DNA from: Escherichia phage LQ5 | Sequence record: OR677401 | DNA: 64,000 bases | Direction: 5' to 3' (one strand) | Shown here: positions 1 through 64,000 of the stretch, piece after piece | How the letters are laid out: every line of letters starts with the position of its first letter | How positions within the stretch are numbered: position 1 is the stretch's first letter | Notes under the pieces: model-generated | Databases searched by the model: none | Seen by the model: the letters and a program-made list of their open reading frames with translations, nothing else | What the model was told of the DNA's origin: nothing | Translations under genes and position numbers: made by a program

Positions 1-2
1 CG

Positions 3-479
3 GCTAAATGGTTTACAGAAACATTAAAGAAAGGAATTCGTGGGCACCAGGTATCTAAACCGTCTCCTGGTAAGCTTTATGCTTATATCTATGATGCCAA
101 ACATAAGGATACCCTACCATACTGGGACAAATATCCTTTAATAATTTATCTTGGGTTAGGTAAGCATAATTTAATGTACGGACTGAACTTACACTATATT
201 CCACCTAAAGCACGTCAGCAATTTCTGGAAGAATTGCTGAAGCAATACGCGAGTACGCCTACCATTACGAACTCGACTAAATTAAAAATCGATTGGAGTA
301 AGGTAAAAGGATTCGCTGGTGCAGACGTGATGATTAAGGCTTATATCCCTGGAAATATTAAGGGACCTTTAGTAGAGATAAAACCGTCTGATTGGGCTAA
401 TGTAATAGGATTACCACTTCAGCAATTTGTATCGAAAGGTAAGCGTTACTCAGCTCAGAAAGTTTGGAAGAAGGCATAA
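3..479 (+). CDS. 5'-truncated ORF entering from upstream of the window; by synteny possibly the C-terminal part of a gp2-like DNA end protector
   Basis: Open frame from window edge to TAA at 477-479; no start in window; sits upstream of gp3-like and gp1 homologs. Confidence 0.4.
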
Positions 480-1129
480 TGAATTACCAGAAAATATATT
501 CTTCATTAATTACACGTGCTCAAGGACGAGCACTATCCTGTTATACCGAATCTCATCATATTTTACCTAGATGTATGGGTGGAGGTGATGAATCTACAAA
601 CTTAGTTGATTTAACTCCTGAAGAACATTATTTAGCACATCAACTATTAGTTAAAATGCATCCAGGAAATCCTGGTTTAACTTTTGCAGCTATGACAATG
701 ACTCAAGGCCCTCGTCGTTCTAATAAGCTTTACGGCTGGCTTAAACGTAAGCATTCTGAGAATATCACGGCAACCCAAACAGGAAAGGTTTATTATAATA
801 ATGGCAAGAAGTGTATTAAGCTGTTTCCGGGTGAACCGGTTCCTGAAGGATTTGTAAAGGGCCGAGGATGGAGTCCTACAAAAGGAACCACTCATGATAG
901 GAATAATGGTCATTTTGCCAATAAAGAACTCCAAGCGGAGCTTTCTAAACGGAGATGGGATAAAGCCAGAAAGGAAACTTGTGAACAATTTGGTGTGGAT
1001 ACTATAGAAGAGGCCAAGGATATGGTTCGGGCATTTAAAGCTACATGCCACGAAAGATACTGGATAAAACCAACTATAGCCAAATGGCCTTTTATGACAC
1101 CAGTAAGACTACGTGAATTTATAAAATAA
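479..1129 (+). CDS. HNH homing endonuclease (Mob-like), free-standing
   Basis: ATG at 479 overlaps upstream stop; motif YTESHHILPRCMGGGDESTNLVDLTPEEHYLAH typical of phage HNH endonucleases; paralog of ORF 60287-60943. Confidence 0.8.
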   Translation: MNYQKIYSSLITRAQGRALSCYTESHHILPRCMGGGDESTNLVDLTPEEHYLAHQLLVKMHPGNPGLTFAAMTMTQGPRRSNKLYGWLKRKHSENITATQTGKVYYNNGKKCIKLFPGEPVPEGFVKGRGWSPTKGTTHDRNNGHFANKELQAELSKRRWDKARKETCEQFGVDTIEEAKDMVRAFKATCHERYWIKPTIAKWPFMTPVRLREFIK

Positions 1130-1211
1130 TCTATTATCCCAGCCAGTTATTGAATGGAACAGACCTAGGACCATTATACACTGTCCGGGACTTAAGCAAT
1201 ATAGGAACCCT

Positions 1212-1802
1212 ATGAACGGTTTATTTAACCAAACTAACACTACTAACTTTATCTTAGAGGTTAGTGACGCAGGAATGACGCAGGCATTCAAATTGAACGT
1301 ACAAGATGTAACACTACCGGGTATCCATATTCCGGTCTCAGACGTCCCAGGATCGACCCAGGGCATACATCGTGCTAAGCTGCCAGGTTCTACTGTAGAA
1401 TTCGACCCATTGATTGTGAACTTTCTTGTGGACCGTGAATTGAAATCGTGGCTTGACGTTTATAAGTGGATGTTGTCATTAAACAACTATGTAACCCATG
1501 ATTCAGAAGCCTGGCATCCTAAAGGTCAACCGGAAGCTATCACCCTCCACATCCTTGATAACAACAAACAGAAAATCGTAATGAGCATTCATTACTACGG
1601 CGGTTGGCCATCCGACCTCTCGGAAATCCAGTACTCTTATAAAGAGGATTCTGACCCGGCGATTATCGCCACAGCAACATTCAACTTCAAATCGTTTGCT
1701 GTAGAAATAGATGGTACAATAGTTACAGGTCGTCCACAAATTGATTCGTATGCCGAACAACGAGTGGCTCGTATGTCTATGCATCCATCTATGAGAAAAT
1801 AA
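1212..1802 (+). CDS. tail completion/sheath stabiliser gp3-like (synteny only)
   Basis: 196-aa ORF immediately upstream of gp1 homolog, stop overlaps gp1 start; true start may be internal Met (MTQAFK). Confidence 0.45.
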   Translation: MNGLFNQTNTTNFILEVSDAGMTQAFKLNVQDVTLPGIHIPVSDVPGSTQGIHRAKLPGSTVEFDPLIVNFLVDRELKSWLDVYKWMLSLNNYVTHDSEAWHPKGQPEAITLHILDNNKQKIVMSIHYYGGWPSDLSEIQYSYKEDSDPAIIATATFNFKSFAVEIDGTIVTGRPQIDSYAEQRVARMSMHPSMRK

Positions 1803-2555
1803 TGAAACTAATATCAATTGTAGGAATCAAACGTAGCGGTAAGGATACCGTTGCTAACTATGTAATCGAAAATATGGATTCGGTAAAATTTCAGCTCGCA
1901 GGTCCTATTAAAAAGTATCTGGCTGAAGCCTATGAATACATCTCTGATGACCCTGTATTCGACCGTAGTTACATGCCTAAACTAGATTTTAACTGTTTTG
2001 AAGGTATCGGTTACGACCGTGAAGAAATCATTCCTTTAAAACCATATGATGTGATTGATATCTTTGAAAATGCTATTGTCAAACTGAATAATATCCTTCC
2101 TATTCCAGGAATGGATGTTCGTACCGCATATCATTATGGTCTTACCCCAGTCCAGTATCTGTCTGAAGAAACAAAAGACCAACTGTTTGAAGTAATAAAT
2201 AAAAATAACAATTGGTCAGTACGTCGTCTCATGCAGACCCTTGGGACTGATATTATTGTTAACCAATTTGATAAGATGTATTGGGTTAAGTTGTTCGCTT
2301 TAGACTATTTTGATAAAATATACTCTGATGCGAAATACTATGTCGTACCTGATGTTCGTCAAACACACGAAATTGATTCGCTCAGAGCGATGGGTGCTAC
2401 GATTATTCATGTAGTTCGCGCTGAAACCGGTCAAGTACAAGACTCGCACATCACTGAAGCGGGTCTACCAATTTTACCTGGTGACGTTGTTGTTGAAAAT
2501 AACGGCACTCTTTCTGAACTATACACTACTATTGATAAATTATTAGGAAATAAAA

Positions 2556-2563
<8 letters not shown>
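1802..2563 (+). CDS. 1: deoxynucleoside monophosphate kinase
   Basis: N-terminal P-loop GIKRSGKDT and recalled T4 gp1 blocks (WSVRRLMQ.LGTD, MYWVKLFALDY, HITEAGLPI). Confidence 0.9.
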
Positions 2564-3256
<693 letters not shown>

Positions 3257-3267
3257 TTTAAAAAGGT

Positions 3268-3307
3268 GTTTACAAGGTCTATAGGCATGATACTATAGAC
3301 CTATCAA
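3268..3307 (+). promoter_or_regulatory. early-type promoter cassette: GTTTACA (-35) + conserved TGATACTATAGACCTATCAA box, with inverted repeat GGTCTATAG/CTATAGACC
   Basis: Conserved sequence read directly; repeated at 3835, 12224 with near-identical flanks. Confidence 0.6.
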
Positions 3308-3333
3308 AACAAACTAACCGCACGGAAATCAAA

Positions 3334-3558
3334 ATGAAAACTTATCAAGAATTTATCACCGAAGCTAAAAGACATGAAGATGAACTGCCAATTGTTACAA
3401 AAACCTTTGATGGCACACTGGCTGATTTTAAAAAAGTCCCTAGTGATAAGCTTGCTAAATTGACTGGCTCTATCAATGAAAAAGGTGGCAAGGTCACGTT
3501 TTCTGCTGGCGGCATAGCCAATCTTAAAAAACTTTTGAAAGCCGCTGGCGCTGAATAA
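3334..3558 (+). CDS. internal protein (Ip) with capsid targeting sequence
   Basis: N-terminus MKTYQEFITEA is the conserved T4 internal-protein targeting signal cleaved by the prohead protease. Confidence 0.7.
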   Translation: MKTYQEFITEAKRHEDELPIVTKTFDGTLADFKKVPSDKLAKLTGSINEKGGKVTFSAGGIANLKKLLKAAGAE

Positions 3559-3559
3559 A

Positions 3560-3832
3560 ATGAAATCATACCAAGAATTTATCGCTGAATCTATTCTTAA
3601 TGAAGAAGTAAAAATTAACAAATCTGTTAAGACCATGATTGATAATATAAATCATCTCTATAACATCGATTTGACTAATCACGTAACTTTAGGCAATAAG
3701 CGAAACTTTTTTGTTTTTGATACTTCAGAACTCGACCAGAATCAAATTAACAATATTGAACGTTTTGCTAATGAAAAAGGGCTGCGCCACGAAACAGCTG
3801 GTTATAAAAAGTATGCAATTTATCTAAAATAA
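3560..3832 (+). CDS. internal protein (Ip) with capsid targeting sequence
   Basis: N-terminus MKSYQEFIAES; tandem to previous Ip gene. Confidence 0.65.
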   Translation: MKSYQEFIAESILNEEVKINKSVKTMIDNINHLYNIDLTNHVTLGNKRNFFVFDTSELDQNQINNIERFANEKGLRHETAGYKKYAIYLK

Positions 3833-3834
3833 TT

Positions 3835-3874
3835 GTTTACAAGGTCTATAGGTGTGATACTATAGACCTATCAA
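3835..3874 (+). promoter_or_regulatory. early-type promoter cassette (GTTTACA + TGATACTATAGACCTATCAA)
   Basis: Near-identical copy of cassette at 3268. Confidence 0.6.
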
Positions 3875-3899
3875 AACAAATGAGTGATTGGAGAATAAA

Positions 3900-4085
3900 A
3901 TGAAACGTTGTGAATTAATTAGAAATGTTACTGCACTGGTCGCCGTTACTGCTTTTGGCTTTAGTATGTTTGCAGGATTCATGCTCGATATGCTTTCAAC
4001 TTCCGAGAATATAATCTCTTTAGTAGTGACATTTTTAATTGGTTCAATCTCTTTTGTTATGGATAAAATCTCTAAAGGTGAATAA
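3900..4085 (+). CDS. small hydrophobic membrane protein
   Basis: ATG at 3900 preceded by GGAG; ORF-track start at 3888 is an alternative TTG; hydrophobic 62-aa product. Confidence 0.5.
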   Translation: MKRCELIRNVTALVAVTAFGFSMFAGFMLDMLSTSENIISLVVTFLIGSISFVMDKISKGE

Positions 4086-4486
4086 TGAACGTTGAATATT
4101 ATGTATATGCGGATTATGAAAATAATCCGTCTAAAGATGAAGATAACCGTTTAGGTATTGATGCTTTTGAATCCCCTGCTGCAGCTTGGCAATGGGTTGA
4201 AAGTACTGATATTCCTTACCGTTATATTGAAGTGGTAGACCATGCAGGAAACAAGTATCCTAAGGAAGCATATGTTCCTTCTGGAAAGGTAAATTTCCTT
4301 TTGTTCGCGGGTGATAACTACTATCCACGTGGTGGCTATACCGATTTAATCGCTAAAGCTGCCACTGAAGATGAACTACGTGAAATTGTTAAAGAAAACG
4401 AGAATAAGTTTCTTTACGGCTCCGATCGTTTTGACTGGTGGCAGATTGTTAATGCTAATACCCATACTATTGTAGACGAGGGTTAA
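4085..4486 (+). CDS. hypothetical protein
   Basis: 133-aa ORF, start overlaps upstream stop. Confidence 0.5.
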   Translation: MNVEYYVYADYENNPSKDEDNRLGIDAFESPAAAWQWVESTDIPYRYIEVVDHAGNKYPKEAYVPSGKVNFLLFAGDNYYPRGGYTDLIAKAATEDELREIVKENENKFLYGSDRFDWWQIVNANTHTIVDEG

Positions 4487-4771
4487 ATGCTATACGTTAA
4501 GGTTACTAATCCAGAGAATGGATATAATTCAGACCAGGTTGCAGCAGAGTTACTGATTCGCAACTTTGGCAAAGATGCCGTGCTTGATGTTCAACAGGTT
4601 AATATTGGCCGTAGTTCAAGCGACGTTAAACTCAAAGTTAACGGCCAACGTTATAATTCTGTTAACTTTACTTTTTATACCGCAACTGAAAACGGATTGG
4701 TCGAATACGACATCTTTAAAAATCCTTTGAAGATTGCTTCTATTAAACTTGATTACATTAATATGCTTTAA
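4487..4771 (+). CDS. hypothetical protein
   Basis: 94-aa ORF directly following previous stop. Confidence 0.5.
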   Translation: MLYVKVTNPENGYNSDQVAAELLIRNFGKDAVLDVQQVNIGRSSSDVKLKVNGQRYNSVNFTFYTATENGLVEYDIFKNPLKIASIKLDYINML

Positions 4772-4900
4772 GAATTATGTGATATTATTACTCTATCATT
4801 AATACCCTCTATTACCAAAGGTTCTTCCCTCAAAGAACCTTTCATAATAGACAAGGTCTATTAATTAAACTTACTTTACTTAATTTTATTTGAGGTGTTT

Positions 4901-5167
4901 ATGTTAGTATTAAAATTAGCTTTTTATGACCCTAAAACCAAGACAACAACTACCAAACGTTGTTCTATTTCATATGAATGTCAATTTGGCGAAGTTGAGA
5001 CTGATGGCGAGCCCTTTATGGCAATTGCCGATAGCACATTCGCTAAACCAAAAATAATTCCACTAGTTAACGCTGCGGCTTATCTGGTTGCTCCTGAAGA
5101 AATGACTTATCATACAATTCAGCACATGGCTAAAGATGATAATGCTCCTGCTGGATTTGTAGTTTGA
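4901..5167 (+). CDS. hypothetical protein
   Basis: ATG at 4901 with GAGG 8 nt upstream; ORF-track start 4895 is GTG. Confidence 0.45.
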   Translation: MLVLKLAFYDPKTKTTTTKRCSISYECQFGEVETDGEPFMAIADSTFAKPKIIPLVNAAAYLVAPEEMTYHTIQHMAKDDNAPAGFVV

Positions 5168-5172
5168 TTTAA

Positions 5173-5246
5173 GGCCCTGTAGCTCAATTGGTTAGAGCAT
5201 CCGGCTCATAACTGGCAGGTTTCCGGTTCAAGTCCGGATGGGGCCA
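5173..5246 (+). tRNA. tRNA with CAT anticodon (Met-type gene; probably the AUA-reading Ile tRNA as in T4); no encoded CCA
   Basis: Hand-folded cloverleaf: acceptor GGCCCTG/TGGGGCC, D stem GCTC/GAGC, anticodon loop CTCATAA, T arm TCCGG-TTCAAGT-CCGGA. Confidence 0.75.
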
Positions 5247-5287
5247 TATTTTGAGAACATAAATACTCTTAGAAATAGGAGATATTT

Positions 5288-5953
5288 ATGTTCCATTACA
5301 CTTATAAAATAACAAACAAAATTAATAATAAAATCTATATAGGTGCCCATTCAACCGAAAATTTGAATGATGCATATTTTGGTTCTGGTAAACTCTTAAA
5401 AAAGGCCCAAGCCAAATATGGTATAGAAAATTTCTCTAAAGAAATATTAGAGTTCTTTGACGATAAAACCTCTATGTTTGAGTCAGAAAAGAATATTGTG
5501 ACTGAAGAGTTTTTAAAGCGCCCTGATGTTTATAATTTGAAATTAGGTGGTGAAGGTGGTTGGGACCATTTAAACACTGAAGAATATTTGGATAAAAAGA
5601 AAGAAGCTTCCTTAAAAGGAGTTGCCGCTTTTAAAACCAGATTTGAGAACGACCCAGACCTTAAAGAAAAATATCGTAAAATGGGTTCAGAAAAGTTTAA
5701 ACAACTTTGGGATAATCCTAAGTATAGAGAGAAATTTTCAAATACTAAATCTTTCTTGGGTAAGACCCATTCAGATGAAACCATAAATAAAATGAAAGAA
5801 TCTCACGCCAGAAATAAACATCAACAAGGTGAAAATAATTCCGGATACGGAAAAATGTGGATTCATTCTTTAGAAGAAAAAGTTTCTAAACGTATTAACA
5901 AAACGGATATTATTCCTGAAGGTTGGAATAAAGGCCGTAAAATAAAATTTTGA
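5288..5953 (+). CDS. GIY-YIG homing endonuclease (SegB-like) within the tRNA cluster
   Basis: N-terminal YTYKITNKINNKIYIGAH motif; Lys-rich NUMOD-like C-terminus; lies between the two tRNA genes as T4 segB does. Confidence 0.75.
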   Translation: MFHYTYKITNKINNKIYIGAHSTENLNDAYFGSGKLLKKAQAKYGIENFSKEILEFFDDKTSMFESEKNIVTEEFLKRPDVYNLKLGGEGGWDHLNTEEYLDKKKEASLKGVAAFKTRFENDPDLKEKYRKMGSEKFKQLWDNPKYREKFSNTKSFLGKTHSDETINKMKESHARNKHQQGENNSGYGKMWIHSLEEKVSKRINKTDIIPEGWNKGRKIKF

Positions 5954-5958
5954 ATTAC

Positions 5959-6033
5959 GTCCCGCTGGTGTAATGGATAGCATACGATCCTTCTAAGTTT
6001 GCGGTCCTGGTTCGATCCCAGGGTGGGATACCA
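5959..6033 (+). tRNA. tRNA-Arg (anticodon TCT), CCA encoded
   Basis: Hand-folded: acceptor GTCCCGC/GTGGGAT, anticodon loop CTTCTAA, T arm CCTGG-TTCGATC-CCAGG, 3' ACCA. Confidence 0.8.
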
Positions 6034-6271
6034 AATGAAGACTATTATATAGTCAAGCCGTCGTATGAAGACTGATTACCAGCATTCACCGGCGCAACAA
6101 ACAAGAAACCGGGTCGCTACCGGTAAGTCGTCGGACTGAAGTTCCCTGAATAAGACCCGACTTTAAGGCGTACATGAGTTGACCTCTTAAAGTCCCTTAT
6201 CTCACAGCTGAAACGGCGCACCGAACACTTGCCTAGCAGGTGGAACCCCGACAAGGTTACCCTAGGTTAAA
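6034..6271 (+). ncRNA. candidate stable small RNA(s) downstream of tRNA-Arg (cf. T4 species 1/2 RNAs)
   Basis: ~240 nt with no plausible + strand ORF, several local hairpins (e.g. ACCGG-gtcgcta-CCGGT), ends at an intrinsic terminator. Confidence 0.3.
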
Positions 6272-6299
6272 GGCCCTTCCGAAAGGTTGGGCCTTTTTT
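6272..6299 (+). terminator. intrinsic terminator GGCCC-(12 nt)-GGGCC + T6
   Basis: Hairpin followed by T-run; identical copy at 6897-6925. Confidence 0.7.
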
Positions 6300-6300
6300 G

Positions 6301-6308
6301 TATAAATA
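6301..6308 (+). promoter_or_regulatory. T4-type late promoter TATAAATA
   Basis: Exact TATAAATA about 28 nt upstream of ORF 6337. Confidence 0.45.
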
Positions 6309-6336
6309 TGTAAGTTAAACTAACCTAGGAAATAAT

Positions 6337-6891
6337 ATGAAACTTTTAAAATATTTGAGTTGGGTACTGTTGGTTCCACTGGATTTTATCTCTATGGTTC
6401 TGGCTGTTATCCTTGCACCATTTGTGGTTCCTTTCCACAATAAAAAGACAGGTAAATTACCGTACGGGTTTGATTGGATGATGACATACGATAATCCAAT
6501 TGACGGTGACAAAGGTCATATTAAACGTTGGGCTAAAATCAGGAAAATGCCAGGTGGTGTTTATCTCCAGAGAGTAGCTTGGCTATGGCGAAATAAAGCT
6601 TATAACTTTGCTTATCATAAACTTGGACGCGATTGTAGTTCGGAATTCCATTATCGTGGTAATCCTGACGTAGAATCAGGTTCTCCTGATAAAGCTCATC
6701 ATGGGTGGCTATGGATGTGGAATGACGACGCCTGGGGTGTATTTGCTTCAGTTCCTTATCTTAAGGTTGGTGGAATCACATTTTACCTTCGAGTGTACTG
6801 TGGCTGGAAGCTTAAAAGTCTTTTGTCTCGTAAAATCCCTAAGGCTATGTTAGCCTTCCACATAAACCCATTCCGGTTCTACAAGAACTGA
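6337..6891 (+). CDS. hypothetical protein with N-terminal transmembrane segment
   Basis: 184-aa ORF flanked on both sides by the same 28-nt terminator hairpin. Confidence 0.6.
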   Translation: MKLLKYLSWVLLVPLDFISMVLAVILAPFVVPFHNKKTGKLPYGFDWMMTYDNPIDGDKGHIKRWAKIRKMPGGVYLQRVAWLWRNKAYNFAYHKLGRDCSSEFHYRGNPDVESGSPDKAHHGWLWMWNDDAWGVFASVPYLKVGGITFYLRVYCGWKLKSLLSRKIPKAMLAFHINPFRFYKN

Positions 6892-6896
6892 TTCTA

Positions 6897-6925
6897 GGCC
6901 CTTCCGAAAGGTTGGGCCTTTTTTT
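6897..6925 (+). terminator. intrinsic terminator, duplicate of 6272-6299
   Basis: GGCCC-ttccgaaaggtt-GGGCC + T7. Confidence 0.7.
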
Positions 6926-6949
6926 GTTTCTAAAAAGTTTAAAAAAGAT

Positions 6950-6989
6950 GTTTACTCTTTCGTAGAACATGATACTATAGACCTATCAA
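6950..6989 (+). promoter_or_regulatory. early-type promoter cassette (GTTTACT + TGATACTATAGACCTATCAA)
   Basis: Conserved box read directly. Confidence 0.6.
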
Positions 6990-7013
6990 AACAACAGTGT
7001 GAAGGAGAGTAAA

Positions 7014-7277
7014 ATGGATAATTATGGTGAAGTGTTTAATTTCTTTATGAAATGTGTTCCGGAAGAATTTGGTGCCACAGTTAACGATATTAAGGTTATC
7101 GGTCCTGAACACCCGGTGTATGAAACCTATGCAGTAATGGGTAATGAAGATGGACAGTGGTATACAATTAAAGTTGTGATTAATATGTTCTCAGCTGAAG
7201 GTTACGCCAAATCGTCTACCAAAGTTTACCATGGTAATGATTTTGATGCAGAAAATTATTTCAATAATATGAAATAA
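7014..7277 (+). CDS. hypothetical protein
   Basis: ATG at 7014 after GAAGGAGAG; ORF-track start 6999 is GTG. Confidence 0.55.
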   Translation: MDNYGEVFNFFMKCVPEEFGATVNDIKVIGPEHPVYETYAVMGNEDGQWYTIKVVINMFSAEGYAKSSTKVYHGNDFDAENYFNNMK

Positions 7278-7280
7278 AAC

Positions 7281-7321
7281 GTTTACATGGGCTCATGATT
7301 AAGATATTATGAGCCCATAAT
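7281..7321 (+). promoter_or_regulatory. GTTTACA followed by perfect 10-bp stem-loop ATGGGCTCAT/ATGAGCCCAT enclosing a -10-like TATTAT
   Basis: Inverted repeat read directly; no T-run. Confidence 0.5.
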
Positions 7322-7335
7322 TTGAGGAGAACATA

Positions 7336-7734
7336 ATGAATATCGAAGATAAAGAAATGCAAGAGTTGTATAATTCATTAACACCTGAACAACAAAAATA
7401 TGCCAAAGAACTAGAGAAAGCTCTTACTTTCAACTTGGCAAAAACTGATTGGGCCGCGATGTATGAAGAAAAAACTAGATTAGAAATTGAAGCTGCTGAG
7501 AGAAATGAATGGGTTGTCGAAACCAAGATTTCTGATGGTGGTTGCTCTGTTGAGGTGTCTGCTGTAATTAAAGGTACCCATGGCGAAAAATCATGGGGCT
7601 GGCATAATGAAGCAAACAAACATATTGTTCTCTCAACGTCAAAAACTTATGGCCAAAGGGTTCCTGTATCTAAAGCTATTATTAAGCAAGCTCAATGGGA
7701 AGCCAATGAAATCTGCCTCGCAAAAATGAAATAA
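7336..7734 (+). CDS. hypothetical protein
   Basis: 132-aa ORF with GAGGAGA RBS. Confidence 0.6.
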   Translation: MNIEDKEMQELYNSLTPEQQKYAKELEKALTFNLAKTDWAAMYEEKTRLEIEAAERNEWVVETKISDGGCSVEVSAVIKGTHGEKSWGWHNEANKHIVLSTSKTYGQRVPVSKAIIKQAQWEANEICLAKMK

Positions 7735-7737
7735 AAT

Positions 7738-7773
7738 GTTTACAAACCTCAGAGGACAGGGTATAATGTCCTC
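7738..7773 (+). promoter_or_regulatory. sigma70-like promoter GTTTACA-N17-TATAAT with inverted repeat GAGGACA/TGTCCTC flanking the -10
   Basis: Read directly. Confidence 0.6.
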
Positions 7774-7810
7774 ATGGATTACAAAACGTTAACCAACTGA
7801 AGGAAATACT

Positions 7811-8404
7811 ATGAACACTTTAAAGAAAATCGTTGAATTCATTCGTTCTAAACTGGGCACCGCAATGGCTCAGAACCTGTCAATCGAAGACCAATACACA
7901 AAAGCTGCTTCTACTCTGATTGATAAAATCACTGAACTCCAGACTGCTCATGTTAAGTCTGTGAATGAAGAAAAACGTATTCGTGCATTGGCTAATGAAA
8001 AAGACCAGCTCGCTGCTTCTAAAGAACGTGAAATTCGTAAACTGATTGCCGAAGGCGCTGATGTCCAGGTACATGCTAAACTTGGCCTCCTTTATCGTCG
8101 TACAGCTACCCAGCTTCGTAAGAAAGCCGATGATTATATCGAAATGCGTAATGAAATTAAACTGAAGGTTAAGGAACTTGATGACTCTCGTCAGGAACTA
8201 GCCGTTAAGCTCGAGTACATTCGTGAAACTCGTAATATGGCTGCCCTTGGTATTGCTACTGCCGATGATGTTGTTGAAATCGCTGCACTGACCAAGATTG
8301 ATATTGAAGACACCCTACTGCGTGTAGAAACGTTTAAAGGCCCACAAGTTGGAATGGATACGACTTCTGCTGATATCGAAGACTACATTAATTCACTTAA
8401 GTAA
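7811..8404 (+). CDS. coiled-coil protein, possibly PspA-like
   Basis: 197 aa, heptad-rich charged helices; PspA resemblance is impression only. Confidence 0.55.
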
Positions 8405-8411
8405 TTTTACT

Positions 8412-8434
8412 GGGAGACTTCGGTCTCCCTATTT
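8412..8434 (+). terminator. intrinsic terminator GGGAGAC-TTCG-GTCTCCC
   Basis: UUCG tetraloop hairpin followed by T-rich tract. Confidence 0.6.
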
Positions 8435-8452
8435 GGAGGAGAGGAGAATATT

Positions 8453-8989
8453 ATGGGTTTATATGATAATTTGATATCAAATATTGATTGGTTTAAAAAT
8501 AGTGGTCTTTCCCATGAAACCAATTCAGTTCTTTATAGAATTCGCCAAGACCTAGGCTATTCAAACGATTTCTTAAGCAGAACATCTAGCCGTGGCGATA
8601 CTACCAAATTACCTTTTATTTTTGCTTTAGCTGAAGACCTTTCTTTTGAAGATGCTTTGGAAATTATTGACGTAAATCTGGCTATTCAACGAGTGGAATT
8701 CGCTGGGCTACGCTATTCAGTATACTCTTTAAATGAACCAAGCGATTATAAACAGCTTACTAATGCCGACGATGATTACCATTTAGTATGCTATTTGATG
8801 TTAGAAAATGGTGACCATTTTGGTATGGTCGACCGCCGCCCATCTTACTCTGATATTAAAAATTACGATAAAGACGAGCTTATTATTTTAGCCAATGAGT
8901 ATACATCAGAGATTCGAAAACAACAACGGAAGCTTAATCGTTTTATTGCTGAATGCCGTGAATACGCTAAAGAGGTTCAAAATGTATAA
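8453..8989 (+). CDS. hypothetical protein
   Basis: 178-aa ORF; C-terminal NRFIAECR motif shared with 8982 and 13203 products. Confidence 0.6.
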   Translation: MGLYDNLISNIDWFKNSGLSHETNSVLYRIRQDLGYSNDFLSRTSSRGDTTKLPFIFALAEDLSFEDALEIIDVNLAIQRVEFAGLRYSVYSLNEPSDYKQLTNADDDYHLVCYLMLENGDHFGMVDRRPSYSDIKNYDKDELIILANEYTSEIRKQQRKLNRFIAECREYAKEVQNV

Positions 8990-9332
8990 GCCTAGTAAAA
9001 CCGACCCTGGTTACGCATTAGCAGATTATGATATTGCTATTTCTTTATTCGCTGGACTTGTCACTGGTACGATTGCCGGACTTGTTGGACTAATTGCTGG
9101 TGGAGTCGTTAATGATACGACACAAAACATATTTGAATTGAACCTTGCCTGGATTTGGGTTCCTGCTTTAATAGGGTATTTTATCCCATTGGTCTTTGAT
9201 ATTGCCCAAACCAATAAAATAAACAAGCCACGTAAAAAGAGATATGCTGTATCGATGGCTAATTATAATGAGTATGTAAAACAAACCAAACGTAATGACC
9301 TTGAAACCTTTATTAAGGAATGTAAATCATGA
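8982..9332 (+). CDS. hypothetical membrane protein
   Basis: ATG at 8982 overlaps upstream stop; Gly-rich TM segments; C-terminal ETFIKEC. Confidence 0.55.
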   Translation: MYKPSKTDPGYALADYDIAISLFAGLVTGTIAGLVGLIAGGVVNDTTQNIFELNLAWIWVPALIGYFIPLVFDIAQTNKINKPRKKRYAVSMANYNEYVKQTKRNDLETFIKECKS

Positions 9333-9619
9333 ATAAAATTGAAATCGAAATCCCGGAACACAATGACGAGAAATCTGCAGAAAAGGCTATCTATGCTCTT
9401 CTGAATAAAGTGAATACCATCGAACATGAATGTGAAGCTATTGCCGATAAGTATGGTATCCAATTCGGTACTGGTGATTATGGTTCAGGCCGTACATATT
9501 ATCCTGTCGGTTATGAATGCTCCCAGTGGTTTAAAGATGAAATTGAAAACAACGGTGGTGAAGTTGAAAATGGCGTCGTTACAGTTGGTGCTTGGATCTC
9601 CTCTTCGGCAATGTGCTAA
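9329..9619 (+). CDS. small acidic protein, member 1 of a tandem paralog family (C-terminal W-x-SSS-x-x-C)
   Basis: 96 aa; ends GAWISSSAMC; stop TAA followed by GGA forming the next gene's RBS. Confidence 0.6.
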   Translation: MNKIEIEIPEHNDEKSAEKAIYALLNKVNTIEHECEAIADKYGIQFGTGDYGSGRTYYPVGYECSQWFKDEIENNGGEVENGVVTVGAWISSSAMC

Positions 9620-9628
9620 GGAAACGCT

Positions 9629-9910
9629 ATGATGAATGATTACCATAAAAATAAAGAATTGGCTGAAGCAGTAAATGATATCCATAAAGCTATTCGTCGT
9701 GCCGAGGAAATTGCAAACAAATATGAGACTCATTTTAATATATACCCTGCTCGCGGTATGGGCGGTGACTATTATTCTCCTGGCGCCTTGAAAGCCGACC
9801 TTGCCCACTGGGAAGAATACGGTGAAGCTCAGTACGCTATTGTAAACCAACATGATTACACTACCAGCCTAGAAAATGGTGGTTGGGTGTCCTCTTCTTC
9901 TGAATGTTAA
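9629..9910 (+). CDS. small acidic protein, paralog family member 2
   Basis: 93 aa; ends GGWVSSSSEC. Confidence 0.6.
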   Translation: MMNDYHKNKELAEAVNDIHKAIRRAEEIANKYETHFNIYPARGMGGDYYSPGALKADLAHWEEYGEAQYAIVNQHDYTTSLENGGWVSSSSEC

Positions 9911-9919
9911 GGAAATAAA

Positions 9920-10132
9920 ATGACTATTGATGAAATTGAAAACCAAATCCGTGAATTAGTACGTAAAGGCCAGTCTGTGGCTGACGAAACGGGTGAAGAG
10001 TTCCGTGTTTCTGGTCGTGGAGAATACATTTCTCCAAAGAACCCGGAATATGATGATTACGAATGGGTCCGTGATGACTACGGTATTCCGGAAGGTGAAG
10101 GTTTCTGGTTTACATCCTCTATGTCTTGCTAA
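9920..10132 (+). CDS. small acidic protein, paralog family member 3
   Basis: 70 aa; ends GFWFTSSMSC. Confidence 0.6.
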   Translation: MTIDEIENQIRELVRKGQSVADETGEEFRVSGRGEYISPKNPEYDDYEWVRDDYGIPEGEGFWFTSSMSC

Positions 10133-10143
10133 GGTGATAAAAA

Positions 10144-10368
10144 ATGTCTGATATTAATGAATTAGAAAAAGCTGCACTTGAACTGGCCGCACTGTATAAG
10201 AAAGTAAAAGATATGGCTTCTGCTCAAAGTTTTGGTGTTGAGCTCGACGATTATGACGGTGAAGTTCGTCTCGAAGATTGGCTGAATAGCTCGTGTTATG
10301 GCGAAGAAGCTGGTCGCACCTTCGTTGCTCAGGCCGATGGTAAAATCTGGTATCCGAGCTCATGCTAA
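10144..10368 (+). CDS. small acidic protein, paralog family member 4
   Basis: 74 aa; ends GKIWYPSSC. Confidence 0.6.
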   Translation: MSDINELEKAALELAALYKKVKDMASAQSFGVELDDYDGEVRLEDWLNSSCYGEEAGRTFVAQADGKIWYPSSC

Positions 10369-10589
10369 AATTAAAGAAAAGATACATTCGTAAAATAAAT
10401 GGTCTTCGCGATTATGCCAAAGGTTGGCCGTTAAGTATTATTATGGCTGATAGACACCCGCGTTATAATACTGAGATGACTTATTACAAAAAGTACGATT
10501 CATATTGTCGGTCTAAAGCAGGTCGTTTAGATGGTTCTTATGAAGACTATTTCGGTAAAAAACCTACTCGTATTTCGTTAGGAAAATAA
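10362..10589 (+). CDS. hypothetical basic protein
   Basis: ATG overlaps upstream stop (ATGCTAA). Confidence 0.45.
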   Translation: MLKLKKRYIRKINGLRDYAKGWPLSIIMADRHPRYNTEMTYYKKYDSYCRSKAGRLDGSYEDYFGKKPTRISLGK

Positions 10590-10619
10590 TTTAACCACAT
10601 GGATGTGGTAGGAGGACTT

Positions 10620-10949
10620 ATGCATAAAGATTCAGTATTCAAATATCTTTTGAAAACAAATAAAGAATTCTATATGAATGGACAGGCCTTCTTGTTCGTT
10701 CGTGGTAAACGTGAGATGTTTTACAAATGCGACCTCTCAATGCACCATCATATGTATCACACCCGCGGTGAGCCTATACTGGGGTTCTCTGGTGACGAGA
10801 CTAGACACATAGCTATGTACTACGACCATTTTAAGCTCAATGATTGCGGTGACAACGCTTTGGTCTGGAACCCGTCTTGGCGTCGTTGGGATACAGTAGA
10901 CAATGATAAATTATTTTTAGAATATTGCAGAAGTGATGTACAACTCTAG
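10620..10949 (+). CDS. hypothetical protein
   Basis: Likely start at internal ATG 10620 after AGGAGGA; ORF-track start 10599. Confidence 0.5.
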   Translation: MHKDSVFKYLLKTNKEFYMNGQAFLFVRGKREMFYKCDLSMHHHMYHTRGEPILGFSGDETRHIAMYYDHFKLNDCGDNALVWNPSWRRWDTVDNDKLFLEYCRSDVQL

Positions 10950-10992
10950 AAAATCATGTTACTATTACCCTACACAAACATGAGGAGAACAT

Positions 10993-11232
10993 ATGTGGTA
11001 TTACGCTCCGATGTCCGATAAGTCTAATGAACCGGTACGCATTACTCGCGCCAAGTTTAAAAAGATTTATGGCTTCTCTTATAAGAAGTCTGATTACGGT
11101 GTTCGTTTTGAAGATGCCCACTGTATCAATGACCCTTATGCTGAAGAAATCTCTAATGAGATAATTCCTATCATTAAGAATAATTCTGATGATATGTGGG
11201 AATTGCATAACGATTACGTCGCTGAAATTTAA
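10993..11232 (+). CDS. hypothetical protein
   Basis: 79-aa ORF with GAGGAGAA RBS. Confidence 0.5.
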   Translation: MWYYAPMSDKSNEPVRITRAKFKKIYGFSYKKSDYGVRFEDAHCINDPYAEEISNEIIPIIKNNSDDMWELHNDYVAEI

Positions 11233-11251
11233 GTTTACTGAGGAAAATATT

Positions 11252-12211
11252 ATGATGTTAGTTATTGGTTCTCGTGCACTGCACCACGCTGGTCTGATTG
11301 AAAGTAAGCATATCGAAAATTCTGATTGGGATTTCATTGCCGACCAAGGCTCATGGAATCACTTTAAAGCACGTATGTTCGGCGCCCATGTACACGTTGA
11401 CAATCCTGGTGTCCAGGCTTTCAAATGTATGCATAATGGTAAAGAAACCTATTTTGAAGCTTATATCGTTCGTGCTCTGACTAACGTACGAGAAATTACC
11501 GGTGAGCTTCAAGACGAAGATTTCACTTCAAGCTATCGTCTCCTGAAATATGCTGAAAATCATATTAAAAAGGACCGTCTTACTGGTTTCTATTGGGCCA
11601 CCCCTGATATCTGTCTGGCTATCAAAACCTCTCATCGTTTCCTTAAGAATAATCCGTTCTTCTTGAAAACTATGTCACACATCAAATACCTTCGTAATAA
11701 AGGTATCACCCTTAACGAAGAACTCCAGGAAATTATGCTGCAACGTCAAAAAGAAACGTTGAGCTATTCTCACCCTAAATTGGACGTAAACAAATCATCG
11801 TTCTTTAATGATACCATTTATACGCTGGACCATGACTCTATTCATGAAGCAGTGGCATTGGCAGGGCGCCCTGCATATACCTTTTATATGAAGGAAGGTT
11901 CTGAAGTCATGACCTCTCGTGAGAAGTTCGAGGCTTTGCCTGAAGCTATTAAACTGGCTGGTGTGTATGAAGAAACTTGTGTCCTGGCACTAGAACGTTC
12001 ACAGGTTCCTAATGACTTCAATATTTCACCATCATTAAGTTTCTATATGGCCCTTGAGAAAGTGTGCACCTCAATCACTTCAGGTTGGTTCCGCACTTAT
12101 GCATGGGAAAACTACCAAGCTGTAGTGAATATGTATAAGACTTTAGGTGAAAACGACTACATTGAACGGTTTAAGCGTAACCAACATTTAATTCGTCCTT
12201 TCGAAAAATAA
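11252..12211 (+). CDS. hypothetical protein (~320 aa)
   Basis: ATG at 11252 after GAGGAAA; ORF-track start 11189 lies in upstream gene. Confidence 0.6.
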   Translation: MMLVIGSRALHHAGLIESKHIENSDWDFIADQGSWNHFKARMFGAHVHVDNPGVQAFKCMHNGKETYFEAYIVRALTNVREITGELQDEDFTSSYRLLKYAENHIKKDRLTGFYWATPDICLAIKTSHRFLKNNPFFLKTMSHIKYLRNKGITLNEELQEIMLQRQKETLSYSHPKLDVNKSSFFNDTIYTLDHDSIHEAVALAGRPAYTFYMKEGSEVMTSREKFEALPEAIKLAGVYEETCVLALERSQVPNDFNISPSLSFYMALEKVCTSITSGWFRTYAWENYQAVVNMYKTLGENDYIERFKRNQHLIRPFEK

Positions 12212-12223
12212 TTGCACAAAACA

Positions 12224-12263
12224 GTGTACAAGGTCTATAGGTGTGATACTATAGACCTATCAA
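12224..12263 (+). promoter_or_regulatory. early-type promoter cassette (GTGTACA + TGATACTATAGACCTATCAA)
   Basis: Near-identical to cassettes at 3268 and 3835, including the downstream leader. Confidence 0.6.
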
Positions 12264-12289
12264 AACAACAGAGTGAAATGGAGAATAAA

Positions 12290-12502
12290 ATGAAACTTTC
12301 TAACCAAGCAATCAACATGTTAAACGAAGTTCGTGCAGCTGGTGCTAAATGCCTGATGGTTAACACTCGTGACGGTGACCTTCGTCAAGCATTTGGTGAA
12401 TTGAAATCTGCTGACCTGGTTAAATGTTCAGTTGGTATTGGTAACGCACTTCGTGTATCCTTATCCCCTAAAGGTAAAATGTACTTTTTCAACAAAAAGT
12501 AA
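12290..12502 (+). CDS. hypothetical small protein
   Basis: ATG 12290 after GGAGAATAAA; ORF-track start 12212 lies inside the promoter cassette. Confidence 0.55.
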   Translation: MKLSNQAINMLNEVRAAGAKCLMVNTRDGDLRQAFGELKSADLVKCSVGIGNALRVSLSPKGKMYFFNKK

Positions 12503-12516
12503 GTGAGGAAAATATT

Positions 12517-13203
12517 ATGAATAGTTCTAAAGTGTTTAATAGTCAAGCTCGTGCAGTAGGCGGTTTTGCTCATGCAATTAAAAACGACCAGATTAAAAAC
12601 GAGCCTATGTTCTTTAACTGTGATTTGAATTTTGCTTTTGATAATGGCGGCCCAATTACTCGTAGCTTTATCCAAAATCTTCCTGACGATTGGAAAGACT
12701 CGGATGTAGTATTTGATTCCCGTGTACACATGTTAATGCCTGGCTGGTATCCTGCTATCCCAGGTTATCACCATGATGATGTACCACGTCCGGATATTCC
12801 GGTGGGTCAACACTTTATTACCGCAGGGCAACCTGATTATGATAATCCTCGATACCATTCTGAACATATTCTTGGTCTTGTTAACGCTGATGTGTGTCCT
12901 ACTCATTTTGCAACCGGAACTGCACAGTTCAGTCAGATTCCTGAAGGCGAACTTATCTATCGCCAGTGGCATAAAGAAGTTCTGGAAAAAATTGAGTCCA
13001 ATGAATTAACCAAGTGGGATGCTCCTGACCGCACGTTACTCCAGTTTGATTGGCAAACATGGCATACAGGTTCTCGTGCAGTAAGTAACGGGTGGCGCTG
13101 GTTTGGTCGTGTGTCTCGTAATACAGACCGTGTTAAAAAGATTACAAATGAAATCCGCGTTAATGCTCAAGTATATCTGGAATTCCCTATGGAGGGCTGG
13201 TAA
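12517..13203 (+). CDS. hypothetical protein
   Basis: 228-aa ORF with GAGGAAA RBS. Confidence 0.6.
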   Translation: MNSSKVFNSQARAVGGFAHAIKNDQIKNEPMFFNCDLNFAFDNGGPITRSFIQNLPDDWKDSDVVFDSRVHMLMPGWYPAIPGYHHDDVPRPDIPVGQHFITAGQPDYDNPRYHSEHILGLVNADVCPTHFATGTAQFSQIPEGELIYRQWHKEVLEKIESNELTKWDAPDRTLLQFDWQTWHTGSRAVSNGWRWFGRVSRNTDRVKKITNEIRVNAQVYLEFPMEGW

Positions 13204-13796
13204 TGGCCCTTTATGAACCTGGTTGTATGGGTATTGATACAAACTTCATCCGTCGGTCGGAAAATGCTGGAATTATTATCCCAAGTGGTGAGACTATGAT
13301 TATTAAAAAGTCCTGGCGAAATATTGATGATGGTGATGAAGGAATTTCAGCCAGTACAATAGATTGGTCAGGTTGTACTGCCGAAATGAAACAGCTTTTA
13401 ATTGAGGAATATAAAATGGGCTATATTGTAAACGGCTGGCAACCAGTAAAGAAAATCACTCGCACTGACGATAAGTATATTTGTCTCCAAGATGGAAAGG
13501 CCAGGCTCATTGATACTGAATGGCTTACGTTCGGACGATATGTTGTAGCGTATTTTATTACTTTACTTCCAATGTTAGTGCTGAGTTCATTTTTAATCGA
13601 TGCCAACTGGAATGATGCGCTAGAACGAACTATTATTGGCGCTGGATTAATGAACCTTGCCGCCGCTGGCGCTGCTTTAAGTATTTGGTGCTTGGCTATT
13701 GAAATGCCATGGCGTTTACGTCGTCAACAACGTCTTTACGACGAAGGTAAAATCAAACAGAATTTAAATGAGTTTATTGAGGAATGCCGTAAATGA
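13203..13796 (+). CDS. hypothetical membrane protein
   Basis: Start overlaps upstream stop; hydrophobic segments; C-terminal NEFIEECRK. Confidence 0.55.
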   Translation: MALYEPGCMGIDTNFIRRSENAGIIIPSGETMIIKKSWRNIDDGDEGISASTIDWSGCTAEMKQLLIEEYKMGYIVNGWQPVKKITRTDDKYICLQDGKARLIDTEWLTFGRYVVAYFITLLPMLVLSSFLIDANWNDALERTIIGAGLMNLAAAGAALSIWCLAIEMPWRLRRQQRLYDEGKIKQNLNEFIEECRK

Positions 13797-14029
13797 GTAT
13801 TGCAATTTATATTAAATCTGAGTCATGTGATTCTTACCTGTATTCCTATGATACCGGAACATCAGAAGAGAAAATTAAAGAAGACTTAGAAAGCGATATG
13901 GATATGTTCTGTCCTATTGGTGACTATATGCTTCAAGTGTCTGATAGTGAAAGTCCATCATCAGAAAATAGACTTCAAATTATTATGCAAGATATTTTTA
14001 AACAATCATGGGAACGAGACGATGAGTAA
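13793..14029 (+). CDS. hypothetical acidic protein
   Basis: 78-aa ORF, coupled start. Confidence 0.5.
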   Translation: MSIAIYIKSESCDSYLYSYDTGTSEEKIKEDLESDMDMFCPIGDYMLQVSDSESPSSENRLQIIMQDIFKQSWERDDE

Positions 14030-14471
14030 GAAAGTGAAAGAACTATCTGCCGGTATTTTATTCATGACCGTTGATAAAGAACTGGTCATGGGCCGTGTAA
14101 CAGGCTCTCGTAATCCAGAGAATATGCGTCATAAATGGGACATTCCTAAGGGTCATGTCGAACCAGGCGAAGAGCCTATTCAAGCGGCAATGCGCGAAAC
14201 CGAAGAAGAGATTGGATTCACAGCATACGATCCTGCATTCCTGAAAGACCTAGGTGAGTTCAAATATTCAAGCAATAAGAATCTACATCTGTTCTTATAT
14301 ACAGTGCCTGTGGAACACGAGCAGTTCAAGGATTGCAAATGTACGGCTTACCATACATTCCCTGATGGTCGTACTATTCCTGAATTCGATGCGTTCGCCT
14401 TGATTAAACGTCCGCAATGGGAATATGTCATGGGTAAGTCGATGTTTAAGGTTTTAGATTCGCTCTTTTGA
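14022..14471 (+). CDS. nudE: Nudix hydrolase (NudE-like)
   Basis: Nudix box GHVEPGEEPIQAAMRETEEEIGF; immediately upstream of lysozyme e; start 14022 overlaps upstream stop. Confidence 0.75.
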   Translation: MSKKVKELSAGILFMTVDKELVMGRVTGSRNPENMRHKWDIPKGHVEPGEEPIQAAMRETEEEIGFTAYDPAFLKDLGEFKYSSNKNLHLFLYTVPVEHEQFKDCKCTAYHTFPDGRTIPEFDAFALIKRPQWEYVMGKSMFKVLDSLF

Positions 14472-14499
14472 TATAAATACCTCCTATACTCAGGAGGTA
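14472..14499 (+). promoter_or_regulatory. late promoter TATAAATA followed by hairpin ACCTCCT/AGGAGGT that sequesters the lysozyme RBS
   Basis: Same arrangement as T4 gene e, where early read-through transcripts are translationally silent. Confidence 0.6.
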
Positions 14500-14501
14500 T
14501 T

Positions 14502-14990
14502 ATGGATATTTTTGATATGTTACGTCAAGACGAAGGTCTTGATTTAAATCTTTATAAAGACACTGAAGGTTATTGGACTATTGGTATTGGCCAATTGATT
14601 ACTAAGAACCCTTCTAAAGATGTTGCTCGTGCTGAACTTGATAAGCTTATGGGTCGAGTTTGTAATGGTCGTATTACTATGGCTGAAGCCGAGCAACTCT
14701 TTAATCGATCGGTTGAAAATGCTCGTAGAGCTATTCTGCGTAATCCTAAATTGAAACCTGTTTATGATGTATTGGACGAAGTTCGTCGTTGTGCACTGAT
14801 TAATATGGTATTCCAAATGGGTGAAGCAGGTGTAGCAGGGTTCACTAACTCTTTACGTATGCTCCAACAGAAACGTTGGAACGATGCGGCAGTTAACCTG
14901 GCTCAATCCCGTTGGTATAAACAAACTCCTAATCGTGCTAAGCGTGTTATCGCCACCTTTAAAACCGGCACATGGGCTGCTTATAGATAA
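14502..14990 (+). CDS. e: lysozyme (endolysin)
   Basis: Strong match to recalled T4 lysozyme ([48 protein letters not shown]). Confidence 0.92.
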
Positions 14991-14995
14991 AAGCA

Positions 14996-15035
14996 GTTTA
15001 CATCTCCTAGAATTGTGATAGTATATCTACAGTTA
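14996..15035 (+). promoter_or_regulatory. degenerate early-type promoter cassette
   Basis: GTTTACATCTCC followed by TGATAGTATA box variant. Confidence 0.4.
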
Positions 15036-15077
15036 CTTGAACAGACCAATTAAAATATTTACCTTTAAGGAACCCGT

Positions 15078-15674
15078 ATGAAAACGTATAAAGAATTTAT
15101 CGCCGAAGCTTCTGTAGGAAAGGTCCAAGGCATTAATAAAGATGAGTGGACTTACAAAGGAAACGGCGTTGACAACCCAGGAAATGGTTTTAACGCTAAA
15201 ACAGCTCCTATTGAACGGTACTTGGCTACAAAAGCTTCCGACTTTAAAGCTTTCGCCTGGGAAGGACTTCGCTGGCGTAACGACCTAAATATTGAAGTTG
15301 ACGGACTTAAATTTGCTCATATTGAAGATGTTGTTGCTAGTAACTTAGATGCAGCTTTTGTTAAAGCTGACGGTGACCTTCGTCGCTGGAATTTAAAACT
15401 GTTCTCTAAACGGAAAGGCCCGGTATTTGTACCTAAAGCAGGTAAATGGACTATTGATAATAAATTGGCTAAAGCAGTTAACTTCGCCGGTCTTGAATTT
15501 GCCAAGCACAAATCAACATGGAAAGGTCTTGATGCAATGACTTTCCGTAAAGAATTTGCCGATGTTATGGCTAAAGGCGGCTTTAAGGCAGAAATAGATA
15601 CCTCTAAAGGTACGTTTAAAGACGCTAATATTCAGTACGCTTACGCCGTTGCTAATGCAGCCCGTGGTAATTAA
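15078..15674 (+). CDS. internal protein (IpIII-like) with capsid targeting sequence
   Basis: N-terminus MKTYKEFIAEA; 198 aa. Confidence 0.7.
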   Translation: MKTYKEFIAEASVGKVQGINKDEWTYKGNGVDNPGNGFNAKTAPIERYLATKASDFKAFAWEGLRWRNDLNIEVDGLKFAHIEDVVASNLDAAFVKADGDLRRWNLKLFSKRKGPVFVPKAGKWTIDNKLAKAVNFAGLEFAKHKSTWKGLDAMTFRKEFADVMAKGGFKAEIDTSKGTFKDANIQYAYAVANAARGN

Positions 15675-15698
15675 TAAAGCCGATACTTGATAAAAGTT

Positions 15699-15749
15699 GT
15701 TTACATCTCCTGTAGTCATGATACTATAGACCTATCAACTACAGGAGAT
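15699..15749 (+). promoter_or_regulatory. promoter/stem-loop cassette: GTTTACA, arms ATCTCCTGTAG/CTACAGGAGAT flanking the conserved box; 3' arm holds the RBS
   Basis: Perfect 11-bp inverted repeat read directly. Confidence 0.65.
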
Positions 15750-15754
15750 TAAAA

Positions 15755-16171
15755 ATGACTCGTATCAACCTTACCTTAGTATCTGAATTGGCTGACCAAC
15801 ACTTAATGGCTGAATATCGTGAATTACCACGTGTTTTCGGTGCAGTTCGTAAGCATGTTGCTAATGGTAAACGTGTCCGTGATTTCAAAATCAGTCCTAC
15901 TTTTATCCTTGGCACAGGCCATGTTACATTCTTTTACGATAAGCTTGAATTTTTACGTAAGCGACAAATTGAGCTTATAGCCGAATGTTTAAAACGTGGT
16001 TTTAATATCAAGGATACTACTGTCCAGGACATTAGTGACATTCCTCAGGAATTCCGTGGTGACTATACTCCACACGAAGCTTCTATTGCTATATCTCAGA
16101 CCCGTTTGGATGAAAAAATTGCACAGCGTCCTACCTGGTACAAACATTATGGCAAGGCTATTTACGCTTAA
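15755..16171 (+). CDS. denV: endonuclease V (pyrimidine-dimer DNA glycosylase)
   Basis: 138 aa, near-identical to recalled T4 DenV ([35 protein letters not shown]). Confidence 0.95.
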
Positions 16172-16214
16172 TTAAATCCGTGATAGAATACTTCTATCAA
16201 CTTAAGGAATAACA

Positions 16215-16574
16215 ATGAAAACTTATCAAGAATTTATTACTGAATCTACTCAGCGCATTAACGAAGCTATGTCTCCTGAACAATTGGCTAAGGCTAAAGA
16301 AGGGCTGAACCCATCTGAAGTTTTTAAAGTTACAGGTAAAGACTTTGCTTCCATGGCCACTAACCAAAGTCTGGCTAAAGAACTTAAATCTAAATCTAAC
16401 TTCATTCATGCTACGTGGAATGGTGATTCTCTTACTTCAATAAGTGTGTACAATAAAAAAGGTCTCCTTAAGAGTTCTTATGGCGCGGATGCCATCCGTG
16501 TTTCTAAATCAGATTGGCATAAAAACACTACTAAAGCAGAAAAACCTCATAACCCGGCACTAGACCATCTTTAA
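16215..16574 (+). CDS. internal protein (Ip) with capsid targeting sequence
   Basis: N-terminus MKTYQEFITES. Confidence 0.7.
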   Translation: MKTYQEFITESTQRINEAMSPEQLAKAKEGLNPSEVFKVTGKDFASMATNQSLAKELKSKSNFIHATWNGDSLTSISVYNKKGLLKSSYGADAIRVSKSDWHKNTTKAEKPHNPALDHL

Positions 16575-16582
16575 GGCTTAAT

Positions 16583-16840
16583 ATGAAAACTTACCAAGAA
16601 TTTATTACAGAATCCACTTTAGTTTCTAAACGTTGGAATATGATTGTAAACGTTAAACCTTCCGGCACTGAAGTTTCTATGGCCGACCCTAATGATGACG
16701 AACTTGAGCACGCTTTTAGCTCTAAAGAAACTGACGAGAAAGTGGTTAAGCAACTGGTTGCTGATGCAGATCAACTTCGTAAAGTAGCAGATGTTGTTAA
16801 GCTGTTTACTAAGAAAGGTTTTAAACACGAAGAACGTTAA
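16583..16840 (+). CDS. internal protein (Ip) with capsid targeting sequence
   Basis: N-terminus MKTYQEFITES. Confidence 0.7.
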   Translation: MKTYQEFITESTLVSKRWNMIVNVKPSGTEVSMADPNDDELEHAFSSKETDEKVVKQLVADADQLRKVADVVKLFTKKGFKHEER

Positions 16841-16989
16841 TTAGCATTTTAAATGGGAGCAACCTGGACCTCACAATTCTGTGAGGGACTCCCGCCAACC
16901 TGTAATAAGGTCGAGCCCAAGTGCGGTAATGGGTAAATGCAGAAAGGGACGAATTAATGTGCCAAGGAACGGCCCTCAAAGGAAATACT
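16841..16989 (+). other. structured non-coding leader or small RNA candidate
   Basis: 150 nt without ORF; nested hairpin GGGAG...CCTCACA-attc-TGTGAGG...CTCCC. Confidence 0.35.
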
Positions 16990-17517
16990 ATGAAATTTTT
17001 AACTCCCATTTATCTAACCTTAATGCACGCCTTCGCTGAACGCGCCATTGAACGTTTAGACTCAGACCAATATACCTGGTATGAACCTGCTTCAAGAATG
17101 CAAGAGTTTGGTACTCTTCGACTTGATGGCGGACGCCAAACAGGTAAAACAAGTGCCCTTGCTCAGTTCGCCGCTGATTGGGTTTCCAAGGGTAATGATG
17201 TGATTGTTATGTCGAGTTCTTCGCATCGCTCGCGAGAAATTTGTAATGTAATAAAACAGGTTTCTAAGGCACACCCACATCTCCAAGTCGAAGGTCCTGG
17301 TTTTGTTGTCTATGATACTGTGCGCAGTTTCCTTGATGAAGACAATTTCCATAAGTATCGTGGACTATCTGTTACTCGATTATTGATTATTATCGAAGAG
17401 CCAATGCGCCTTCCAGCGATGGATAAGTTCTATGAAGCTTACCAGGTAATGATTAATAAATTTATGTGCCAAGGCGACAAGCCTTTGCCTCTGTTCTTTG
17501 TGATAGGAATGCAATGA
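16990..17517 (+). CDS. small P-loop NTPase
   Basis: Walker A GGRQTGKTS and Walker B-like LLIIIEEP; ATG 16990 after AAAGGAAA. Confidence 0.6.
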   Translation: MKFLTPIYLTLMHAFAERAIERLDSDQYTWYEPASRMQEFGTLRLDGGRQTGKTSALAQFAADWVSKGNDVIVMSSSSHRSREICNVIKQVSKAHPHLQVEGPGFVVYDTVRSFLDEDNFHKYRGLSVTRLLIIIEEPMRLPAMDKFYEAYQVMINKFMCQGDKPLPLFFVIGMQ

Positions 17518-17810
17518 TGACTGATGAAGAACTTTTTGAGTTCTGTTATTTCTCACGTAAGGTTCGAAGAGAGGACCTTACTGCAAATTTCGAATATGCT
17601 TATTTCTATCCATTAGAATATGTATTCATGACAGGGCCCTTTAAGGGCTCTCGTTTTAGATGTCATGCTCCTAGTATCCGATTAATGAAACAGGTTCCTT
17701 ACTTCACTCTCGAGTTCATCTCAGGGCCTTGTAAGGGTATTATTGCTCGTAGTCTCTTGACTTATGACCAAGAGATTCATATGATTTCTGATTGGAAAAA
17801 ATATGTCTAA
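17514..17810 (+). CDS. hypothetical protein
   Basis: Start overlaps upstream stop (ATGATGA). Confidence 0.5.
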   Translation: MMTDEELFEFCYFSRKVRREDLTANFEYAYFYPLEYVFMTGPFKGSRFRCHAPSIRLMKQVPYFTLEFISGPCKGIIARSLLTYDQEIHMISDWKKYV

Positions 17811-18021
17811 ATTGACAATTGAAGGTTCTGAAGAAGCTCTGAAAAGATTTGTTGAATGGCTTAATGGACCAGGTGAACAAGACTTTCTGGAAGTCTGGGA
17901 TGGCGGTCGGTGGAATGGTAAAGAAATGATTTACCCGACTACCTATATCTCCGTGCAAGGTTGGACTGAAGGCCTTCGTTTGGTAGAATATGATATCGCA
18001 ACTGGCGAGGAAGTGAAATGA
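17803..18021 (+). CDS. hypothetical protein
   Basis: 72-aa coupled ORF. Confidence 0.5.
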   Translation: MSKLTIEGSEEALKRFVEWLNGPGEQDFLEVWDGGRWNGKEMIYPTTYISVQGWTEGLRLVEYDIATGEEVK

Positions 18022-18296
18022 TTGAAGATATCAAGGGTTATAAGCCGCATACCGACGATAAAATCGGTAAAGTAAACGCTATCAAAGATGCTGAAGTTCG
18101 TCTTGGGTTAATGTTTAAAGCTCTGGAAGAAGAACATGTTACTCATTATATGAACTTAGATACCGAAGAGGTTTCTGAACAAGAACTAGACCAGGCTCAT
18201 GAACGCATCACCCAGATTCGTAATGCAATTGACCGTCTGAAAGAAGCAAGCATGTGGGCGTGTCGTTCCGTTTTCCAACCCGAGGAAAAATACTGA
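18018..18296 (+). CDS. hypothetical acidic protein
   Basis: 92-aa coupled ORF. Confidence 0.5.
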   Translation: MIEDIKGYKPHTDDKIGKVNAIKDAEVRLGLMFKALEEEHVTHYMNLDTEEVSEQELDQAHERITQIRNAIDRLKEASMWACRSVFQPEEKY

Positions 18297-18505
18297 TGAA
18301 AATTGAAAGTTTACAAGATTTCCAGCGTATCATCGGTGAAGCCTGTACTGGCTACCACAAATACTTGCTTGATGACCGAATGGCCTGTCTTGAAGAAGGT
18401 GAAGTACAGTATGCAGCCCAACGCCTTGAACAGGTGAAAGAGTTTTACCCTGTACTGGTAGAAATTTGTTCAGCTGCTGGAAAACTTACCCCATTCCAAG
18501 AATAA
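18296..18505 (+). CDS. hypothetical protein
   Basis: ATG 18296 overlaps upstream TGA; ORF-track start 18254. Confidence 0.5.
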   Translation: MKIESLQDFQRIIGEACTGYHKYLLDDRMACLEEGEVQYAAQRLEQVKEFYPVLVEICSAAGKLTPFQE

Positions 18506-18509
18506 AGCA

Positions 18510-18560
18510 GTTTACATCTCCTGTAGACGTGGTACTATAGACCTATCAACTACAGGAGAT
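18510..18560 (+). promoter_or_regulatory. promoter/stem-loop cassette, same arms as 15699
   Basis: GTTTACATCTCCTGTAG ... TGGTACTATAGACCTATCAA ... CTACAGGAGAT. Confidence 0.65.
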
Positions 18561-18566
18561 TACAAA

Positions 18567-19025
18567 ATGTCAGAAATTAATTCAGAAGTATTCATCCGCC
18601 GCAATAAATTACGTCGTCAGTTCGAAACCGAATTCCGTGAACTGAATACGTCCATCAAAAAAGCCGCCATCAAGAGCGGAGTCCCAGCCTTCTTTATTAA
18701 GTACTCTAATCACTTGTTGGACCGTGCTATCCAACGTGAAATCGACGAAAAATACGTTTTTGCTTTATTCAAGCAACTCCATAACCATGTTAAAGAAATT
18801 CATGAATTTTTAATCCAGGAACCTCTACCTGATGTAGAATCCGAAATTGTCCCTGGTAAAGTGTATCGTCCATTGCGTCTCGAAATTACCGATAAAACCT
18901 TATGGCTAGGTATGACAGTAGACCGTAAACATCCTGATAAAGGATATTCCCTTAAATGTCGTATGGCATTTGTTAACTCTAAACGTTTAGAAGGTAAAAC
19001 CAGCACGAAAGTAATCTATCTTTAA
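18567..19025 (+). CDS. regB: RegB-like endoribonuclease (tentative)
   Basis: 152 aa; size and position between denV and tk as in T4; sequence match from memory only. Confidence 0.5.
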   Translation: MSEINSEVFIRRNKLRRQFETEFRELNTSIKKAAIKSGVPAFFIKYSNHLLDRAIQREIDEKYVFALFKQLHNHVKEIHEFLIQEPLPDVESEIVPGKVYRPLRLEITDKTLWLGMTVDRKHPDKGYSLKCRMAFVNSKRLEGKTSTKVIYL

Positions 19026-19037
19026 TAATGAGGTCTC

Positions 19038-19577
19038 ATGAAAAAAGTATTAGCCACTTTACTATTGACAGTTAGTATGTCTGCCCATAGCGTAGAGCCT
19101 ACTTTCAGTAATGAACAACTCGATAATTTACATTATGCGTATGCTTTCGGTGAACAATACCAAAAGTCGGGAAAGTTCAAAGAAAACCCTAATCAAAAAG
19201 GATTAGGATATATTATGGCCGGATTACTATGGCAGGAATCATCTGCCGGAATTAATCAGGGTTTAAATAAAGATAAGCACCATGCTTATGGCATGTTCCA
19301 AAATTACTTGCCTACGTTAAGAAGTCGTGTTCAACAGGTAGGTTGGAAGATGTCTGATAAAGAAATAATCCGTATGGTCCAAAAACGACAGAACAGTGCC
19401 TCTTGGGCCTACATTGAACTGTCTTATTGGATTGATGTTCACAAAGGTGACCTGAGAAAAGCGATTGCTTCTTATAATGCGGGCTGGAACGTCAAAGTAG
19501 GCAGTAAATATGCTTCTGAAGTTCTAGAAAAGGCCAATTATCTAAAATCTAAAAAGATGTTTGAGGCGGTGTATTAA
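19038..19577 (+). CDS. secreted protein with lytic-transglycosylase-like motif
   Basis: Signal peptide MKKVLATLLLTVSMSA; motif ASYNAG. Confidence 0.5.
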   Translation: MKKVLATLLLTVSMSAHSVEPTFSNEQLDNLHYAYAFGEQYQKSGKFKENPNQKGLGYIMAGLLWQESSAGINQGLNKDKHHAYGMFQNYLPTLRSRVQQVGWKMSDKEIIRMVQKRQNSASWAYIELSYWIDVHKGDLRKAIASYNAGWNVKVGSKYASEVLEKANYLKSKKMFEAVY

Positions 19578-19934
19578 ATGATTAAGCAGATGACTATAGC
19601 GCTTATGTTGATTGCTCCGGGAGTATTAGCGTCACAAGTTGGTGATAGTAATAATTCAATTGTCGAGTATGCTACCCGTACAGCAAAAGATTATTGTCAT
19701 CCGAGCAATACTGAATGCATTATCGAATTCAGTTCAAAAATCACAGCTGCTTTTAAAGATGGCCAGAACGACGTAGAGCATCGCCGAATGAAAGAGAAAA
19801 CTCTTTCTAAAAGATACGAGCAACGTCTAAACGTTACTGAATGTATTCCATCTGATAAAAAGTACAAAGAAATGTGCGCGTCTATGGTAGACAGACTCGT
19901 TGACTCATACAACCGAGGATTAAACTCTAAATGA
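19578..19934 (+). CDS. secreted hypothetical protein
   Basis: Signal-peptide-like N-terminus; several Cys. Confidence 0.5.
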   Translation: MIKQMTIALMLIAPGVLASQVGDSNNSIVEYATRTAKDYCHPSNTECIIEFSSKITAAFKDGQNDVEHRRMKEKTLSKRYEQRLNVTECIPSDKKYKEMCASMVDRLVDSYNRGLNSK

Positions 19935-20398
19935 TTATTGATTATATTAAGGGCGATATCGTCGCCCTGTTTCTTCAAGGTAATAATGTTGCACACGGGT
20001 GCAACTGTTTCCACACAATGGGTTCAGGTGTAGCTGGGCAATTGGCTAAGGCTTATCCGCCTATTCTCGCTATCGATAAAACTACTTATTTAGGCAATTT
20101 GGCAAAACTTGGCACGTTTACTCAAGCTACAGGTAATAATGGCCAAATTTGCTATAATTTATATACCCAATACGAACCAGGCCCTAATCTTGATTATGGT
20201 GCTTTAGTAAACTGTATGATAGAATTAAATCAACAAGCAAAAGGTCTTTTGTTTAAACCAAGAATTTATATCCCTCGCATCGGTTGTGGTATTGCTGGTG
20301 GTGATTGGGACAAGGTTTATCAATTGATTAATTTGTTTACTCCTGATATTAATTTAGTGGTGGTAGATTATGAAAGCACATTACCCGCATCCGTTTGA
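19931..20398 (+). CDS. macro-domain protein (ADP-ribose binding/processing)
   Basis: Motifs GDIV...NCFHTMGSGVAGQLAKAYP and IPRIGCGIAGGDWDKV resemble macro-domain signatures. Confidence 0.65.
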   Translation: MIIDYIKGDIVALFLQGNNVAHGCNCFHTMGSGVAGQLAKAYPPILAIDKTTYLGNLAKLGTFTQATGNNGQICYNLYTQYEPGPNLDYGALVNCMIELNQQAKGLLFKPRIYIPRIGCGIAGGDWDKVYQLINLFTPDINLVVVDYESTLPASV

Positions 20399-20582
20399 CC
20401 CTAAAAATAAAGCGGAAATTATTCGACACTGGACTGAAACACGAGTAACTAAATGCCCTATAAAAAGTCAACACAACACCGATAAATGGTATATTGGTGA
20501 ATATGTTGAGTATACTTTTATAGATAAAAATAAACGTAAACAGCATGTAGAAGAATATTGCTTAAAGGTGCAATGGTTATGA
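20370..20582 (+). CDS. hypothetical protein
   Basis: 70-aa ORF overlapping macro gene end. Confidence 0.45.
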   Translation: MKAHYPHPFDPKNKAEIIRHWTETRVTKCPIKSQHNTDKWYIGEYVEYTFIDKNKRKQHVEEYCLKVQWL

Positions 20583-20752
20583 GTCTGAGTAAAGAACAGA
20601 AAGATAAATTGTTTGAGCTTATCCATGAGCTTATGGAACTCAACATAGAATGTGAATTTGATAACTCTCTGGATTGGGATTGGAGAGGTGGTGAAGAGGA
20701 TGAGTTTTCTAAAAAGGAAAATGAATTAATTGCTTATGTAAATAGTCTTTAA
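20573..20752 (+). CDS. hypothetical acidic protein
   Basis: Probable ATG 20573; ORF-track start 20558 is alternative. Confidence 0.4.
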   Translation: MVMSLSKEQKDKLFELIHELMELNIECEFDNSLDWDWRGGEEDEFSKKENELIAYVNSL

Positions 20753-20761
20753 GAAGGTAAT

Positions 20762-21334
20762 ATGGCTCAACTTTATTTTCATTATGCGGCGATGAATTCC
20801 GGGAAAACCGCTTCATTGCTAACGGCAGCTCATAACTACAAAGAACGTGGTATGGGCGTACTCCTTTTAAAGCCTGCGATAGACAATAGAGAATCAAGCC
20901 ATAGCATTTCGTCTCGTATAGGGATTAGTCAAGAGGCTAATGCCGTGACTCCGGATATGGACCTATACGAGTTCTATCGTTGGGCTGAATCTCAAAAAGA
21001 TATCCACTGCGTATTTGTGGATGAAGCACAGTTCTTAGAACCTGCACAGATAAAACAACTGGCAAAGATAGTAGACAATTATAATGTTCCGGTTATGTGC
21101 TATGGGCTAAGAACTGATTTTCAGGGTAAACTGTTTCCTGGCTCTGCTGAATTACTCGCTACGGCAGATAAACTCGTTGAGTACAAAGGTGTGTGCCATT
21201 GTGGCCGTAAAGCTACTATGACTGCTAGGGTCCAGGATGGTATCGCAATTAAGGACGGCGCCCAAGTTTCTATAGGTGGCAACGATTCTTACGTGTCATT
21301 GTGCAGGAAGCACTGGATAGAAATAACGAGTTGA
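20762..21334 (+). CDS. tk: thymidine kinase
   Basis: Match to recalled T4 Tk (YAAMN.GK.ASLL.AAHNYKERGM.VL.LKPAID). Confidence 0.9.
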   Translation: MAQLYFHYAAMNSGKTASLLTAAHNYKERGMGVLLLKPAIDNRESSHSISSRIGISQEANAVTPDMDLYEFYRWAESQKDIHCVFVDEAQFLEPAQIKQLAKIVDNYNVPVMCYGLRTDFQGKLFPGSAELLATADKLVEYKGVCHCGRKATMTARVQDGIAIKDGAQVSIGGNDSYVSLCRKHWIEITS

Positions 21335-21341
21335 GGGTATT

Positions 21342-21620
21342 ATGGACCTAAATTCAAAGATTTTAATTCTAGCGTTCGCTGTGGCTATTTCTTATATTGT
21401 TCTTTCGCCTATCATGGATGATGTGGCTTACAAAAGAGAGATAGAGGTTGTAGCAGCGACGTATAATGCTAATAATAAAGAATGTCCTAATAAAAATGGG
21501 ATGGATTTAATTAAAGCGCATTATATGCTTTCCATTACCTCGCCTATACAGAGGAATTGGGTTGAATATAATTTTAACGACGTGTTCTATTCTTATTGTC
21601 GTAAGCTTAAAAAGCTATAA
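21342..21620 (+). CDS. hypothetical membrane protein
   Basis: 92-aa ORF with N-terminal hydrophobic segment. Confidence 0.5.
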   Translation: MDLNSKILILAFAVAISYIVLSPIMDDVAYKREIEVVAATYNANNKECPNKNGMDLIKAHYMLSITSPIQRNWVEYNFNDVFYSYCRKLKKL

Positions 21621-21623
21621 ATA
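21616..21623 (+). promoter_or_regulatory. T4-type late promoter TATAAATA
   Basis: Exact octamer ~90 nt upstream of rI-like gene. Confidence 0.4.
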
Positions 21624-21712
21624 ATAATACTAACCGTAGAGCTTTAGCTTTTGGTAATCGCTATCGGTTAAGGCCGAAAGGCAAATAGTATAAAACAACA
21701 AAGGACTTTTGT

Positions 21713-22006
21713 ATGGGTATTTTCCGTACAGCGGCTTGTATCCTTATGGCGGGATGTTTAAGCCCTACAGTTTCACTAGCAAATGGTGCCAATGATAAAT
21801 TGATGGATGCATTTGCTAGTAGTGCGATGCCTGTTTATGCGCAAATGAGTAGACCCAGCGTAAAGGCCTCCGAAGACTATTGGGCCTATGTTACGGCTTC
21901 CTGGAAGATTTCAAGTTGTCGGACTATAGAAGCGTGTTCAATTGAAGGTCGGGCCATCGGAGAGCGTTATGTAAAACTAATGAAGGTGGAAGATGAAGTT
22001 CAATGA
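21713..22006 (+). CDS. rI: rI-like lysis-inhibition regulator (periplasmic antiholin)
   Basis: 97 aa as T4 RI; signal-like N-terminus; position after tk. Confidence 0.6.
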   Translation: MGIFRTAACILMAGCLSPTVSLANGANDKLMDAFASSAMPVYAQMSRPSVKASEDYWAYVTASWKISSCRTIEACSIEGRAIGERYVKLMKVEDEVQ

Positions 22007-22376
22007 TTTCGTACCCAGTCGAGGGTCTGAAGTGGATTCTTATATTGGTTGGCTACTGGTTTCTTTAGCCTATTTTAAGTCAGCCCATTTAGAAACCAAA
22101 AGCTATGCAAGACACAAAGCGTATGACTTCTATTATGTAGAAGTTCAAGGACCGCTGGACCAATTTAGTGAGCAATATCTTGGATTCAGTGGCAAAGAAT
22201 ATAAAGCATCATTACCGTCTGCTTCAGACTTGCCTAAGGACCCGGTAGATTTTCTTGACGAGCTTCTTAAAGCATCTGATAAAATCTATGATACCCTTCC
22301 TAAGGCCATCCAGTCGACTTTGGACGATATCACTGGCGTCTTTTACCAGACTAAGTATTTGCTGACGTTAGAATAA
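21993..22376 (+). CDS. hypothetical protein
   Basis: 127-aa coupled ORF. Confidence 0.5.
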   Translation: MKFNDFVPSRGSEVDSYIGWLLVSLAYFKSAHLETKSYARHKAYDFYYVEVQGPLDQFSEQYLGFSGKEYKASLPSASDLPKDPVDFLDELLKASDKIYDTLPKAIQSTLDDITGVFYQTKYLLTLE

Positions 22377-22381
22377 TCAAA

Positions 22382-22407
22382 GGTCTCACTTCGGTGGGAC
22401 CTTTTTT
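22382..22407 (+). terminator. intrinsic terminator GGTCTCAC-TTCG-GTGGGACC + T6
   Basis: Read directly. Confidence 0.7.
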
Positions 22408-22416
22408 CGTTTAGGT

Positions 22417-22456
22417 GTTTACATCCTCTAGGAACATGATACTATAGACCTATCAA
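22417..22456 (+). promoter_or_regulatory. early-type promoter cassette (GTTTACA + TGATACTATAGACCTATCAA)
   Basis: Read directly. Confidence 0.6.
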
Positions 22457-22473
22457 CTAATGAGGAGAACAGT

Positions 22474-22710
22474 ATGAAACTTACAAGTACTACGGTTTCA
22501 TTAGAATATGAAATCAACGGTCGTATCCTTGAGATTAAGATATTCGACGACCGAAGTATCTTCGCTGATTATCGAGGATACAGAATTCGTCTAGAAAAGG
22601 ACGAGCTCAAGGAACCGTGGCTCCTTAAAGACACATTAAAGGGTTGTGGATGTAAACTGAAGACTACCCAAGCCCAAGAATTAATTTCTACTATCAACAA
22701 ATACTGGTGA
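22474..22710 (+). CDS. hypothetical protein
   Basis: 78-aa ORF with GAGGAGAA RBS. Confidence 0.55.
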   Translation: MKLTSTTVSLEYEINGRILEIKIFDDRSIFADYRGYRIRLEKDELKEPWLLKDTLKGCGCKLKTTQAQELISTINKYW

Positions 22711-22714
22711 TATT

Positions 22715-22897
22715 ATGTTAACTACTGAACAGATTGAACAAATCCTTAAACTGGCTACTGCTATTGAACGTGATTCTTATGATAGTGCAGTAGAACATTG
22801 CGAAGGCTATTCATATTCCGCAATAGAGCAGTGTAAACGAGATTTGGATAACTCTAAAGCGGCATTGGTTGAGTATCTTAATGAGTTGAAAGCGTAA
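22715..22897 (+). CDS. hypothetical protein
   Basis: 60-aa ORF. Confidence 0.5.
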   Translation: MLTTEQIEQILKLATAIERDSYDSAVEHCEGYSYSAIEQCKRDLDNSKAALVEYLNELKA

Positions 22898-22922
22898 TGG
22901 CTGATGGCACAGGAGCCTGAAG

Positions 22923-23018
22923 ATGATTTACTATCTTGAACCTTGGGCTTGGTCAACAATGATTATAGGCCCTATTTTAATCGGTTTATTCTTTTCATGG
23001 TTAGTGAGGAAATTGTAA
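22923..23018 (+). CDS. very small hydrophobic peptide (31 aa)
   Basis: ATG 22923 after CAGGAGCC; stop abuts next gene's ATG; below ORF-track cutoff. Confidence 0.4.
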   Translation: MIYYLEPWAWSTMIIGPILIGLFFSWLVRKL

Positions 23019-23216
23019 ATGTTATACGATCCAAATGGTTGTTCTGAAGATGGTGTGATTGCCCTTTTAGCAGATGTTGAAGAATCTGACGATGACGTCT
23101 TTGTTAAAGATTGGGAAGAAAAAGGTGGAATTACGCTCCAACAAGAAAATGATATGATTTGTCTGAATGCAGACCAAGTCGAAGAGCTTTATAGTATTTT
23201 AAAACATAACCGTTGA
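23019..23216 (+). CDS. hypothetical acidic protein
   Basis: 65-aa ORF. Confidence 0.5.
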   Translation: MLYDPNGCSEDGVIALLADVEESDDDVFVKDWEEKGGITLQQENDMICLNADQVEELYSILKHNR

Positions 23217-23226
23217 GGAATAGAAA

Positions 23227-23787
23227 ATGATTATTGAAACAACTGAATTGTTTGGCGAACTGTCCGCTGAAGTAGTTAATAACGCAATTGAGCTTTCACA
23301 AGAAGACGATAAAATCGTACTGACTATCGCTGATATTAAACCGCTTTATGATTTAATGGTTTTAGATAGACACGATTATCTTAACGGTCGGGCTAGTGCT
23401 CCTATCGATATCAATGATGATATGTTTGCCTATATCTATAAAAATGAAACCGGGTTTAATCTGGAAAATGGTATTGAATGTCTGAGCATCAGCGATTCTG
23501 ATAAATTCTTTGATTGTATTTTCAAACTGTTCCAGGAAGAATGCAAGCCGGAAGTTGAATGGAAAGTCCCTGGCCAAGATGCCGTGATTCGTTCTAGTGA
23601 AACCTTTGAAGGTGATGAAGAAGAACTGAATTATGATACTGAATTAACCGTGTATCAACATCAGGGCCGTGATTTGTTATCCTTGACCCAAAGACACGAT
23701 GGTGAAAGTGAAGTGGTATTTACTAAAGACGAACTAAAAGTTTTAGTCTCTTATCTGAACTCTGTTATCCCAACTATGAACTCTTAA
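23227..23787 (+). CDS. hypothetical acidic protein
   Basis: 186-aa ORF. Confidence 0.55.
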   Translation: MIIETTELFGELSAEVVNNAIELSQEDDKIVLTIADIKPLYDLMVLDRHDYLNGRASAPIDINDDMFAYIYKNETGFNLENGIECLSISDSDKFFDCIFKLFQEECKPEVEWKVPGQDAVIRSSETFEGDEEELNYDTELTVYQHQGRDLLSLTQRHDGESEVVFTKDELKVLVSYLNSVIPTMNS

Positions 23788-23797
23788 GGAAAATATT

Positions 23798-24256
23798 ATG
23801 ATTATGATTATCAATGCAAACTCTTGGCACGCTAAACTTCATGACCGTTTTTATGACAGTCATTCTCGACCGCACTCTTTATGTGCTTACTTCTGGAAAA
23901 TGGTTTGGGCTTGTTTTGCTTGTGCTGTTGTTGCAGGTAGTACGCTTTTTGGATTAACTGTTGCAGGTGTTGGTGTATTAGAGCATTTCTTTGTATTAAG
24001 TACCCCTGTTCTGTTGAGTCTAGGGTTTGTTTTAGGATTGGTTGCAATAGCTCTTATTATTGCGCTATCCATTGGTTTGGCATTCGGTGTGATGAATTTA
24101 CACGCATGGTATGATGCCCGTAGAGAAGAAAAGGAATGGCAACGTATTCAAGCTGAGCGTGAAGGCCGAGAAACTAAAGAAAATATCGTTATTCAATACA
24201 TTAAAGCTCGTAAATCTAAGGTCTGTCCGGTAATCCACTTCGAGGACAAAGAATGA
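23798..24256 (+). CDS. membrane protein
   Basis: Long hydrophobic stretches; 152 aa. Confidence 0.55.
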   Translation: MIMIINANSWHAKLHDRFYDSHSRPHSLCAYFWKMVWACFACAVVAGSTLFGLTVAGVGVLEHFFVLSTPVLLSLGFVLGLVAIALIIALSIGLAFGVMNLHAWYDARREEKEWQRIQAEREGRETKENIVIQYIKARKSKVCPVIHFEDKE

Positions 24257-25263
24257 GAACAGTTATGAAAGGCTACTTCGGTAGCCACCTTTATGGAACA
24301 AGTACTCCAGAATCTGATGTTGATTTTAAAGAAATCTTTGTTCCACATCCGCGTGATATTCTGTTAGGTACGGCTATGAACCATACCAACCTGAATACGA
24401 ATAACACTGCTTCCAAAAACACTAAAGATGATGTTGACCACGAGCTTTACAGTCTGAAATATTTCTTTAAACTGGCTGCTGAAGGCGAAACCGTTGCTCT
24501 GGATATGCTCCACACTCCACCTGAAATGGTGGTTAAATCTGATTTACCTGATGTATGGAAATTTATCCAAGACAATCGTTCACGGTTCTATACAACCAAC
24601 ATGAAAGCCTATTTAGGGTACGTCCGTAAGCAAGCTTCTAAATATGGTGTTAAAGGTTCTCGTCTGGCTGCTCTGCGTGGTGTACTGGCAATCGTTAACC
24701 AGATTCCTGAACAGTGGGTTGACTATCAAGAAGGAATCCCTGATAGACTTCGTCGTACTAAGGTAGAAGATATCAAACACAGACTCCCTGAAAATGAGTT
24801 CTGTGAATGGGTATTCCATAACCATGAGAAAACAGGCCCTCAAACGTTCTATACTGTTCTAGGACGTAAGTACCAAACTACTTTGTCTTTAATCGAGCTC
24901 AAGCAATCTCTGAATAAGCTTGATGCTGAATATGGCGAACGTGCTCGTAAGGCTGAAGCTAATGAAGGTATCGATTGGAAAGCTCTGAGCCATGCTTATC
25001 GGGCTGGATATCAATTGTTGGAAATCTACCAAACAGGCGACCTGGTATTCCCATTGCGCGAAGCCTCTATCATTAAGCTGATTAAGGCCGGTGAACTTCC
25101 ATTTAAAGAGGTCCAAGAACTTCTTGAAGACACTGTTGACCTGGTTGAAGTCCTGGCCCTGCAAGCCGCTAAGAACGGTATGCCTGCTAAGGTAGATATG
25201 AAGTTCTGGGACAAGTTTGTTGAAGAGGTATACCTTGACAACCACAACTCTTATTATCGATAA
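24253..25263 (+). CDS. Pol-beta-superfamily nucleotidyltransferase with large C-terminal helical domain
   Basis: N-terminal GS-x3-G-x5-SDVD motif (GSHLYGTSTPESDVDF); 336 aa. Confidence 0.6.
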   Translation: MRTVMKGYFGSHLYGTSTPESDVDFKEIFVPHPRDILLGTAMNHTNLNTNNTASKNTKDDVDHELYSLKYFFKLAAEGETVALDMLHTPPEMVVKSDLPDVWKFIQDNRSRFYTTNMKAYLGYVRKQASKYGVKGSRLAALRGVLAIVNQIPEQWVDYQEGIPDRLRRTKVEDIKHRLPENEFCEWVFHNHEKTGPQTFYTVLGRKYQTTLSLIELKQSLNKLDAEYGERARKAEANEGIDWKALSHAYRAGYQLLEIYQTGDLVFPLREASIIKLIKAGELPFKEVQELLEDTVDLVEVLALQAAKNGMPAKVDMKFWDKFVEEVYLDNHNSYYR

Positions 25264-25270
25264 CGAAGAA

Positions 25271-25459
25271 ATGAAGGTCTTTTTATCATATGGAAGACCC
25301 CATAAAACCCGACGTTGGTATCTTGAAGCTGTCTGTAAAGAAACCGGACGTCGAGTCAATATCAAGTACGTGTGCAAACCTACGCCTAAACAGACAAGAC
25401 AATTTGTTAACTGGGCTATAAATGATATACGCTTCCATAATTTTTGGAGCGCAATTTAG
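25271..25459 (+). CDS. small basic protein
   Basis: ATG 25271 right after NTase stop; 62 aa, Lys/Arg-rich. Confidence 0.35.
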   Translation: MKVFLSYGRPHKTRRWYLEAVCKETGRRVNIKYVCKPTPKQTRQFVNWAINDIRFHNFWSAI

Positions 25460-25480
25460 GAACCTTCGGGTTCCTTTTTT
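25459..25480 (+). terminator. intrinsic terminator GGAACC-TTCG-GGTTCC + T6
   Basis: Identical hairpin at 61751-61772. Confidence 0.75.
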
Positions 25481-25499
25481 GGGTTTAGTGCAAAAAAGA

Positions 25500-25539
25500 G
25501 TTTACACCTTCGTAGAGCATGTTATTATGGACCTATCAA
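25500..25539 (+). promoter_or_regulatory. early-type promoter cassette (GTTTACA + TGTTATTATGGACCTATCAA variant)
   Basis: Read directly. Confidence 0.55.
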
Positions 25540-25565
25540 ATCTACTGAGTGAAATGGAGAATATA

Positions 25566-26546
25566 ATGTTAACTATCAAAATCAACAAAGGTATCTATCG
25601 CGGTAATGTAATCTCTGGTACGTTCATGAGTTCAGGTAAAACCTGGTTCCCTAATAAAATTCATGAATCCGAAGCTCACCTCGGTGATGGCAAGGTATTC
25701 GTACAGATTGATGGTGTTGAACGTGGTGTATGGGTATTCAAATGTGATATCGAAACCGAAGGCGCACCAGCTCCTGCAATGGTTACTGAATCCGCTGAAG
25801 AAATGAAACACCGTATCAACAAACGTTTTAAAGTAATGAACATGATGACTAACGGAATCATCGATGGTAAAATTCGTTCCCTTATAATCTCTGGTGCCGC
25901 AGGTATTGGTAAAACATATTCTTTGGATAAAGCATTACAGAATGCCCACGAAAATGAAACTATCGAATATAAATCAATCAACGGAAAGATTAGTGGAATC
26001 GGTCTTTACGAGCAGCTTTGGAATAACCGCGGCCCTAATAGTGTTCTTCTTATTGATGATGTTGATGTATTCTCTGATATGGATATCCTGAACCTGTTAA
26101 AAGCAGCATTGGATACTGGTGAAAAACGTAAGGTGTGCTGGAGCACTTCAAGTTCTTATCTTGATGATAAAAATATCGATAAAGAATTTGAGTATGAAGG
26201 CACCATCGTGTTCATCACCAACGTTGATATTGACCGTGAATTAGAGCGTGGAACTAAACTTGCTCCACACCTCCAGGCTTTAGTATCGCGTTCAGTTTAC
26301 TTAGACCTCGGAGTTCACTCGAACGAAGAGATTATGGTTCGTGTTGAAGACGTTATCCTGTCCACTGATATGATGCAAAACCGTGGTCTGACTGATGCCG
26401 AGACTTACCAAGCTTTAGCATGGATGAAGGCTAATGTATCTCGTCTTCGTAACGTATCATTACGTACAGCTCTTTATCTGGCGGACTTCATTGCCACCGA
26501 TAAAAATGACTGGAGCGAAATCGCTGAAGTTACACTTCTGAAATAA
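25566..26546 (+). CDS. AAA/P-loop ATPase with ~130-aa N-terminal domain
   Basis: Walker A ISGAAGIGKT, Walker B VLLIDDVD; ATG 25566 after GGAGAATATA. Confidence 0.6.
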   Translation: MLTIKINKGIYRGNVISGTFMSSGKTWFPNKIHESEAHLGDGKVFVQIDGVERGVWVFKCDIETEGAPAPAMVTESAEEMKHRINKRFKVMNMMTNGIIDGKIRSLIISGAAGIGKTYSLDKALQNAHENETIEYKSINGKISGIGLYEQLWNNRGPNSVLLIDDVDVFSDMDILNLLKAALDTGEKRKVCWSTSSSYLDDKNIDKEFEYEGTIVFITNVDIDRELERGTKLAPHLQALVSRSVYLDLGVHSNEEIMVRVEDVILSTDMMQNRGLTDAETYQALAWMKANVSRLRNVSLRTALYLADFIATDKNDWSEIAEVTLLK

Positions 26547-26555
26547 GGGTGAATT

Positions 26556-26897
26556 ATGTTTGAACAATTTATTTACAATCTTTATAACGCAGGTCAGACT
26601 TTTTCCAAAGCTATGAAACAGTCTGTTGAAGACTATACTAATGAATGTAGTACTAAGTTTTCTGAGAAATTCTATAAAAATCCGTGTAGTGGAGGAGACT
26701 TCAGGAGACTGCGCTTGGCCGTTAACACCCAGGCCTTAATAAATCTAGACCGCAAGCAGGTAAAGTTGGCAGGCGACTTCCGAGATGAACTCTGCGCCAT
26801 CAGGAATGAATATCGCATTCGTATTGAACACCAACGGAAAGAGAACACTCAATCCGCATGGTTTAGTGGTCAAGCCGGTGAAAAAAGTTTCTATTAG
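26556..26897 (+). CDS. hypothetical protein
   Basis: 113-aa ORF. Confidence 0.5.
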   Translation: MFEQFIYNLYNAGQTFSKAMKQSVEDYTNECSTKFSEKFYKNPCSGGDFRRLRLAVNTQALINLDRKQVKLAGDFRDELCAIRNEYRIRIEHQRKENTQSAWFSGQAGEKSFY

Positions 26898-26899
26898 TT

Positions 26900-26950
26900 G
26901 TTTACATCTCCGGTAGAAATGATACTATAGACCTATCAACTACTGGAGGT
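26900..26950 (+). promoter_or_regulatory. promoter/stem-loop cassette with arms ATCTCCGGTAG/CTACTGGAGGT
   Basis: Inverted repeat around conserved box; one G-T position relative to 15699 copy. Confidence 0.6.
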
Positions 26951-26954
26951 TATC

Positions 26955-27479
26955 ATGAACGCTAAAGATATTTTTTCACTGATTAATTTTAATAATGGTA
27001 ATTTCAAATCTGAAAAACAAAGCAAGTTCTTTAACGACGTTGCTTGCGGTAATGAGATTACCGTATCTGGAGGAGAGATTTACAAAAGCCGTTGGAACTG
27101 GATTGCTGTCATCGATTCAGTCGGTATTGTAGAGCTCTATAAAAACACTAACAAAAAACGTACTCTTCACTGGAGTCGTGAAACCAACCAAGCTTATCAA
27201 GCTGAACGTAACAAACGTTTAATGCCTACCGAATCCGACCTGGCAAACGTTAAATCTGATATCGCTTATTTCGATAATCTGATTGCTGAACAACAAGCTG
27301 TTATTGATAAGTTTGACGAAATCAAAGCTTGTAAAGAGATTCCTGAATTCATGCGGGAATCAGTAAACGAACAGTACGCCCTCACTTCAGGTCGTATCGA
27401 GCAGTACAAATCACAACGAGCTGAACGCCAAGCTCTGCTTCAGAAATTTGAAGAGCGTTTAAAGACGGTTCTCGCATAA
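26955..27479 (+). CDS. hypothetical protein with C-terminal coiled coil
   Basis: 174 aa; C-terminal segment similar to that of 27543 product. Confidence 0.6.
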   Translation: MNAKDIFSLINFNNGNFKSEKQSKFFNDVACGNEITVSGGEIYKSRWNWIAVIDSVGIVELYKNTNKKRTLHWSRETNQAYQAERNKRLMPTESDLANVKSDIAYFDNLIAEQQAVIDKFDEIKACKEIPEFMRESVNEQYALTSGRIEQYKSQRAERQALLQKFEERLKTVLA

Positions 27480-27482
27480 ACG

Positions 27483-27505
27483 CTTTATACCAAGGATGGT
27501 ATAAT
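27483..27505 (+). promoter_or_regulatory. sigma70-like promoter (CTTTATA ... GGTATAAT)
   Basis: Read directly; downstream leader ACTGAGGAAATTATTATG shared with gene at 35356. Confidence 0.5.
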
Positions 27506-27542
27506 GGTTCTAGGTTCTTAATTACTTACTGAGGAAATTATT

Positions 27543-28385
27543 ATGTCACAGGCAATTAATCAAATTCGTTCTGAAGTTAAAAAAGTTGTTAAATTTGGTC
27601 GTATTCCGAGTTCTAAAGAAGTGGTTGAAAAGGTTCTATATATGATGTGGGACAAGTTCAACGTTTGTACTGTTAAAGATGACTTCACTAAAATCTTTGA
27701 CAAGACCAGGTCGTTTACCTTAGAAGACCGGGTCATGAAAACTCTTCGTAAAACAGGTATGTTGTCTCGTGCTAATGCCAAAATTATTCTTAAAAATTAT
27801 AACAAAGGCTACGACCTCTATGGTCGTTTAATCCAGGCGATGTCATTTGACGAAGTGGTTCAAGACCTTCATGCCAACCAACGACGTCTACTAGCACTAG
27901 GTGCTCGCCTTGCAAAAGGTCAAGATAAACAAATGACCTTTAAGACCAATGGTTCAGGCGATTGGATTATCTTTAATATTGTTAACCACCCCGGAAATGA
28001 AAATGAGTATACCATTTCAACTTTTAGTGGTTGTCAATATGACAACTGGAAGTTCCATCTCCGATTAGCCTTGTCCGAATTAGAACAGCACGGTGTTCTT
28101 AGTTTTGGTGATGCCGAAACTGGGGTGGGTCAGCGTATTAAACTTTATAAAATTAAAGACCTGGCTGAAGAGCATTCAGAACAAGCTCCTAAACCGGAAC
28201 CTGTGCCAGTGCGCAGCAATGAGAAGCATCAAGCCCAGATTGAGTATTTTAGCAATTTGCTTACTTGCTTGAATGTTACAATTCAACAACAAGATGATGA
28301 GATTTTCCGACTCTCTGGTCTGAATGCCAAAGCCAAGGCTGAACGTCAAAAATATATCGATATCCTAAATCTTCTTAAGGATTAA
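27543..28385 (+). CDS. hypothetical protein with C-terminal coiled coil
   Basis: 280 aa; N-terminus MSQAI shared with 35356 ORF. Confidence 0.6.
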   Translation: MSQAINQIRSEVKKVVKFGRIPSSKEVVEKVLYMMWDKFNVCTVKDDFTKIFDKTRSFTLEDRVMKTLRKTGMLSRANAKIILKNYNKGYDLYGRLIQAMSFDEVVQDLHANQRRLLALGARLAKGQDKQMTFKTNGSGDWIIFNIVNHPGNENEYTISTFSGCQYDNWKFHLRLALSELEQHGVLSFGDAETGVGQRIKLYKIKDLAEEHSEQAPKPEPVPVRSNEKHQAQIEYFSNLLTCLNVTIQQQDDEIFRLSGLNAKAKAERQKYIDILNLLKD

Positions 28386-28387
28386 TT

Positions 28388-28603
28388 ATGGAAATTATTG
28401 GTTTTATTCTTGCTTATCTTGTGATAGGATTTATTACTGCTTTGATTGCGCATAAAACAGGCGCGTGGAACCCGGTTAAAATTGAATCAAGCTATGATGC
28501 GGTATTCATTACATTTGTATGGCCAGTATTTTGCTTTGCCTGGTTATGTATGCTAATTCTGTGGCCTATCGCTAAACTCTATGAAAAATTATTTGGACTC
28601 TGA
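28388..28603 (+). CDS. small membrane protein
   Basis: 71 aa, two hydrophobic helices. Confidence 0.5.
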   Translation: MEIIGFILAYLVIGFITALIAHKTGAWNPVKIESSYDAVFITFVWPVFCFAWLCMLILWPIAKLYEKLFGL

Positions 28604-28604
28604 T

Positions 28605-29474
28605 ATGAACATTAAAACACGTAAAGAATATTCCATCTATGACCATGACACGACTCGTCGTATCGCTATCGATCGGCTGGCAGACTTTGGCCATATTTGT
28701 AATGGTAATTATACTTATGGTGTAGGTCGTAAAGGGACTTATATTAGTTCTTTGAACGATTATTGCCGTTGCCCTGCTCATTTATTTGGTGCAACACTGC
28801 GAGCTAATATCAAAGACCTCTTGGCTACCGCAGGACGTATTTCTACGGTTCCTGTCAATATCAAGAATATTAATTTTACGGCTCGTAACCTAGTCATTAA
28901 TATTCTGCCTGACGGTATTCAAGTTCGTTTCCGTCCTACCTCAAAAGGTAATAAGGCCCTTCGTGAAGCATTCGAAACCTTATTCAGAGAGGCAATGACC
29001 CGTATTAAGGCAGTAGAATCATATAAAGTTACAACCGATGAATATGCTGATTGTTTTGAGCGGGCTGATGCAGTGTATTTTAATGTTAAACTAACTCGTG
29101 AATATCTTTTGTCTTATGCCCCTTATCAATCCCAACAAAAGGACCCACAAATGGAACGTCGTATCTCTGCAGTATCATGTGACAGTGTAGGCCAGTATGC
29201 GGCCTATGACAAATTCAAAACCACTGCTGTACCAAGCCCATTCAATTCCGAACCGTATCATTGGAAAATTAAACCCGAGAATTCTTTGGTGGTTACTAAC
29301 CCTACGATGAAACCTATCGAGAAGTATCATGAGGACCACCTCCAGGAATCAATCCACCGTTTAAACGGCCAGATCGAAGATGAGAAAAAGAGTATCCAAG
29401 ACGTATTGATTCGCATCAAGAACATGGAACTCCAGCGTGACAAGCTCCGCGCGGCAGTATTAGCTCTAAAATAA
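28605..29474 (+). CDS. hypothetical protein with C-terminal coiled coil
   Basis: ATG 28605 just after upstream TGA; ORF-track start 28581. Confidence 0.55.
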   Translation: MNIKTRKEYSIYDHDTTRRIAIDRLADFGHICNGNYTYGVGRKGTYISSLNDYCRCPAHLFGATLRANIKDLLATAGRISTVPVNIKNINFTARNLVINILPDGIQVRFRPTSKGNKALREAFETLFREAMTRIKAVESYKVTTDEYADCFERADAVYFNVKLTREYLLSYAPYQSQQKDPQMERRISAVSCDSVGQYAAYDKFKTTAVPSPFNSEPYHWKIKPENSLVVTNPTMKPIEKYHEDHLQESIHRLNGQIEDEKKSIQDVLIRIKNMELQRDKLRAAVLALK

Positions 29475-29475
29475 T

Positions 29476-29505
29476 GTTTACATCCAAGGATGGATGGAGT
29501 ATAAT
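29476..29505 (+). promoter_or_regulatory. sigma70-like promoter GTTTACA-N17-TATAAT
   Basis: Read directly. Confidence 0.55.
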
Positions 29506-29531
29506 CTTTTAAATCTACTGAGGAGAATATC

Positions 29532-30542
29532 ATGACTCGTACTGAATACATCAATGCCTTTACTACGTATATCACTACCAACACCCCTCCGTTAACCCCA
29601 TACGAGGTAATAGTTTCTAATATCAATAAATGGGTCGACCAAATTGATGATGCATTATCGCGCTGTTTCAAAGCTGAAATCGAAAAGATTGCAGGCCGTT
29701 TGTGCATTCATGATATCATTAAAACATTTAAAGGTTCTCGACTGCTTTCGCGCCTGGTCAATAAGGACATCCTTTCTGAGTTCGGTAAAGAGAAATACCC
29801 AGGTTCCAACCGTGTTGTTAACTACAAATGGTTTGGTGATACCATAAAAGGTTATATCAAAATTAAAGGTATGGACCCTAATAGTTTATTTCCGCAACGT
29901 TGGGTTAGCGAATTCAAGGCTAACTCTGCATTAATTCTCAAAGCGGCCTCTAAAACTATAGTTTCCGGTGATTGTCGTACTATTCACCCGATGGCTAATT
30001 GCATGATTAAAACAAATAGTTATAAAGGAAAAGCTATTATTTCTGTTATTTGGTCACCTAATAGGAAACCTAAAGATGATGCGGAAGTTGTAAAGTATCA
30101 AGATATTGCTTACGATACCTTGAATACTATCGAACAAGCTTTAGCTCTGATGGATACCGTAGAGAAATATGAGACCCAAGAAGTTAAACACCACTTAGGC
30201 TGGAAAGGATATGAAGTCTTAGTAACAGTCCGTGAAATCAAATGTACCGTTCCAAAAACTGATGCTGAAATTTACCAAGAAAAATGTGAGGAAATTGTGA
30301 ACACTGATAAAGAGCCTGCTACATTAGAAGATTTGATTAACGACTTGAACAGCCCTATCATGGCCCCTACACCAATTACTAAATCCAAGTTACCAGAAGT
30401 CGTTGCCTTGGAAAAAGCGTATAAAGACGCCCTTGCTATCAACAAAAAACTGACTGGCCAATATACCGCCGCCAAGAAACTTTGGGAAGAGTCTACCAAT
30501 CGTTTAGACCGTCTTGAACAGGCTCTGGAGCTGCTGAAATGA
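29532..30542 (+). CDS. hypothetical protein with C-terminal coiled coil
   Basis: 336-aa ORF with GAGGAGAA RBS. Confidence 0.6.
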   Translation: MTRTEYINAFTTYITTNTPPLTPYEVIVSNINKWVDQIDDALSRCFKAEIEKIAGRLCIHDIIKTFKGSRLLSRLVNKDILSEFGKEKYPGSNRVVNYKWFGDTIKGYIKIKGMDPNSLFPQRWVSEFKANSALILKAASKTIVSGDCRTIHPMANCMIKTNSYKGKAIISVIWSPNRKPKDDAEVVKYQDIAYDTLNTIEQALALMDTVEKYETQEVKHHLGWKGYEVLVTVREIKCTVPKTDAEIYQEKCEEIVNTDKEPATLEDLINDLNSPIMAPTPITKSKLPEVVALEKAYKDALAINKKLTGQYTAAKKLWEESTNRLDRLEQALELLK

Positions 30543-30760
30543 AATACCAATTAGCTGAAGATATTGACCAAACTATTCCTGATTGGAATGCCATTATTAA
30601 AATTGTCGAACGTCGTGAAAAAGCTTCTAAGAACGTTCCGAACTGTCCGGAATGTGGAACTGAACAGGTTCAATTGGTCCATTGGCAGACTAGTAATCTT
30701 CGTTACAAATGCCGCCATTGTAAACATAAATTTGAGCGAGAAGAAAATGGCAAAGCGTAA
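30539..30760 (+). CDS. small zinc-ribbon protein
   Basis: CPECG ... CRHCKHKF cysteine pairs; 73 aa. Confidence 0.5.
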
Positions 30761-30983
30761 AGAATATGTAGAGGCTGCCGATAAGGCAGTCCGCGAACTT
30801 ACTCTAGCTTATTATAAAGAGCACGGTAAATTTCCGGACAGTTATTCAGTATTGAAATCTGCTTTAACTCGCTCGTATAATAATATACTATCTGATGTGT
30901 ATAATTTAAAATATGAGCACATGGAAAAATACGGAACAGAACTCGACCGTTCTGAAGCATTCAAACAAATATTAGGAATTTAA
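30747..30983 (+). CDS. hypothetical protein
   Basis: ATG 30747; overlaps upstream gene end by 14 nt. Confidence 0.45.
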
Positions 30984-30984
30984 A

Positions 30985-31248
30985 ATGTTTAAAGTTTATG
31001 GTTATGATTCAAATATTCACCGTTGTGTTTTCTGTGATAATGCCAAACGACTGCTTGAGGTTAAGAAACAACCTTACGAATTCATTAACGTGATGCCTGA
31101 AAAAGGTGTGTTTGATGATGAGAAGATTGCCGAACTCCTGGCTGCTCTTGGACGCGAATCTCAGGTAGGTTTGACTATGCCTCAGGTATTTGCTCCGGAC
31201 GGAACTTCTATTGGTGGCTTTGACCAACTGCGAGCTTATTTCAAATGA
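30985..31248 (+). CDS. nrdC: thioredoxin/glutaredoxin NrdC
   Basis: 87 aa, near-identical to recalled T4 NrdC (MFKVYGYDSNIH.CV.CDNAKRLL). Confidence 0.92.
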   Translation: MFKVYGYDSNIHRCVFCDNAKRLLEVKKQPYEFINVMPEKGVFDDEKIAELLAALGRESQVGLTMPQVFAPDGTSIGGFDQLRAYFK

Positions 31249-31406
31249 TTGAATTAATGTTGGTTGTTTTGTATCTTATCATCGGTATTGGTTATGCTAA
31301 GACCCTAGCTAAATTAGATGATTCAGGTGACTTTTGTTCATGGCTGACGTCTATGATTTGTTGGCCTTTATTTCTGGTTGGTGCTTCATTCTGGAACTTC
31401 AAATGA
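31245..31406 (+). CDS. small hydrophobic peptide (53 aa)
   Basis: ATG overlaps nrdC stop (ATGA); below ORF-track cutoff. Confidence 0.4.
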   Translation: MIELMLVVLYLIIGIGYAKTLAKLDDSGDFCSWLTSMICWPLFLVGASFWNFK

Positions 31407-31591
31407 CTGAATTTGATACAGCTTATGGAACCTGCGCAAGAGAGTTTACAAGTGAGTTTGATACTCCTGCGCCTAGTAAAGAAACCGTATTGGCAAATCT
31501 CCCGGATTGGTTAAAAGAAGAAGCCAACGAATGGGGCTGGACTGATACTTGTGTACGTGACCAGCTATTTGAATTTATGGTGGAATTATGA
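31403..31591 (+). CDS. hypothetical acidic protein
   Basis: ATG 31403 overlaps previous TGA; ORF-track start 31334. Confidence 0.4.
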   Translation: MTEFDTAYGTCAREFTSEFDTPAPSKETVLANLPDWLKEEANEWGWTDTCVRDQLFEFMVEL

Positions 31592-31896
31592 TTGAATTAA
31601 ACGAACAAACCATTTTTCTAGGTGATGGTACCGAAGATGACCTAGAGTATAAACTATACGAATATATGGTTTGGCTGGCTAAAGCAGAAGGTGTAGACTT
31701 TGCTGTAGCTCATCCATATGGCGAGAACACCGTTGTAATCGGTGGCACTGCTTATGAAGTCCAATGGCAATACGTTGGCCTTGAATCTGAAGAATTTGAA
31801 GAAGATGAACACGGTGATTGGCATCCAGTCGGTCCTTGGTACTGGGAACACGGTGAACCTGATTTTGAAGTAAGTAGTTGGTGGTGTGACAGTTAA
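31588..31896 (+). CDS. hypothetical acidic protein
   Basis: 102-aa coupled ORF. Confidence 0.5.
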   Translation: MIELNEQTIFLGDGTEDDLEYKLYEYMVWLAKAEGVDFAVAHPYGENTVVIGGTAYEVQWQYVGLESEEFEEDEHGDWHPVGPWYWEHGEPDFEVSSWWCDS

Positions 31897-31942
31897 GCCA
31901 TGGTATGTCGCTCGGTGGAAAACTACCGAGCCAGAGGAACCT

Positions 31943-31972
31943 GTTTACAACGATTCCGAAATAGAGTATAAT
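31943..31972 (+). promoter_or_regulatory. sigma70-like promoter GTTTACA-N17-TATAAT
   Basis: Read directly. Confidence 0.5.
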
Positions 31973-32018
31973 GAACCTTCAAACAATGATTTAATTGATA
32001 TGGAATATGGGTTTTACT

Positions 32019-32204
32019 ATGAAAACTGAACTGATTTATACTGAAAAGTTAAATGGCGGTAAAGTCTGGAAACTTCTTATTAAAGGAAGTCCTACTGATC
32101 AGTTTATGGCCACTTGTGTAGGGTTATACACCCGTCCTACTAAAAAGATGATTCGTCAATTTAAACGGTTGCATCGCTCGTTTTATAGTACATTTGAAAA
32201 ATAA
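32019..32204 (+). CDS. hypothetical basic protein
   Basis: ORF-track start 31995 is TTG; ATG 32019 preferred but no clear RBS. Confidence 0.35.
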   Translation: MKTELIYTEKLNGGKVWKLLIKGSPTDQFMATCVGLYTRPTKKMIRQFKRLHRSFYSTFEK

Positions 32205-32235
32205 TAAATACCCTTATCTAATAATGGTAAGGGTA
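32203..32235 (+). promoter_or_regulatory. late-promoter-like AATAAATA plus hairpin TACCCTTA/TAAGGGTA over the RBS of the GIY-YIG gene
   Basis: 8-bp inverted repeat read directly. Confidence 0.45.
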
Positions 32236-32241
32236 TAGGTC

Positions 32242-33315
32242 ATGCAAGATTTCGGGCATTGGGCGGTATTTGAAGAAGTTGATATTAAAAATTATATTGG
32301 ATTTGTGTATGTAATCACTTTTGAAGATGGCAAAAAATATGTCGGTGCTAAAAAGATTTGGAAACGAATCAAAGCTGCACCTTGCACATTTAAACGTGGT
32401 CCTAAAAAAGGGTTTGAGGAATCTGATTGGAAAACCTATACCTCATCATCCAATGAATTGAACGCAATGATAGAAAAGGGTATAAGTCCAAAAGAATATC
32501 TTATTGTAGGATGGTACCCTACTTGGGGTAAAACTCTTATGGCAGAAATGGAAATGCAATTAGCCAATGATGTTTTACGAGACCCTATGTGGCTCAATAA
32601 ACAAATTGGCGGGCATTTCAACCCTAACTGCTTTGACGATTTAACAGAGGATGATATTGCAAGATGGATGGAATTTGATAAAGGGAATGAGCATGTTTCT
32701 TGGCCTATGATGTATAAAATTGGCCAGAAAACCAAGTACGTTAAACCTGATGAAGTTAGTGAGTATATTAAATCTGGATGGCAATTTGGTCGTTCTAAAA
32801 TGGAAAAACATTCTGTTACCTATAATTGCTCTAAATTTACTATATGGGACTATGAAGAAAACAAGCCGGTGGAAGTAATAAATCAAAACGAATTCGCTCG
32901 TAATAATGATTTAAGTAGCAACCATTTAACAAGGCTTCTTCAAGGAACCCTCGACCTAATTAAAGACCGATGGGGCCTTCCACCAGATATTGCTCGTCAG
33001 CGTTATAAATTTCAGGACGTTTCTTCAGGAACAAAATTTTTATCCAATTCCGAGTTAGAAGAATTTTACGGTATGACTCGCGGTCAGGCTAACAAAGCTA
33101 TTAAAGATGGAAGAGCTGTTAAATTAGTAGTCGAAAGCAAAGAAGACCATATTAAAAAACTTGGCTCTATCGAATTGGTAAAAACCGAAAAGACAAAAGT
33201 TACGTCTCAAGTAATGCTTAACAGTTTTAAAGATATAGTTAATCCTATGACTACTGCCGAAAAATCAGAAATGATTGAATGGTTGGAAAGTTATATAACT
33301 TATTTGAAATCTTAA
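32242..33315 (+). CDS. GIY-YIG homing endonuclease (Seg-like), free-standing
   Basis: N-terminal YIGFVYVITFEDGKKYVGAKK motif; 357 aa. Confidence 0.7.
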   Translation: MQDFGHWAVFEEVDIKNYIGFVYVITFEDGKKYVGAKKIWKRIKAAPCTFKRGPKKGFEESDWKTYTSSSNELNAMIEKGISPKEYLIVGWYPTWGKTLMAEMEMQLANDVLRDPMWLNKQIGGHFNPNCFDDLTEDDIARWMEFDKGNEHVSWPMMYKIGQKTKYVKPDEVSEYIKSGWQFGRSKMEKHSVTYNCSKFTIWDYEENKPVEVINQNEFARNNDLSSNHLTRLLQGTLDLIKDRWGLPPDIARQRYKFQDVSSGTKFLSNSELEEFYGMTRGQANKAIKDGRAVKLVVESKEDHIKKLGSIELVKTEKTKVTSQVMLNSFKDIVNPMTTAEKSEMIEWLESYITYLKS

Positions 33316-33331
33316 TGAGGAAATCGCTTAA

Positions 33332-33454
33332 ATGATTAATTTTTATGGCTATACATTTTATGCTTTAGCCGAATCTCTGAACGATGCGGTTCGTATTATG
33401 GGTGTTGAGTATCCTGCTCAATGGTTATTTGTTGTAACTAACATGTGGGTTCTT
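33332..33454 (+). CDS. small ORF (40 aa)
   Basis: ATG 33332 after GAGGAAA; fills gap before next gene. Confidence 0.3.
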
Positions 33455-33456
33455 TA

Positions 33457-33672
33457 ATGAACAAATTTCGTAATGCTGTTTCTGATATCCTGGCCAATAT
33501 TACATTAGTTCTGTTTATCGTATGCCTTTTAATCCTGGCTATTCCGTTTGGATTGCTGTTCATGATTATTGGTGCTCTGAGTACTGAAAAAGGTCTTGAA
33601 GGGTCTGAGTTCGAAAAACGAATCCAGGCTGTTCATAGTGTTATTGCAAAAATGATGAAGGTGAAAGAATGA
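33457..33672 (+). CDS. small membrane protein
   Basis: ATG 33457; ORF-track start 33445 is GTG. Confidence 0.45.
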   Translation: MNKFRNAVSDILANITLVLFIVCLLILAIPFGLLFMIIGALSTEKGLEGSEFEKRIQAVHSVIAKMMKVKE

Positions 33673-33980
33673 AACGTTTTGAAGAATATGTAGCTTTGAA
33701 TTGGACCGCTTGGGACAAGTTTGGTGATGATTGGTACTTCCATGACTGTGACCTGAACCCGGAATTCTTTAAAGGTAAGGAAGAAGACCTCAAGGACATC
33801 TACGCTTTATCAGAGATTCATGGTATTAAACCTACTGTCTATTTCTCTTTTGATGATACCGGGTTCCTTGTACAGATTTATGTTCCTTATGAAACTGTTG
33901 ATGACGAAGCTGTTTGTGAAGAAGTTCTAAAAACCTGGGACTACCAAGGAGTTATTTCCTGTGGACCAAAAGTTAACTAA
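33669..33980 (+). CDS. hypothetical acidic protein
   Basis: 103-aa coupled ORF. Confidence 0.5.
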   Translation: MKRFEEYVALNWTAWDKFGDDWYFHDCDLNPEFFKGKEEDLKDIYALSEIHGIKPTVYFSFDDTGFLVQIYVPYETVDDEAVCEEVLKTWDYQGVISCGPKVN

Positions 33981-34278
33981 AATTGAGATTTACGGTATCC
34001 CTGAGACAGTCATGCGCTGTCCAGGGTGCATTGCTGTTCTATCGCTCCTAAATTCCCTTTCTATCCCATATACTTTCTATCCTGTGATTAACCAGACGCC
34101 GTCAGGCGCAGTATATGACAAGCCTCTTATAGTATCATTGGCCAAACGTGCAGGCTTCAAGAGCTTAGCGATACGCTATCCTGTCATATTTGTCGATAAT
34201 AAGAAAATAGAAAATATTCCTGCCTTCAAATCGCTTTTGATTGAACTTGGTTATGACCGAGATTTAATTGAAGATTAG
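33961..34278 (+). CDS. glutaredoxin/NrdH-like redox protein (CPGC)
   Basis: KIEIYG strand followed by CPGC motif; probable GTG start. Confidence 0.45.
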   Translation: MDQKLTKIEIYGIPETVMRCPGCIAVLSLLNSLSIPYTFYPVINQTPSGAVYDKPLIVSLAKRAGFKSLAIRYPVIFVDNKKIENIPAFKSLLIELGYDRDLIED

Positions 34279-34279
34279 T

Positions 34280-34333
34280 GTTTACTTCCTCTCCTCACGT
34301 GTTATAGTCTATCCTATCAACACATGAGGAGAA
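34280..34333 (+). promoter_or_regulatory. promoter/stem-loop cassette variant (GTTTACT; arms CTCCTCACGTG/CACATGAGGAG)
   Basis: Read directly. Confidence 0.5.
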
Positions 34334-34337
34334 CATT

Positions 34338-34520
34338 ATGACTATCCAAGATAAAGAAATTAAAGCCGACCAGTATTATTTGGTAAATGGGCGTGCGGTT
34401 CGTGTAATTGCTGCTAGCGATTCAGACGTATGGTACCGTGTACTAGACCATAGAAATATTCCATTGATGGTATGTGACCGTAGTTTGTTTTGTTCGATAG
34501 CTAAGGAAATTAAATTATGA
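34338..34520 (+). CDS. hypothetical protein
   Basis: 60-aa ORF with GAGGAGAA RBS. Confidence 0.5.
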   Translation: MTIQDKEIKADQYYLVNGRAVRVIAASDSDVWYRVLDHRNIPLMVCDRSLFCSIAKEIKL

Positions 34521-34771
34521 GCCTGAAATTACACTCAATGAAAAATATCATTACCCTTAATCTGGATGATGAGCGCCTGATTTTTCTCACCGTCACTGAT
34601 AAGAATATTGAAATTGCAAATGGTCCTAAGACTTATTGTTGCCCAGTGAAGAATTGGAAACATGTAACCTTTTTGACCCTGTGCGACCGTCTGAAAGATA
34701 TTAAGTTAGATTTGGATGTCAAAGATGTCCAATACATTAAAAATCTTATTGGATACAAACTGCTGAGGTAA
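34517..34771 (+). CDS. hypothetical protein
   Basis: 84-aa coupled ORF. Confidence 0.5.
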   Translation: MSLKLHSMKNIITLNLDDERLIFLTVTDKNIEIANGPKTYCCPVKNWKHVTFLTLCDRLKDIKLDLDVKDVQYIKNLIGYKLLR

Positions 34772-34773
34772 CT

Positions 34774-35067
34774 ATGGGTAAAACTATTCGTCGTAAAGAA
34801 TTGTCTGTAAAAGATTTTTATTATTCCGGACGTCGTAAAGCACCGGACGGCGTAAGTCAGGAACTGGTTGAAGAAAATATCTTCCGTTCTGACAAGTGGA
34901 AACGTATGCGCGGTGTTGATTCTGAAGTTAAGAACGAAATGAACCGCCAGCTTCGTAAAGAAGTGAGAAAGCTGAAAAAAGATGTTTACAATGACGATGA
35001 ACCTGATTACAATACTTCTCATCGAGTTGCAAAACGTAAATCAAACGAGTGTTATCGTTACAGCTGA
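34774..35067 (+). CDS. hypothetical basic protein
   Basis: 97-aa ORF. Confidence 0.5.
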   Translation: MGKTIRRKELSVKDFYYSGRRKAPDGVSQELVEENIFRSDKWKRMRGVDSEVKNEMNRQLRKEVRKLKKDVYNDDEPDYNTSHRVAKRKSNECYRYS

Positions 35068-35074
35068 GGAAAAT

Positions 35075-35287
35075 ATGAATCCACAATCTTTATTGTCACA
35101 ACGTATTGCTGAAGAACGTCGTCAATTCTTTGAAAATATGAGAGCCCAAGGTATTGATGACGAACGTTTTCTAATTTGGTTTTGGGACCACAAGCACTCA
35201 AGCTGCTCCGGTGCTTTGTTACTTTCCGCTGGAATGATGTACGAAGGCTGGAAAGGTGCATTAAAATATAAATTGAAACAGCAATAA
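35075..35287 (+). CDS. hypothetical protein
   Basis: ATG 35075 after GAGGAAAA; ORF-track start 34982. Confidence 0.45.
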   Translation: MNPQSLLSQRIAEERRQFFENMRAQGIDDERFLIWFWDHKHSSCSGALLLSAGMMYEGWKGALKYKLKQQ

Positions 35288-35322
35288 TTTACAAACTCTT
35301 GGGACCAGAGTATAATGGTCCC
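35288..35322 (+). promoter_or_regulatory. sigma70-like promoter TTTACA-N17-TATAAT with inverted repeat GGGACCA/TGGTCCC around the -10
   Basis: Read directly. Confidence 0.55.
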
Positions 35323-35355
35323 ACGGATTATAAATTTTTAACTGAGGAAATTATT

Positions 35356-35685
35356 ATGTCACAAGCTATTAAAAACGTACTGAACTCTTTCGCTTTCGAT
35401 AAAGTAAACGAACTGATGAATACCGGTTTTGTGACTCCTGAAATTCTTGACCAATGGGTTGCTGAACTGCTGCCAATCATGCACTCTAAAGACCAGAAAA
35501 TTGGTAAGAACGGTATTCGTGAAATCCTGGTTCAATATATCCTTGATGAATTCGATGTCGCTGCCTTTGGTGTAGAATCTAAAGCTTGGGCCCCTGGTGA
35601 AATCACGGATAAAACCATCCGTCGTATGAAAAACCAACGTAAGAAAAAATTCGTTGACCTGAAAATTGTTAAGGCAGCGAAATGA
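35356..35685 (+). CDS. hypothetical protein
   Basis: ATG 35356; N-terminus MSQAI and leader shared with 27543 gene. Confidence 0.55.
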   Translation: MSQAIKNVLNSFAFDKVNELMNTGFVTPEILDQWVAELLPIMHSKDQKIGKNGIREILVQYILDEFDVAAFGVESKAWAPGEITDKTIRRMKNQRKKKFVDLKIVKAAK

Positions 35686-35948
35686 TTAAAATAAAACTCT
35701 CTAATTACGATAAAAACTTGGAAATGATTGCTATGAAAGAAGAACTCTTGAATGATGTCCACTTTACAGGTTATGCAGTTCAATTTAATGGTGATGGGAC
35801 TCTCCAGATTGAGGGTGACCACTTTATCATCGAATACGAATTTAAACAGTATTGGCTGTATGCAAAAGATGAGGTTGGCGGTGTTGATTACGTCGACGAG
35901 TTCGATAACCTAGATGATGCCTTGGAAGGAGCTCGATTCCTACAATGA
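35682..35948 (+). CDS. hypothetical acidic protein
   Basis: 88-aa coupled ORF. Confidence 0.5.
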   Translation: MIKIKLSNYDKNLEMIAMKEELLNDVHFTGYAVQFNGDGTLQIEGDHFIIEYEFKQYWLYAKDEVGGVDYVDEFDNLDDALEGARFLQ

Positions 35949-36208
35949 AACCCATATCCACCACCCTCGCCTACGAAGGTCTCGGATTTTTCTTAATAGA
36001 TAACTGTATGGATGTTGAGTTTGTTTGTGGTGAGACTTCTTTAGTATGGAAGTCTCATATTTCCAAATACAACCATCGTGAATATCCAAGTCTTTTTAAA
36101 GAATTTTGTGGATATATGTCTGAACATGGATGTACTGATACAATTTCTTATTCCGAGTTCACACAAATCCTTGAAACCGTATTTCAGGCTTATTGCTTAC
36201 TCCGTTGA
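35945..36208 (+). CDS. hypothetical protein
   Basis: 87-aa coupled ORF. Confidence 0.5.
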   Translation: MKPISTTLAYEGLGFFLIDNCMDVEFVCGETSLVWKSHISKYNHREYPSLFKEFCGYMSEHGCTDTISYSEFTQILETVFQAYCLLR

Positions 36209-36243
36209 TGCTTTAAAAGGGTCTTCAAATACTATGATATAAT
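36209..36243 (+). promoter_or_regulatory. promoter-like region upstream of gene 55 (TGATATAAT)
   Basis: Extended -10 TGATATAAT with box resembling the conserved cassette. Confidence 0.4.
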
Positions 36244-36274
36244 AGACCTATGATTTGAGTTATCTGAGGTAACA

Positions 36275-36832
36275 ATGACCGAAATTAAACTGACTAAAAA
36301 TAACTATGTAAATAATAAGGAGCTTCTGAAAGCTATCACCCAATGGAAAACAGAACTCAGAGAAAATACCGATCCTAATAAAATAGTTCGCCAGAACGAC
36401 GTTATCGGCTTGGCTATTATGCTCATTGCTGAAGGACTAAGTAAACGTTTCAACTTCTCAGGATATACCCAATCTTGGAAGCAAGAAATGATTGCTGATG
36501 GAATCGAAGCTTCGATTAAAGGTCTTCACAACTTCGACGAAACAAAATACGACAACCCACATGCATATATCACTATGGCTTGTTTTAATGCCTTCGTTCA
36601 GCGTATCAAAAAAGAACGTAAAGAAATGGCAAAGAAATATAGCTACTTCGTCCATAATGTCTATGACAGTAATGATGACGACATGGTAGGTATTGCAGAT
36701 GAAACCTTTATCCAAGATATCTACGACAAAATGACTCAGTATGAAACCTCTTTAACTAAAGCACCAGGGTCTGATAAGAGTGCCGAACCTAAAGTTGGTG
36801 AATTGGATTTTTTATATGGAACATCAGATTAA
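36275..36832 (+). CDS. 55: late-transcription sigma factor gp55
   Basis: 185 aa, very strong match to recalled T4 gp55 ([51 protein letters not shown]). Confidence 0.95.
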
Positions 36833-37046
36833 TATCACTCCACTTTTAGATGGAATGGAAGACTTCGAAGCACTCCCTTATTTTATTAAATTGATATTAC
36901 GGGATGTTAAAGGCCTTCCTATTGATATTGACCCACTTAACGTCAGGAATATTGAATTCACTTCTCCTGATAATAACGTAGATTATCGTTATCATGTTGA
37001 GAACGCTAATTTCTACTTCACTATTGAATTGACTCCAAAGGATTAA
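36816..37046 (+). CDS. hypothetical protein
   Basis: ATG 36816 overlapping gp55 end; ORF-track start 36780. Confidence 0.45.
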
Positions 37047-37047
37047 T

Positions 37048-37359
37048 ATGCAAAGCCATGACATTTCTCAATTGACCGATGAGCAAATTGAAGAAGCCCA
37101 GCAACGTTTAGAAGAGCACAATATTAAAGAAGCTAATTCTCAAGCGGCTAAGATTCTTAAGAAGAATGCTCGTGAAATCCGTCGTTTAAATCTCCATGCC
37201 CAAGGCGCTGTACTTGAAAACAACTTTGAAGCATATAAGTACGCTTTAATTAAATTACGCGGTATTTACCGTCAACCTGTTACTGATGAACTTGTTCAAT
37301 TGATGTGGGAATCTACCCGCAAACAAATTTGGGAAATCGTCAATGGCCCTAGTAAATAA
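37048..37359 (+). CDS. hypothetical protein
   Basis: 103-aa ORF. Confidence 0.5.
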   Translation: MQSHDISQLTDEQIEEAQQRLEEHNIKEANSQAAKILKKNAREIRRLNLHAQGAVLENNFEAYKYALIKLRGIYRQPVTDELVQLMWESTRKQIWEIVNGPSK

Positions 37360-37543
37360 ACCCTTTAAACGGCTTCTTATTGGGGCCGCCTTTAGACTTC
37401 GCTCATACAGTAATATCTGTATTAAGCAGTCCGAAACCGAATATAAAATGGTCGGCCAGTATTCCGATGGAATTTTTCGGATTGAGCCTGTAGCCAAGGT
37501 TTGGGTAGATTCTCATCAACTTAAGAAATGGTGGCAACGATGA
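37343..37543 (+). CDS. hypothetical basic protein
   Basis: 66-aa ORF, weak RBS. Confidence 0.35.
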   Translation: MALVNKPFKRLLIGAAFRLRSYSNICIKQSETEYKMVGQYSDGIFRIEPVAKVWVDSHQLKKWWQR

Positions 37544-37601
37544 TAACGTGGACAGGTGGCTAATGAAAGACGAATACGAAAAAGTTTAAGAGGTTGTATG
37601 A

Positions 37602-37775
37602 ATGACGAATTCGATGGATTTTGATAAGATTAAATCTGACAAAAACGAGATGATACTTCAATTTGAAGCCGCTCGTATTAAAGCAGAAAATGAAGGTACT
37701 ATTACCTATAAGCCTATCAAGTTCAGGTCTAATCACGAACCTCTGTACGGTGTATTAGTTGGTAAAGGAGCTTAG
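37602..37775 (+). CDS. small ORF (57 aa)
   Basis: ATG 37602 after AAGAGG; stop inside terminator loop; below ORF-track cutoff. Confidence 0.4.
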   Translation: MTNSMDFDKIKSDKNEMILQFEAARIKAENEGTITYKPIKFRSNHEPLYGVLVGKGA

Positions 37776-37786
37776 GCTCCTTTTTT
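37767..37786 (+). terminator. intrinsic terminator GGAGC-TTAG-GCTCC + T6
   Basis: Read directly. Confidence 0.7.
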
Positions 37787-37809
37787 GCTTTCTAAACGGA
37801 TGATAAAAT
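37786..37809 (+). promoter_or_regulatory. MotA-type middle promoter (TGCTT box, 13 nt, TAAAAT)
   Basis: TGCTT at 37786-37790, -10 TAAAAT at 37804-37809; same spacing as promoter at 60257. Confidence 0.45.
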
Positions 37810-37815
37810 AAATCT

Positions 37816-38670
37816 ATGAAATACATTACATACCTGACAATATATTCCGGGACTAAGCTTCCACCGTTTTATATAGGGTCCACTACTTTAGAGAAGCATT
37901 TAAAAGGATACCATGGGAGCGTCCTTTCTAAAGCATATAAAGAAATCTATAACAAGGAGCTTTTAGAGCATCCTGAATTATTTGACTCATGTATTGTAAG
38001 TGAACACCCTACAAGAGAAGAGGCTTTAGAAGCTGAAAGAATGTACCAGTTAAGAACCGATGCGGCCCAAAATCCTCTATTCTTTAATATGGCTGTCGCA
38101 GCTCCTAAAGGATTCTTTGGGCTTTCGCTACCTAAAGAGCAACACCCTCTTTACGGCTCTCATAATGCTAAAGGATATATTCATTCCTATAATCCTGTTA
38201 CATTAGAACAAACCTTTGCACCTACAGTCCCCGAAGGATACGTAGAAGGTCGTTCTCCTAATTATAAAGCGTCTAGTCATAATAAGGGTAAGAAGTGGTA
38301 TAACAATGGCGTTGATAAAGGATTATTTGTAGAAGGAAAACAACCTGAATCTTGGGTCCTTGGCAGTTTTCTAACCGATGAACATAAGAAAAACTTGAAA
38401 AAGACCGATGGGATATATGACCCTGATATTCAAAAAGAATTAAAAGAGCTTTGGATTTCTACTGGATTTTTGCCACCGTATAAATTTAGAGAAATAGCTT
38501 TAGCTAAAGGTTTTATGGATGGTAATTATCACAATTTGGTTTATAAAATTTTTAAGCCTACAGTTACAATTACTAGACCTAAGAAAATCTGGGCTAATGA
38601 CGGCATAAAAAGCTTTATGATTTCTGAGATAGAATTTAATAGTGAAATACATTATAAAGGTAGATTATGA
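37816..38670 (+). CDS. GIY-YIG homing endonuclease (Seg-like), free-standing
   Basis: N-terminal YITYLTIYSGTKLPPFYIGST motif; Lys-rich C-terminal half. Confidence 0.7.
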   Translation: MKYITYLTIYSGTKLPPFYIGSTTLEKHLKGYHGSVLSKAYKEIYNKELLEHPELFDSCIVSEHPTREEALEAERMYQLRTDAAQNPLFFNMAVAAPKGFFGLSLPKEQHPLYGSHNAKGYIHSYNPVTLEQTFAPTVPEGYVEGRSPNYKASSHNKGKKWYNNGVDKGLFVEGKQPESWVLGSFLTDEHKKNLKKTDGIYDPDIQKELKELWISTGFLPPYKFREIALAKGFMDGNYHNLVYKIFKPTVTITRPKKIWANDGIKSFMISEIEFNSEIHYKGRL

Positions 38671-39689
38671 AAATTTTGAATATAGGTGATTTGCATATCG
38701 GAGTAAAAGCCGATGACCCTTGGATTCAGGAAATCCAGCTTAACGGTATTAAACAGGCTGTAGAATATTCTAAAGCAAACAATATTGATACATGGATTCA
38801 ATATGGTGATTGGTTCGATGTACGCAAGGCTATCACCCATAAATGTATGGAATTTAATCGCGGTCTGGTGGAAATTATCAGCGATGCAGGTATTAAAGTC
38901 CATGTTATAATTGGTAACCATGATGCAACGTTTAAAAATAGCATAACTCCTAATGCGGTTTCTGAACTTCTTACTCAGTATGAAAATTTTACTGTTTACG
39001 AGAAACCTACTACGGTTAACTTTGATGGCACCGAAATTGATTTGATTCCATGGATGTGTGAAGAAAACACGACCGATATCATGGACCATATCAAAAATAC
39101 CACAGCAGATTTCTGTATAGGTCACTGGGAATTAAATGGTTTCTATTTCTATAAAGGAATGAAATCTCATGGTTTAGAACCTGATTTCCTTAAGAAGTAT
39201 AAGCAAGTATGGTCTGGCCACTTCCACACCATTTCTGATGCGGCAAACGTTAAGTATATTGGTACGCCCTGGACCCTAACTGCGGGTGATGAGAACGACC
39301 CTCGTGGCTTCTGGATTTTCGATACAGAAACCCATAAAATGGATTTCATCATCAATGAAACTTGTTGGCACCGTAAGATTCATTACCCGAATGCGACTAT
39401 CGATTACAAAGATTTTACAAATATTGCGGTTCGTGTTATAGTCGATAAAATTGATGACGGGCTTACTAAGTTCGAATCAGAGCTTGAAAAGGTTGTCCAC
39501 TCTTTGCGTATTGTGTCTAAGGTAGATAACAGTGTTGATATCGATGATTCTGAAGAGGAAGATGAAGTTAAGTCCCTCTTGGATATGATGTATGATTATA
39601 TCGATGCCCTCCCTGATGGCCACACTGAAGACGATGTTAAAGCCCTTAAGACTATGGCCGCACAACTTTATAATGAGGTTACACGATGA
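38667..39689 (+). CDS. 47: recombination endonuclease subunit gp47 (Mre11/SbcD-like)
   Basis: 340 aa; strong match to recalled T4 gp47 (GDLHIGVKADD, IQYGDWFDVRKAITHK, GHWELNGFYFYKGMKSHGLEPDFLK). Confidence 0.92.
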   Translation: MKILNIGDLHIGVKADDPWIQEIQLNGIKQAVEYSKANNIDTWIQYGDWFDVRKAITHKCMEFNRGLVEIISDAGIKVHVIIGNHDATFKNSITPNAVSELLTQYENFTVYEKPTTVNFDGTEIDLIPWMCEENTTDIMDHIKNTTADFCIGHWELNGFYFYKGMKSHGLEPDFLKKYKQVWSGHFHTISDAANVKYIGTPWTLTAGDENDPRGFWIFDTETHKMDFIINETCWHRKIHYPNATIDYKDFTNIAVRVIVDKIDDGLTKFESELEKVVHSLRIVSKVDNSVDIDDSEEEDEVKSLLDMMYDYIDALPDGHTEDDVKALKTMAAQLYNEVTR

Positions 39690-39949
39690 CTTTAGATGAA
39701 TTCAAAAAATCAGGCCTTGAACTAGAACACGACTGCATCGTTATTGATGACGATAACCAAACGAATATCATTAAGTTCTGGTTTGAAGCCGTGAGCACTC
39801 GCGATACCAACGAGCTTATTAAAGTTTATGTTGCTACTGATTGGGCTGTGGAATTTAGCTTTAATGTAATGGTAGATGATACTCCAGAAACATTAATTCA
39901 TATGGCTGAATCATGCATCAAGGATGCTTATAATGATGAAAATGTATAA
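39686..39949 (+). CDS. hypothetical acidic protein
   Basis: 87-aa coupled ORF between 47 and 46. Confidence 0.55.
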   Translation: MTLDEFKKSGLELEHDCIVIDDDNQTNIIKFWFEAVSTRDTNELIKVYVATDWAVEFSFNVMVDDTPETLIHMAESCIKDAYNDENV

Positions 39950-40148
39950 ACATGATTTTCATATTGGCGATGGCTGGTTCGGTAATGTAGAATGGGACGT
40001 GGATGGTTCTTGGTATACCGGAACTATGTATGTCACTTCTGAATATTCTGAAGGTGTTTCATGGGCCATGGAACTTGACGACGTGTTTGCTTCTTCCGAA
40101 GAAATGCTAGAATATGCTGAACAAACAATTCGTGAGAACAATACATGA
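39924..40148 (+). CDS. hypothetical acidic protein
   Basis: 74-aa ORF; start uncertain. Confidence 0.4.
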   Translation: MLIMMKMYKHDFHIGDGWFGNVEWDVDGSWYTGTMYVTSEYSEGVSWAMELDDVFASSEEMLEYAEQTIRENNT

Positions 40149-41827
40149 AGACTTTTAAGTTAAAGAAAGTAACGTATAAAAATATTATGTCGGTAGGCCA
40201 GCAACCTATTACAATCCAACTTGACAAGGTCCAAAAGACCTTAGTCACCGGTAAAAATGGTGCTGGGAAATCTACGTTCCTTGAAGCCGTTACATTTGCT
40301 CTGTTCGGTAAGCCTTTTCGTGATGTTAAGAAAGGGCAGTTGATTAACTCAAGTAATAAGAAAGACCTTTTGGTCGAACTGTGGATGGAATATGATGGCA
40401 AAGAATACTACATCAAACGTGGGCAAAAACCGAACGTTTTTGAAATCTCTTGTGGCGGTGAACGTCTTGATGAATCTGCCAGCAGTAAAGACTTCCAAGC
40501 AGAATTTGAACAGCTTATCGGAATGTCCTATGCAAGCTTCAAACAGATTGTCGTACTTGGTACAGCAGGGTATACCCCTTTCATGGGTTTGTCGACCCCT
40601 GCGCGCCGAAAGCTTGTGGAAGACCTCTTAGAGGTTTCTGTATTAGCGGATATGGATAAGTTGAACAAATCTTTGATTCGCGAGACTAATAGCCAAATCC
40701 AAGTAATAGACGTTAAGCAGGATTCTATTACCCAACAGATTAAAATTTATAATGACAACGAAGAACGTCAACGTAAATTATCCGGCGAGAACGCAGCAAG
40801 ACTACAAGTAATGTATGACGAGCTCGTTAAAGAAGCCAGGACTGCGAAGGGCCATATAGAAAAACTAACTGATGAATTACTCAATGTCATTGTCGACGAT
40901 GACCCTAGCAACTCCATGAGTGACCTGAGCAATAAAGGGTTTGCAATCAAGAATGATATGGCAACCTTTACTAAGGTCGTGAAATTATACGAAACCGGTG
41001 GTAGTTGTCCTACATGTATGCAAGGATTGGAAGAGCATGGAAATATCCTTACTAAAATTAAGGATAAGAACTTTGAGCTTCAAAAATCTTTGGATAAGAT
41101 TAACGAGCAATACCAAGAGCTCAAACTTATTAAAGACCAAGTAACTGAGCAACGTAATAAAGCGCTGGCTATTAAATCTCAGATAGCTACTCATAAGCAA
41201 CAAGCTGTTACTGCTGTAGAGAAAGCTAAAAAGGTTAAAGTATTAATCGACCAAGCCGCTGCTGAGTTCGTAAGTAATGCCGAAGAGATTGCAGCGCTTC
41301 AAGCAGAGCTTGATAAAATCGTCTCTACCAAATCGTCCTTGGTAATGGAAAAATACCATCGTGGAATTCTGACAGAAATGTTGAAGGATACAGGTATTAA
41401 AGGTTCCATTATTAAGAAATACATTCCTATCTTTAATAAGCAGATAAATTCTTATTTGAAGATTATGGAAGCCGACTACGTCTTTACACTAGACGAAGAG
41501 TTCAATGAGACGATTAAATCACGTGGGCGTGAAGACTTTAGTTATGCTTCATTTTCACAGGGTGAGAAAGCACGTATTGATATCGCACTACTTTTTACAT
41601 GGCGTGATATTGCTTCTAAGGTATCAGGTGTTAATATCAGCACGTTAATTCTTGATGAGGTATTTGACAGTGCTACTGACGCTGAAGGCGTTAAGACCAT
41701 TGCAACCATCTTGAATAGCCTTGAGGATACGAACGTGTTCATTATCTCTCACCGAGACCATGACCCACAAGCATATGGCCAACATCTTCAAATGAAGAAA
41801 GTTGGACGATTCACGGTGTTGGAATGA
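40145..41827 (+). CDS. 46: recombination endonuclease subunit gp46 (Rad50/SbcC-like ATPase)
   Basis: 560 aa; Walker A GKNGAGKST, coiled-coil middle, signature/Walker B near C-terminus. Confidence 0.92.
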   Translation: MKTFKLKKVTYKNIMSVGQQPITIQLDKVQKTLVTGKNGAGKSTFLEAVTFALFGKPFRDVKKGQLINSSNKKDLLVELWMEYDGKEYYIKRGQKPNVFEISCGGERLDESASSKDFQAEFEQLIGMSYASFKQIVVLGTAGYTPFMGLSTPARRKLVEDLLEVSVLADMDKLNKSLIRETNSQIQVIDVKQDSITQQIKIYNDNEERQRKLSGENAARLQVMYDELVKEARTAKGHIEKLTDELLNVIVDDDPSNSMSDLSNKGFAIKNDMATFTKVVKLYETGGSCPTCMQGLEEHGNILTKIKDKNFELQKSLDKINEQYQELKLIKDQVTEQRNKALAIKSQIATHKQQAVTAVEKAKKVKVLIDQAAAEFVSNAEEIAALQAELDKIVSTKSSLVMEKYHRGILTEMLKDTGIKGSIIKKYIPIFNKQINSYLKIMEADYVFTLDEEFNETIKSRGREDFSYASFSQGEKARIDIALLFTWRDIASKVSGVNISTLILDEVFDSATDAEGVKTIATILNSLEDTNVFIISHRDHDPQAYGQHLQMKKVGRFTVLE

Positions 41828-42015
41828 GTGATTTTATAACAGGCCAGCATTTGTTGGCCGTTCCTGAACTAAAGCGGTATGTTTTAGTTAATAACTTCTC
41901 TGGAGACGAACATCTTGTTACTGAAGATTATCTCCGAAATGCTTTTACGACAGAGTATGATAAAATCATGTCGAACAGGAACCCTGCCTGGTTCGTTTAT
42001 GAATACTTTGATTAA
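41824..42015 (+). CDS. hypothetical protein
   Basis: 63-aa coupled ORF. Confidence 0.5.
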   Translation: MSDFITGQHLLAVPELKRYVLVNNFSGDEHLVTEDYLRNAFTTEYDKIMSNRNPAWFVYEYFD

Positions 42016-42077
42016 ACGTTAAGTGCTTTAAAATATTGATTTATAATACATCTACCAACCAAATGAGAGAAAATATT

Positions 42078-42491
42078 ATGTTTGCTAACGCTATTACTGT
42101 TAAAGATATCCAAGTTAAAACCATTCGTACCGATTCCAACCCGCACAATCAAAATCGTATTCGTAAATCATGGGTACTGAATATTGATACCAACTCTGCA
42201 CGTCGTCTGCAGTCTCTTCCACAAGAAACTAAGTTCATGCTCTACGGTATCATTGATAACGACGTATCTGATAAGTGGGTAGAAATCATGCGTCGTCATT
42301 ATAACGATTCGCTGGCCGCAGGTGCTAAACTGGTTATCGACCGTGATGGTTCTGAACGTCTCGAAGATGATTATTGCGTAGATTTTGACGAACAGTTGCT
42401 TGAAGCCGGTGCTATTGTTGCTTCCCAGATTCCAGAGTATATTGAATCTCTGCCTGAATCCATTCGTAAACAAATGATCGTTATTGCTTAA
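42078..42491 (+). CDS. rpbA: RNA polymerase binding protein RpbA-like
   Basis: 137 aa directly upstream of gene 45 as in T4; ATG 42078 after GAGAGAAAA. Confidence 0.55.
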   Translation: MFANAITVKDIQVKTIRTDSNPHNQNRIRKSWVLNIDTNSARRLQSLPQETKFMLYGIIDNDVSDKWVEIMRRHYNDSLAAGAKLVIDRDGSERLEDDYCVDFDEQLLEAGAIVASQIPEYIESLPESIRKQMIVIA

Positions 42492-42515
42492 TTTTTGACT
42501 TGATAAGGAAACATT

Positions 42516-43214
42516 ATGAAATTCTCTAAAGAAACTCTGAACATTCTGAAAAACTTCTCCAGTATTAACCCAGGTATCATGCTTAAGCCTGGTAACACTA
42601 TTCTAACTCGTTCAGTAACGGGTGCAAGTTATGGTGAAGCTACTGTAAGCGATACCTTTGATATCGAAGCCGCAATCTATGATTTGAACGGCTTCTTAAG
42701 TATTCTGTCATTGGTATCTGATAGTGCTGAAGTTTCGGTAAGTGAAGACCAAACCACCTTAATTATTAAAGACCAACGTTCAACTATTAAATGGCCTATT
42801 GCCGACCCAAGTACAATTGCATTCCCAAGCAAAGCTATTCCATTCCCGGTGGCTGAAGTTATTTTTGACCTTAAAGCCGAAGATTACCAACAGTTGATGC
42901 GTGTGTCCTCTGGATTGAGTATTGATACATTTGCTATCACTGTAGACAACGGTAAAATTGTAATCAATGGCTACAAACAAGTTGATGATAAGGACCTGGC
43001 ACGTCCATTGTATTCCTTAGTGGTTGCAGACCATGATGGTCCTGAATTCAAATTCATTATCAACAAAACCAATATGAAAATGATGCCTGCTGATTACCAT
43101 GTATTGCTATGGGCTCGTGGTGAAGGTCAGGATGCTCGTTTCGCAGCCAAGTTTGAAGGTTCACAAGCTTCTTATGTATTGGCTATGGAAGCAGGCTCAA
43201 GCCACTCGTTCTAA
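42516..43214 (+). CDS. 45: sliding clamp gp45
   Basis: 232 aa; strong match to recalled T4 gp45 (INPGIMLK.G, TIKWPIADPSTIAFP, KFIINKTNMKMMPADY). Confidence 0.95.
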   Translation: MKFSKETLNILKNFSSINPGIMLKPGNTILTRSVTGASYGEATVSDTFDIEAAIYDLNGFLSILSLVSDSAEVSVSEDQTTLIIKDQRSTIKWPIADPSTIAFPSKAIPFPVAEVIFDLKAEDYQQLMRVSSGLSIDTFAITVDNGKIVINGYKQVDDKDLARPLYSLVVADHDGPEFKFIINKTNMKMMPADYHVLLWARGEGQDARFAAKFEGSQASYVLAMEAGSSHSF

Positions 43215-43780
43215 TGTACATTTGCTATCATAATACAATAACAAATACCAAAACTAAGGATGTCTACCATTATTTCGGTAGACACCGTGTTACTCCTGAA
43301 GAATATTATGGTACTGGTAAATTTGTTAAGAAATGCAAACGAGAAAATGCTATAACTCCTGGTGTTTGGGAGTTTAGTATTGAGGTTGTCCACAAAGCGG
43401 ATACATTTAAAGAAGCCAAACTTATTGAAGAGGCACTTGTTAAAGAAGGTATTGCCAAGTATGGTTCACGTTGTGTTAATAAAGCTCCCGGTGGTCCGGG
43501 TGGTGTAGATTTCCACAGTGCTGAATCTAAACGTAAGATGTCTATCAGCCGAACCGGAAAATCAAGAACATTTTCCGAAAGCCATAAGCTTAATTGCTCT
43601 AAATGGCAACGCTCTGAAATATGGCAGAATTATGAAGAGCTCCGTAAGATTTGGATAGAACTTGGTATGCCTAAAAAGGGTAGATTTAGTACGCTTTTAC
43701 AAAATTATGGATATAATTATTCTGCAAACGAATTGAATAAAATTGTTAAACATTTTAATGAGGAAAATAATAATGAGTAA
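43214..43780 (+). CDS. homing-endonuclease-like ORF inserted between genes 45 and 44
   Basis: 188 aa; Lys/Ser-rich NUMOD-like repeats (SAESKRKMSISRTGKSRTFSESHK); no T4 gene at this position; family unassigned. Confidence 0.5.
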   Translation: MYICYHNTITNTKTKDVYHYFGRHRVTPEEYYGTGKFVKKCKRENAITPGVWEFSIEVVHKADTFKEAKLIEEALVKEGIAKYGSRCVNKAPGGPGGVDFHSAESKRKMSISRTGKSRTFSESHKLNCSKWQRSEIWQNYEELRKIWIELGMPKKGRFSTLLQNYGYNYSANELNKIVKHFNEENNNE

Positions 43781-44750
43781 AGTGGTAAATGGTTTAACTA
43801 TTAATGAAAATGACTTCATGTGGGAACAGAAATATCGTCCGGGTACTTTATCTGAATGTATTCTGCCTGCACATGATAAAGAAACTCTCCAAGCCATTGT
43901 TAATAAGGGTCTAATCCCTAACATTATCCTAGTCTCTGCTTCACCAGGCACAGGTAAAACTACCGTAGCTAAAGCATTGTGTGCTGATACAAATTCAGAT
44001 ATGCTTTTTGTTAACGGTTCCGACTGCCGTATTGATTTCGTTCGTAATGAACTTACTCGTTTTGCATCTTCCAAATCTATCGAAGGTAAACGTAAGGTAA
44101 TTGTTATCGACGAATTCGACCGCGCAGGTGTTGCTGAAGCTCAACGTCACCTTCGTTCATTCTTAGAGGCCTATTCCTCAAACTGTTCTGTAATTATTAC
44201 AGCAAACAATATTGATGGTATTATCGGCCCACTTCAATCCCGTTGTCGTGTTATTAAATTTGGTGAAGCCACTCCAGCCGACCAAACATCCATGATGAAA
44301 GAAATGATTCATCGTGCTGTAGCAATCTGTAAAAACGAAAATATCGAAGTCGAAGACCTTAAAGTTATTGCTGCCTTAGTTAAACAAAACTTTCCTGACT
44401 TCCGTAAAACAGTTAACCAACTGGACCGTTACTCATCCGGTGGTAAAATCGATACAGGCATTTTGAGTATTGTAATGAATACCAATTCGCCTATCGATGA
44501 AGTAGTGGCTGCACTTAAAGATAAAAACTTTAAAGAACTCCGTGCATTAGCTCCACGCCATGTCAATGACTATTCCAACTTTATTATGTCGCTGGCTAAC
44601 GAACTCTATGGTAAATTGCCTGGGCCAAGCATTGTTAGAATGTACGAAATTGTCGGTGAAAATAACCAATACCATGGTATTGCGGCCAACCCAGAAATTC
44701 ACATGACTTATCTGTTCATCCAACTTGCTCTGGAGCTCCAATGGCTATAA
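43773..44750 (+). CDS. 44: clamp loader large subunit gp44
   Basis: Strong match to recalled T4 gp44 (EQKYRP, SPGTGKTTVAKALC, RKVIVIDEFDR, YEIVGENNQYHGIAAN); start 43773 overlaps upstream stop. Confidence 0.95.
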   Translation: MSKVVNGLTINENDFMWEQKYRPGTLSECILPAHDKETLQAIVNKGLIPNIILVSASPGTGKTTVAKALCADTNSDMLFVNGSDCRIDFVRNELTRFASSKSIEGKRKVIVIDEFDRAGVAEAQRHLRSFLEAYSSNCSVIITANNIDGIIGPLQSRCRVIKFGEATPADQTSMMKEMIHRAVAICKNENIEVEDLKVIAALVKQNFPDFRKTVNQLDRYSSGGKIDTGILSIVMNTNSPIDEVVAALKDKNFKELRALAPRHVNDYSNFIMSLANELYGKLPGPSIVRMYEIVGENNQYHGIAANPEIHMTYLFIQLALELQWL

Positions 44751-45313
44751 GTCTTTTTGATGATGACGTCGAACTGAACGAACATGAAGTTGCTTGGAAA
44801 TCACGTAATGACGCTGCAATTCAAGCCTTGGCCGATTCATTTAAAGAAAAGGCTGAAAACGAACTGTTCGCTATTATGAACGATATCACGTATGGTAAGA
44901 ACCAACGTAACCTGGCTCAATCGGAAAACTATAATCAATTTTGGCTCGATAATAGTTTGAGCCAACATGTGGATTGCATTATGCAAGCTGCAATGGTTAA
45001 CTGTTTGAAACTTGATGACCAAAGTCATTTCAACTATCTTTTACACGCAGTTCCTAAGGGTAAGAGATTTGGTAAATGGGCTAAGGCCCGTGATGATGAA
45101 GTTAGTGTAGTTTTTATTACTCGTTTATTGATGAAATACCATTCAATTAATAATGATGACGCTTATCGTTATCTCGAGACTTATAAAATTAAAGGACATC
45201 TTCCAGCGGTTCTTAAGAAGATGAAAGGGCTGGTTACTGACGAGTTCCTGAAATCCGTAACCAAAAATGTTAAAGAACAAAAAGACTTGAAAAAGAAAGC
45301 ATTGGAATGGTAA
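44741..45313 (+). CDS. 62: clamp loader small subunit gp62
   Basis: 190 aa, coupled to gp44 end; T4 gene order 44-62-regA. Confidence 0.85.
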   Translation: MAISLFDDDVELNEHEVAWKSRNDAAIQALADSFKEKAENELFAIMNDITYGKNQRNLAQSENYNQFWLDNSLSQHVDCIMQAAMVNCLKLDDQSHFNYLLHAVPKGKRFGKWAKARDDEVSVVFITRLLMKYHSINNDDAYRYLETYKIKGHLPAVLKKMKGLVTDEFLKSVTKNVKEQKDLKKKALEW

Positions 45314-45319
45314 ATTAAA

Positions 45320-45682
45320 ATGATTGAAATTACTCTGAAACAACCTGAAGACTTCTTGAAAGTGAAAGAGACCCTAACTCGTATGGGTATCGCTAATAAT
45401 AAAGAAAAGAAACTATATCAATCCTGCCACATTCTGCAAAAGCAAGGGCTATATTATATCGTCCACTTTAAAGAGATGTTACGTATGGATGGCCGCCAAG
45501 TTGATATCGATGGTGAAGACTATCAACGTCGAGATTCAATTGCCCAGCTTCTTAAGGAGTGGGGACTGATTGATATCGTAGACGACTCTGAGCTGTTCGA
45601 AATCACTAATAATTTCCGTGTCATTTCCTTTAAGCAGAAAAATGACTGGGAACTACTGTCTAAATACACAATCGGTAATTAA
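45320..45682 (+). CDS. regA: translational repressor RegA
   Basis: 120 aa, near-identical to recalled T4 RegA (MIEITLK.PEDFLKVKETLTRMGIANNK). Confidence 0.92.
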   Translation: MIEITLKQPEDFLKVKETLTRMGIANNKEKKLYQSCHILQKQGLYYIVHFKEMLRMDGRQVDIDGEDYQRRDSIAQLLKEWGLIDIVDDSELFEITNNFRVISFKQKNDWELLSKYTIGN

Positions 45683-45692
45683 ATTAAGCAAA

Positions 45693-45712
45693 GGGACTTC
45701 GGTCCCCTTTTT
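45693..45712 (+). terminator. hairpin GGGAC-TTCG-GTCCC + T-run between regA and 43
   Basis: Read directly; may also be part of a gene 43 translational operator. Confidence 0.55.
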
Positions 45713-45770
45713 GGAGTATAATAATTCATCAACAAACAAAAGACAATCACTCGTCTATAAAGGAAATGAA

Positions 45771-48482
45771 ATGCAAGAATTCTATTTGACAGTCGAACAA
45801 ATCGGTGATAATATTCTCGAACGTTACATCGATAAAAATGGTAACGAACGTAGTCGTGAAGTTCCATACAAGCCTACAATGTTTATGCATGCTAATCCAG
45901 AGCAAGCCGTAAAATACATTGATATCTATGGTAAGGGTTGTGTTAAGAAAGAATTCGACTCTATGCGTGATGCATCCCAATGGATGAAACGTATGGATGA
46001 TATGGGCCTCGAAGCCCTGGGTATGGACGACTATAAATTAGCCTATTTGTCTGATACCTATCGTAAAGAAATCAAATATGATTCTTCTAAGATTCGTATT
46101 GCTAACTTCGACATCGAGGTAACATCTCCTGATGGATTCCCTGAACCAGCTCAGGCTAAACATCCTATCGATGCCATTACCCACTACGACTCGATTGACG
46201 ATAAATTCTATGTATTCGACCTTTTAGTTTCGCCTTATGGTACTGTTGAAGAGTGGTCGATTAAAATCGCTGAGAAACTCCAAGACGAAGGTGGTGACGA
46301 AGTTCCACAGGAAATCATTGACAAAATCGTTTATCTTCCGTTTAATTCTGAAGAAGAAATGATGCTTGAGTACTTGAATTTCTGGCAACAGAAAACTCCT
46401 GTGATTTTGACTGGATGGAACGTTGAGTCGTTTGACGTACCGTACGTTTATAACCGTCTGAAAAATCTGTTCGGTGAGAACACTGCTAAGCGATTAAGCC
46501 CACATCGTAAAACTCGTGTTAAAGTTATTGAGAACATGTACGGTGCTCGTGAAATCATTACATTGTTCGGTATCTCTGTTCTGGATTATATCGACCTCTA
46601 TAAAAAATTCAGCTTCACCAACCAGCCTTCTTATTCTCTGGATTATGTTTCTGAATATGAATTGAAAGTGGGTAAGTTGAAATATGATGGTCCAATCTCT
46701 AAGTTACGTGAGACGAACCACCAACGATATATTTCCTATAACATTATCGACGTATATCGTGTAGTGCAGATTGATATGAAGCGTCAGTTCATTCTTCTGA
46801 GTTTGGACATGGGTTATTATGCCAAGATGCAGATTCAGTCGGTGTTCAGTCCAATTAAGACTTGGGACGCTATTATCTTTAATAGCCTTAAAGAGCAAGG
46901 CAAGGTAATTCCACAAGCTCGTTCACACGTGGTTCAACCTTATCCCGGTGCTTTCGTTAAGGAACCTATTCCTAACGCTTACAAATATGTAATGAGTTTC
47001 GACCTTACATCTCTGTACCCGAGTATCATTCGACAAGTGAATATAAGCCCAGAGACCATCGCAGGGACATTCGCTAACGCACCGATACATGAATATATTG
47101 CCGGAACAGCTCCGCGTCCTAGCGACGTCTACAGTTGCTCTCCTAACGGCATGATGTACTATAAAGACCGCGATGGTGTGATTCCTACAGAAATCACCAA
47201 GGTGTTCTTACAACGTAAAGAACATAAAGGTTATATGCTTGCAGCTCAACGTAATGGTGAGTTAATTAAAGAAGCATTAGAAAATCCTAATCTCTCGGTT
47301 GATAGTCCACTGGATATCGATTATCGTTTTGACTTCTCTGACGAAATCAAAGCCAAGATTAAAACGCTGTCAGCACCTTCTTTAAGAGAAATGTTGTTCA
47401 GAGCTGAACGTACCGAAGTTGCAGGTATGACTGCTCAGATTAACCGTAAGTTGCTTATCAACTCCCTTTATGGTGCACTTGGTAACGTATGGTTCCGTTA
47501 TTACGACCTCAGGAACGCAACTGCAATCACATTGTTTGGTCAAATGGCCCTCCAATGGATTGAACGTAAGGTTAACGAATATCTGAATAGCGTGTGTAAG
47601 ACTGAAAACCAGAAGTTCGTGCTCTATGGTGATACTGACTCCATTTATGTTAAGGCGGATGCAATCATCAATAAAGTAGGCGAAGACAAATTCCGTGATA
47701 CTAACCACTGGGTTGACTTCTTAGATAAATTTGCACGTGAACGTATGGAACCGGCTATTGATGCAGGCTTCCGTGAGATGTGCGAGTACATGAACAACAA
47801 ACAGCACTTGATGTTCATGGACCGAGAAGCTATCGCAGGTCCTCCACTTGGTTCTAAAGGTCTTGGTGGATTCTGGACAGGTAAGAAACGTTATGCACTG
47901 AACGTTTGGGACATGGAAGGTACTCGTTATGCCGAACCGCACTTGAAAATCATGGGTCTCGAAACCCAGAAATCAAGTACACCTAAAGCAGTTCAGAAAG
48001 CTCTGAAAGAATGTATCCGTCGTATGCTTCAGGAAGGCGAGGCCTCTTTGCAAGAATATTTCAAACAGTTTAATAAGGAATTTAACGAACTAAACTATGT
48101 AAGCATTGCAGCAGTATCCAGTGCTAACAACATCGAGAAATATAATGAAGGTGGATTCCCGGGTTCTAAATGTCCATACCACATCAAAGGTTGCTTAGCT
48201 TACATGCGTGCTTCTGCAGGTGATTTGACTATGCCTCGTATCGTTGATGGTGAAAAGGTATATGTACTGCCACTTAAAGAAGGCAACCCGTTTGGTGAAG
48301 CTTGTATGGCATGGCCGTCAGGTATTGAACTTCCGGTTCAGATTCGTGACCAAGTCCTCCGTTGGATGGACTACAACGTACTGTTCCAAAAGACCTTTAT
48401 CAAACCTCTGACCGGTTTTACTGAGTCTGCTAAAATCGACTACGAGAAAAAAGCAACATTATTTGATATGTTCGACTTTTAA
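45771..48482 (+). CDS. 43: DNA polymerase gp43 (family B)
   Basis: 903 aa, collinear with recalled T4/RB69 gp43 incl. exonuclease FDIEVT and polymerase YGDTDS motifs; uninterrupted. Confidence 0.97.
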   Translation: MQEFYLTVEQIGDNILERYIDKNGNERSREVPYKPTMFMHANPEQAVKYIDIYGKGCVKKEFDSMRDASQWMKRMDDMGLEALGMDDYKLAYLSDTYRKEIKYDSSKIRIANFDIEVTSPDGFPEPAQAKHPIDAITHYDSIDDKFYVFDLLVSPYGTVEEWSIKIAEKLQDEGGDEVPQEIIDKIVYLPFNSEEEMMLEYLNFWQQKTPVILTGWNVESFDVPYVYNRLKNLFGENTAKRLSPHRKTRVKVIENMYGAREIITLFGISVLDYIDLYKKFSFTNQPSYSLDYVSEYELKVGKLKYDGPISKLRETNHQRYISYNIIDVYRVVQIDMKRQFILLSLDMGYYAKMQIQSVFSPIKTWDAIIFNSLKEQGKVIPQARSHVVQPYPGAFVKEPIPNAYKYVMSFDLTSLYPSIIRQVNISPETIAGTFANAPIHEYIAGTAPRPSDVYSCSPNGMMYYKDRDGVIPTEITKVFLQRKEHKGYMLAAQRNGELIKEALENPNLSVDSPLDIDYRFDFSDEIKAKIKTLSAPSLREMLFRAERTEVAGMTAQINRKLLINSLYGALGNVWFRYYDLRNATAITLFGQMALQWIERKVNEYLNSVCKTENQKFVLYGDTDSIYVKADAIINKVGEDKFRDTNHWVDFLDKFARERMEPAIDAGFREMCEYMNNKQHLMFMDREAIAGPPLGSKGLGGFWTGKKRYALNVWDMEGTRYAEPHLKIMGLETQKSSTPKAVQKALKECIRRMLQEGEASLQEYFKQFNKEFNELNYVSIAAVSSANNIEKYNEGGFPGSKCPYHIKGCLAYMRASAGDLTMPRIVDGEKVYVLPLKEGNPFGEACMAWPSGIELPVQIRDQVLRWMDYNVLFQKTFIKPLTGFTESAKIDYEKKATLFDMFDF

Positions 48483-48484
48483 GT

Positions 48485-48526
48485 GTTTACATACCACAAG
48501 GAACGTGGTAGTATCCTTCCTATCAA
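48485..48526 (+). promoter_or_regulatory. early-type promoter cassette variant
   Basis: GTTTACA + TGGTAGTATCCTTCCTATCAA. Confidence 0.5.
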
Positions 48527-48544
48527 CTACATGAGGAAATTACA

Positions 48545-48781
48545 ATGGAAGCTTTAATCGTTAGTGCTGGTGTTTTAGGATTCGGTTCTCTGGTTATTAT
48601 GTTCATCGGTTACTTTTTACCATGGATTCTGGCTCTTCTGCGAGGCACTCGTAGTAATGTCGGAATTTTCTTCCTTAATCTCCTGTTAGGCTGGACGATG
48701 ATTGGTTGGGTAGTGGCTTTAATCTGGGCTATCGTCGCTGAACGTAAATCAAACGCACAAATCATTATTGTTAAGCAATGA
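48545..48781 (+). CDS. imm: superinfection immunity protein Imm-like
   Basis: 78-aa two-TM protein with LLGWTMIGWVVALIWA motif; position after gene 43. Confidence 0.7.
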   Translation: MEALIVSAGVLGFGSLVIMFIGYFLPWILALLRGTRSNVGIFFLNLLLGWTMIGWVVALIWAIVAERKSNAQIIIVKQ

Positions 48782-48915
48782 AAATAATTATTTTATTTCT
48801 TATAATGACTGCCTTTACCATTTATTGGGCAGTGGCAATTCCGCCAATGATTCCGACACTAATCATCGGATGGATTATTCTTATAGCACAAATTAAGTAT
48901 AACTGTTTTAATTGA
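48778..48915 (+). CDS. small hydrophobic peptide (45 aa)
   Basis: ATG overlaps imm stop; below ORF-track cutoff. Confidence 0.45.
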   Translation: MKIIILFLIMTAFTIYWAVAIPPMIPTLIIGWIILIAQIKYNCFN

Positions 48916-48922
48916 GGATATT

Positions 48923-49423
48923 ATGAAAAAGTTAATTATCGCAATGAGTATGCTCCTATCAGGTTGTGCGGTCCAATATGGTGATGCAGTTTCGGCTGAT
49001 GAAGTTGGTAAAGCTCGTATCGCAGCTGAACAGAAACAATTCGATGGCGAAATGAAATTCCGTGCAGGTTCTGGACTTGTGTACACCCGAGCCAATAATC
49101 AATGTGGTAATAACTGTGCAAAATATGCTCAAAGGGAAATCGAATTCCAACGTGAACAAGAGTCTAAGCGTGAAGCGGTACTAGCCAAACACCAGGCAGA
49201 AATGAAGCGTCAAGATGATTTGTACAAAAAGCAGAAACTGTATGCGATGTGCGTAAACCATATCAATCTACAGATTTCCATCCACGAGGCTCGTTATTAC
49301 GAAATGCTCGAAACCGAGAGCTTCGGTAAAGCTCGTGATTATAAGAAACAAATCGATAAGCTCAAGACCAAAGCACCGGCGGCAATAAAACAGTGTATTG
49401 AAATCGGTAAAGATAAGATTTAA
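48923..49423 (+). CDS. lipoprotein
   Basis: Signal peptide with lipobox LLSGC; 166 aa. Confidence 0.6.
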   Translation: MKKLIIAMSMLLSGCAVQYGDAVSADEVGKARIAAEQKQFDGEMKFRAGSGLVYTRANNQCGNNCAKYAQREIEFQREQESKREAVLAKHQAEMKRQDDLYKKQKLYAMCVNHINLQISIHEARYYEMLETESFGKARDYKKQIDKLKTKAPAAIKQCIEIGKDKI

Positions 49424-49439
49424 GCAATACCAATTTATT

Positions 49440-49470
49440 AAAAATAGTGTATAATGTACCTACATTCACT
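49440..49470 (+). promoter_or_regulatory. promoter (TGTATAAT) overlapping palindrome AATGTA-cc-TACATT
   Basis: Read directly upstream of the sugar-activation operon. Confidence 0.45.
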
Positions 49471-49483
49471 TGAGGAACAGATA

Positions 49484-51157
49484 ATGAAAAAGGTTGTTAT
49501 TTTAGGCGCGGGTCTTGGCTCACGGTTGTATCCAATTACCAACGAAATCCCGAAGGTACTGGTTAACTACAAACAACATACTGTATTAAAACATTTGTAT
49601 GATTTGTATAGTAATCAATCAGATGAAATTATTCTGGTTATTCACAGCAAATTTAACGACCTCGTTAAAGGCTATATTAAATCCATTAACATGATTAATA
49701 GTGATAAGCCCAAATTCACTATTCGTAACGTTGATGTTGCCAATGGTTCGGCTCATGCTATCGATTGCATTGCCGAAGATATCATTGGGCACAATGTCTT
49801 GTTTAACTGGTGTGATATTATTCCTGAAGGTCATAAAGTTGAGTGGGATAACGACTACTGTTATACCTATGGGACTGACTGTCGTTTTACATTTGAAGAA
49901 CCGTACTTGCGTGAAATTGGTACCGGTGGTGGTGTGGTTGGTTTGTATCAGGTTGCTAATTGGACAGGCTTCAACCGTTCTAATTATGGCGAAGACCTTG
50001 CTGATAACCTGGATTCGATGGTCCATTTGACCGAACGTAAGCTGGACTTTGTAGTTGATGTCGGTGACAAATTGAAACTGGCTAAGGCCCATGAAGATTC
50101 TGAAATTAACCGTGAATTTAATAAATTAGAGTTCACTGAGAATCTAGCTATTAAAGTACCTACAAACGAATTAGGTAAAGAAATCCAATCTAAAGAAATC
50201 AATTGGTACAATTCTATTGATTCTGAATTCGTTCCTAGCATTGTAGACTTTGCTCCAGGTGAATTCATTAAAATGGAACGTATCTTTGGTCGAACCATGG
50301 CAGATGCCTACCGGTTTATGTCTAAAGAAACTAAAGTCCTAATGGTTTATAAGGTTATTAGTGCATTACGTTCGTTCGGTGGAACTATCGATAATCCGTC
50401 CGATGAGCAATGGTATTCTGATGTTAAGAAAGAAGTATTGGACAAGGTCCTTATTCGTAATGCTTCTATTGCCGGATTGATTGAAGGCTTTGCTCCACAG
50501 GGTATTACCCATGTTAACGACTTCAAGGTAGGCGACCCAGAAAAACTTCTTCGTCACGCCTTAGAAATTCTGTCTGAACATAAAGAACCGTACCAACTTA
50601 TTCATGGCGACCCGCACTACAGTAATATTATGTTGTCGGACGAAGGTAATATTAAAATCATCGACCCACGTGGTTATTTTGGTAATAGTTCTAAAGGCCC
50701 TGCGATTTATGATGAAGCTAAGGTGCTTTATTCTATCGATGGTTATGACAAATTTAACTCTGACCCTCTATGGGGCGGATTAACTCGTAACGGAACTCGT
50801 GTATTCGTTGATATTGAAAAGGTTATGCCTTTAGATGATATTCCGATGTGTACATTTAAGCACAAGCTCTGGATTGCCGTTATTTGGATGGCATTGGCAG
50901 GTTACTTTAAAAATAACCCTCTGAAAGCTCTGGGCGCTTATTACAATGGGCTATATCAACTGAGTGTGCTGCTGAAGCGGCATCCTCGTAAGCGTAAGCT
51001 TATCACAGGTGAATTCGTTGATGAAGTTCGCGACCCTATCACGGCTCAAATTATCACTCGTTGTCCTGATAAGTGGGTTTTGCTTGACCAAGAAACTGGT
51101 GTAAAATATAAACCTACAGGTTCTACCGAACTCCACAAACAATGGAAGAAAATTTAA
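49484..51157 (+). CDS. bifunctional sugar-1-phosphate nucleotidyltransferase / APH-fold sugar kinase
   Basis: N-terminal ILGAGLGSRLYPIT..PKVLV; C-terminal HGDPHYSNIM ... IIDPRG kinase catalytic loop; ATG 49484. Confidence 0.7.
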   Translation: MKKVVILGAGLGSRLYPITNEIPKVLVNYKQHTVLKHLYDLYSNQSDEIILVIHSKFNDLVKGYIKSINMINSDKPKFTIRNVDVANGSAHAIDCIAEDIIGHNVLFNWCDIIPEGHKVEWDNDYCYTYGTDCRFTFEEPYLREIGTGGGVVGLYQVANWTGFNRSNYGEDLADNLDSMVHLTERKLDFVVDVGDKLKLAKAHEDSEINREFNKLEFTENLAIKVPTNELGKEIQSKEINWYNSIDSEFVPSIVDFAPGEFIKMERIFGRTMADAYRFMSKETKVLMVYKVISALRSFGGTIDNPSDEQWYSDVKKEVLDKVLIRNASIAGLIEGFAPQGITHVNDFKVGDPEKLLRHALEILSEHKEPYQLIHGDPHYSNIMLSDEGNIKIIDPRGYFGNSSKGPAIYDEAKVLYSIDGYDKFNSDPLWGGLTRNGTRVFVDIEKVMPLDDIPMCTFKHKLWIAVIWMALAGYFKNNPLKALGAYYNGLYQLSVLLKRHPRKRKLITGEFVDEVRDPITAQIITRCPDKWVLLDQETGVKYKPTGSTELHKQWKKI

Positions 51158-51516
51158 TGCATCTGTGTTTTGATATCGATAATACCATTACTCACTGGCA
51201 AGATGACCGTGATTACGAAAACTTTAAACCGGACACCGAAATGGTGTCCATGATTAATAAGCTTTATGATGAAGGGTACGAGATTACCTTGTTCACTGCC
51301 CGTGGTATGACTTCATGCGGCCCGGGTCGAATCTTGGTTGAAGTAGTTCCTGCATTAGTTAAGAACCTTGAAAAGATTGGATTGAAATATCACAATCTGC
51401 TTACACATAAGCCGAGTTATACTTTTATCATCGATGACCGAGCAATCCGTCCTGACCACTTTAAAGAAATGGTTCGTGAAGGAACTCTTGAAACCTATAA
51501 GGCATATCATCCGTGA
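51157..51516 (+). CDS. HAD-superfamily phosphatase
   Basis: DxDxT motif FDIDNTIT near N-terminus; ATG 51157 overlaps upstream TAA. Confidence 0.65.
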   Translation: MHLCFDIDNTITHWQDDRDYENFKPDTEMVSMINKLYDEGYEITLFTARGMTSCGPGRILVEVVPALVKNLEKIGLKYHNLLTHKPSYTFIIDDRAIRPDHFKEMVREGTLETYKAYHP

Positions 51517-52049
51517 AACCAAAAATCATTGTTATCGACGGCCCGGATAATTCCGGGAAGTCTACTTTAATTGAATCACTTTTATCTGATAAGAAATATC
51601 GTCTTATCGATTTCCCTAAAAAGATTAACGGCAAATGCATTTCATTAGGGACTGATAATGACAAGGCTTTAGTCGAGACGTTGTATAAGTTTTTAGACCC
51701 TAATTTTGTCTACATCTTAGACCGTGGGTATCCTAGTAATATTGTTTACTCTGGATTCCTTCGTGGTGAAATGGACCCTTATGTAGAATTAGCAGATTGG
51801 ATTGATTTCAAAAAAGAATTCAATATCATTGAGATTATTTTAACCCGTAATCCATTAGATGAAGACTTTGAAGATGACCTTATTAAATTAACCAAAGATG
51901 AGTTCAACCTAACTATCCAGCAATATGAAACATGTTTTGAAAACGTGTTTAAAATCTTAAATCACGACGGCCATAATAACTTGCTTAACGTCGATATGGT
52001 AGAATTAAAACGTCTGAATGAATATATTGAAAATAAGGTGAATAAATGA
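51513..52049 (+). CDS. P-loop nucleotide/nucleoside kinase-like protein
   Basis: Walker A IVIDGPDNSGKST; probable GTG start overlapping upstream stop. Confidence 0.55.
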   Translation: MKPKIIVIDGPDNSGKSTLIESLLSDKKYRLIDFPKKINGKCISLGTDNDKALVETLYKFLDPNFVYILDRGYPSNIVYSGFLRGEMDPYVELADWIDFKKEFNIIEIILTRNPLDEDFEDDLIKLTKDEFNLTIQQYETCFENVFKILNHDGHNNLLNVDMVELKRLNEYIENKVNK

Positions 52050-52744
52050 AACACATTACCGCTGTTAGTTTTGAAAACGCGTTTAAGCAAATGAACGAAG
52101 AAATCCTGGAAGCTCCACAGTTTGCAGTTGATTCTCGTATCGGCCGTTGTTATGAAATTGGTTCTGCTTCGGTAGAAGTACTGGATGCAAGCACCTATAA
52201 ATTCACCGACCCTCGTATTAATCGTATCAACTATGATTATGCCGAATCCTTTTGGAAGTTTATGATTTCTGGTGGTACTGACGCTGCTGAAGCATTTAAG
52301 GAATATCCTAATGTTGCTAAGTTCATTGATAAGCCGAAAAGTGACGTATTGCCTGCAAACTTCAACACTTTCTATGGACCTCGAATTGTGGCCCAACTCC
52401 CGGCCCTACTTAAAGAGCTTAAAGAGAAGCCTAACTCAAGACGAGTTGTGTTCCAAATTCTCCAAGAACAAGACCAGGCCCTCCTTGATTCTGACGAATC
52501 CTTAGAATACCCATGTACCGATTCGGTGACATATTATATTCGTGATGGACGTCTGTATGCACATACTCATATGCGTTCACAGAACTGTGCTATCGTTATG
52601 CAGCTGGATTTCTATCTGCAGGGTAAACTGATGGCCTTTATTGCTGAACAGTGTGGTGTTGGTCTGGGTACGTATTCCCATACTATGGTTAGTGCACACG
52701 TATTTGAACGTGATTTTGACTACGTTCGAGGATTCCTGAAATGA
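52046..52744 (+). CDS. 42: thymidylate-synthase-family pyrimidine hydroxymethylase (gene 42 position; divergent)
   Basis: Core PCTDSVTYYIRDGRLYAHTHMRSQN parallels recalled T4 gp42 FMCTNTVQYLIRD...NMRSND. Confidence 0.6.
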   Translation: MKHITAVSFENAFKQMNEEILEAPQFAVDSRIGRCYEIGSASVEVLDASTYKFTDPRINRINYDYAESFWKFMISGGTDAAEAFKEYPNVAKFIDKPKSDVLPANFNTFYGPRIVAQLPALLKELKEKPNSRRVVFQILQEQDQALLDSDESLEYPCTDSVTYYIRDGRLYAHTHMRSQNCAIVMQLDFYLQGKLMAFIAEQCGVGLGTYSHTMVSAHVFERDFDYVRGFLK

Positions 52745-53634
52745 GTTTGTTTATCGTTCCTATTTTCAGTATGCGTAGTTACGAAACAGGTGAATATGCC
52801 GTCCTTAAGGACGGTAATTTTCAACTCCATTTAAACCGTGCTTGCCCAGGTGATTATCTGGCTTATCCTAGAAATTCGAGCGATATCAAAGAATGCATTG
52901 AATTATTTCCTGAACTGAATTTTGTACCGCTTTGGTATAAAGAAAATGCTTATGAAACTCGTAAACATTTTTGGTCTGAAAACGAGTTCGTTGTTGATTC
53001 GTTAATCGAATACTATGACTGCTCAGGATTGGTAACCGATATCACAGGTTATGATGGCACTCAGACTGTACAATTCAACTTTAACATTACAATGGACCCT
53101 GAAGTTCCTCGTTATTATATCGACGAGTTTATTGATACCGACGTGTCCTCAGTTGAACGTTCGATTTATACCACAGTCCTGAATCAATGTCAGAAAGACG
53201 TCCTGGTGTCACGAGGTGCGTCCTCTGATAAGATTTTTGTAGACCAAAAGGTAATTAATCCGGCAGTAATTGAGCGTTACTCTGAAGGCCTAGCGCCTAT
53301 TAAAATTGATGGTATTTTCCACCCATTCCGTATTTCGGATAAGTGTTATCAATTCGAAAGAGTTGTAGACCAAGCTGCGGCTGAAGGTGCTCGTCTTTAT
53401 ATCACCGACCCGAATGATTCATTTAAGCGTGAAGACTATCGTCCTGATGTAGAGATTATTAAATTCAAACCGAGTAAGGTTGAATATTATCAGATTCTGA
53501 AATCAAGACCTCATATCATTTATCATGAGAATCCCGGTTTAGTATTCCATCCTGGTCTGGCTGAATTCATTTATTTCGGTGCCCATATCCATTCTGAGCA
53601 CGAAATGCCAAGTTATGAGGACGTGGTCCTTTAA
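52741..53634 (+). CDS. uncharacterised protein in the beta-glucosyltransferase position; putative DNA sugar transferase
   Basis: 297 aa, coupled to hydroxymethylase; no similarity to recalled T4 beta-gt. Confidence 0.5.
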   Translation: MSLFIVPIFSMRSYETGEYAVLKDGNFQLHLNRACPGDYLAYPRNSSDIKECIELFPELNFVPLWYKENAYETRKHFWSENEFVVDSLIEYYDCSGLVTDITGYDGTQTVQFNFNITMDPEVPRYYIDEFIDTDVSSVERSIYTTVLNQCQKDVLVSRGASSDKIFVDQKVINPAVIERYSEGLAPIKIDGIFHPFRISDKCYQFERVVDQAAAEGARLYITDPNDSFKREDYRPDVEIIKFKPSKVEYYQILKSRPHIIYHENPGLVFHPGLAEFIYFGAHIHSEHEMPSYEDVVL

Positions 53635-53649
53635 CGCTGTAAATGTGAA

Positions 53650-53660
53650 GTGATATAATT
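53650..53660 (+). promoter_or_regulatory. promoter-like extended -10 (TGATATAAT) upstream of uvsX
   Basis: Read directly. Confidence 0.35.
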
Positions 53661-53711
53661 ACCCTATCTTAAAACGTGAGTAAAATATAATGATGCCTAT
53701 GGAAAAATATA

Positions 53712-54884
53712 ATGTCTGATTTAAAATCCCGTTTGATTAAAGCTTCTACTTCTAAAATGACTGCCGACCTGACCAAATCTAAATTGTTTAATGGTCGTGA
53801 CGAAGTTCCTACTCGTATCCCTATGCTGAATATTGCATTAGGCGGTGCGTTGAATGCAGGCTTACAATCAGGTTTGACAATCTTTGCTGCTCCATCTAAA
53901 CACTTTAAAACGTTGTTTGGACTTACCATGGTTGCGGCATATATGAAGAAATATCCAGACGCAATTTGTTTGTTCTACGACTCTGAGTTTGGTGCTTCAG
54001 AATCTTATTTCCGTTCGATGGGTGTTGATTTAGAACGTGTGGTTCATACACCAATCCAGTCAGTCGAACAGCTTAAAGTTGATATGACCAACCAATTAGA
54101 AGAAATTACTCGTGGCGAAAAGGTTATTATCTTTATCGACTCTATCGGTAACACTGCTTCTAAGAAAGAAACCGAAGATGCTTTGAACGAGAAAGTTGTA
54201 GGTGATATGACTCGTGCTAAATCACTGAAATCTCTGTTCCGTATCGTAACACCTTATCTGACCATCAAAGATATCCCTTGTGTAGCAATTAACCATACGG
54301 CTATGGAAATTGGTGGAATGTACCCTAAAGAGATTATGGGTGGTGGTACTGGTATTCTGTACTCTGCTTCTACCGTGTTCTTTATCTCTAAACGTCAGGT
54401 TAAAGATGGTACTGAGCTCACTGGTTATGACTTCACACTGAAGGCCGAGAAATCTCGTACGGTTAAAGAGAAATCAACGTTCCCGATTACAGTGAACTTC
54501 GAAGGTGGTATCGACCCATTCAGTGGATTGCTTGAAATGGCTACTGATATCGGCTTTGTCGTGAAACCTAAAGCTGGTTGGTATAATCGTGCATTCCTTG
54601 ACGAAACCACAGGTGAAATGGTTCAAGAAGAAAAAGCATGGCGTGCTAAAGCTACCGATTGTGTCGAGTTCTGGGGACCGCTGTTTAAACATGCCCCGTT
54701 CCGTGAAGCAATCGAGAATAAGTATAAGCTCGGTGCAATTAATTCTATTAAAGAAGTTGACGATGCAGTGAACGACCTTATTAACTCTCGTGTCTCTAAG
54801 AACGTTGCTGTTAAATTAGGTGGTAATGCCCAAAGCGCCGCTGATATCGAAAACGATTTAGAAGAGATGGATTTAGATGACTGA
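53712..54884 (+). CDS. uvsX: recombinase UvsX (RecA-like)
   Basis: 390 aa, strong match to recalled T4 UvsX (MSDLKSRLIKASTSK, GEKVIIFIDSIGN, MGGGTG). Confidence 0.95.
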   Translation: MSDLKSRLIKASTSKMTADLTKSKLFNGRDEVPTRIPMLNIALGGALNAGLQSGLTIFAAPSKHFKTLFGLTMVAAYMKKYPDAICLFYDSEFGASESYFRSMGVDLERVVHTPIQSVEQLKVDMTNQLEEITRGEKVIIFIDSIGNTASKKETEDALNEKVVGDMTRAKSLKSLFRIVTPYLTIKDIPCVAINHTAMEIGGMYPKEIMGGGTGILYSASTVFFISKRQVKDGTELTGYDFTLKAEKSRTVKEKSTFPITVNFEGGIDPFSGLLEMATDIGFVVKPKAGWYNRAFLDETTGEMVQEEKAWRAKATDCVEFWGPLFKHAPFREAIENKYKLGAINSIKEVDDAVNDLINSRVSKNVAVKLGGNAQSAADIENDLEEMDLDD

Positions 54885-55206
54885 TTTATCTGATTTAGAT
54901 AATTTTGTTAAAGATACCGAAGAGGGTCCTAGTGACCCTCGTTATTATGAGAAATCATTAGATATAATCCGTAAGTCAATGGGATCGGTTAAGCAGGAAA
55001 TTATGCTTACTTTACCCGATGGCACTGCTCACATCGTTTATGTGATGAATATTGTTATTGAGAAAGATGGAAAAGTGTCGGTTGATTTCGGAACACCTTC
55101 CGAAGACCGAAAAGAAGAGCTGGCGCTTCATGTAGAAAAATGTGTTACAATGCAAATACAAGAAGAACTGGATAAAATTAAATCTAAGAGGTGGTGGAAG
55201 TGGTAG
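54877..55206 (+). CDS. 40: gp40-like head vertex assembly chaperone (synteny)
   Basis: 109-aa ORF between uvsX and 41. Confidence 0.55.
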   Translation: MTDLSDLDNFVKDTEEGPSDPRYYEKSLDIIRKSMGSVKQEIMLTLPDGTAHIVYVMNIVIEKDGKVSVDFGTPSEDRKEELALHVEKCVTMQIQEELDKIKSKRWWKW

Positions 55207-56630
55207 AAACTATTTTGGCTCAACTGCTAGGCAATAGTGATTATTTCACTAAGGTCTGGCCTTATATGAATGATTCTTATTTTGACCAGGGTCCTGCAAA
55301 GACCCTTTTCAAAGAAATTAAAAAACATGTCAATGAATATAATGCAGTGCCTTCTAAGAACGCATTGAGCATTGCATTAGATAACAGTACGCTTTCAGAA
55401 GTTGAACACCAAGGCGCTAAAGAGCTTTTAAGTTCGCTGAATGCCGGACCTGAAGACCAAGAATGGTTGGTTAAAGAGACGGAGAAATACGTTCAGAAAG
55501 CAGCGATGTATAATGCAACTTCAAAAATCATTGAAATCCAAACTAATGCCGACCTTCCGGTTGAGCAACAAAATAGAAAACTTCCAGGTATTGGTGCTAT
55601 TCCGGATATCATGCGTGATGCATTATCGATTTGTTTCGATTCTGAATTAGGTCATGACTGGATGGATGACTATGAAGAACGATTCAAAAGTTATTCCGAT
55701 AAAGCACGTAAGGTTCCATTCCGTCTTAATATTCTGAATAAGATTACCAAGGGTGGTGCTGAGTTTGGTACTGAAAACGTATTGTTGGCAGGAACAAACG
55801 TAGGTAAGTCTCTTGGTCTTTGTTCATTGGCTGCTGATTACCTTCAATCTGGTTACGATGTTCTTTATATCTCCATGGAGATGGCAGAGGAAGTATGTGC
55901 TAAGCGTATCGATGCCAACCTTCTGGACGTGTCGCTGGATGATATCGATGATGGTCACGTCTCGTGGCCTGAATATAAAGCTAAGATGGATAAATGGCGT
56001 TCAACTGCTACTTTAGGTCGTTTAAAGATTAAACAGTATCCTACTGGCGGTGCTAATGCCGATACATTCCGTGCATTATTAAACGAATACAAGCTCAAAC
56101 AAAACTTTGTCCCACAGGTCGTTATCGTTGACTACTTGGCTATCTGTGCATCGTCTCGTACGAAAGTTTTCTCTGAAAACAGTTACGGATTGATTAAGAT
56201 GGTTGCTGAAGAACTACGTGGACTTGCAGTAGAGAAGAAATTACTGTTGTGGACTGCAGCCCAGACTACTCGTGGTGCGAACGTTGCAGCCGAAATCGAT
56301 ATGGCCGATATTGCTGAATCCTTTGGTATTGCACATACTGCAGACTTCATGTTGGGTGTGGTCGAGACAGAAGAGTTCGCTCAGATGGGTATGCAGATGG
56401 TTAAGCAGCTTAAATCTCGTTATGGTGATAAGAGCTACTACAACAAATTTAAGATTGGTGTTAAGAAAGGAAATCAACGTTGGTATGAAGTTGAAGACGA
56501 TTCCAACCCAGGTCCAGTGAACACGGTACGTGAGGCTACAGGTGAGATGAATCGCCAAGCCGAGGTCAATCGACAGACGCGTGTTAATAGAAGTGATTTG
56601 GACGATTTAGCAGCATCTATCAAATTTTAA
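55200..56630 (+). CDS. 41: replicative DNA helicase gp41
   Basis: GTG at 55200 gives MVETILAQL aligning with T4 MVEIILSHL; Walker A GTNVGKSLG; ORF-track start 55191. Confidence 0.93.
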   Translation: MVETILAQLLGNSDYFTKVWPYMNDSYFDQGPAKTLFKEIKKHVNEYNAVPSKNALSIALDNSTLSEVEHQGAKELLSSLNAGPEDQEWLVKETEKYVQKAAMYNATSKIIEIQTNADLPVEQQNRKLPGIGAIPDIMRDALSICFDSELGHDWMDDYEERFKSYSDKARKVPFRLNILNKITKGGAEFGTENVLLAGTNVGKSLGLCSLAADYLQSGYDVLYISMEMAEEVCAKRIDANLLDVSLDDIDDGHVSWPEYKAKMDKWRSTATLGRLKIKQYPTGGANADTFRALLNEYKLKQNFVPQVVIVDYLAICASSRTKVFSENSYGLIKMVAEELRGLAVEKKLLLWTAAQTTRGANVAAEIDMADIAESFGIAHTADFMLGVVETEEFAQMGMQMVKQLKSRYGDKSYYNKFKIGVKKGNQRWYEVEDDSNPGPVNTVREATGEMNRQAEVNRQTRVNRSDLDDLAASIKF

Positions 56631-56650
56631 GGAGCTTCGGCTCCTTTTTT
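56631..56650 (+). terminator. intrinsic terminator GGAGC-TTCG-GCTCC + T6
   Basis: Read directly after gene 41 stop. Confidence 0.75.
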
Positions 56651-56660
56651 GTTTTTAAGG

Positions 56661-56700
56661 GTTTACATCTCCTGTAGGCGTGATACTATAGACCTATCAA
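56661..56700 (+). promoter_or_regulatory. early-type promoter cassette (GTTTACA + TGATACTATAGACCTATCAA)
   Basis: Read directly. Confidence 0.6.
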
Positions 56701-56713
56701 CTTGGAGAACAAA

Positions 56714-57031
56714 ATGAAAACCATCGACTGTAAAGCAGAATATAAAGTGTATTATCACGGAAGTTGTAGTGTTGCTAATATCGGTAATATGCTTTGTCCT
56801 CCTGAGGAGACAGGAGTTCTGTCTGAAACCGGTCGTAAGAAAAACCTAAATCGTGTGTTCTTTACTGAAGATATCGGTTTGGCTAAGATTTATGCTGGAC
56901 GTGCAGCTCGTTCAGTGGGAGGAGAACCCCGTCTTTATCGTGTAATTGCTCCGGTGGATGTGGTTTGTTTAAATGATACTAAAGGCGCTACGGTTTATCA
57001 TGCTGAATGGGCCTTCTGCGAGGAAATCTAA
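56714..57031 (+). CDS. hypothetical protein
   Basis: ATG 56714 after GGAG; ORF-track start 56702. Confidence 0.5.
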   Translation: MKTIDCKAEYKVYYHGSCSVANIGNMLCPPEETGVLSETGRKKNLNRVFFTEDIGLAKIYAGRAARSVGGEPRLYRVIAPVDVVCLNDTKGATVYHAEWAFCEEI

Positions 57032-57226
57032 ATGTCTGAATCAATTAAAGTAAAATTTGTCGGCCATTTCGCCAACGGTGATACCGCTACCAAAGAAGCT
57101 TCAGTGCGTGAAAACGATATCGTGTGGGTGACTACCCAATTCGCTGAAGTCAATAATATTTTGGTTAAGGCGTATGTCGACGACGTAGAAGTTTATGAAC
57201 ATGATGCCCGTATTGAGGAAATCTAA
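57032..57226 (+). CDS. dmd: Dmd-like antitoxin (inhibitor of RnlA/LsoA-type toxins)
   Basis: 64 aa; VKFVGHF ... VWVTTQFAEVNNILVKAYVDD parallels recalled T4 Dmd. Confidence 0.55.
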   Translation: MSESIKVKFVGHFANGDTATKEASVRENDIVWVTTQFAEVNNILVKAYVDDVEVYEHDARIEEI

Positions 57227-57367
57227 ATGGAAGAATTTGAATGTGTAGTATGTGGTTGTTCGGTCTGTGAAGACCAGGCAGTATTTGATGCTTGGGACAA
57301 CGCAACCTGTTTAGACTGTGACAGCGAATTCGAAGAAATTGCTCATAAACATGAAGGCGAGGAATAA
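57227..57367 (+). CDS. small zinc-ribbon peptide (46 aa)
   Basis: CVVCGCSVC ... CLDCD; abuts dmd stop and next gene start; below ORF-track cutoff. Confidence 0.45.
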   Translation: MEEFECVVCGCSVCEDQAVFDAWDNATCLDCDSEFEEIAHKHEGEE

Positions 57368-57607
57368 ATGAATATCGTACTAATGAAACCAACTCCTAGC
57401 TCTTTTTGGAATAAATCTTTCGGTAAGCATAATATGTTTATCCAACGTACCGTAAACAACTGGGAACTAGTTCTTTCAGTGGGCCACAACGATTATGAAC
57501 AAGAATACGTAGAGTTCTTCGAATTTCCTGTGAAGCCCACTAAGCGTCAGATTCGTCAGACAAAACGTAAATTCCGTAAAATTTCTTTGGAAGATTCATT
57601 AAAATAA
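57368..57607 (+). CDS. hypothetical basic protein
   Basis: 79-aa ORF. Confidence 0.5.
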   Translation: MNIVLMKPTPSSFWNKSFGKHNMFIQRTVNNWELVLSVGHNDYEQEYVEFFEFPVKPTKRQIRQTKRKFRKISLEDSLK

Positions 57608-57608
57608 A

Positions 57609-57649
57609 GTTTACAACGGTCTATGGTAGTGATACTATGGACCTATCAA
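57609..57649 (+). promoter_or_regulatory. early-type promoter cassette (GTTTACA + TGATACTATGGACCTATCAA)
   Basis: Read directly. Confidence 0.6.
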
Positions 57650-57666
57650 CTACCGAGGAGAACATT

Positions 57667-57960
57667 ATGAAAAAGTTATTAATCGCAGCAATCCTTACAG
57701 TAGCGTCATGTGGCACGGCTCCAGTTACGGCTGGATTGGATAAAGACCTTTGTGAATGGTCTATGACTGCAGACCAAGAATCGGTTGAACATCAGATTTA
57801 TGCTGATATCATGAACATCACTAAACGCGACCGCCCTGATATGGTTAAAGAAGTGTCAGACCAATTGGCTTCAAGCGGTGTTATGCAATATAACTATGTT
57901 TTGTATTGCGATGCCAATTTCGATAACAAAAATATCGTTAAAGAGGTGACAGGTGAATAA
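57667..57960 (+). CDS. sp: Spackle (Sp) periplasmic superinfection-exclusion protein
   Basis: Signal/lipobox MKKLLIAAILTVASC then GLDKDLCEWSMTADQ ... GVMQYNYVLYCD matching recalled T4 Sp; ATG 57667. Confidence 0.7.
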   Translation: MKKLLIAAILTVASCGTAPVTAGLDKDLCEWSMTADQESVEHQIYADIMNITKRDRPDMVKEVSDQLASSGVMQYNYVLYCDANFDNKNIVKEVTGE

Positions 57961-58393
57961 GATTAACAGAAATTTAGTTATCAAAAAACTTCGTTGTAAA
58001 AATCCAAATGCACAAGCATACAGGATGTTTTGGAGCGACGACCACCAATACCTAGGTTATTTTCTTGTTGATAGCGATGATCGAATTACAATGGCTCATA
58101 AACTTCTTAACAGAGAATTAAACCATTGGCAAGAACTTATTGCGGTGAGGTCTAAATTATTTTCTCGCAATACAATGCACCAATTGGTTTATTTTTTCGC
58201 CGAAGGTATTCCTGACAAGGTTGAGTTTGATGGATTCGAATTTAAAGACATCCTCCCAGACAACGAATTGAACGACCGCGTTAATATGGACATCCCTAGC
58301 AAGTATATCAAAAACAGTCTGTTGAAAATTCTGGAAGCTCCGGTTTATTCAATAGATGACCAGATTTTTAATGCCTTTATGAATCGAGGTTAA
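57953..58393 (+). CDS. hypothetical protein
   Basis: 146-aa ORF. Confidence 0.5.
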   Translation: MNKINRNLVIKKLRCKNPNAQAYRMFWSDDHQYLGYFLVDSDDRITMAHKLLNRELNHWQELIAVRSKLFSRNTMHQLVYFFAEGIPDKVEFDGFEFKDILPDNELNDRVNMDIPSKYIKNSLLKILEAPVYSIDDQIFNAFMNRG

Positions 58394-58394
58394 T

Positions 58395-58616
58395 ATGTTT
58401 GTCTTAACTCAATTCTCTAAAGCCGTGTATAGTTACTCTTGTCAGTGGGAAGTCTTTATCGATTCTCCTTCACCTAAGTATGGTGTTTTTGGACGAGTAA
58501 CTACTCAAGCTTATGTCGCACGGCCGACTAAGCGCCAGCTTCGTAAACTTAAAAAGGCCCATCGCCAACTGATTGAGAGAAGGGAACAATATGAGTGCAA
58601 TGTGTACGGGCTCTAA
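58395..58616 (+). CDS. hypothetical protein
   Basis: 73-aa ORF. Confidence 0.5.
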   Translation: MFVLTQFSKAVYSYSCQWEVFIDSPSPKYGVFGRVTTQAYVARPTKRQLRKLKKAHRQLIERREQYECNVYGL

Positions 58617-58782
58617 GATTTCTGTATTCGAATTATTCGAAGAGTATGAAATCGTATCAAAGGACCAAGAAGCTATCCATATTATTGCCGGTGATGGTGT
58701 GACTTGGATTATTCCACTTTACCACGAAGATACGTACGAAGTCACTGATGCAAATGGTGATAAAGCTATTTTCGTAATATAA
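58591..58782 (+). CDS. hypothetical acidic protein
   Basis: ATG 58591 after GAAGGGAA; ORF-track start 58573 is TTG. Confidence 0.4.
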   Translation: MSAMCTGSKISVFELFEEYEIVSKDQEAIHIIAGDGVTWIIPLYHEDTYEVTDANGDKAIFVI

Positions 58783-58785
58783 ATA
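58778..58785 (+). promoter_or_regulatory. T4-type late promoter TATAAATA
   Basis: Exact octamer 14 nt upstream of small ORF 58799. Confidence 0.45.
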
Positions 58786-58798
58786 AGGCCAGGAGCCT

Positions 58799-58960
58799 AT
58801 GAAATCTTTTAAAGAAGTTATGAACGAAGATATGGTCGCAGGCGATGCAGGTGGAAACCCATCTAATATTGCCTCCGGAACTACCTCAGGCGCAGTCGTC
58901 AACAAAGGGCCTGAACAAATCCCATCTAAAAAGCGTAAAGAAAAATCCGAAAACGAATGA
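58799..58960 (+). CDS. small Gly/Ser-rich basic protein (53 aa)
   Basis: ATG after AGGAGCC; late promoter upstream; below ORF-track cutoff. Confidence 0.45.
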   Translation: MKSFKEVMNEDMVAGDAGGNPSNIASGTTSGAVVNKGPEQIPSKKRKEKSENE

Positions 58961-58986
58961 TATAATGGCTCTATTAATTTAGAGCC
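58961..58986 (+). promoter_or_regulatory. TATAAT followed by stem-loop GGCTCTA/TAGAGCC upstream of gene 61
   Basis: Read directly. Confidence 0.4.
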
Positions 58987-58998
58987 CAAGGAAAAATA

Positions 58999-60027
58999 AT
59001 GTCATATGTCGATAGAGAATTTGCTGTACGTGCCTTGAATTACCAACCTAAATTCAGACAAGTAACCGGTAGTGATTTTAAATTAAACTGCCGTTGTCGT
59101 GTATGTGGCGACTCCCTAAAAGATGAAAACAAAGCTCGTTTTTGGGCCTATCCGGCCAATGACGGCTCCGTAATGCTGCACTGTTTTAACTGTGACTATT
59201 CAGCAGGAATTAAGAAGTATCTATACGAATATGAGCCTGATTTATATCGAGAATATATTCTTGAGAAACATAAAGAGCAATCGTTCGGGAGACAAGCTGC
59301 ACCTAAGGTGGAGATATCAGAAAAGATTAAAGCCAAGATGCCTGTCATCGAAAAGCTTAATTTCTGTGAACGTCTGGATAGAATGCCAAAGGACCATCCT
59401 ATTATCAAATATGTAACACTACGTTGCATTCCTGAAAACAAATGGAATCGCTTATGGTTTACTAAAGAATGGCCGGCATTGGTGAACTCTGTCAATCCAG
59501 GGACCTATTCTAAAGAAATGCCTGAGCCTCGTTTGGTTATTCCAATTTTCAATAAGAATAAACAAATTGAAAGTTTTCAGGGTCGAGCCTTACGTAAAGA
59601 TGCTCCACAAAAATATATTACAATAAAAGCTCATGACCAAGCTACAAAAATATATGGAATGGATACAGTTGACGAACGTCAGTTGGTGTGGGTAATGGAA
59701 GGCCCTATTGACTCTTTGTTTGTTCCGAATGCAATAGCAATTACTGGCGGGTCGTTGGACTTGGCTATGGTTCCATGTAAAGAAACTCGTGCCTGGGTAA
59801 TGGACAATGAACCCCGCCATCCTGACACAATTAAGCGTATGCAACGATTAGTTGATGCTGGCGAAAGGGTTCTATTCTGGGACAAGGCTCCATGGCCTTC
59901 TAAAGATATAAATGATATGATTATGAAAGATAAAGCTGATATAAATGATGTACTGGCATATATGAAAGCTAATATAGCCCAAGGTTTAATGGCAAAAATG
60001 AGACTTTCAAAATATTCTAAAATTTAG
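58999..60027 (+). CDS. 61: DNA primase gp61
   Basis: 342 aa; zinc ribbon CRCRVCGD ... CFNC, and PRLVIPI, EGPIDSLF, DNEPRHPDTIKRM blocks matching recalled T4 gp61. Confidence 0.92.
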   Translation: MSYVDREFAVRALNYQPKFRQVTGSDFKLNCRCRVCGDSLKDENKARFWAYPANDGSVMLHCFNCDYSAGIKKYLYEYEPDLYREYILEKHKEQSFGRQAAPKVEISEKIKAKMPVIEKLNFCERLDRMPKDHPIIKYVTLRCIPENKWNRLWFTKEWPALVNSVNPGTYSKEMPEPRLVIPIFNKNKQIESFQGRALRKDAPQKYITIKAHDQATKIYGMDTVDERQLVWVMEGPIDSLFVPNAIAITGGSLDLAMVPCKETRAWVMDNEPRHPDTIKRMQRLVDAGERVLFWDKAPWPSKDINDMIMKDKADINDVLAYMKANIAQGLMAKMRLSKYSKI

Positions 60028-60224
60028 GCAGGAACTCCGCTAAAGAATCCAATTATGCTTAATACGTGTTCCATTGTAACCGCTGGTAAAATTATCCCTT
60101 GGCTAGCGGCTACAGGGACTACTAGAAGATTCCAAAGGAATACGTCTAGCGCAAGAAAACCTAACATCATTTTCTTGTCTTTCTTTTCGGCCAATTTCCA
60201 GATTTGGTAAAAAATACTGCCCAT
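60024..60224 (-). CDS. antisense small membrane protein (66 aa)
   Basis: Only convincing minus-strand gene: AGGAGG 5 nt before ATG; T4-type late promoter TATAAATA upstream on minus strand. Confidence 0.55.
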   Translation of the reverse strand: MGSIFYQIWKLAEKKDKKMMLGFLALDVFLWNLLVVPVAASQGIILPAVTMEHVLSIIGFFSGVPA

Positions 60225-60245
60225 GTTATCCTCCTGTTAAATTAA

Positions 60246-60253
60246 TATTTATA
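60246..60253 (-). promoter_or_regulatory. T4-type late promoter TATAAATA (minus strand)
   Basis: Reverse complement of TATTTATA at 60246-60253, ~20 nt upstream of minus-strand gene. Confidence 0.5.
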
Positions 60254-60254
60254 A

Positions 60255-60281
60255 CTTGCTTTACAAATTAATGATACAATT
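60255..60281 (+). promoter_or_regulatory. MotA-type middle promoter (TGCTT box, 13 nt, TACAAT)
   Basis: TGCTT at 60257-60261, -10 TACAAT at 60275-60280. Confidence 0.45.
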
Positions 60282-60286
60282 ATCCC

Positions 60287-60943
60287 ATGAATTACGAAAA
60301 AATATACCAGGAATTAATATCTAAAGGAAAATTAAGAGGTTCTAAGCGGTCTTTATCATATTATACGGAAGAACACCATGTTATACCTAGATGTATGAAT
60401 GGTTCTGATGATAAAAACAATTTAGTTGCTTTATTGCCAAGAGAACACTTTGTAGCTCATAGGCTTTTAACAAAAATATATCCCGAAGTAAAAGGTCTAC
60501 ATTATGCTGTTAATTTAATGAGATATAATAAAGGAGTTAAATTAACTAGTAGAACTATAGCCACGTTAAGAGAAAATAACGCTAAAGCATTTTCAGGAAA
60601 AAATAACCCGATGTTTGGTAAACCTTCCTGGATTAGAGGGATGAAAACTCCTGAAGAAACTAAAGCCAAAATGCGCCTGGCTCATAAAGATAAAATTATA
60701 TCTGATGAAGCCAAGGCCAATATGAGTAAAGCTAGAAAAGGAAGATTTAGTGGTAAAGATTCCCCTAGATATGGTTTACCGAATCCTAGGCGTGGAGAAA
60801 TATGGAATAGTTACGATATGCTTTACGAATTATGGGTTTACAATAATAAACCTAAACGCACCAAATTTAATAAAATAGCTGTTGATAATGGATATCCTGA
60901 TATTTGTTATCGACGAATGATAGAAAACTTTAATAGGAAATAA
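60287..60943 (+). CDS. HNH homing endonuclease (Mob-like), free-standing
   Basis: YTEEHHVIPRCMNGSDDKNNLVALLPREHFVAH; paralog of 479-1129. Confidence 0.8.
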   Translation: MNYEKIYQELISKGKLRGSKRSLSYYTEEHHVIPRCMNGSDDKNNLVALLPREHFVAHRLLTKIYPEVKGLHYAVNLMRYNKGVKLTSRTIATLRENNAKAFSGKNNPMFGKPSWIRGMKTPEETKAKMRLAHKDKIISDEAKANMSKARKGRFSGKDSPRYGLPNPRRGEIWNSYDMLYELWVYNNKPKRTKFNKIAVDNGYPDICYRRMIENFNRK

Positions 60944-60947
60944 TATA

Positions 60948-61469
60948 ATGGCATTTTTTAACGAATGTAGTGGTTTGATTTCTGGTGTTGATAAAGCTGA
61001 GGAAGCTTATTTTAATGCTCTGATTCATGAAGATAAAGACCCTCTGCAGGTTATGCTTGATATGCAGAAATCATTACAGGTCCGTTTGGCTACTGAAAAA
61101 TCTGAATTTAACTCTAACCCCGATGAACTGGCTACTGCAGGTCAAGTTGTCGATTGGCTTCGCAACCAGAAAGATTATATTGATGACGAATTCCGTGAAC
61201 TGTTGACTTCTCTTGGTGGCATGAGCAATGGCGAAAAAGATGCATCTGCAGTATGGAAGCCTTGGAAAGCTCAACATGCTGAACGTCGTGAAACCCTGAT
61301 TAACGATTTGTCTCCTGAAGACCAGCTCGAAATTAAATTCGAAATGATTGATATTCTGCACTTTGTTCTGAATATGTTCCAAGGTCTTGGACTGACTGCT
61401 GAAGAAATCTTTAAACTGTATTACCTGAAAAATGCCGAGAACTTTGCTCGCCAGGACCGAGGTTATTAA
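60948..61469 (+). CDS. 56: dCTPase/dUTPase gp56
   Basis: 173 aa, strong match to recalled T4 gp56 (DPLQVMLDMQ, DDEFRELLTSLG, SPEDQLEIKFE, EEIFKLYYLKN). Confidence 0.92.
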   Translation: MAFFNECSGLISGVDKAEEAYFNALIHEDKDPLQVMLDMQKSLQVRLATEKSEFNSNPDELATAGQVVDWLRNQKDYIDDEFRELLTSLGGMSNGEKDASAVWKPWKAQHAERRETLINDLSPEDQLEIKFEMIDILHFVLNMFQGLGLTAEEIFKLYYLKNAENFARQDRGY

Positions 61470-61471
61470 GT

Positions 61472-61479
61472 TATAAATA
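61472..61479 (+). promoter_or_regulatory. T4-type late promoter TATAAATA upstream of soc
   Basis: Exact octamer ~30 nt before soc ATG. Confidence 0.5.
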
Positions 61480-61510
61480 CACCTGTAATTAAACAACAAA
61501 GGAGTTAATT

Positions 61511-61744
61511 ATGGGTGGTTTCGTTAATATTAAAACCTTTACGCATCCGGCTGGTGAAGGTAAAGAAGTTAAAGGTGTTGAAGTATCTGTCCCGTTTGAA
61601 ATCTATTCAAACGAGCATCGTATTGCGAATGCACACTATCAGACATTTCCTTCTGAAAAGGCGGCATACACTACTGTAGTAACTGATGCAGCCGATTGGC
61701 GAACTAAGAACGCGGCGATGTTTACGCCTACCCCAGTAGTTTAA
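61511..61744 (+). CDS. soc: small outer capsid protein Soc
   Basis: 77 aa; VNIKTF ... AHYQTFPSEKAAY matching recalled T4 Soc. Confidence 0.8.
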   Translation: MGGFVNIKTFTHPAGEGKEVKGVEVSVPFEIYSNEHRIANAHYQTFPSEKAAYTTVVTDAADWRTKNAAMFTPTPVV

Positions 61745-61750
61745 TTATAA

Positions 61751-61772
61751 GGAACCTTCGGGTTCCTTTTTT
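61751..61772 (+). terminator. intrinsic terminator GGAACC-TTCG-GGTTCC + T6
   Basis: Identical to 25459-25480. Confidence 0.75.
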
Positions 61773-61782
61773 GGTTTTAAGG

Positions 61783-61815
61783 GTTTACTTTCTAAGAAGG
61801 TTATGTTAAGATGGT
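61783..61815 (+). promoter_or_regulatory. early-type promoter (GTTTACT ... TAAGAT)
   Basis: Read directly; weaker match. Confidence 0.4.
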
Positions 61816-61838
61816 CTTATCTTATAGAGGAGAATGCT

Positions 61839-62048
61839 ATGTTAAATCGTTGGATTAAACCAAATAAAACTTTAGATGAAATTATCGCTAATCATGTATT
61901 GAAAAAGTACTTCTATACGCCTTGGTATACCGAAGTTATTGTCCATTCATTTATGATGCATGAAGACGGTTCTATCGAATTTAATGCCGAAATCCGTCAC
62001 GAGACTGATGATATCGATAAAGTTGAATTTAAACGAGGTTTCCTATGA
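61839..62048 (+). CDS. hypothetical protein
   Basis: ATG 61839 after AGAGGAGAA; ORF-track start 61803. Confidence 0.5.
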   Translation: MLNRWIKPNKTLDEIIANHVLKKYFYTPWYTEVIVHSFMMHEDGSIEFNAEIRHETDDIDKVEFKRGFL

Positions 62049-62362
62049 TTCGTTGGCTTAAGAATTTTTTCAAGACCAAACCTGGTGAAGGGGTGGTTCC
62101 TATCTCAGGTCTGAAGGAATATGTTTATGTGGGCGATGGTATGATGGAAGAAGTTATACGGCAACCTGAAAAAGCAGGTAATGTGGGCCTGGGCACCCTT
62201 CCTTTGAATTCTAAAAAGTTTAAAGAGCATCTAGAAGCTCGTCGCACAAGCCATATTGATACCACTCCTATTATGGTTGCGGCTGCTGTTAGTTCATGGA
62301 CTGGTGATTCTTCTTATTCTGACTCAGGAAGCTGTGGCTCATCGTCCGGCTCGTGTGATTGA
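62045..62362 (+). CDS. hypothetical protein
   Basis: 105-aa coupled ORF. Confidence 0.5.
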   Translation: MIRWLKNFFKTKPGEGVVPISGLKEYVYVGDGMMEEVIRQPEKAGNVGLGTLPLNSKKFKEHLEARRTSHIDTTPIMVAAAVSSWTGDSSYSDSGSCGSSSGSCD

Positions 62363-62562
62363 TGAAACCTTTATCATGGCTTAAAGATTGGCTAGACCGT
62401 CCTGGTGATTATCTTGATGACGGGTGGTTGGACCAAGCTAATGCAGAAATGAAACGCGAGTCCGAAGAATGGATTCTTAAAGGTATCCGTGAAGAACGCG
62501 AAAAGAAATTAGAACGCGAAGCTCTTAGAATTATGCGTGACATCTATGGGGATAAATCATGA
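62359..62562 (+). CDS. hypothetical protein
   Basis: 67-aa coupled ORF. Confidence 0.5.
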
Positions 62563-62726
62563 CTACTGAAGAGGCCGAAAAACAAGCTAAAGAGGCACTG
62601 GATTTGCTTCTTAAAATTGGTAGTAAAATGATGGAAGAAAACGAGAAATACATCCAAGAAAATAAAATTCCGGATGGTCCTTTAGTAGGTAAACTAAAAA
62701 GAGGAAAATATAATGAAAGTCTATGA
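62559..62726 (+). CDS. small ORF (55 aa)
   Basis: ATG overlaps upstream TGA; stop overlaps next ATG; below ORF-track cutoff. Confidence 0.45.
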
Positions 62727-63204
62727 ACTCGAATTCCATGTACGTGATTCTGCCGGACAAACGCGACCTTATGATGCTACGGCATGTCTTATCCTTGTCG
62801 ATAATGGCACGAATTCTATAACCCAGTTAGAAACACGATTAAAAGATATTAAGCTTCCAGAAAATATTATGATGAAGGCGTATCATAATAAAAATGTTGA
62901 TGTTGCTGAAGGTTGTCCTTTTAGCCTGGCTGAAGCATTACATATCAAGGGTTATCGTTATCCGGCGGACCCATACGCCGAAGGAACCATGGATATTTTC
63001 TATAAGGATAGAGATAAAATGGCAAATGAGCGTCTTAAAGGTCGTACATATTTGATTTCCGCTACCGAAGACCTTACTGAAGTCGAACGTCAGATTTGGA
63101 AACACTTTGATATTGGATTGCGCTTTACCATGACTGAAGACGCTATTTGCGATGCTAAGGCGCGAGCTCGTATGTATGGCTACGGTCCTATCGGTGGTTA
63201 CTAA
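62713..63204 (+). CDS. hypothetical protein
   Basis: 163-aa ORF after GAGGAAAATATA. Confidence 0.55.
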
Positions 63205-63392
63205 TGGACTTGTTTGATATGTTCGTCATTCCGGACCCTGAGCCTGAAACAACTCAGGAGCCGCCTGTTGACCTTGTCAACGAACTTGATATGATTATAC
63301 AGAAGCATGGTTTTAAGTTGCCTAAAGATGTTCTTAGTGACCTAGCTTCTTATTACTTAGACCCTCCACCCTGGGCTCCTTGGGTAAAATAA
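63204..63392 (+). CDS. hypothetical acidic protein
   Basis: 62-aa coupled ORF. Confidence 0.5.
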   Translation: MDLFDMFVIPDPEPETTQEPPVDLVNELDMIIQKHGFKLPKDVLSDLASYYLDPPPWAPWVK

Positions 63393-63394
63393 AG

Positions 63395-63445
63395 TTTTAC
63401 ACCTCCTCCCTTCATGTTATAATGACCTCTAAATCACTGGAGGTC
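63395..63445 (+). promoter_or_regulatory. promoter (TTTTACA-N-TATAAT) with downstream hairpin GACCTC/GAGGTC covering the RBS
   Basis: Read directly. Confidence 0.5.
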
Positions 63446-63447
63446 AT

Positions 63448-64000
63448 ATGAACATCGAACAAAAATGTCTTTATCAAGACCGAATCAATTCCAAATTCTC
63501 AAAACACGAACAGAATCTTTTAGAAAAATGTCTGGATGCTAAAAAAGACCCTAACTTCCATTACGACCTTGACAAACTGGTTCGCAAGCATGTTACTTCA
63601 GCGGTTCCAGTAGAGTTGTATCGTGGGATTACCACCAGAGAACTTGAGCAATTAGAGCTCCTTTCAGTAGGGTGTCAATGGTCTCCTGGTCGAGTTACTT
63701 CTTTTAGTACACAATACTCACAGGCTCGTCAGTTCGCAGGGGCATGGGAATATGGAACCAGAACCATTTTAAGTCTCAGGAATGCACCGTTCATTTTCGA
63801 CTACTATAACCATGCTATCGACCTTGTTCTTGCAGGGAATGTAGATGAGCTTGAAATAGATGAAACCCGTATAGACCTCTACGATATGGTCGAAACTGAA
63901 TGTGAGTTCATGGTCTCCAGCCAATCACGATTTGAGATTGTGGAAATCGAAACTATCAAAAGGGACCCGTACGAAATCGAGTACAAAACAATTCATTTAA
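63448..64000 (+). CDS. Mod-type ADP-ribosyltransferase, 3'-truncated by window end
   Basis: R-S-ExE arrangement (YRG ... SFSTQ ... ECEFM); position after soc as T4 modB/modA; no stop in window. Confidence 0.55.
   Translation, partial: MNIEQKCLYQDRINSKFSKHEQNLLEKCLDAKKDPNFHYDLDKLVRKHVTSAVPVELYRGITTRELEQLELLSVGCQWSPGRVTSFSTQYSQARQFAGAWEYGTRTILSLRNAPFIFDYYNHAIDLVLAGNVDELEIDETRIDLYDMVETECEFMVSSQSRFEIVEIETIKRDPYEIEYKTIHL

Follow-up and report, generated by a model that had tools for sequence, protein, structure and literature searches.

A probable portable late-gene cassette in Dhakavirus, bounded by two copies of a predicted transcription terminator

In T4-type phages, variable ORFs are flanked by PeSL, composites of a stem-loop and an early promoter, of which PmSL is the middle-promoter counterpart (PMC2839356; PMC4122927). 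PeSL mini-circles have been detected experimentally, and patches of homology shorter than 50 bp are stated to be enough for recombination in T4 (PMC2839356). Morons, according to the summary of Hendrix et al. (2000) given in PMC2839356, are considered to arrive by illegitimate recombination, their regulatory sequences not being the vehicle of mobility. The T-even internal-protein (IP) loci are portrayed in the summaries of Repoila et al. (1994) in PMC2839356 and PMC4122927 as polymorphic, with two classical loci. The general principle of such cassette shuffling is already published. Here we describe a cassette in a T4-like phage that is best read as a late-promoter analogue of the PeSL cassettes, and that is apparently undescribed. 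The term 'late promoter' is absent from PMC2839356 and PMC4122927, our full-text literature search returned no late-promoter version of PeSL, and no earlier description of the locus was found in the literature on phages JS98, JS10 and IME08.

The DNA analysed here (the window) is a stretch of 64,000 nt from Escherichia phage LQ5 (OR677401), a T4-like phage of the genus Dhakavirus (JS98/QL01/WG01 group), and its positions 5900-7300 matched 575 phage records, all of them Tevenvirinae, the best with 93-97% identity. In the + direction, on which all features described below lie, the gene order runs from an internal-protein/tRNA region to e.8, e, tk and rI. The left flank of the locus contains tRNA-Arg (TCT) at 5959-6033, the final tRNA of a small cluster (ARAGORN; Rfam tRNA, 46.5 bits), followed by a homologue of rnaD, the T4 species 2 RNA, at approximately 6101-6225, which was placed by alignment with T4, ABTNLS3, QL01, LF82-4 and IME540 and by the T4 annotation. 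The rnaC gene, which stands after rnaD in T4 and most relatives, is absent from the window, and the rnaD homologue meets, at junction 6225/6226, a conserved trailer (6226-6271) that aligns with the segment leading from rnaC to the terminator in T4 and relatives. An Rfam scan of 4800-7400 returned two tRNAs alone, the hairpin described below and the rnaD-like RNA matching no family. The conserved right-hand neighbour is the e.8 homologue (7014-7277; clustering with T4 e.8, PHROG 2678), which is preceded by its early promoter, GTTTAC, 17 nt and TACTAT, at 6950-6978, one of the 12 copies of a repeated element within the window (repeat family D1). A gene for a GIY-YIG (SegB-like) homing endonuclease lies at 5288-5953.

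Between these flanks, the 22-mer GGCCCTTCCGAAAGGTTGGGCC occurs at 6272-6293 and 6897-6918, both on the + strand, and a search of the window found exact copies at these two sites only. By chance none is expected (zero in 100 shuffles, even with 3 mismatches), and a degenerate hairpin pattern also recovered these two sites alone. The sequence-only reading had noticed this element and its T-run doubled around one gene, which we confirm as an exact direct repeat of 29 nt at 6271-6299 and 6896-6924, 100% identical and spaced by 625 nt (repeat family D17), consisting of one flanking A, the 22-nt hairpin and the T-run. Copy 1 with its T6 (6272-6299) forms the left boundary of the cassette, as indicated by the exact repeat, the fold and a T4 homologue, and copy 2 with its T7 (6897-6925), beginning 5 nt past the stop codon of the enclosed gene, forms the predicted cassette terminator and right boundary, as indicated by the exact repeat, the fold and the end of a Mosigvirus alignment. 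In the predicted fold of either copy, a 2x2 U.U internal loop separates a 6-bp stem from two C-G pairs that close a GAAA tetraloop, and U6-7 comes after the hairpin; the folding energies are -17.8 and -16.0 kcal/mol (z -3.1 and -3.3). A consensus terminator scan reported neither hairpin because of the internal loop, and the hairpins were assessed by folding in its place. Both copies consist of a G+C-rich stem-loop and a U-tract on the coding strand, 3' of a unit, copy 1 coming after the tRNA/rnaD unit. Both hairpins are predicted to act as transcription terminators, given their energies, the U6-7 tract, the covarying stem and the 'terminator' label that several deposited records attach to the hairpin ('pot. 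terminator' in T4 record X03016).

Directly 3' of copy 1, TATAAATA, the T4-type late promoter consensus, is located at 6301-6308, 28 nt upstream of an ATG, and the cassettes of Mosigvirus, VR20 and JS98 likewise have this motif immediately after the hairpin. As TATAAATA is not enriched in the window (6 occurrences versus 7.1 expected), we predict it to be a late promoter from where it lies and from its conservation among homologous cassettes. Also between the hairpin copies are a Shine-Dalgarno sequence and an ORF of 184 aa, the ORF spanning 6337-6891 from its ATG as the earlier reading described. The encoded protein, hereafter B, belongs to DUF7338/PHROG 2143 (Pfam E 3.8e-63; PHROG 1.2e-79), with the DUF7338 profile matching residues 1-183 of 184 at 212.9 bits against a cutoff of 27. 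B has a predicted N-terminal transmembrane helix, and in its confident AlphaFold2 model (pLDDT 93) a long N-terminal helix (residues 2-33) is accompanied by a small helical region and a sheet of five strands. No match was obtained in NCBIfam, nothing significant in a sequence profile search of the PDB and no match in a structural comparison, so that neither sequence nor structure links B to a relative with known function, and no literature on DUF7338 was found. The labels 'holin' and 'envelope protein' carried by B homologues in a few deposited records are unsupported annotations, which we did not adopt. Many Straboviridae genera contain homologues of B, as do Felixounavirus and jumbo phages.

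The left hairpin has a clear counterpart in T4, in which the order is tRNA-Arg, rnaD, rnaC and e.8. Downstream of rnaC the T4 sequence is ~90% identical to Dhakavirus through the trailer, and a homologous hairpin, GCCCCGACCGAAAGGTTGGGGC plus T5, lies 51 nt beyond the annotated 3' end of rnaC, making the terminator of T4 rnaC (species 1 RNA) the positional and sequence homologue of copy 1. By contrast with the T4 rnaC terminator, the hairpin in the window is duplicated and has two U.U mismatches in its stem, and rnaC itself is absent. T4 and the Mosigvirus phage LF82-4, as well as VR25, carry a single homologous hairpin after the rnaC trailer; in LF82-4 and VR25 it runs directly into downstream genes, and in T4 ~210 nt of non-coding sequence separate it from e.8. 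The single-hairpin state is therefore ancestral at the rnaC site, and copy 1, judged by alignment, represents the terminator that ancestrally ended the tRNA/rnaD/rnaC transcription unit in T-even phages. The stem covaries across genera, pairing GGCCC with GGGCC in Dhakavirus, GCCCC with GGGGC in Mosigvirus and GCCCCGACC with GGTTGGGGC in T4, where G.U and A-U pairs occupy the positions of the Dhakavirus U.U mismatches; the QL01 hairpin is a G.U variant. Among 35 distinct IMG/VR contexts with the 18-nt core, both outer pairs are kept in 33 and a T-rich tail in 30. IME341 and 04086 combine the T4/Mosigvirus variant as copy 1 with the Dhakavirus variant as copy 2, which indicates that copy 1 is linked to the rnaC flank, and copy 2 to the cassette.

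An empty site holding a single hairpin, which the earlier reading had proposed to look for in relatives, is present in Salmonella phage ABTNLS3 and Escherichia phage FB, both Dhakavirus. Their one hairpin is preceded by the sequence that lies left of copy 1 and followed by the one that lies right of copy 2, and blastn of ABTNLS3 and FB against the window gave two alignments whose overlap is the 31 nt of the repeat. The locus varies greatly: across ~45 Dhakavirus genomes, we distinguished at least seven configurations, counting that of the window, from a survey of 62 matching records in which individual loci were also read. Besides the empty state of ABTNLS3 and FB, the arrangement hairpin-late promoter-B-hairpin of the window is shared by IME540, LHE83, PSD9, MX01 and JS10. 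A further gene, A, precedes B in the arrangement hairpin-late promoter-A-B-hairpin (QL01, WG01, E33, UGJNEcP3/4 and 005), and in PSD2002, fDHCT2 and IME341 the order is hairpin-late promoter-A-3' B remnant-hairpin. In JS98, IME281, AnYang, KIT01 and five others, hairpin-late promoter-B-hairpin is followed by a late promoter and another A-type gene, A'', and hairpin-late promoter-A'' alone was read in IME08 and assigned by match span alone in C6, CLB_P2, dhaeg, dhabil and SHP1. VR5 represents further deletion derivatives. IME08 and JS98 make up a second empty/filled pair for B, in which the repeat spans the hairpin, the T-run and GTATAAATA. The A-type genes start with MKTYNEFL(T/N)E, similar to the internal-protein leaders MKTYQEFITE and MKSYQEFIAE of the window (repeat family D2).

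The same cassette is found at a different locus in Mosigvirus. In LF82-3, a B homologue with 75% aa identity stands directly after the lysis inhibition gene rI, ~16 kb from the tRNA region, bracketed by two hairpins of the Mosigvirus variant with TATAAATA right after the first. A blastn alignment of LF82-3 with the window covers exactly 6271-6924 at 72% nt identity, beginning one base ahead of hairpin 1 and stopping where the T-run behind hairpin 2 ends, with unrelated sequence on both sides. The rI locus is filled in 23 records, and the other records among the matches listed, including RB69 and Av-05, carry a single hairpin; in these empty records two pieces spanning only 248 nt correspond to the single hairpin, and Av-05 shows the junction explicitly. 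After the window's own rI (21713-22006) there is no hairpin, and rI overlaps the next ORF. As the two loci at which the cassette is found are not homologous, it must have relocated at least once. The interpretation put forward earlier, that the direct repeats resemble those left by recombination-mediated insertion of a gene cassette, gains support from the empty sites, from the ancestry of copy 1 and from the Mosigvirus cassette with its empty alleles.

We consider it likely that the locus contains a portable late-gene cassette shuffled via a repeated terminator, the hairpins being two copies of one intrinsic terminator. The portable unit would consist of hairpin, late promoter, gene and hairpin, with the downstream copy ending a self-contained late unit of TATAAATA, ribosome-binding site and DUF7338 gene, and the ~30-nt terminator (hairpin and T-run, in some genomes also GTATAAATA) would provide the portable homology. 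Recombination between the copy at the cassette end and a resident copy would insert the unit, and recombination between the two flanking copies would delete it, giving one hairpin at an empty site and two at a filled site. A possible route is an excised circle that re-integrates at a resident terminator copy, with unequal exchange between co-infecting genomes as an alternative. We infer this recombination pathway by analogy with the PeSL cassettes, and the direction assigned to each event is likewise conjectural. Early/middle transcription coming from the tRNA unit would be expected to end at copy 1, B to be transcribed from the late promoter, and the B transcript to end at copy 2, ahead of the e.8 early promoter. 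Because the copies would be terminators and the cargo would have its own promoter, the cassette could land without disturbing neighbouring early transcription.

An empty site alone fits deletion between the repeats as well as insertion, and the whole pattern might conceivably, though in our judgement improbably, reflect loss only, with an old two-hairpin cassette from which all single-hairpin alleles of Dhakavirus and Mosigvirus arose as deletions by recombination or slippage, and no recent insertion. A precise deletion across the 29-nt repeats yields exactly the junction seen, and B has diverged between the genera (72%) to a degree similar to, or slightly less than, the core genes (~66-67%, tk region), which argues that the cassette was not a recent transfer between Dhakavirus and Mosigvirus. 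However, the two non-homologous loci in two genera demand the relocation noted above, T4, LF82-4 and VR25 carry a single hairpin at the rnaC site, the Mosigvirus rI locus is filled in the 23 records only, with the rest of those listed, including RB69, being empty, and the position of B relative to the A-type genes varies (A-B versus B|A''). The conserved traits of the hairpin, namely the GAAA loop, the two U.U mismatches and the 18-nt core that unrelated phage contigs also have, with covarying outer pairs, leave a slim chance that it is a site for a dedicated nuclease or recombinase, in which case the units would form an integron-like site-specific late-gene system at rnaC, rI and other terminators.

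That 744 phage records contain 1257 occurrences of the hairpin family, from 1 to 4 or more copies in a genome and at loci unrelated to each other, including a third Dhakavirus site near uvsW.1, and that the identical 18-nt core also appears in unrelated IMG/VR contigs, would suit a self-spreading REP- or MITE-like element whose bracket around B is a coincidence of two independent arrivals. We give this reading little credence, as every T-even copy examined is followed by a T-run and lies, oriented as a terminator, at the 3' end of a transcription unit, no insertion polymorphism of a solo hairpin was seen, the gene and one hairpin always being gained or lost jointly, and the homology between Mosigvirus and Dhakavirus is a single hairpin-gene-hairpin block. 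It is less credible still that recombination played no role, the same optimal terminator having been selected twice by convergence or its identity having been kept by functional selection. Stable GNRA and UUCG tetraloop hairpins do recur as terminators in the window, and the core motif recurs in unrelated phages; by contrast, a 29-nt identity that includes the T-run and one flanking base is not expected on such grounds, and the empty-site junctions fall precisely within the repeat at two loci. The GIY-YIG gene, situated ~320 nt before copy 1 and carried by only some relatives, offers a further candidate, since homing endonucleases are a source of exchange in such regions (PMC4122927) and could drive the polymorphism via co-conversion of flanks. 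Yet the cassette is found with the endonuclease gene (window, IME540, LHE83 and AnYang) and in genomes lacking it (QL01, JS98 and MX01), and co-conversion covers the spread of alleles, not the duplicated hairpin or the second, Mosigvirus locus. We rejected this highly improbable explanation, as the presence of the endonuclease does not track cassette state.

The bracket is narrower in distribution than the gene. The earlier reading had held that relatives carrying the gene with only one flanking hairpin, or with unrelated flanks, would speak against cassette insertion; such relatives exist (VR20, VR5, STP4-a, PG7 and RB43), which shows that membership of the gene family does not entail the bracket, but the empty-site reading is still supported. 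The VR20 cassette, also located at the rnaC terminator, has another hairpin, GCCCGCATTGCGGGC, at its 3' end, and the repeat is limited to the 13 nt of GGGCTTTTTTATA, with VR25 as the matching empty site. VR5 lacks the second hairpin copy, and in STP4-a, PG7, RB43, Miro and FelixO1 the gene is present with unrelated flanks. We also considered the bracket as a general feature of DUF7338 genes and discarded this idea, as among 45 IMG/VR loci compared only Dhakavirus (27-nt repeat) and VR20 (13 nt) showed it. Conversely, the hairpin occurs without the cassette: the third Dhakavirus copy, in the uvsY side/uvsW.1 interval outside the window, is a terminator without a known cassette, and in most Mosigvirus genomes the hairpin is the rI terminator and stands there alone.

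The preferred reading, of a cassette shuffled via its terminator, is reminiscent of PeSL in several respects. PeSL are short repeated composites of terminator stem-loop and promoter in hyperplastic regions, and here the hairpin is present in two copies in the window, with a third elsewhere in Dhakavirus genomes, at a hyperplastic locus. The boundaries of accessory-ORF indels and replacements coincide with the repeats, junctions falling inside the repeat at rnaC/e.8, in the IME08/JS98 pair and at the Mosigvirus rI locus; the cargo would be transcriptionally insulated, and the proposed route is likewise homologous recombination on <50 bp of homology, with circles excised and integrated. By contrast, a late promoter (TATAAATA), rather than an early or middle one, is predicted at the 5' hairpin of the cassette, where no -35/-10 early promoter was found. 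The early-promoter arrangement appears at the 3' junction only, where copy 2 is followed by GTTTAC-N17-TACTAT of e.8, a pairing whose sequence fits a PeSL-type junction as defined in PMC4122927; the ancestral junction of the rnaC terminator and the e.8 early promoter similarly fits the PeSL (PST/T4-type) description. In addition, the shared homology here comprises little more than the 29-nt terminator, to which TATAAATA is added in JS98-type genomes, and the hairpin is specific, highly conserved and derived from the rnaC operon, whereas the PST/T4 stem-loops are described as variable.

Like morons, B is a lone accessory gene with its own predicted promoter and terminator between genes that are adjacent in relatives, and the complete unit of TATAAATA, gene and hairpin/T7 is absent in ABTNLS3 and FB. 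In contrast to morons, the terminator itself would be the recombination joint, and no prophage expression arises because the phage is virulent. The locus also resembles the IP loci, as these are summarised in PMC2839356 and PMC4122927, in that genes are replaced at a fixed site bounded by conserved regulatory or leader sequences and the A-type genes of relatives have IP-like leaders; it differs from them in that the cargo in the window is not IP-like and the site, 3' of rnaC, is neither of the two classical IP loci of those summaries.

If this reading is right, the locus shows in nature how large virulent phages can acquire, lose and rearrange accessory genes while neighbouring transcription stays undamaged, with one conserved terminator of ~30 nt doubling as insulator and recombination joint. 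In two genera, at loci unrelated to each other, both empty and filled alleles occur, which goes beyond the pairwise comparisons underlying the PeSL model and would extend that model to late-promoter units. Empty, filled and differently filled phages are already in culture collections, making the system directly testable. Its practical value is moderate: it would account for the mosaic differences seen when therapeutic isolates of Dhakavirus and Mosigvirus are compared, and the site might serve engineers as a natural 'landing pad'.

A second duplicated terminator pointed out in the sequence-only reading, at 25459 and 61751, also proved real. The motif GGAACCTTCGGGTTCC occurs at both positions against 0.02 expected and belongs to a 30-nt repeat of 97% identity (repeat family D16), whose copies at 25459-25480 and 61751-61772 fold as GGAACC-UUCG-GGUUCC followed by T6. 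Each copy has a stop codon on one side and a GTTTAC-N17-TAxxAT early promoter on the other. Lying 36 kb apart, the two copies bracket nothing and appear, from this arrangement, to be ordinary PeSL-type junctions of terminator and early promoter.

Beyond the T-even phages, the exact 18-nt core of the hairpin (CCCTTCCGAAAGGTTGGG), including both T.T mismatches, was found in IMG/VR in about 20 contexts (loci L010-L072). The outer stem pairs around the core covary and were paired in 33 of the 35 IMG/VR contexts, with a T-rich tail following the core in 30 of the 35. An imperfect hairpin built on this core recurs in unrelated phages. In addition, another copy identical to the two in the window, the third, is present elsewhere in Dhakavirus genomes (reverse complement at ~10505 in locus L063, and also in L033, L057, L030, L066, and L017), flanked by convergent genes, those on the uvsY side and uvsW.1/uvsW, and this copy is probably a two-way terminator.

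The sequence-only reading had also described a second terminator as duplicated at 25459 and 61751, which was borne out as a 30-nt repeat with 97% identity. This family, GGAACC-UUCG-GGUUCC followed by T6 and GG, occupies window positions 25459-25480 and 61751-61772, and each copy has a stop codon on one side and an early promoter on the other, an arrangement of the same type as PeSL, the published stem-loop and early-promoter motif of T4-type phages. We rejected this pair as a cassette bracket, as each copy marks a stop codon/early promoter junction and the two are separated by 36 kb. A repeat search further identified a 63-nt early-promoter element (GTTTAC...GATACTATAGACCTATCAA; family D1) in 12 copies in the window, at positions 3262, 3829, 6944, 12218, 14990, 15693, 18504, 22411, 25494, 26894, 56655, and 57604, together with five or six copies of an internal-protein leader (ATGAAAACTTATCAAGAATTTAT; family D2).

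In relatives, the locus between the rnaC terminator and e.8 is occupied by late-promoter genes of the PHROG 2280 family encoding 154-205 aa (2024-2488 in L003, 8145-8762 in L015, and 714-1331 in L078), which are not in the window. The N-terminus of these proteins, MKTYNEFL(T/N)E, is similar to the leader that targets the internal proteins of T4 to the capsid, suggesting from sequence likeness that the locus may be an additional internal-protein site.

Beside the cassette, alignment A2 revealed that rnaC (species 1 RNA, ~146 nt) is cleanly missing from the window, with the junction at 6225/6226, and from IME540, both of which retain rnaD, the rnaC trailer, and the terminator. All four of ABTNLS3, QL01, T4, and LF82-4 contain rnaC, the counterpart region being 1772-1917 in locus L001 and 1426-1564 in T4 (L005). 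A GIY-YIG, SegB-like homing endonuclease gene (5288-5953) lies between tRNA-Met and tRNA-Arg in the window and is not in ABTNLS3, PSD2002, and QL01, where the two tRNA genes adjoin.

Counterparts of the DUF7338 gene (6337-6891) lie at loci L075, L076, L087, L089, L099-L102, L119, L152, L157, and L158. tRNA gene arrays contain or adjoin a DUF7338 gene in 20 of the 35 IMG/VR loci examined, always on the same strand, and these carriers include Felixounavirus, Karamvirus, and ~237-kb jumbo phages with a protein identity of only ~34%. The recurrent protein in such arrays is predicted to be membrane-anchored. The IMG/VR record of Av-05 (L098; 120,938 bp) also holds a Felixounavirus-like DUF7338 gene amid 13 tRNA genes, and this record may be a chimera or mixed assembly.

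Follow-up and report, generated by a model that had tools for sequence, protein, structure and literature searches.

Four tandem small acidic proteins of Escherichia phage LQ5 belong to a Cys-tailed family encoded upstream of a phage MenT-like nucleotidyltransferase

What are the four short genes that stand in tandem in Escherichia phage LQ5, why do their products end in nearly the same way, and with what might they work? The genes were picked out in a stretch of 64,000 nucleotides (the window) of this phage, a T4-like Dhakavirus. The original prediction described them as acidic paralogs with an N-terminal helix and a conserved Cys ending, suggested that the ribosome-binding sites of the following genes may account in part for this ending, and noted that tandem diversified proteins of this kind are often inhibitors of host proteins. 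Our analysis confirms the description: the four genes are consecutive, their lengths and C-termini are exactly those given, and the paralogy, the acidity, the helix and the Cys ending are all correct (Table 1).

Table 1. Coordinates of the array, its junctions, the predicted promoter and the nucleotidyltransferase (NTase) gene in the window.
Feature	Position	Strand	Description
Sigma-70-like promoter, TTTACA-17-TATAAT	7739..7767	+	Consensus scan, 11/12 matches
Paralog 1 ORF	9329..9619	+	96 aa; subtype T1, 'DYGSGRTYYP' hairpin; C-terminus GAWISSSAMC
Paralog 1 stop TAA + GGA, Shine-Dalgarno for paralog 2	9617..9622	+	6 nt ahead of ATG; past the Cys codon
Paralog 2 ORF	9629..9910	+	93 aa; subtype T2, 'RGMGGDYYSPG' hairpin; C-terminus GGWVSSSSEC
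Paralog 2 stop TAA + GGA, Shine-Dalgarno for paralog 3	9908..9913	+	Read from sequence
Paralog 3 ORF	9920..10132	+	70 aa; subtype T3; C-terminus GFWFTSSMSC
Paralog 3 stop TAA + GGTGA, Shine-Dalgarno for paralog 4	10130..10137	+	Read from sequence
Paralog 4 ORF	10144..10368	+	74 aa; subtype T4; C-terminus GKIWYPSSC
Candidate cognate partner gene	11252..12211	+	319 aa, DUF7277+DUF7275; MenT-like Pol-beta nucleotidyltransferase fold

The four proteins all match the profile of PHROG 899, a family without an assigned function (E-values of 2.8e-23, 2.4e-20, 6.2e-14 and 1.4e-9 for paralogs 1 to 4, respectively) and share 22-30% identity in pairwise comparisons. Their similarity is not confined to the last five residues, since the profile matches survive the removal of the tail. 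A profile of 70 distant members, each trimmed by its last 10 residues, still detected the tail-less paralogs 1, 2 and 3 (E-values of 1e-15, 5.5e-13 and 1.7e-8). Against PHROG 899, the tail-less paralog 3 gave an E-value of 5.5e-8 and the tail-less paralog 4 one of 4e-6, its residues 1-45 alone giving 4e-5. Judged by these profile matches, the four genes are true paralogs. Paralog 4 carries the motif twice, as an internal DWLNSSC and a terminal IWYPSSC. Among the 635 six-frame ORFs of the window, a motif-type ending occurs in four, which are the array genes only; no further family member was found elsewhere in the window, and no homologs were found in the e/tRNA region of phage T4.

The whole family is acidic throughout, with a median pI of 4.4. 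The pI values of paralogs 1 to 4 are 4.42, 5.04, 4.17 and 4.22, with net charges of -7 to -10 and 4-8 Tyr per protein. The AF2 monomer model of paralog 2 (pLDDT 91.5) places a helix at residues 9-31, a hairpin at 35-49, a helix at 51-63 and a strand at 84-88 (GGWVS), which is followed by the SSSEC tail at low confidence. The modelling indicates that the family consists of phage-specific small acidic alpha/beta proteins, with a predicted architecture of an N-terminal helix, a Gly-rich beta-hairpin and a third strand formed by the conserved G-x-W-x-S. The S-S-x-x-C located after this strand is consistent with a flexible, exposed tail, and its low model confidence fits such exposure.

In this tail, the Cys is present in all 129 family members and S stands at positions -4 and -3 in roughly 106-110 of them; at the enzyme loci described below, which belong to unrelated phages with varied downstream contexts, a C-terminal Cys occurs in 143 of 150 members against a background of 5.7%. 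The spacing between Ser-Ser and Cys ranges from 0 to 2 residues, subtype T4 ending in S-S-C without a spacer, and the RSP15 member has three extra residues after the Cys. The pN/pS values of paralogs 1 to 4 (0.27, 0.29, 0.38 and 0.16; range 0.16-0.38) indicate that the array genes are under purifying, not diversifying, selection. In the last eight codons, pS is much higher than pN (0.59 versus 0.07 in paralog 4), and the Ser codons of the tail vary across paralogs and orthologs (TCC, TCT, TCG, TCA, AGC, AGT) with the peptide unchanged.

Could the ending nevertheless have arisen at the nucleotide level, as a side effect of the downstream ribosome-binding sites or of recent gene conversion? The original prediction leaned on three junctions in which the stop TAA is followed by GGA; two of them read so, and the third is TAA-GGT(GA). 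This pattern of TAA and GG(A/T) at three junctions, together with the TCC-TCT codon pair common to paralogs 1-3, is what such an origin could call upon. The explanation fails because the Shine-Dalgarno sequence (GGA or GGT) begins past the stop codon, overlapping the TAA only, and because the last eight codons have changed far more at synonymous than at non-synonymous sites. The switches of Ser-codon family and the motif in the 143 of 150 distant members, even those without a closely following gene, also speak against it, and we rejected this origin with hardly any hesitation. In one ortholog the motif is present even though no GGA follows the stop, and at the end of paralog 4 the ATG of the following gene overlaps the Ser and Cys codons (tcATGc). 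The distinction between protein-level and RBS-level constraint that the original prediction called for thus comes out on the side of the protein: it is as a peptide that the Trp-Ser-Ser...Cys ending is conserved.

The array and the NTase gene belong to one co-directional gene chain that spans positions 7811-14029, with intergenic gaps of at most 78 nt. The sigma-70-like promoter of Table 1 is likely the early promoter of this chain, and no late promoter TATAAATA was found within positions 6301-14472; from these two observations, an early-region location of the array is plausible. The NTase gene lies 884 bp downstream of the array, with three unrelated small ORFs in between. The original prediction had missed the tight linkage of the array to this phage-encoded enzyme.

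In Pfam, the enzyme matches PF23940 and PF23942 only. Its best structural matches are MenT1 and the MenAT1 complex; it has the classic G-S...D-x-D spacing and an additional conserved His/Asp/Glu-rich domain, and its sequence does not match DUF1814/AbiEii. We rejected an RlaP identity, RlaP being PF10127 by definition (PMC12776372), as the enzyme matches neither PF10127 nor any CCA-enzyme family. The four paralogs and the enzyme gave no match in PADLOC-DB at E-values up to 10, and NCBIfam gave no match for the module proteins. Our literature search found no paper that mentions DUF7275, DUF7277 or a phage MenT-like enzyme, and a search for toxicity-screen data was unproductive.

The association of the two components was analyzed in both directions. 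Among 80 IMG/VR loci selected by the NTase alone, 70 contain HMM-detected members of the small family and 5 more contain divergent members; all 150 matches share the strand of the NTase gene and lie a median of 884 bp upstream of it. The linkage is repeated in Phapecoctavirus, Otagovirus, Lazarusvirus and Menderavirus and in four of four MAG contigs. Conversely, tblastn searches with the small protein alone led to Mx1, RsoM2USA, RSP15 and Kaldavass, and in these four of four lineages the NTase is found 0-700 bp downstream. The genus counts of the small family and of the NTase track one another, and when 12 unrelated neighbourhoods were compared, only these two were common to all; no third universal component was found there, with NAPRTase, ligase, phosphatase and Sir2 being only sporadic. 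From one to six paralogs accompany each enzyme (a single member at 24 of the 70 loci), and the subtypes T1-T4 and their gene order are conserved across genera: T1 orthologs are present in Dhakavirus, Mosigvirus, Karamvirus, Moonvirus, Aeromonas phages and Phapecoctavirus, and orthologs of subtype T4 in Merlin, Aes012 and Phapecoctavirus. The short-form enzymes of Streptomyces, Gordonia, Vibrio K412 and KVP40-like phages have no small partner, and five loci (CC31, L060, L061, L066 and L084) have the long-form enzyme without any partner. A pattern-based scan of limited sensitivity revealed no bacterial chromosomal copies, its 5 matches all being phage-like MAG contigs. These results define a widespread phage module of two parts, apparently not described before, with one to six small genes located just upstream of a MenT-like NTase gene.

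With respect to function, the small proteins may regulate the NTase, or may serve it as pseudo-substrates or acceptor substrates. The reading that we favor, to which we give slightly less than an even chance, is that PHROG 899 proteins are the cognate partners and regulators of the enzyme through their exposed Ser-Ser...Cys tail; that the two bind physically, what the tail does and which way the regulation runs are what we infer here. The acidic body would dock on the basic face with which the enzyme binds nucleic acid, and the tail would reach into or near the active site. Much as MenA1 acts on MenT1, the small proteins would then control the enzyme, either as antitoxin-like inhibitors or as pseudo-substrates, and the conserved subtypes T1-T4 could provide non-redundant control or targeting.

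By analogy, the closest known system is the MenA1-MenT1 toxin-antitoxin pair of Mycobacterium tuberculosis, although the phage module is probably not a member of this type. MenA1, a protein of 68 aa encoded upstream of MenT1, blocks the electropositive active site of MenT1 with its N-terminal helix and induces auto-phosphorylation (PMC10435456, PMC11375011). As in MenAT1, the phage small-protein genes are upstream of and co-oriented with the gene of a MenT-fold NTase. However, MenAT1 has one small protein and the phage module one to six; the phage proteins have no similarity to MenA1, whose two-helix V shape they do not match, and are instead predicted alpha/beta domains with an invariant W-x-S-S-x-x-C tail. 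The phage enzyme also differs from MenT1 in its classic G-S...D-x-D spacing, its extra DUF7275 domain and its lack of a DUF1814 sequence match, and the module is phage-borne, the pattern-based scan having found no copy in bacterial chromosomes. In AbiE (AbiEi/AbiEii) and MenAT3/4, the antitoxins are wHTH-plus-kinase-like proteins of ~200-300 aa, not small acidic Cys-tailed ones, and these are host defence or TA systems (type IV/VII, abortive infection), not lytic-phage genes. Several observations also sit badly with a regulatory partnership: a single inhibitor ought to be enough, but one to six conserved paralogs are kept per enzyme; the enzyme lacks a sequence match to DUF1814/AbiEii and carries the extra His/Asp/Glu-rich domain; five long-form loci, including that of phage CC31, have no partner; and the invariant tail resembles a reactive or modified site more than a simple plug.

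This last point leads to a possible, though rather doubtful, reading in which the small proteins are acceptor substrates: the NTase, possibly with its DUF7275 domain, would nucleotidylylate or phosphorylate the Ser or Cys of the tail, and the modified products (protein-NMP conjugates, primers or carrier-like adducts) would do the real job. The most conserved residues are indeed the hydroxyl and thiol nucleophiles of a flexible tail, subtype T4 has the W-x-x-S-S-C unit twice, and the arrays would make sense if each enzyme had several substrates. There are precedents in GlnD-PII and MNT-HEPN, where a Pol-beta NTase modifies a small partner protein on a hydroxyl side chain, in GlnD reversibly through a second (HD) domain; the phage module likewise pairs a Pol-beta-superfamily NTase with a small protein, the modification being hypothetical here, but matches GlnD, PII, MNT and HEPN neither in sequence nor in fold. 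Carriers such as LysW and ThiS/MoaD are also small, acidic and globular, with a conserved flexible C-terminal tail as the handle for partner enzymes; their tails, however, end in Glu or Gly-Gly rather than Ser-Ser...Cys, and their enzymes are ATP-grasp or E1-like rather than Pol-beta NTases, with no homology to the module. MenT-fold enzymes themselves phosphorylate an active-site Ser/Thr (PMC11375011). The C272 of the enzyme is invariant solely in the partner-associated clade, a correlation with partner presence that is confounded by phylogeny, which is also why we rejected a pairing of this Cys with the terminal Cys of the small proteins. Against acceptor substrates, the partnerless enzymes would be pointless if these proteins were the sole substrates, and both the variable Ser-Ser to Cys spacing and the residues beyond the Cys in RSP15 are awkward. 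A more ambitious version, which we regard as unlikely, is a new phage post-translational modification system, in which the enzyme and its DUF7275 domain would covalently modify the tail by nucleotidylylation, phosphorylation, or activation and then Cys attack; host takeover or counter-defence would then be carried out by the protein-nucleotide conjugates or cyclised tails so formed. A RiPP-like fate, with Ser converted into dehydroalanine and the terminal Cys added to form a lanthionine- or AviCys-like ring, is very improbable: the terminal S-x-x-C spacing of T1-T3 resembles lanthionine/AviCys motifs and tandem precursor arrays are typical of RiPPs, but what would be the leader is modelled with confidence as a folded domain, the S-S-C of subtype T4 has no spacer, and conservation lies in the core and not in the leader. 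We rejected it, as Pfam and PHROG scans of the neighbouring genes and the comparison of the 12 neighbourhoods gave no dehydratase, cyclase, radical-SAM, YcaO, LanD or flavoprotein.

The tail could instead, together with the hairpin, hold the enzyme, and the divergent T1-T4 bodies recruit it to targets such as tRNAs or RNA ends. Such specificity adaptors, to which we assign a small chance, would agree with non-redundant subtypes in a fixed order across genera, with an invariant tail on bodies at 22-30% identity, with an enzyme able to occur alone (CC31), and with tRNA 3' ends being the site of MenT enzyme action. They would also agree with the tRNA, RNA-ligase and PNK genes that recur near the module (RSP15, Kaldavass, Faust, JonJames and CC31). 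RlaP and the CCA-adding enzymes, also Pol-beta NTases encoded by phages, serve RNA repair and lie close to RNA ligase and tRNA genes (PMC7824862), but these systems have no small Cys-tailed partners. Strongly acidic proteins, however, bind RNA poorly, and the loci with one member only are hard to reconcile with a set of adaptors. Equally improbable in our judgment is that the array proteins act on the host independently, as inhibitors or mimics of its proteins (nucleic-acid mimics, for example, or inhibitors of NTase-type defence toxins such as AbiEii or CD-NTases), and just travel with the enzyme gene. They are small, acidic and encoded in a probable early transcription unit of the hyperplastic region; T4 Dmd shows that phage antitoxin mimics exist, and multiple paralogs could fit multiple host targets. 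Yet hitch-hiking leaves unexplained the co-oriented adjacency in at least 10 otherwise unrelated lineages and the lack of partners in phages that have the short-form enzyme only; the selection is purifying and not diversifying, and no PADLOC or anti-defence family is matched. The diversified inhibitors of the original prediction thus find no direct support in genes with purifying selection, conserved subtypes and order, and tight linkage to a phage NTase. The same hyperplastic region encodes the T4 internal proteins (IPI-type), whose N-terminal MKTYQEFIAE-like targeting sequence is cleaved by the prohead protease; on inspection, the N-termini of the array proteins (MNKIEIEI, MMNDYHKN, MTIDEIEN and MSDINELE) are unlike this capsid-targeting sequence, and we rejected this identity.

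To our knowledge, the MenT-fold enzymes known so far are all bacterial, either toxins that target tRNA or effectors of abortive infection. A MenT-like enzyme with small partners in phages suggests that the same chemistry may be used for host takeover or tRNA repair, or that phages may carry ready-made modulators of NTase toxins. Four 'hypothetical proteins' would thereby become one side of a conserved two-component system that is open to experiment, with the invariant Trp...Ser-Ser...Cys tail as a well-defined target for mutagenesis, mass spectrometry and the modelling of complexes. Hundreds of phages with sequenced genomes carry the module: T4-like phages that infect Escherichia, Shigella, Klebsiella, Enterobacter, Aeromonas and Acinetobacter; beyond these, Phapecoctavirus, Pseudomonas Otagovirus, and Stenotrophomonas and Ralstonia phages; and also Erwinia and Ralstonia jumbo phages and Myxococcus phage Mx1.

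The four genes encode the small acidic component of a phage module that is widespread and apparently undescribed; its other member is a nucleotidyltransferase (NTase) of the MenT-like Pol-beta fold encoded downstream. The source phage is a T4-like Dhakavirus of the Straboviridae, and its array region is 99.8% identical to that of Escherichia phage QL01 and 99.4-99.5% identical to those of E33 and WG01; the four products are labelled hypothetical proteins in public records. Flanked by gene 57A/gene 1 and nudE/e, with an e.6 homolog upstream, the array occupies the counterpart of the T4 hyperplastic region that holds e.5-e.2; no further family members were found in the corresponding region of T4 or elsewhere in the 64-kb window. 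The array and the enzyme gene belong to a single tightly packed co-directional chain, with gaps of at most 78 nt and no late promoter inside it.

Coordinates of the array, its neighbours and an additional paralog (window positions unless another phage is named)
Feature	Location	Strand	Remarks
Strong, near-consensus sigma-70-like promoter, TTTACA-17-TATAAT	7739-7767	+	precedes e.6 homolog and gene chain
T4 e.6 homolog, PHROG 1203	7811-8404		
117-aa predicted membrane protein, PHROG 2330	8979-9332		weak Pfam transporter-family matches
Paralog 1, 96 aa	9329-9619	+	ORF; ends GAWISSSAMC
Paralog 2, 93 aa	9629-9910	+	ORF; ends GGWVSSSSEC
Paralog 3, 70 aa	9920-10132	+	ORF; ends GFWFTSSMSC
Paralog 4, 74 aa	10144-10368	+	ORF; ends GKIWYPSSC
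75-aa ORF, PHROG 7065	10362-10589		between array and NTase
109-aa ORF, PHROG 9796	10620-10949		between array and NTase
79-aa ORF, PHROG 3723	10993-11232		between array and NTase
Partner enzyme, 319 aa, DUF7277+DUF7275 (Pfam), PHROG 2141	11252-12211	+	884 bp downstream of array
Fifth paralog, 65 aa	Salmonella phage ABTNLS3 (L002) 3592-3789		ends SWVSSSYEC

Another promoter-like site is at 7282-7310. The 117-aa ORF and paralog 1 share an ATGA, the stop of the former overlapping the start of the latter, an arrangement suggestive of translational coupling into the array. The three ORFs between the array and the NTase all fall into families of unknown function. Directly upstream of the NTase, in a position like that of the 79-aa ORF, ST0 and Merlin have ORFs of 79 and 95 aa, respectively, while Aes012 and the non-T4-like lineages have no such counterpart, so the intervening ORFs seemingly do not belong to the core of the module. 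The window has only two tRNA genes, Met-CAT (5173-5246) and Arg-TCT (5959-6033), which precede the array by about 3.3 kb and lie where T4 has its tRNA cluster.

The original observation of an acidic array with Cys-ending tails is confirmed: all four proteins are acidic (pI 4.2-5.0) and Tyr-rich, and have the four endings described. Their pairwise identity is only 22-30%, and pairwise BLAST is significant among paralogs 1, 2 and 3 only; nevertheless, all four match PHROG 899 (E 3e-23 to 1e-9). A profile of 70 members found outside the T-even phages, each shortened by its last 10 residues, detects the equally truncated paralogs 1 (E 1e-15), 2 (5.5e-13) and 3 (1.7e-8), and PHROG 899 is matched by paralog 4 without its tail (E 4e-6) and by its residues 1-45 alone (4e-5). 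Since similarity extends beyond the last residues, the four genes are true paralogs. The terminal motif occurs in four of the 635 six-frame ORFs of the window, which are these same genes.

It had also been proposed that the ribosome-binding site of the next gene partly explains the conserved ending, and this we reject. The Shine-Dalgarno elements (GGA, GGA and GGTGA) start 3' of the stop codon and overlap TAA only, and the motif is retained in one ortholog that has no GGA after the stop. Among nine Dhakavirus genomes, pN/pS is 0.27, 0.29, 0.38 and 0.16 for paralogs 1 to 4, indicating purifying selection, and over the last eight codons pS far exceeds pN (0.59 versus 0.07 in paralog 4, in whose orthologs the Ser codons vary among AGC, AGT and TCA and the peptide WYPSSC is unchanged). 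The conserved ending is a protein-level feature.

The coupling to the NTase was seen in both search directions. Small genes followed by the same 319-aa-type protein are also present in Mosigvirus ST0, Moonvirus Merlin and Aeromonas phage Aes012, and tblastn found the enzyme in 734 phage records. The unrelated Phapecoctavirus Schickermooser, Otagovirus phiPsa267, Lazarusvirus Lazarus and Menderavirus Marzo have the enzyme gene with three to five flanking small ORFs that match the family profile and end in W-x-x-S-S-x-x-C. When 80 IMG/VR loci were retrieved through the enzyme alone, 70 contained one to six small-family HMM hits and 5 more contained visibly divergent members; all 150 hits were on the strand of the enzyme, at a median position 884 bp upstream of it, and 143 ended in Cys, versus 5.7% of background ORFs. 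The same arrangement was found in the four MAG contigs with flanks, and among neighbourhoods (±8 kb) taken from unrelated lineages only the enzyme and the small family were common to all 12, the next most shared gene cluster being an antisense artefact. Counts of small family versus enzyme were similar within genera, both with divergent small queries in tblastn (Pseudomonas, 43 vs 51; Acinetobacter, 59 vs 68) and with paralog 1 (Aeromonas, 57 vs 59; Enterobacter, 34 vs 36; Klebsiella, 31 vs 35). In all four newly found lineages (Myxococcus Mx1, Ralstonia jumbo RsoM2USA, Ralstonia RSP15, which belongs to the Ackermannviridae, and Erwinia jumbo Kaldavass) the enzyme gene follows at 0-700 bp and on the same strand. 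These results show that the small family is genetically coupled to the MenT-fold NTase in lineages that otherwise share nothing.

When 1.84 billion representative proteins were searched exhaustively with a profile, only 20 clusters were returned, of 69-97 aa save for one 1,424-aa protein, and nearly all have the G-x-W-x-S-S-x-x-C ending. Family members begin with a helix closing in roughly AExIADExGxxF; a hairpin rich in Gly (YGMGGxY or DYGSGRTYYP) and an acidic stretch containing Trp come next, before the tail. The 129 unique members drawn from the 143 Cys-ending HMM hits are 56-112 aa long, with a median pI of 4.4 and none above 6.2; all of them end in Cys by selection of the set, with Ser at -4 in 110 and at -3 in 106, and Trp at -7 in 104. 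The subtypes represented by paralogs 1 to 4 (T1 to T4) are found repeatedly across lineages, and T4, including its Merlin, Aes012 and Phapecoctavirus orthologs, has the W-x-x-S-S-C unit twice. Their order is constant in nine of nine Dhakavirus loci, and related T-even-like genera have T1 alone, T1-T2, or T1-T2 plus a third member. Many Dhakaviruses have a fifth, divergent paralog between paralogs 2 and 3, which is absent from the window, so copy number varies within the genus.

For the enzyme, the comparison values were 10.2 with the MenT1 toxin, 8.6 with both ANT(2'') and MenT3/TglT, 8.0 with MenT4, 7.6 with JHP933 and 7.1 with LnuA, and Foldseek placed MenT1 and the MenAT1 complex at the top. 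Its invariant residues G6-S7, D25-x-D27 and E69 are consistent with a catalytically competent Pol-beta NTase. The C-terminal DUF7275 part has the invariant residues K125, H128, K139, H194-D195-x-x-H198, E240-E241 and E248-R249, and the full set is kept in short-form relatives (L091, L092, L093 and L099), whose IGS...DxD core is trimmed and whose length is about 250-260 aa. An assignment as RlaP was rejected, there being no PF10127 match. We found no paper naming DUF7275/DUF7277 or a phage MenT-like enzyme.

No small partner is present beside the short forms of Streptomyces Faust, Gordonia JonJames, Vibrio K412 and PVA8/KVP40-like phages, nor in five long-form loci. In Enterobacter phage CC31, seven tRNA genes (6615-7567) replace the small gene of close relatives directly upstream of an intact NTase gene, and DNA homology restarts at 7578. 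All 83 enzymes that have an associated partner carry Cys at residue 272, where the three aligned short forms (Faust, JonJames and K412) carry Ile; this pattern hints at a contact through a Cys-Cys pair or a shared metal, but is confounded by phylogeny. Genes for tRNA, RNA ligase and PNK recur near the module, in keeping with an enzyme that, like MenT, would act on RNA or tRNA 3' ends. The short-form gene adjoins an RNA ligase gene in Faust and a tRNA cluster in JonJames. NAD-related genes (NAMPT/NAPRTase, PRPP synthetase, Sir2, ADP-ribosyltransferase) occur a few kb away in L005, L007, L009, L010, L093 (Vibrio K412) and L099 (PVA8), sporadically rather than universally; nudE lies about 2 kb downstream in the window.

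Among characterised systems, MenAT1 is the closest precedent, in which an upstream-encoded 68-aa protein blocks the electropositive active site of MenT1 via its N-terminal helix and also triggers MenT1 auto-phosphorylation (PMC10435456, PMC11375011). The module appears to work most like this pair, with small-protein genes upstream of a MenT-fold NTase, but the small-protein fold differs and the enzyme has no sequence match to DUF1814. We infer that the small proteins bind the enzyme. By analogy with MenAT1, their acidic bodies would dock on its basic face, and the Ser-Ser...Cys tail may enter or approach the active site as regulator or pseudo-substrate; with the uncertainty of direction included, we give this reading, drawn from the precedent, a little less than an even chance.

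Simple inhibition of the enzyme fits poorly with the conserved multiplicity of subtypes and with a tail that looks reactive. The tail might instead be the true acceptor substrate, which is possible but doubtful; a pure substrate model is at odds with the enzymes that persist without partners. A categorically new protein-modification system is somewhat less probable again. That the small proteins serve as specificity adaptors is improbable, and equally so is the earlier suggestion that they act independently as inhibitors of host proteins, which found no support here; RiPP-like precursors are very improbable.

In RSP15 (L102) the members at 4965-5186 and 5480-5767 end in SSTAICNGY and SAGMCGYL, with three residues beyond the conserved Cys, and the family sequence P0038 ends in SSTQECN, so a strictly C-terminal Cys is not universal. 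The T2-type paralog of ST0 (L003, 4295-4578) is split into two overlapping frames, either because a frameshift has made it a pseudogene or through a sequencing error, and an intact form is found in related metagenomic sequences (P0041). Over 73 aa, a 78-aa ORF of the window (13793-14029) shares 30% identity (E 2e-7) with an ORF of 73 aa (6306-6527) that directly precedes small-family genes in L053, a jumbo-phage contig of 358 kb; it could be an occasional accessory gene. Finally, in records of vB_EcoM_005, vB_KpnM-VAC36, phiPsa267 and several Dhakaviruses, the NTase or members of the small family bear the names 'tail completion protein', 'major capsid protein', 'prohead assembly scaffold protein' or 'chromosome partition protein smc', which are likely misannotations.

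Follow-up and report, generated by a model that had tools for sequence, protein, structure and literature searches.

The nested hairpin that lies upstream of a small P-loop NTPase gene in the 64,000-nt stretch of Escherichia phage LQ5 DNA analyzed here (record OR677401, hereafter the window) is, as comparisons across phages indicate, the variable 5' arm of an RNA family that is widespread among phages. The sequence-only reading that had drawn attention to this hairpin saw a real structure but underestimated its extent. We are highly confident that the element is a member of a real RNA family that matches no Rfam 15 family. The fuller proposal, that it is a widespread, phage-specific and independently folding non-coding RNA with a trans-acting role, is one that we hold, taken as a whole, with moderate confidence.

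Positions 16583-17600 of the window (1,018 nt) match Escherichia phage WG01, a T4-like Dhakavirus, with 100% identity. The neighborhood of the element is as follows:

14502: lysozyme gene e
15078: internal-protein gene
15755: denV
16215 and 16583: two further internal-protein-like genes, with products that begin MKTYQEFI
16841-16989: 149-nt gap holding the element
16979-16984, + strand: Shine-Dalgarno sequence AAGGAA of the vs.8 homologue (ATG at 16990, stop codon at 17515-17517), adjoining the element but outside its bounds
16990-17517, + strand: vs.8 homologue, 175 aa
Downstream of the vs.8 homologue: small vs-cluster ORFs, then regB

The element thus forms the boundary between variable internal-protein genes and the conserved vs cluster, and the genes upstream of it are entirely different ones in T4 and in WG01. 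That a small P-loop NTPase is encoded 3' of this leader was borne out, since the product of 16990-17517 carries a Walker A motif (GGRQTGKTS) and a Walker B motif (LLIIIEEP). Its homology to T4 vs.8 is reflected in the note "Vs.8" carried by WG01_113; the protein matches phrog_1488, a PHROG family of unknown function, and no Pfam domain was found in vs.8. The claim that 16841-16989 holds no ORF stood in part: no frame-conserved ORF was found there, none of those crossing the gap keeping its frame among phages, but mechanical ORFs do cross the region (16881-17039 on the + strand and 16821-17009 on the - strand) and an ATG at 16957 lies upstream of vs.8 and in frame with it. A promoter scan of 16583-17300 agreed that the GTTTACA early-promoter cassette is absent, and it found no sigma-70-type promoter or intrinsic terminator in that interval; the promoter-like site nearest to the element in the window is located at 16161-16189. 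A terminator scan of 16100-17300 returned nothing within 16841-16989, with no GC-rich hairpin followed by a U run.

The nested hairpin was confirmed, as both of its arms were located and both of its stems covary among T4-type phages. The sequence-only reading had proposed a covariation analysis across related phages, and this analysis found a conserved structure that extends over the following features:

16853-16975, + strand: whole RNA element in its T4-type version, about 120 nt (blastn to T4, GC content)
16855-16893, + strand: P1 domain, the hairpin of the sequence-only reading (arms, covariation, RNAalifold)
16855-16859/16889-16893, + strand: outer stem P1a, GGGAG/CUCCC (GGGAG/CTCCC as DNA)
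16860-16868, + strand: P1 internal loop, CAACCUGGA
16869-16875/16880-16886, + strand: inner stem P1b, CCUCACA/UGUGAGG with loop AUUC (CCTCACA-attc-TGTGAGG as DNA, 100% complementary)
16891-16937, + strand: universal core of the family, 47 nt (covariance model R1)
16894-16934, + strand: helix P2, GCC (16894-16896) with GGU (16932-16934), enclosing P3 and the invariant single strand (covariation)
16898-16911, + strand: hairpin P3, ACCU (16898-16901) with AGGU (16908-16911), hexaloop GUAAUA (16902-16907)
16912-16931, + strand: near-invariant single strand CGAGC, variable hexamer CCAAGU, then GCGGUAA-UG (alignment A1)
16935-16975, + strand: 3' domain specific to T4-like phages and conserved across T4-like genera
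16940-16942, + strand: CAG, candidate pseudoknot partner of CUG (16864-16866) in the P1 internal loop
16946-16950, + strand: GGGAC, the conserved A(U/G)GGAC loop of the T4-like 3' domain
16961-16963/16971-16973, + strand: terminal hairpin GCC/GGC with an AAGGAAC loop, 96% paired

The blastn match to T4 spans 16855-16975 with 89% identity and falls in T4 directly 3' of the denV stop codon, and the GC content of the element is 0.537 versus 0.39 for the window. Since folding energy alone is insufficient here (-38.5 kcal/mol for a 158-nt stretch versus -36.85 +/- 3.67 for dinucleotide shuffles; z = -0.45), it is the comparative evidence that indicates a structure beyond chance. Among 13 distinct T4-type sequences, pair 7-37 is AU in 11 and GC in two, pair 20-31 is CG in 12 and UA in one, and pair 22-29 is UA in eight, UG in two and CG in one. 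In the P1 stems of these T4-type sequences, 98.6% of the alignment cells are paired, versus about 50% or less when the partners were slid, and RNAalifold independently predicted both stems. Between WG01 and T4, the element is 89.3% identical while vs.8 is only 60.3% identical at the nucleotide level and 38.9% at the amino-acid level, showing that the RNA element itself appears to be under purifying selection, with a much stronger constraint than its neighbors.

Searches of phage sequences gave a much broader distribution than the T4-like group. A 161-nt query matched 970 phage records, and a 40-nt core query matched 1052 of 50,697 phage records, each match covering at least 80% of the query; among the matches listed, most carry no annotation at the element site. 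The 47-nt core (16891-16937) is near-invariant across the matching phages. Besides T4, the core, which reads AACCUGU-RNN-AAGGUCGAGC-N5-6-GCGGUAA, was found in rV5-like Vequintavirus genomes, in Pseudomonas phage PsgM04F (inside a tRNA array), in Pseudomonas phage pf16 and the 45-kb coliphage Ivi, and in IMG/VR or metagenome contigs of 38-100 kb from several uncultured lineages. Covariance model R1 scored 72.9 bits (E 6e-23) at 16891-16937, which was its only strong match on either strand of the 64-kb window, and it scored 38-73 bits in 63 loci from all lineages, the element being single-copy per genome according to this model. A core search of 5,426 complete E. coli genomes gave no match at E <= 10. 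Among 185,579 prokaryotic species genomes, 32 half-pattern matches appeared, all lacking the other half of the core and lying in GC-rich sequence; we consider these as chance matches, because about 70 were expected by our own estimate for 17 specified bases and because their covariance-model scores were 30 bits or less. A host or prophage origin was rejected on these grounds, namely the lack of any E. coli match and the chance level of the matches in prokaryotic species genomes. Altogether, these comparisons show an element that appears to be phage-specific, with a core that is almost invariant across unrelated virulent phages.

To describe the fold shared by these lineages, 37 and later 58 distinct core sequences were extracted. 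P2, a 3-bp helix immediately flanking the core, covaries clearly in the 58 sequences: pair 6-44 is CG in 39, GC in 8, UA in 8, AU in 2 and GU in 1, with no unpaired case, and pair 5-45 is CG in 44, GC in 13 and something else in 1. None of 500 shuffles reached the P2 covariation score, and the pairing collapsed when the partners were slid. Inside P2, hairpin P3 has the consensus (A/G)CCU-GURRNA-AGG(U/C); three of its four pairs are invariant in the 58 sequences and the closing pair is AU in 56 and GC in two, this AU-to-GC double change occurring in two distinct sequences (CF-SP2 and pf16). The single strand that follows P3 is made of CGAGC and GCGGUAA, both near-invariant, separated by 5-6 nt that vary freely; the invariant columns of alignment A1 are C22, A24, G25, C26, G35, G36, T37, A38 and A39. 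P1, which is located 5' of P2, varies between lineages, yet it is formed and covaries in every one of them. T4-like phages even carry two unrelated P1 domains on one core, since the P1 of other T4-like genera (AAAGG...CCUUU around CCUCUCCUCAUGAAC...) is not homologous to the WG01-type P1.

A short segment 3' of P2 can also pair with the loop or the internal loop of P1, and the two words co-change between lineages, as expected for a pseudoknot. The P1-loop/3'-tail words are CCGA/UCGG, CACAC/GUGUG, CCUGA/UCAGG, CUCGA/UCGAG and CCAG/UUGG in T4-like phages with the alternative P1, ACUG/CAGU and ACCG/CGGU in the pf16-like group (pf16 and locus L131), CCAGCA/UGCUGG and GUGAGGG/CCCUUAC in rV5-like phages, and CUCCGG/CCGGAG in Ivi. 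Cognate helices have a mean length of 4.5 nt versus 3.6 nt for swapped ones (reached by 0 of 2000 permutations), and the duplex energy over all lineages is -12.7 versus -10.9 kcal/mol (reached by 1 of 1000 permutations); as phylogeny is left out of account in these counts, they support the pseudoknot without proving it. In the WG01/T4-type element the pseudoknot is a putative one, since only the invariant CUG/CAG words are available there. The G-U pairs tie the fold to the + strand, and several lineages have long complementary flanks that close around the element. The alignments show a predicted fold that is made of a variable P1, P2, P3 with its GUAAUA-type loop, the invariant single strand CGAGC-N5-6-GCGGUAA and a pseudoknot. 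RNAalifold also proposed a 3' pairing of GAGCC and GCGGU with the T4-specific 3' hairpin, which we rejected because it shows no covariation, conflicts with the covarying P2 and uses a partner segment that is absent outside T4-like phages.

The P3 loop reads G-U-R-R-N-A in all of 48 distinct copies, with a stop-like triplet (UAA in 41, UAG in 4 and UGA in 3) that is always preceded by CUG. This fits a purine-closed hexaloop with a U-N-R turn, a geometry that would restrict the triplet to UAA, UAG or UGA. A mini-ORF, or the end of a tmRNA-like tag, formed by CUG and the stop triplet was discarded: such a frame lacks a start codon and runs for just 5-6 codons in most copies, and neither ARAGORN nor Rfam found a tRNA-like domain.

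Outside T4-like phages, the alignments show the predicted RNA within tRNA gene clusters or adjoining them, encoded on the same strand as the tRNAs. The core is carried by at least 30 distinct loci of non-T4-like phages, and a vs.8 homologue is found downstream in 0 of 30 of them. Every tRNA found near the element shares its strand, none being on the opposite one, and the nearest tRNA is 46-1700 nt away from the element in many of these loci. In locus L131, the element starts 46 nt past the last tRNA of an array, and a terminator-like hairpin with a U run comes next; in pf16, an acyl-carrier-like gene lies on one side of it and an annotated rho-independent terminator on the other; in rV5-like phages and in Ivi, a promoter-like site (TTGACA, a 17-nt spacer and a -10 box) follows it. 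Non-T4-like elements thus stop at a terminator or short of a promoter-like site, or they are enclosed in a long closing stem. An all-against-all blastp comparison of ORFs within 4 kb of 24 loci (about 17 lineage groups) found no protein family shared beside the element, the one apparent cluster being an artefactual antisense ORF over the RNA itself. No conserved class of downstream gene emerged either: elsewhere the element is followed by terminators, promoter-like sites, tRNAs or unrelated ORFs. In one 70-kb contig (L009), a tmRNA-like tag region was observed about 400 nt downstream of the element; a link to tmRNA was not retained, as this is a matter of neighborhood only and nothing comparable was seen when other lineages were screened or when ARAGORN scanned the window and 17 loci for tmRNA.

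In T4-like phages, the situation is different: vs.8 lies just 3' of the element and on its strand in 47 of 47 distinct loci, the core-to-start distance being 61-113 nt in most of them. Considering this arrangement, the element could act in cis as a 5' leader of vs.8, with the folded RNA serving as an operator through which a protein or a ligand controls the translation or stability of vs.8 and of vs.7-regB. No promoter or terminator separates the element from vs.8, and the extra 3' domain of T4-like phages, with its two conserved GGA-containing loops, adjoins the ribosome-binding site. We nevertheless find such a leader function unlikely, for the core is equally conserved in the 30 loci that lack vs.8, and it is terminators or promoter-like sites that follow the element there. 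Even among T4-like phages, an inserted ORF separates the element from vs.8 in JD18-type phages (gap of 459-480 nt), the spacing to the start codon is not constant, and the vs.8 Shine-Dalgarno sequence is found 14-27 nt past the 3' end of the conserved structure, outside every conserved helix; moreover, vs.8 evolves fast (39% amino-acid identity) while the RNA does not. The same observations speak against a translational operator of the P-loop gene as a general role, which was one of three options initially proposed. Another, an attenuator, does not hold since the hairpins have no U run after them, and the third, a small RNA, fits best. The link to the P-loop gene appears to be a matter of synteny within T4-like phages and not a defining feature of the family. 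The position just 5' of vs.8, kept in 47 of 47 distinct loci, leaves room for a secondary effect on vs.8 in cis that would be limited to the T4-like lineage. A self-cleaving ribozyme of a new small class, or a processing signal at which polycistronic or tRNA-containing transcripts are cut, would account for the invariant unpaired junction nucleotides, the short covarying helices, the pseudoknot and the size of 75-120 nt, as well as for a location between genes or beside tRNAs on long transcripts. HDV-like theta ribozymes and hammerheads also adjoin phage tRNAs, and the long closing stems of several lineages resemble RNase III processing stems. Against this, none of the self-cleaving families (hammerhead, twister, twister-sister, pistol, hatchet, HDV-like, hairpin) appeared in the Rfam 15 search at E <= 10, no signature of a cleavage site could be pointed to for the putative catalysis, and each genome has a single copy; we judge it quite unlikely.

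A riboswitch-type aptamer that senses a small molecule or an ion and controls read-through is very improbable in our view. Invariant junction nucleotides together with a pseudoknot are aptamer-like, and a terminator hairpin does follow within about 20 nt of the element in pf16 and L131, but these terminators show no evident overlap with the core, and no alternative pairing that would join the core to a terminator or a Shine-Dalgarno sequence was evident. The downstream context also varies (vs.8, a promoter-like site, a terminator and then an independently promoted gene, or tRNAs), and the element is often found downstream of tRNAs, at the end of a transcription unit. We give next to no credence to the last alternative, which is that the sequence is protein-coding, as annotated in T4, or acts at the DNA level, for example as a recombination anchor beside the hypervariable internal-protein region. 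It is true that T4 NP_049732 (vs.8, 219 aa) is annotated across the element and that the element sits exactly at the border of the variable internal-protein genes and the conserved vs cluster. Yet the T4-type frame is not in register with vs.8 in WG01, owing to an indel of 1 nt that distinguishes the two phages, homology to vs.8 begins only at the downstream ATG (tblastn alignments to T4 vs.8 start at residue 3 of the window ORF), and a frame ending at the P3 loop triplet would be the startless one described above. By these sequence comparisons the coding reading is already contradicted, and compensatory changes together with strand-specific G-U pairs indicate a selection on the RNA fold, against both a coding and a DNA-site reading.

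Comparisons with known RNAs gave no family assignment. All 4227 models of Rfam 15 were tested, both at the gathering score and at E <= 10: at the gathering score, only two tRNAs were found in the window, both elsewhere; at E <= 10, region 16780-17050 gave only two chance-level matches, outside the core, and members from other lineages gave nothing overlapping the element. ARAGORN found only a tRNA-Met and a tRNA-Arg in the window (at 5173 and 5959), none at the element; it found no tmRNA in 18 sources (the window and 17 loci), and no Rfam tRNA or tmRNA model matched the element. A literature search that included literal sequence strings, and whose coverage was incomplete, found no description of the element. 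It may be among the 10,006 unnamed viral RNA candidates of a 2023 catalogue (PMC10690425). According to a 2010 review (PMC3014915), no trans-acting RNA or riboswitch from T4 has been functionally characterized, and the roles of T4 RNA C and RNA D are unknown. The element resembles RNA C and RNA D, which are the species 1 and 2 stable RNAs of the T4 tRNA cluster, in being a small structured phage RNA found with tRNA genes and on their strand, but it has no sequence or core similarity to them (blastn over T4 62-74 kb and model R1 matched the denV/vs.8 site only), it is located about 6 kb from the T4 tRNA cluster and it is far more widespread across phage families.

Other structured RNAs share part of these properties. 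GOLLD, ROOL and HDV-like theta ribozymes are linked to phage tRNA regions, the theta ribozymes being found 3' of phage tRNAs, and they also combine covarying folds with conserved unpaired nucleotides; the element is much smaller than GOLLD or ROOL and matches no Rfam model. Cis-acting phage leaders, such as the operators of T4 genes 32 and 43 and the put antiterminator RNA of HK022, are likewise structured RNAs in polycistronic transcripts, 5' of a gene. Each of these belongs to a single gene or operon in a single phage group, whereas the core of the element is found in unrelated phages and contexts. The GUAAUA loop of P3 is identical to the hexaloop of 23S rRNA helix 44 (1093-1098, in the GTPase-associated center), and G-U-R-R-N-A fits the UNR turn of T-loop/UNR U-turn motifs. 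Only the 6-nt loop is common to both, the order of helices differs and cmscan gave no LSU rRNA match, so that this likeness may serve as a structural lead and not as a sign of homology. Short identities, of 8-10 nt, are shared with the 16S 530 loop (GCGGUAAU), the 16S 3' end (GUAACAAGGU), RNase P RNA (GUGCGGUAA, AUAAGGU) and 23S H44 (GUAAUA). Mimicry of host RNAs was rejected: such short words are at chance level by our own estimate, their order is scrambled and no blastn match was found in E. coli genomes. WG01 has six GGA triplets, and two GGA loops in the T4-like 3' domain; a CsrA-type sponge was dismissed as well, since this enrichment is modest and does not extend to the universal core.

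Given that the element, outside T4-like phages, has no vs.8 downstream, shares the strand of the tRNAs and is bounded on its 3' side by a terminator or a promoter-like site, we favor the view that it would be an independent module working as an RNA in its own right, and not a vs.8-specific operator. Through its compact fold, it would expose the invariant nucleotides of loop and junction as a surface for binding a partner that is just as conserved among hosts. The most plausible target would be a component of the tRNA/translation machinery or an RNA-processing or defense nuclease, which the RNA would bind, titrate or recruit in trans; it is the invariance of the sequence across phages of different hosts that suggests a host target. 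In WG01 and other T4-like phages, the element would be transcribed within the internal-protein/vs.8 polycistronic message and would either act from within this message or be excised from it. A discrete RNA species is, on this view, a predicted one. Several observations count against this preferred explanation of an independently folding, trans-acting RNA. The T4-like element is flanked by no promoter or terminator and is always found 5' of vs.8, and its thermodynamic stability is unremarkable (the z-score above). Classical gel surveys of small stable T4 RNAs reportedly showed only eight tRNAs and RNAs C and D, all from the tRNA region, so that the element is probably not an abundant stable RNA in T4; together with the absence of a flanking promoter or terminator in WG01, this weakens the stable-small-RNA reading for T4.

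A bolder version, in which unrelated virulent phages would share a new class of functional RNA that is either a self-cleaving ribozyme or a decoy/adaptor docking on a universally conserved host target, is a speculation that we find doubtful. If the RNA was such a decoy or adaptor, its T-loop-like GUAAUA hairpin and GCGGUAA would dock onto a tRNA, the ribosome or a tRNA-directed defense nuclease. Either function would explain why the element travels with phage tRNA genes, a company that ties it to the question of the role that non-tRNA RNAs play within phage tRNA clusters. A conservation that outlasts every neighboring gene speaks for an important interaction in common, either with the host cell or with RNA processing, and T4 allows a direct test. 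T4 carries the element, as do about 2% of the phage genomes deposited, from unrelated families and hosts; it is left unannotated there or, in the T4 reference, translated as protein. The annotated start codon of T4 vs.8 should be corrected, and the family belongs in RNA annotation resources.

T4-like genera such as Jiaodavirus, Gaprivervirus and Gelderlandvirus carry a wholly different 5' domain on the conserved non-coding RNA element, attached to the same near-invariant 47-nt core. This alternative domain is highly conserved in its own right, and two 5' domains on one core are an instance of module swapping inside a single RNA family. It was found at the following loci (L-numbers designate phage or contig loci carrying the element):

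T4-like loci L018, L069, L078, L096-L099 and L101-L138 (e.g. L099 1452-1625): alternative 5' domain AAAGG...CCUCUCCUCAUGAACGUCGAGUCCUCUGAGUGA...CCUUU

Two reading frames in which the element would be taken for protein-coding DNA were also considered:

L006 (NC_000866) 2254-2913 = T4 64,253-64,912, minus strand: vs.8, the P-loop NTPase gene, as annotated in T4 (219 aa)
window 16821-17009, minus strand: antisense ORF of 62 aa overlapping the element

The first ~41 codons of the 219-aa T4 vs.8 are the RNA element translated as protein. Since homology to other vs.8 proteins begins only downstream, at an ATG near T4 64,789, and since in WG01 the N-terminal extension does not share the reading frame of the gene, the 219-aa vs.8 of the T4 reference genome looks, from these sequence comparisons, like an annotation error. 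On the other strand, the 62-aa ORF clusters in blastp with similar ORFs from rV5-like loci; this cluster is artefactual and arises because the underlying RNA is conserved in sequence. Antisense ORFs over the element are a trap for gene callers, and a "hypothetical protein" is annotated across it in several deposited genomes.

In some phages, the element lies close to other RNA genes, repeats or motifs:

L009 (IMG/VR contig 2974548309, 70 kb) 9535-9610: tRNA with anticodon CTA (ARAGORN, labelled tRNA-Pyl)
L009 10995-11082: tmRNA-like match (Rfam permuted-tmRNA model)
L005, L008, L009, L011, L013, L015, L073 and L093 (e.g. L009 10410-10740): repeated long inverted repeats
L004 2430-2470 and L012 640-690 (rV5-like phages): motif CCC(C)UUAGAGGG(A)CUUGA(U/A)AGUGC

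The CTA-anticodon tRNA of L009 is of the amber-suppressor type and belongs to one RNA gene cluster with the element, whose loop triplet (in the hexaloop of hairpin P3) is UAG in this phage. The tmRNA-like match, ~400 nt downstream of the element, is sub-threshold (33.7 bits, E 6e-5) and contains a tag-like frame, GCA AAC GAU GAU GUU GUU CUG AUG GCU GCU UAA (ANDDVVLMAA*); ARAGORN called no tmRNA at 10995-11082. This site may encode a phage two-piece tmRNA.

The long inverted repeats (CACAACAG-UAA-GCA ... UGC-UUU/A-CGUUGUG), observed in 46-70-kb contigs and in PsgM04F, separate the element from neighbouring tRNA-like pieces. Their GUGCUCUUU part resembles the rrn/lambda boxA antiterminator, and the whole arrangement has the appearance of an array of untranslated RNAs that are processed in the style of an rRNA operon. 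The rV5-like motif lies upstream of the element, with a second copy downstream in one subgroup; it may be a small hairpin, a processing site or a degenerate promoter.

The window itself carries the following genes upstream of the element:

5173-5246 and 5959-6033, strand of the element: WG01 tRNA genes, Met-CAT and Arg-TCT
15078-15674, 16215-16574 and 16583-16840: three genes with a common N-terminus

All three proteins start with MKTY(K/Q)EFI(A/T)E, the T4 internal-protein capsid-targeting leader, and denV (15755-16171) lies among their genes. The region is the hypervariable internal-protein locus, whose content differs in each related phage examined. The two tRNA genes, ~11 kb upstream of the element, are the only ones within the window of WG01, against eight in T4.
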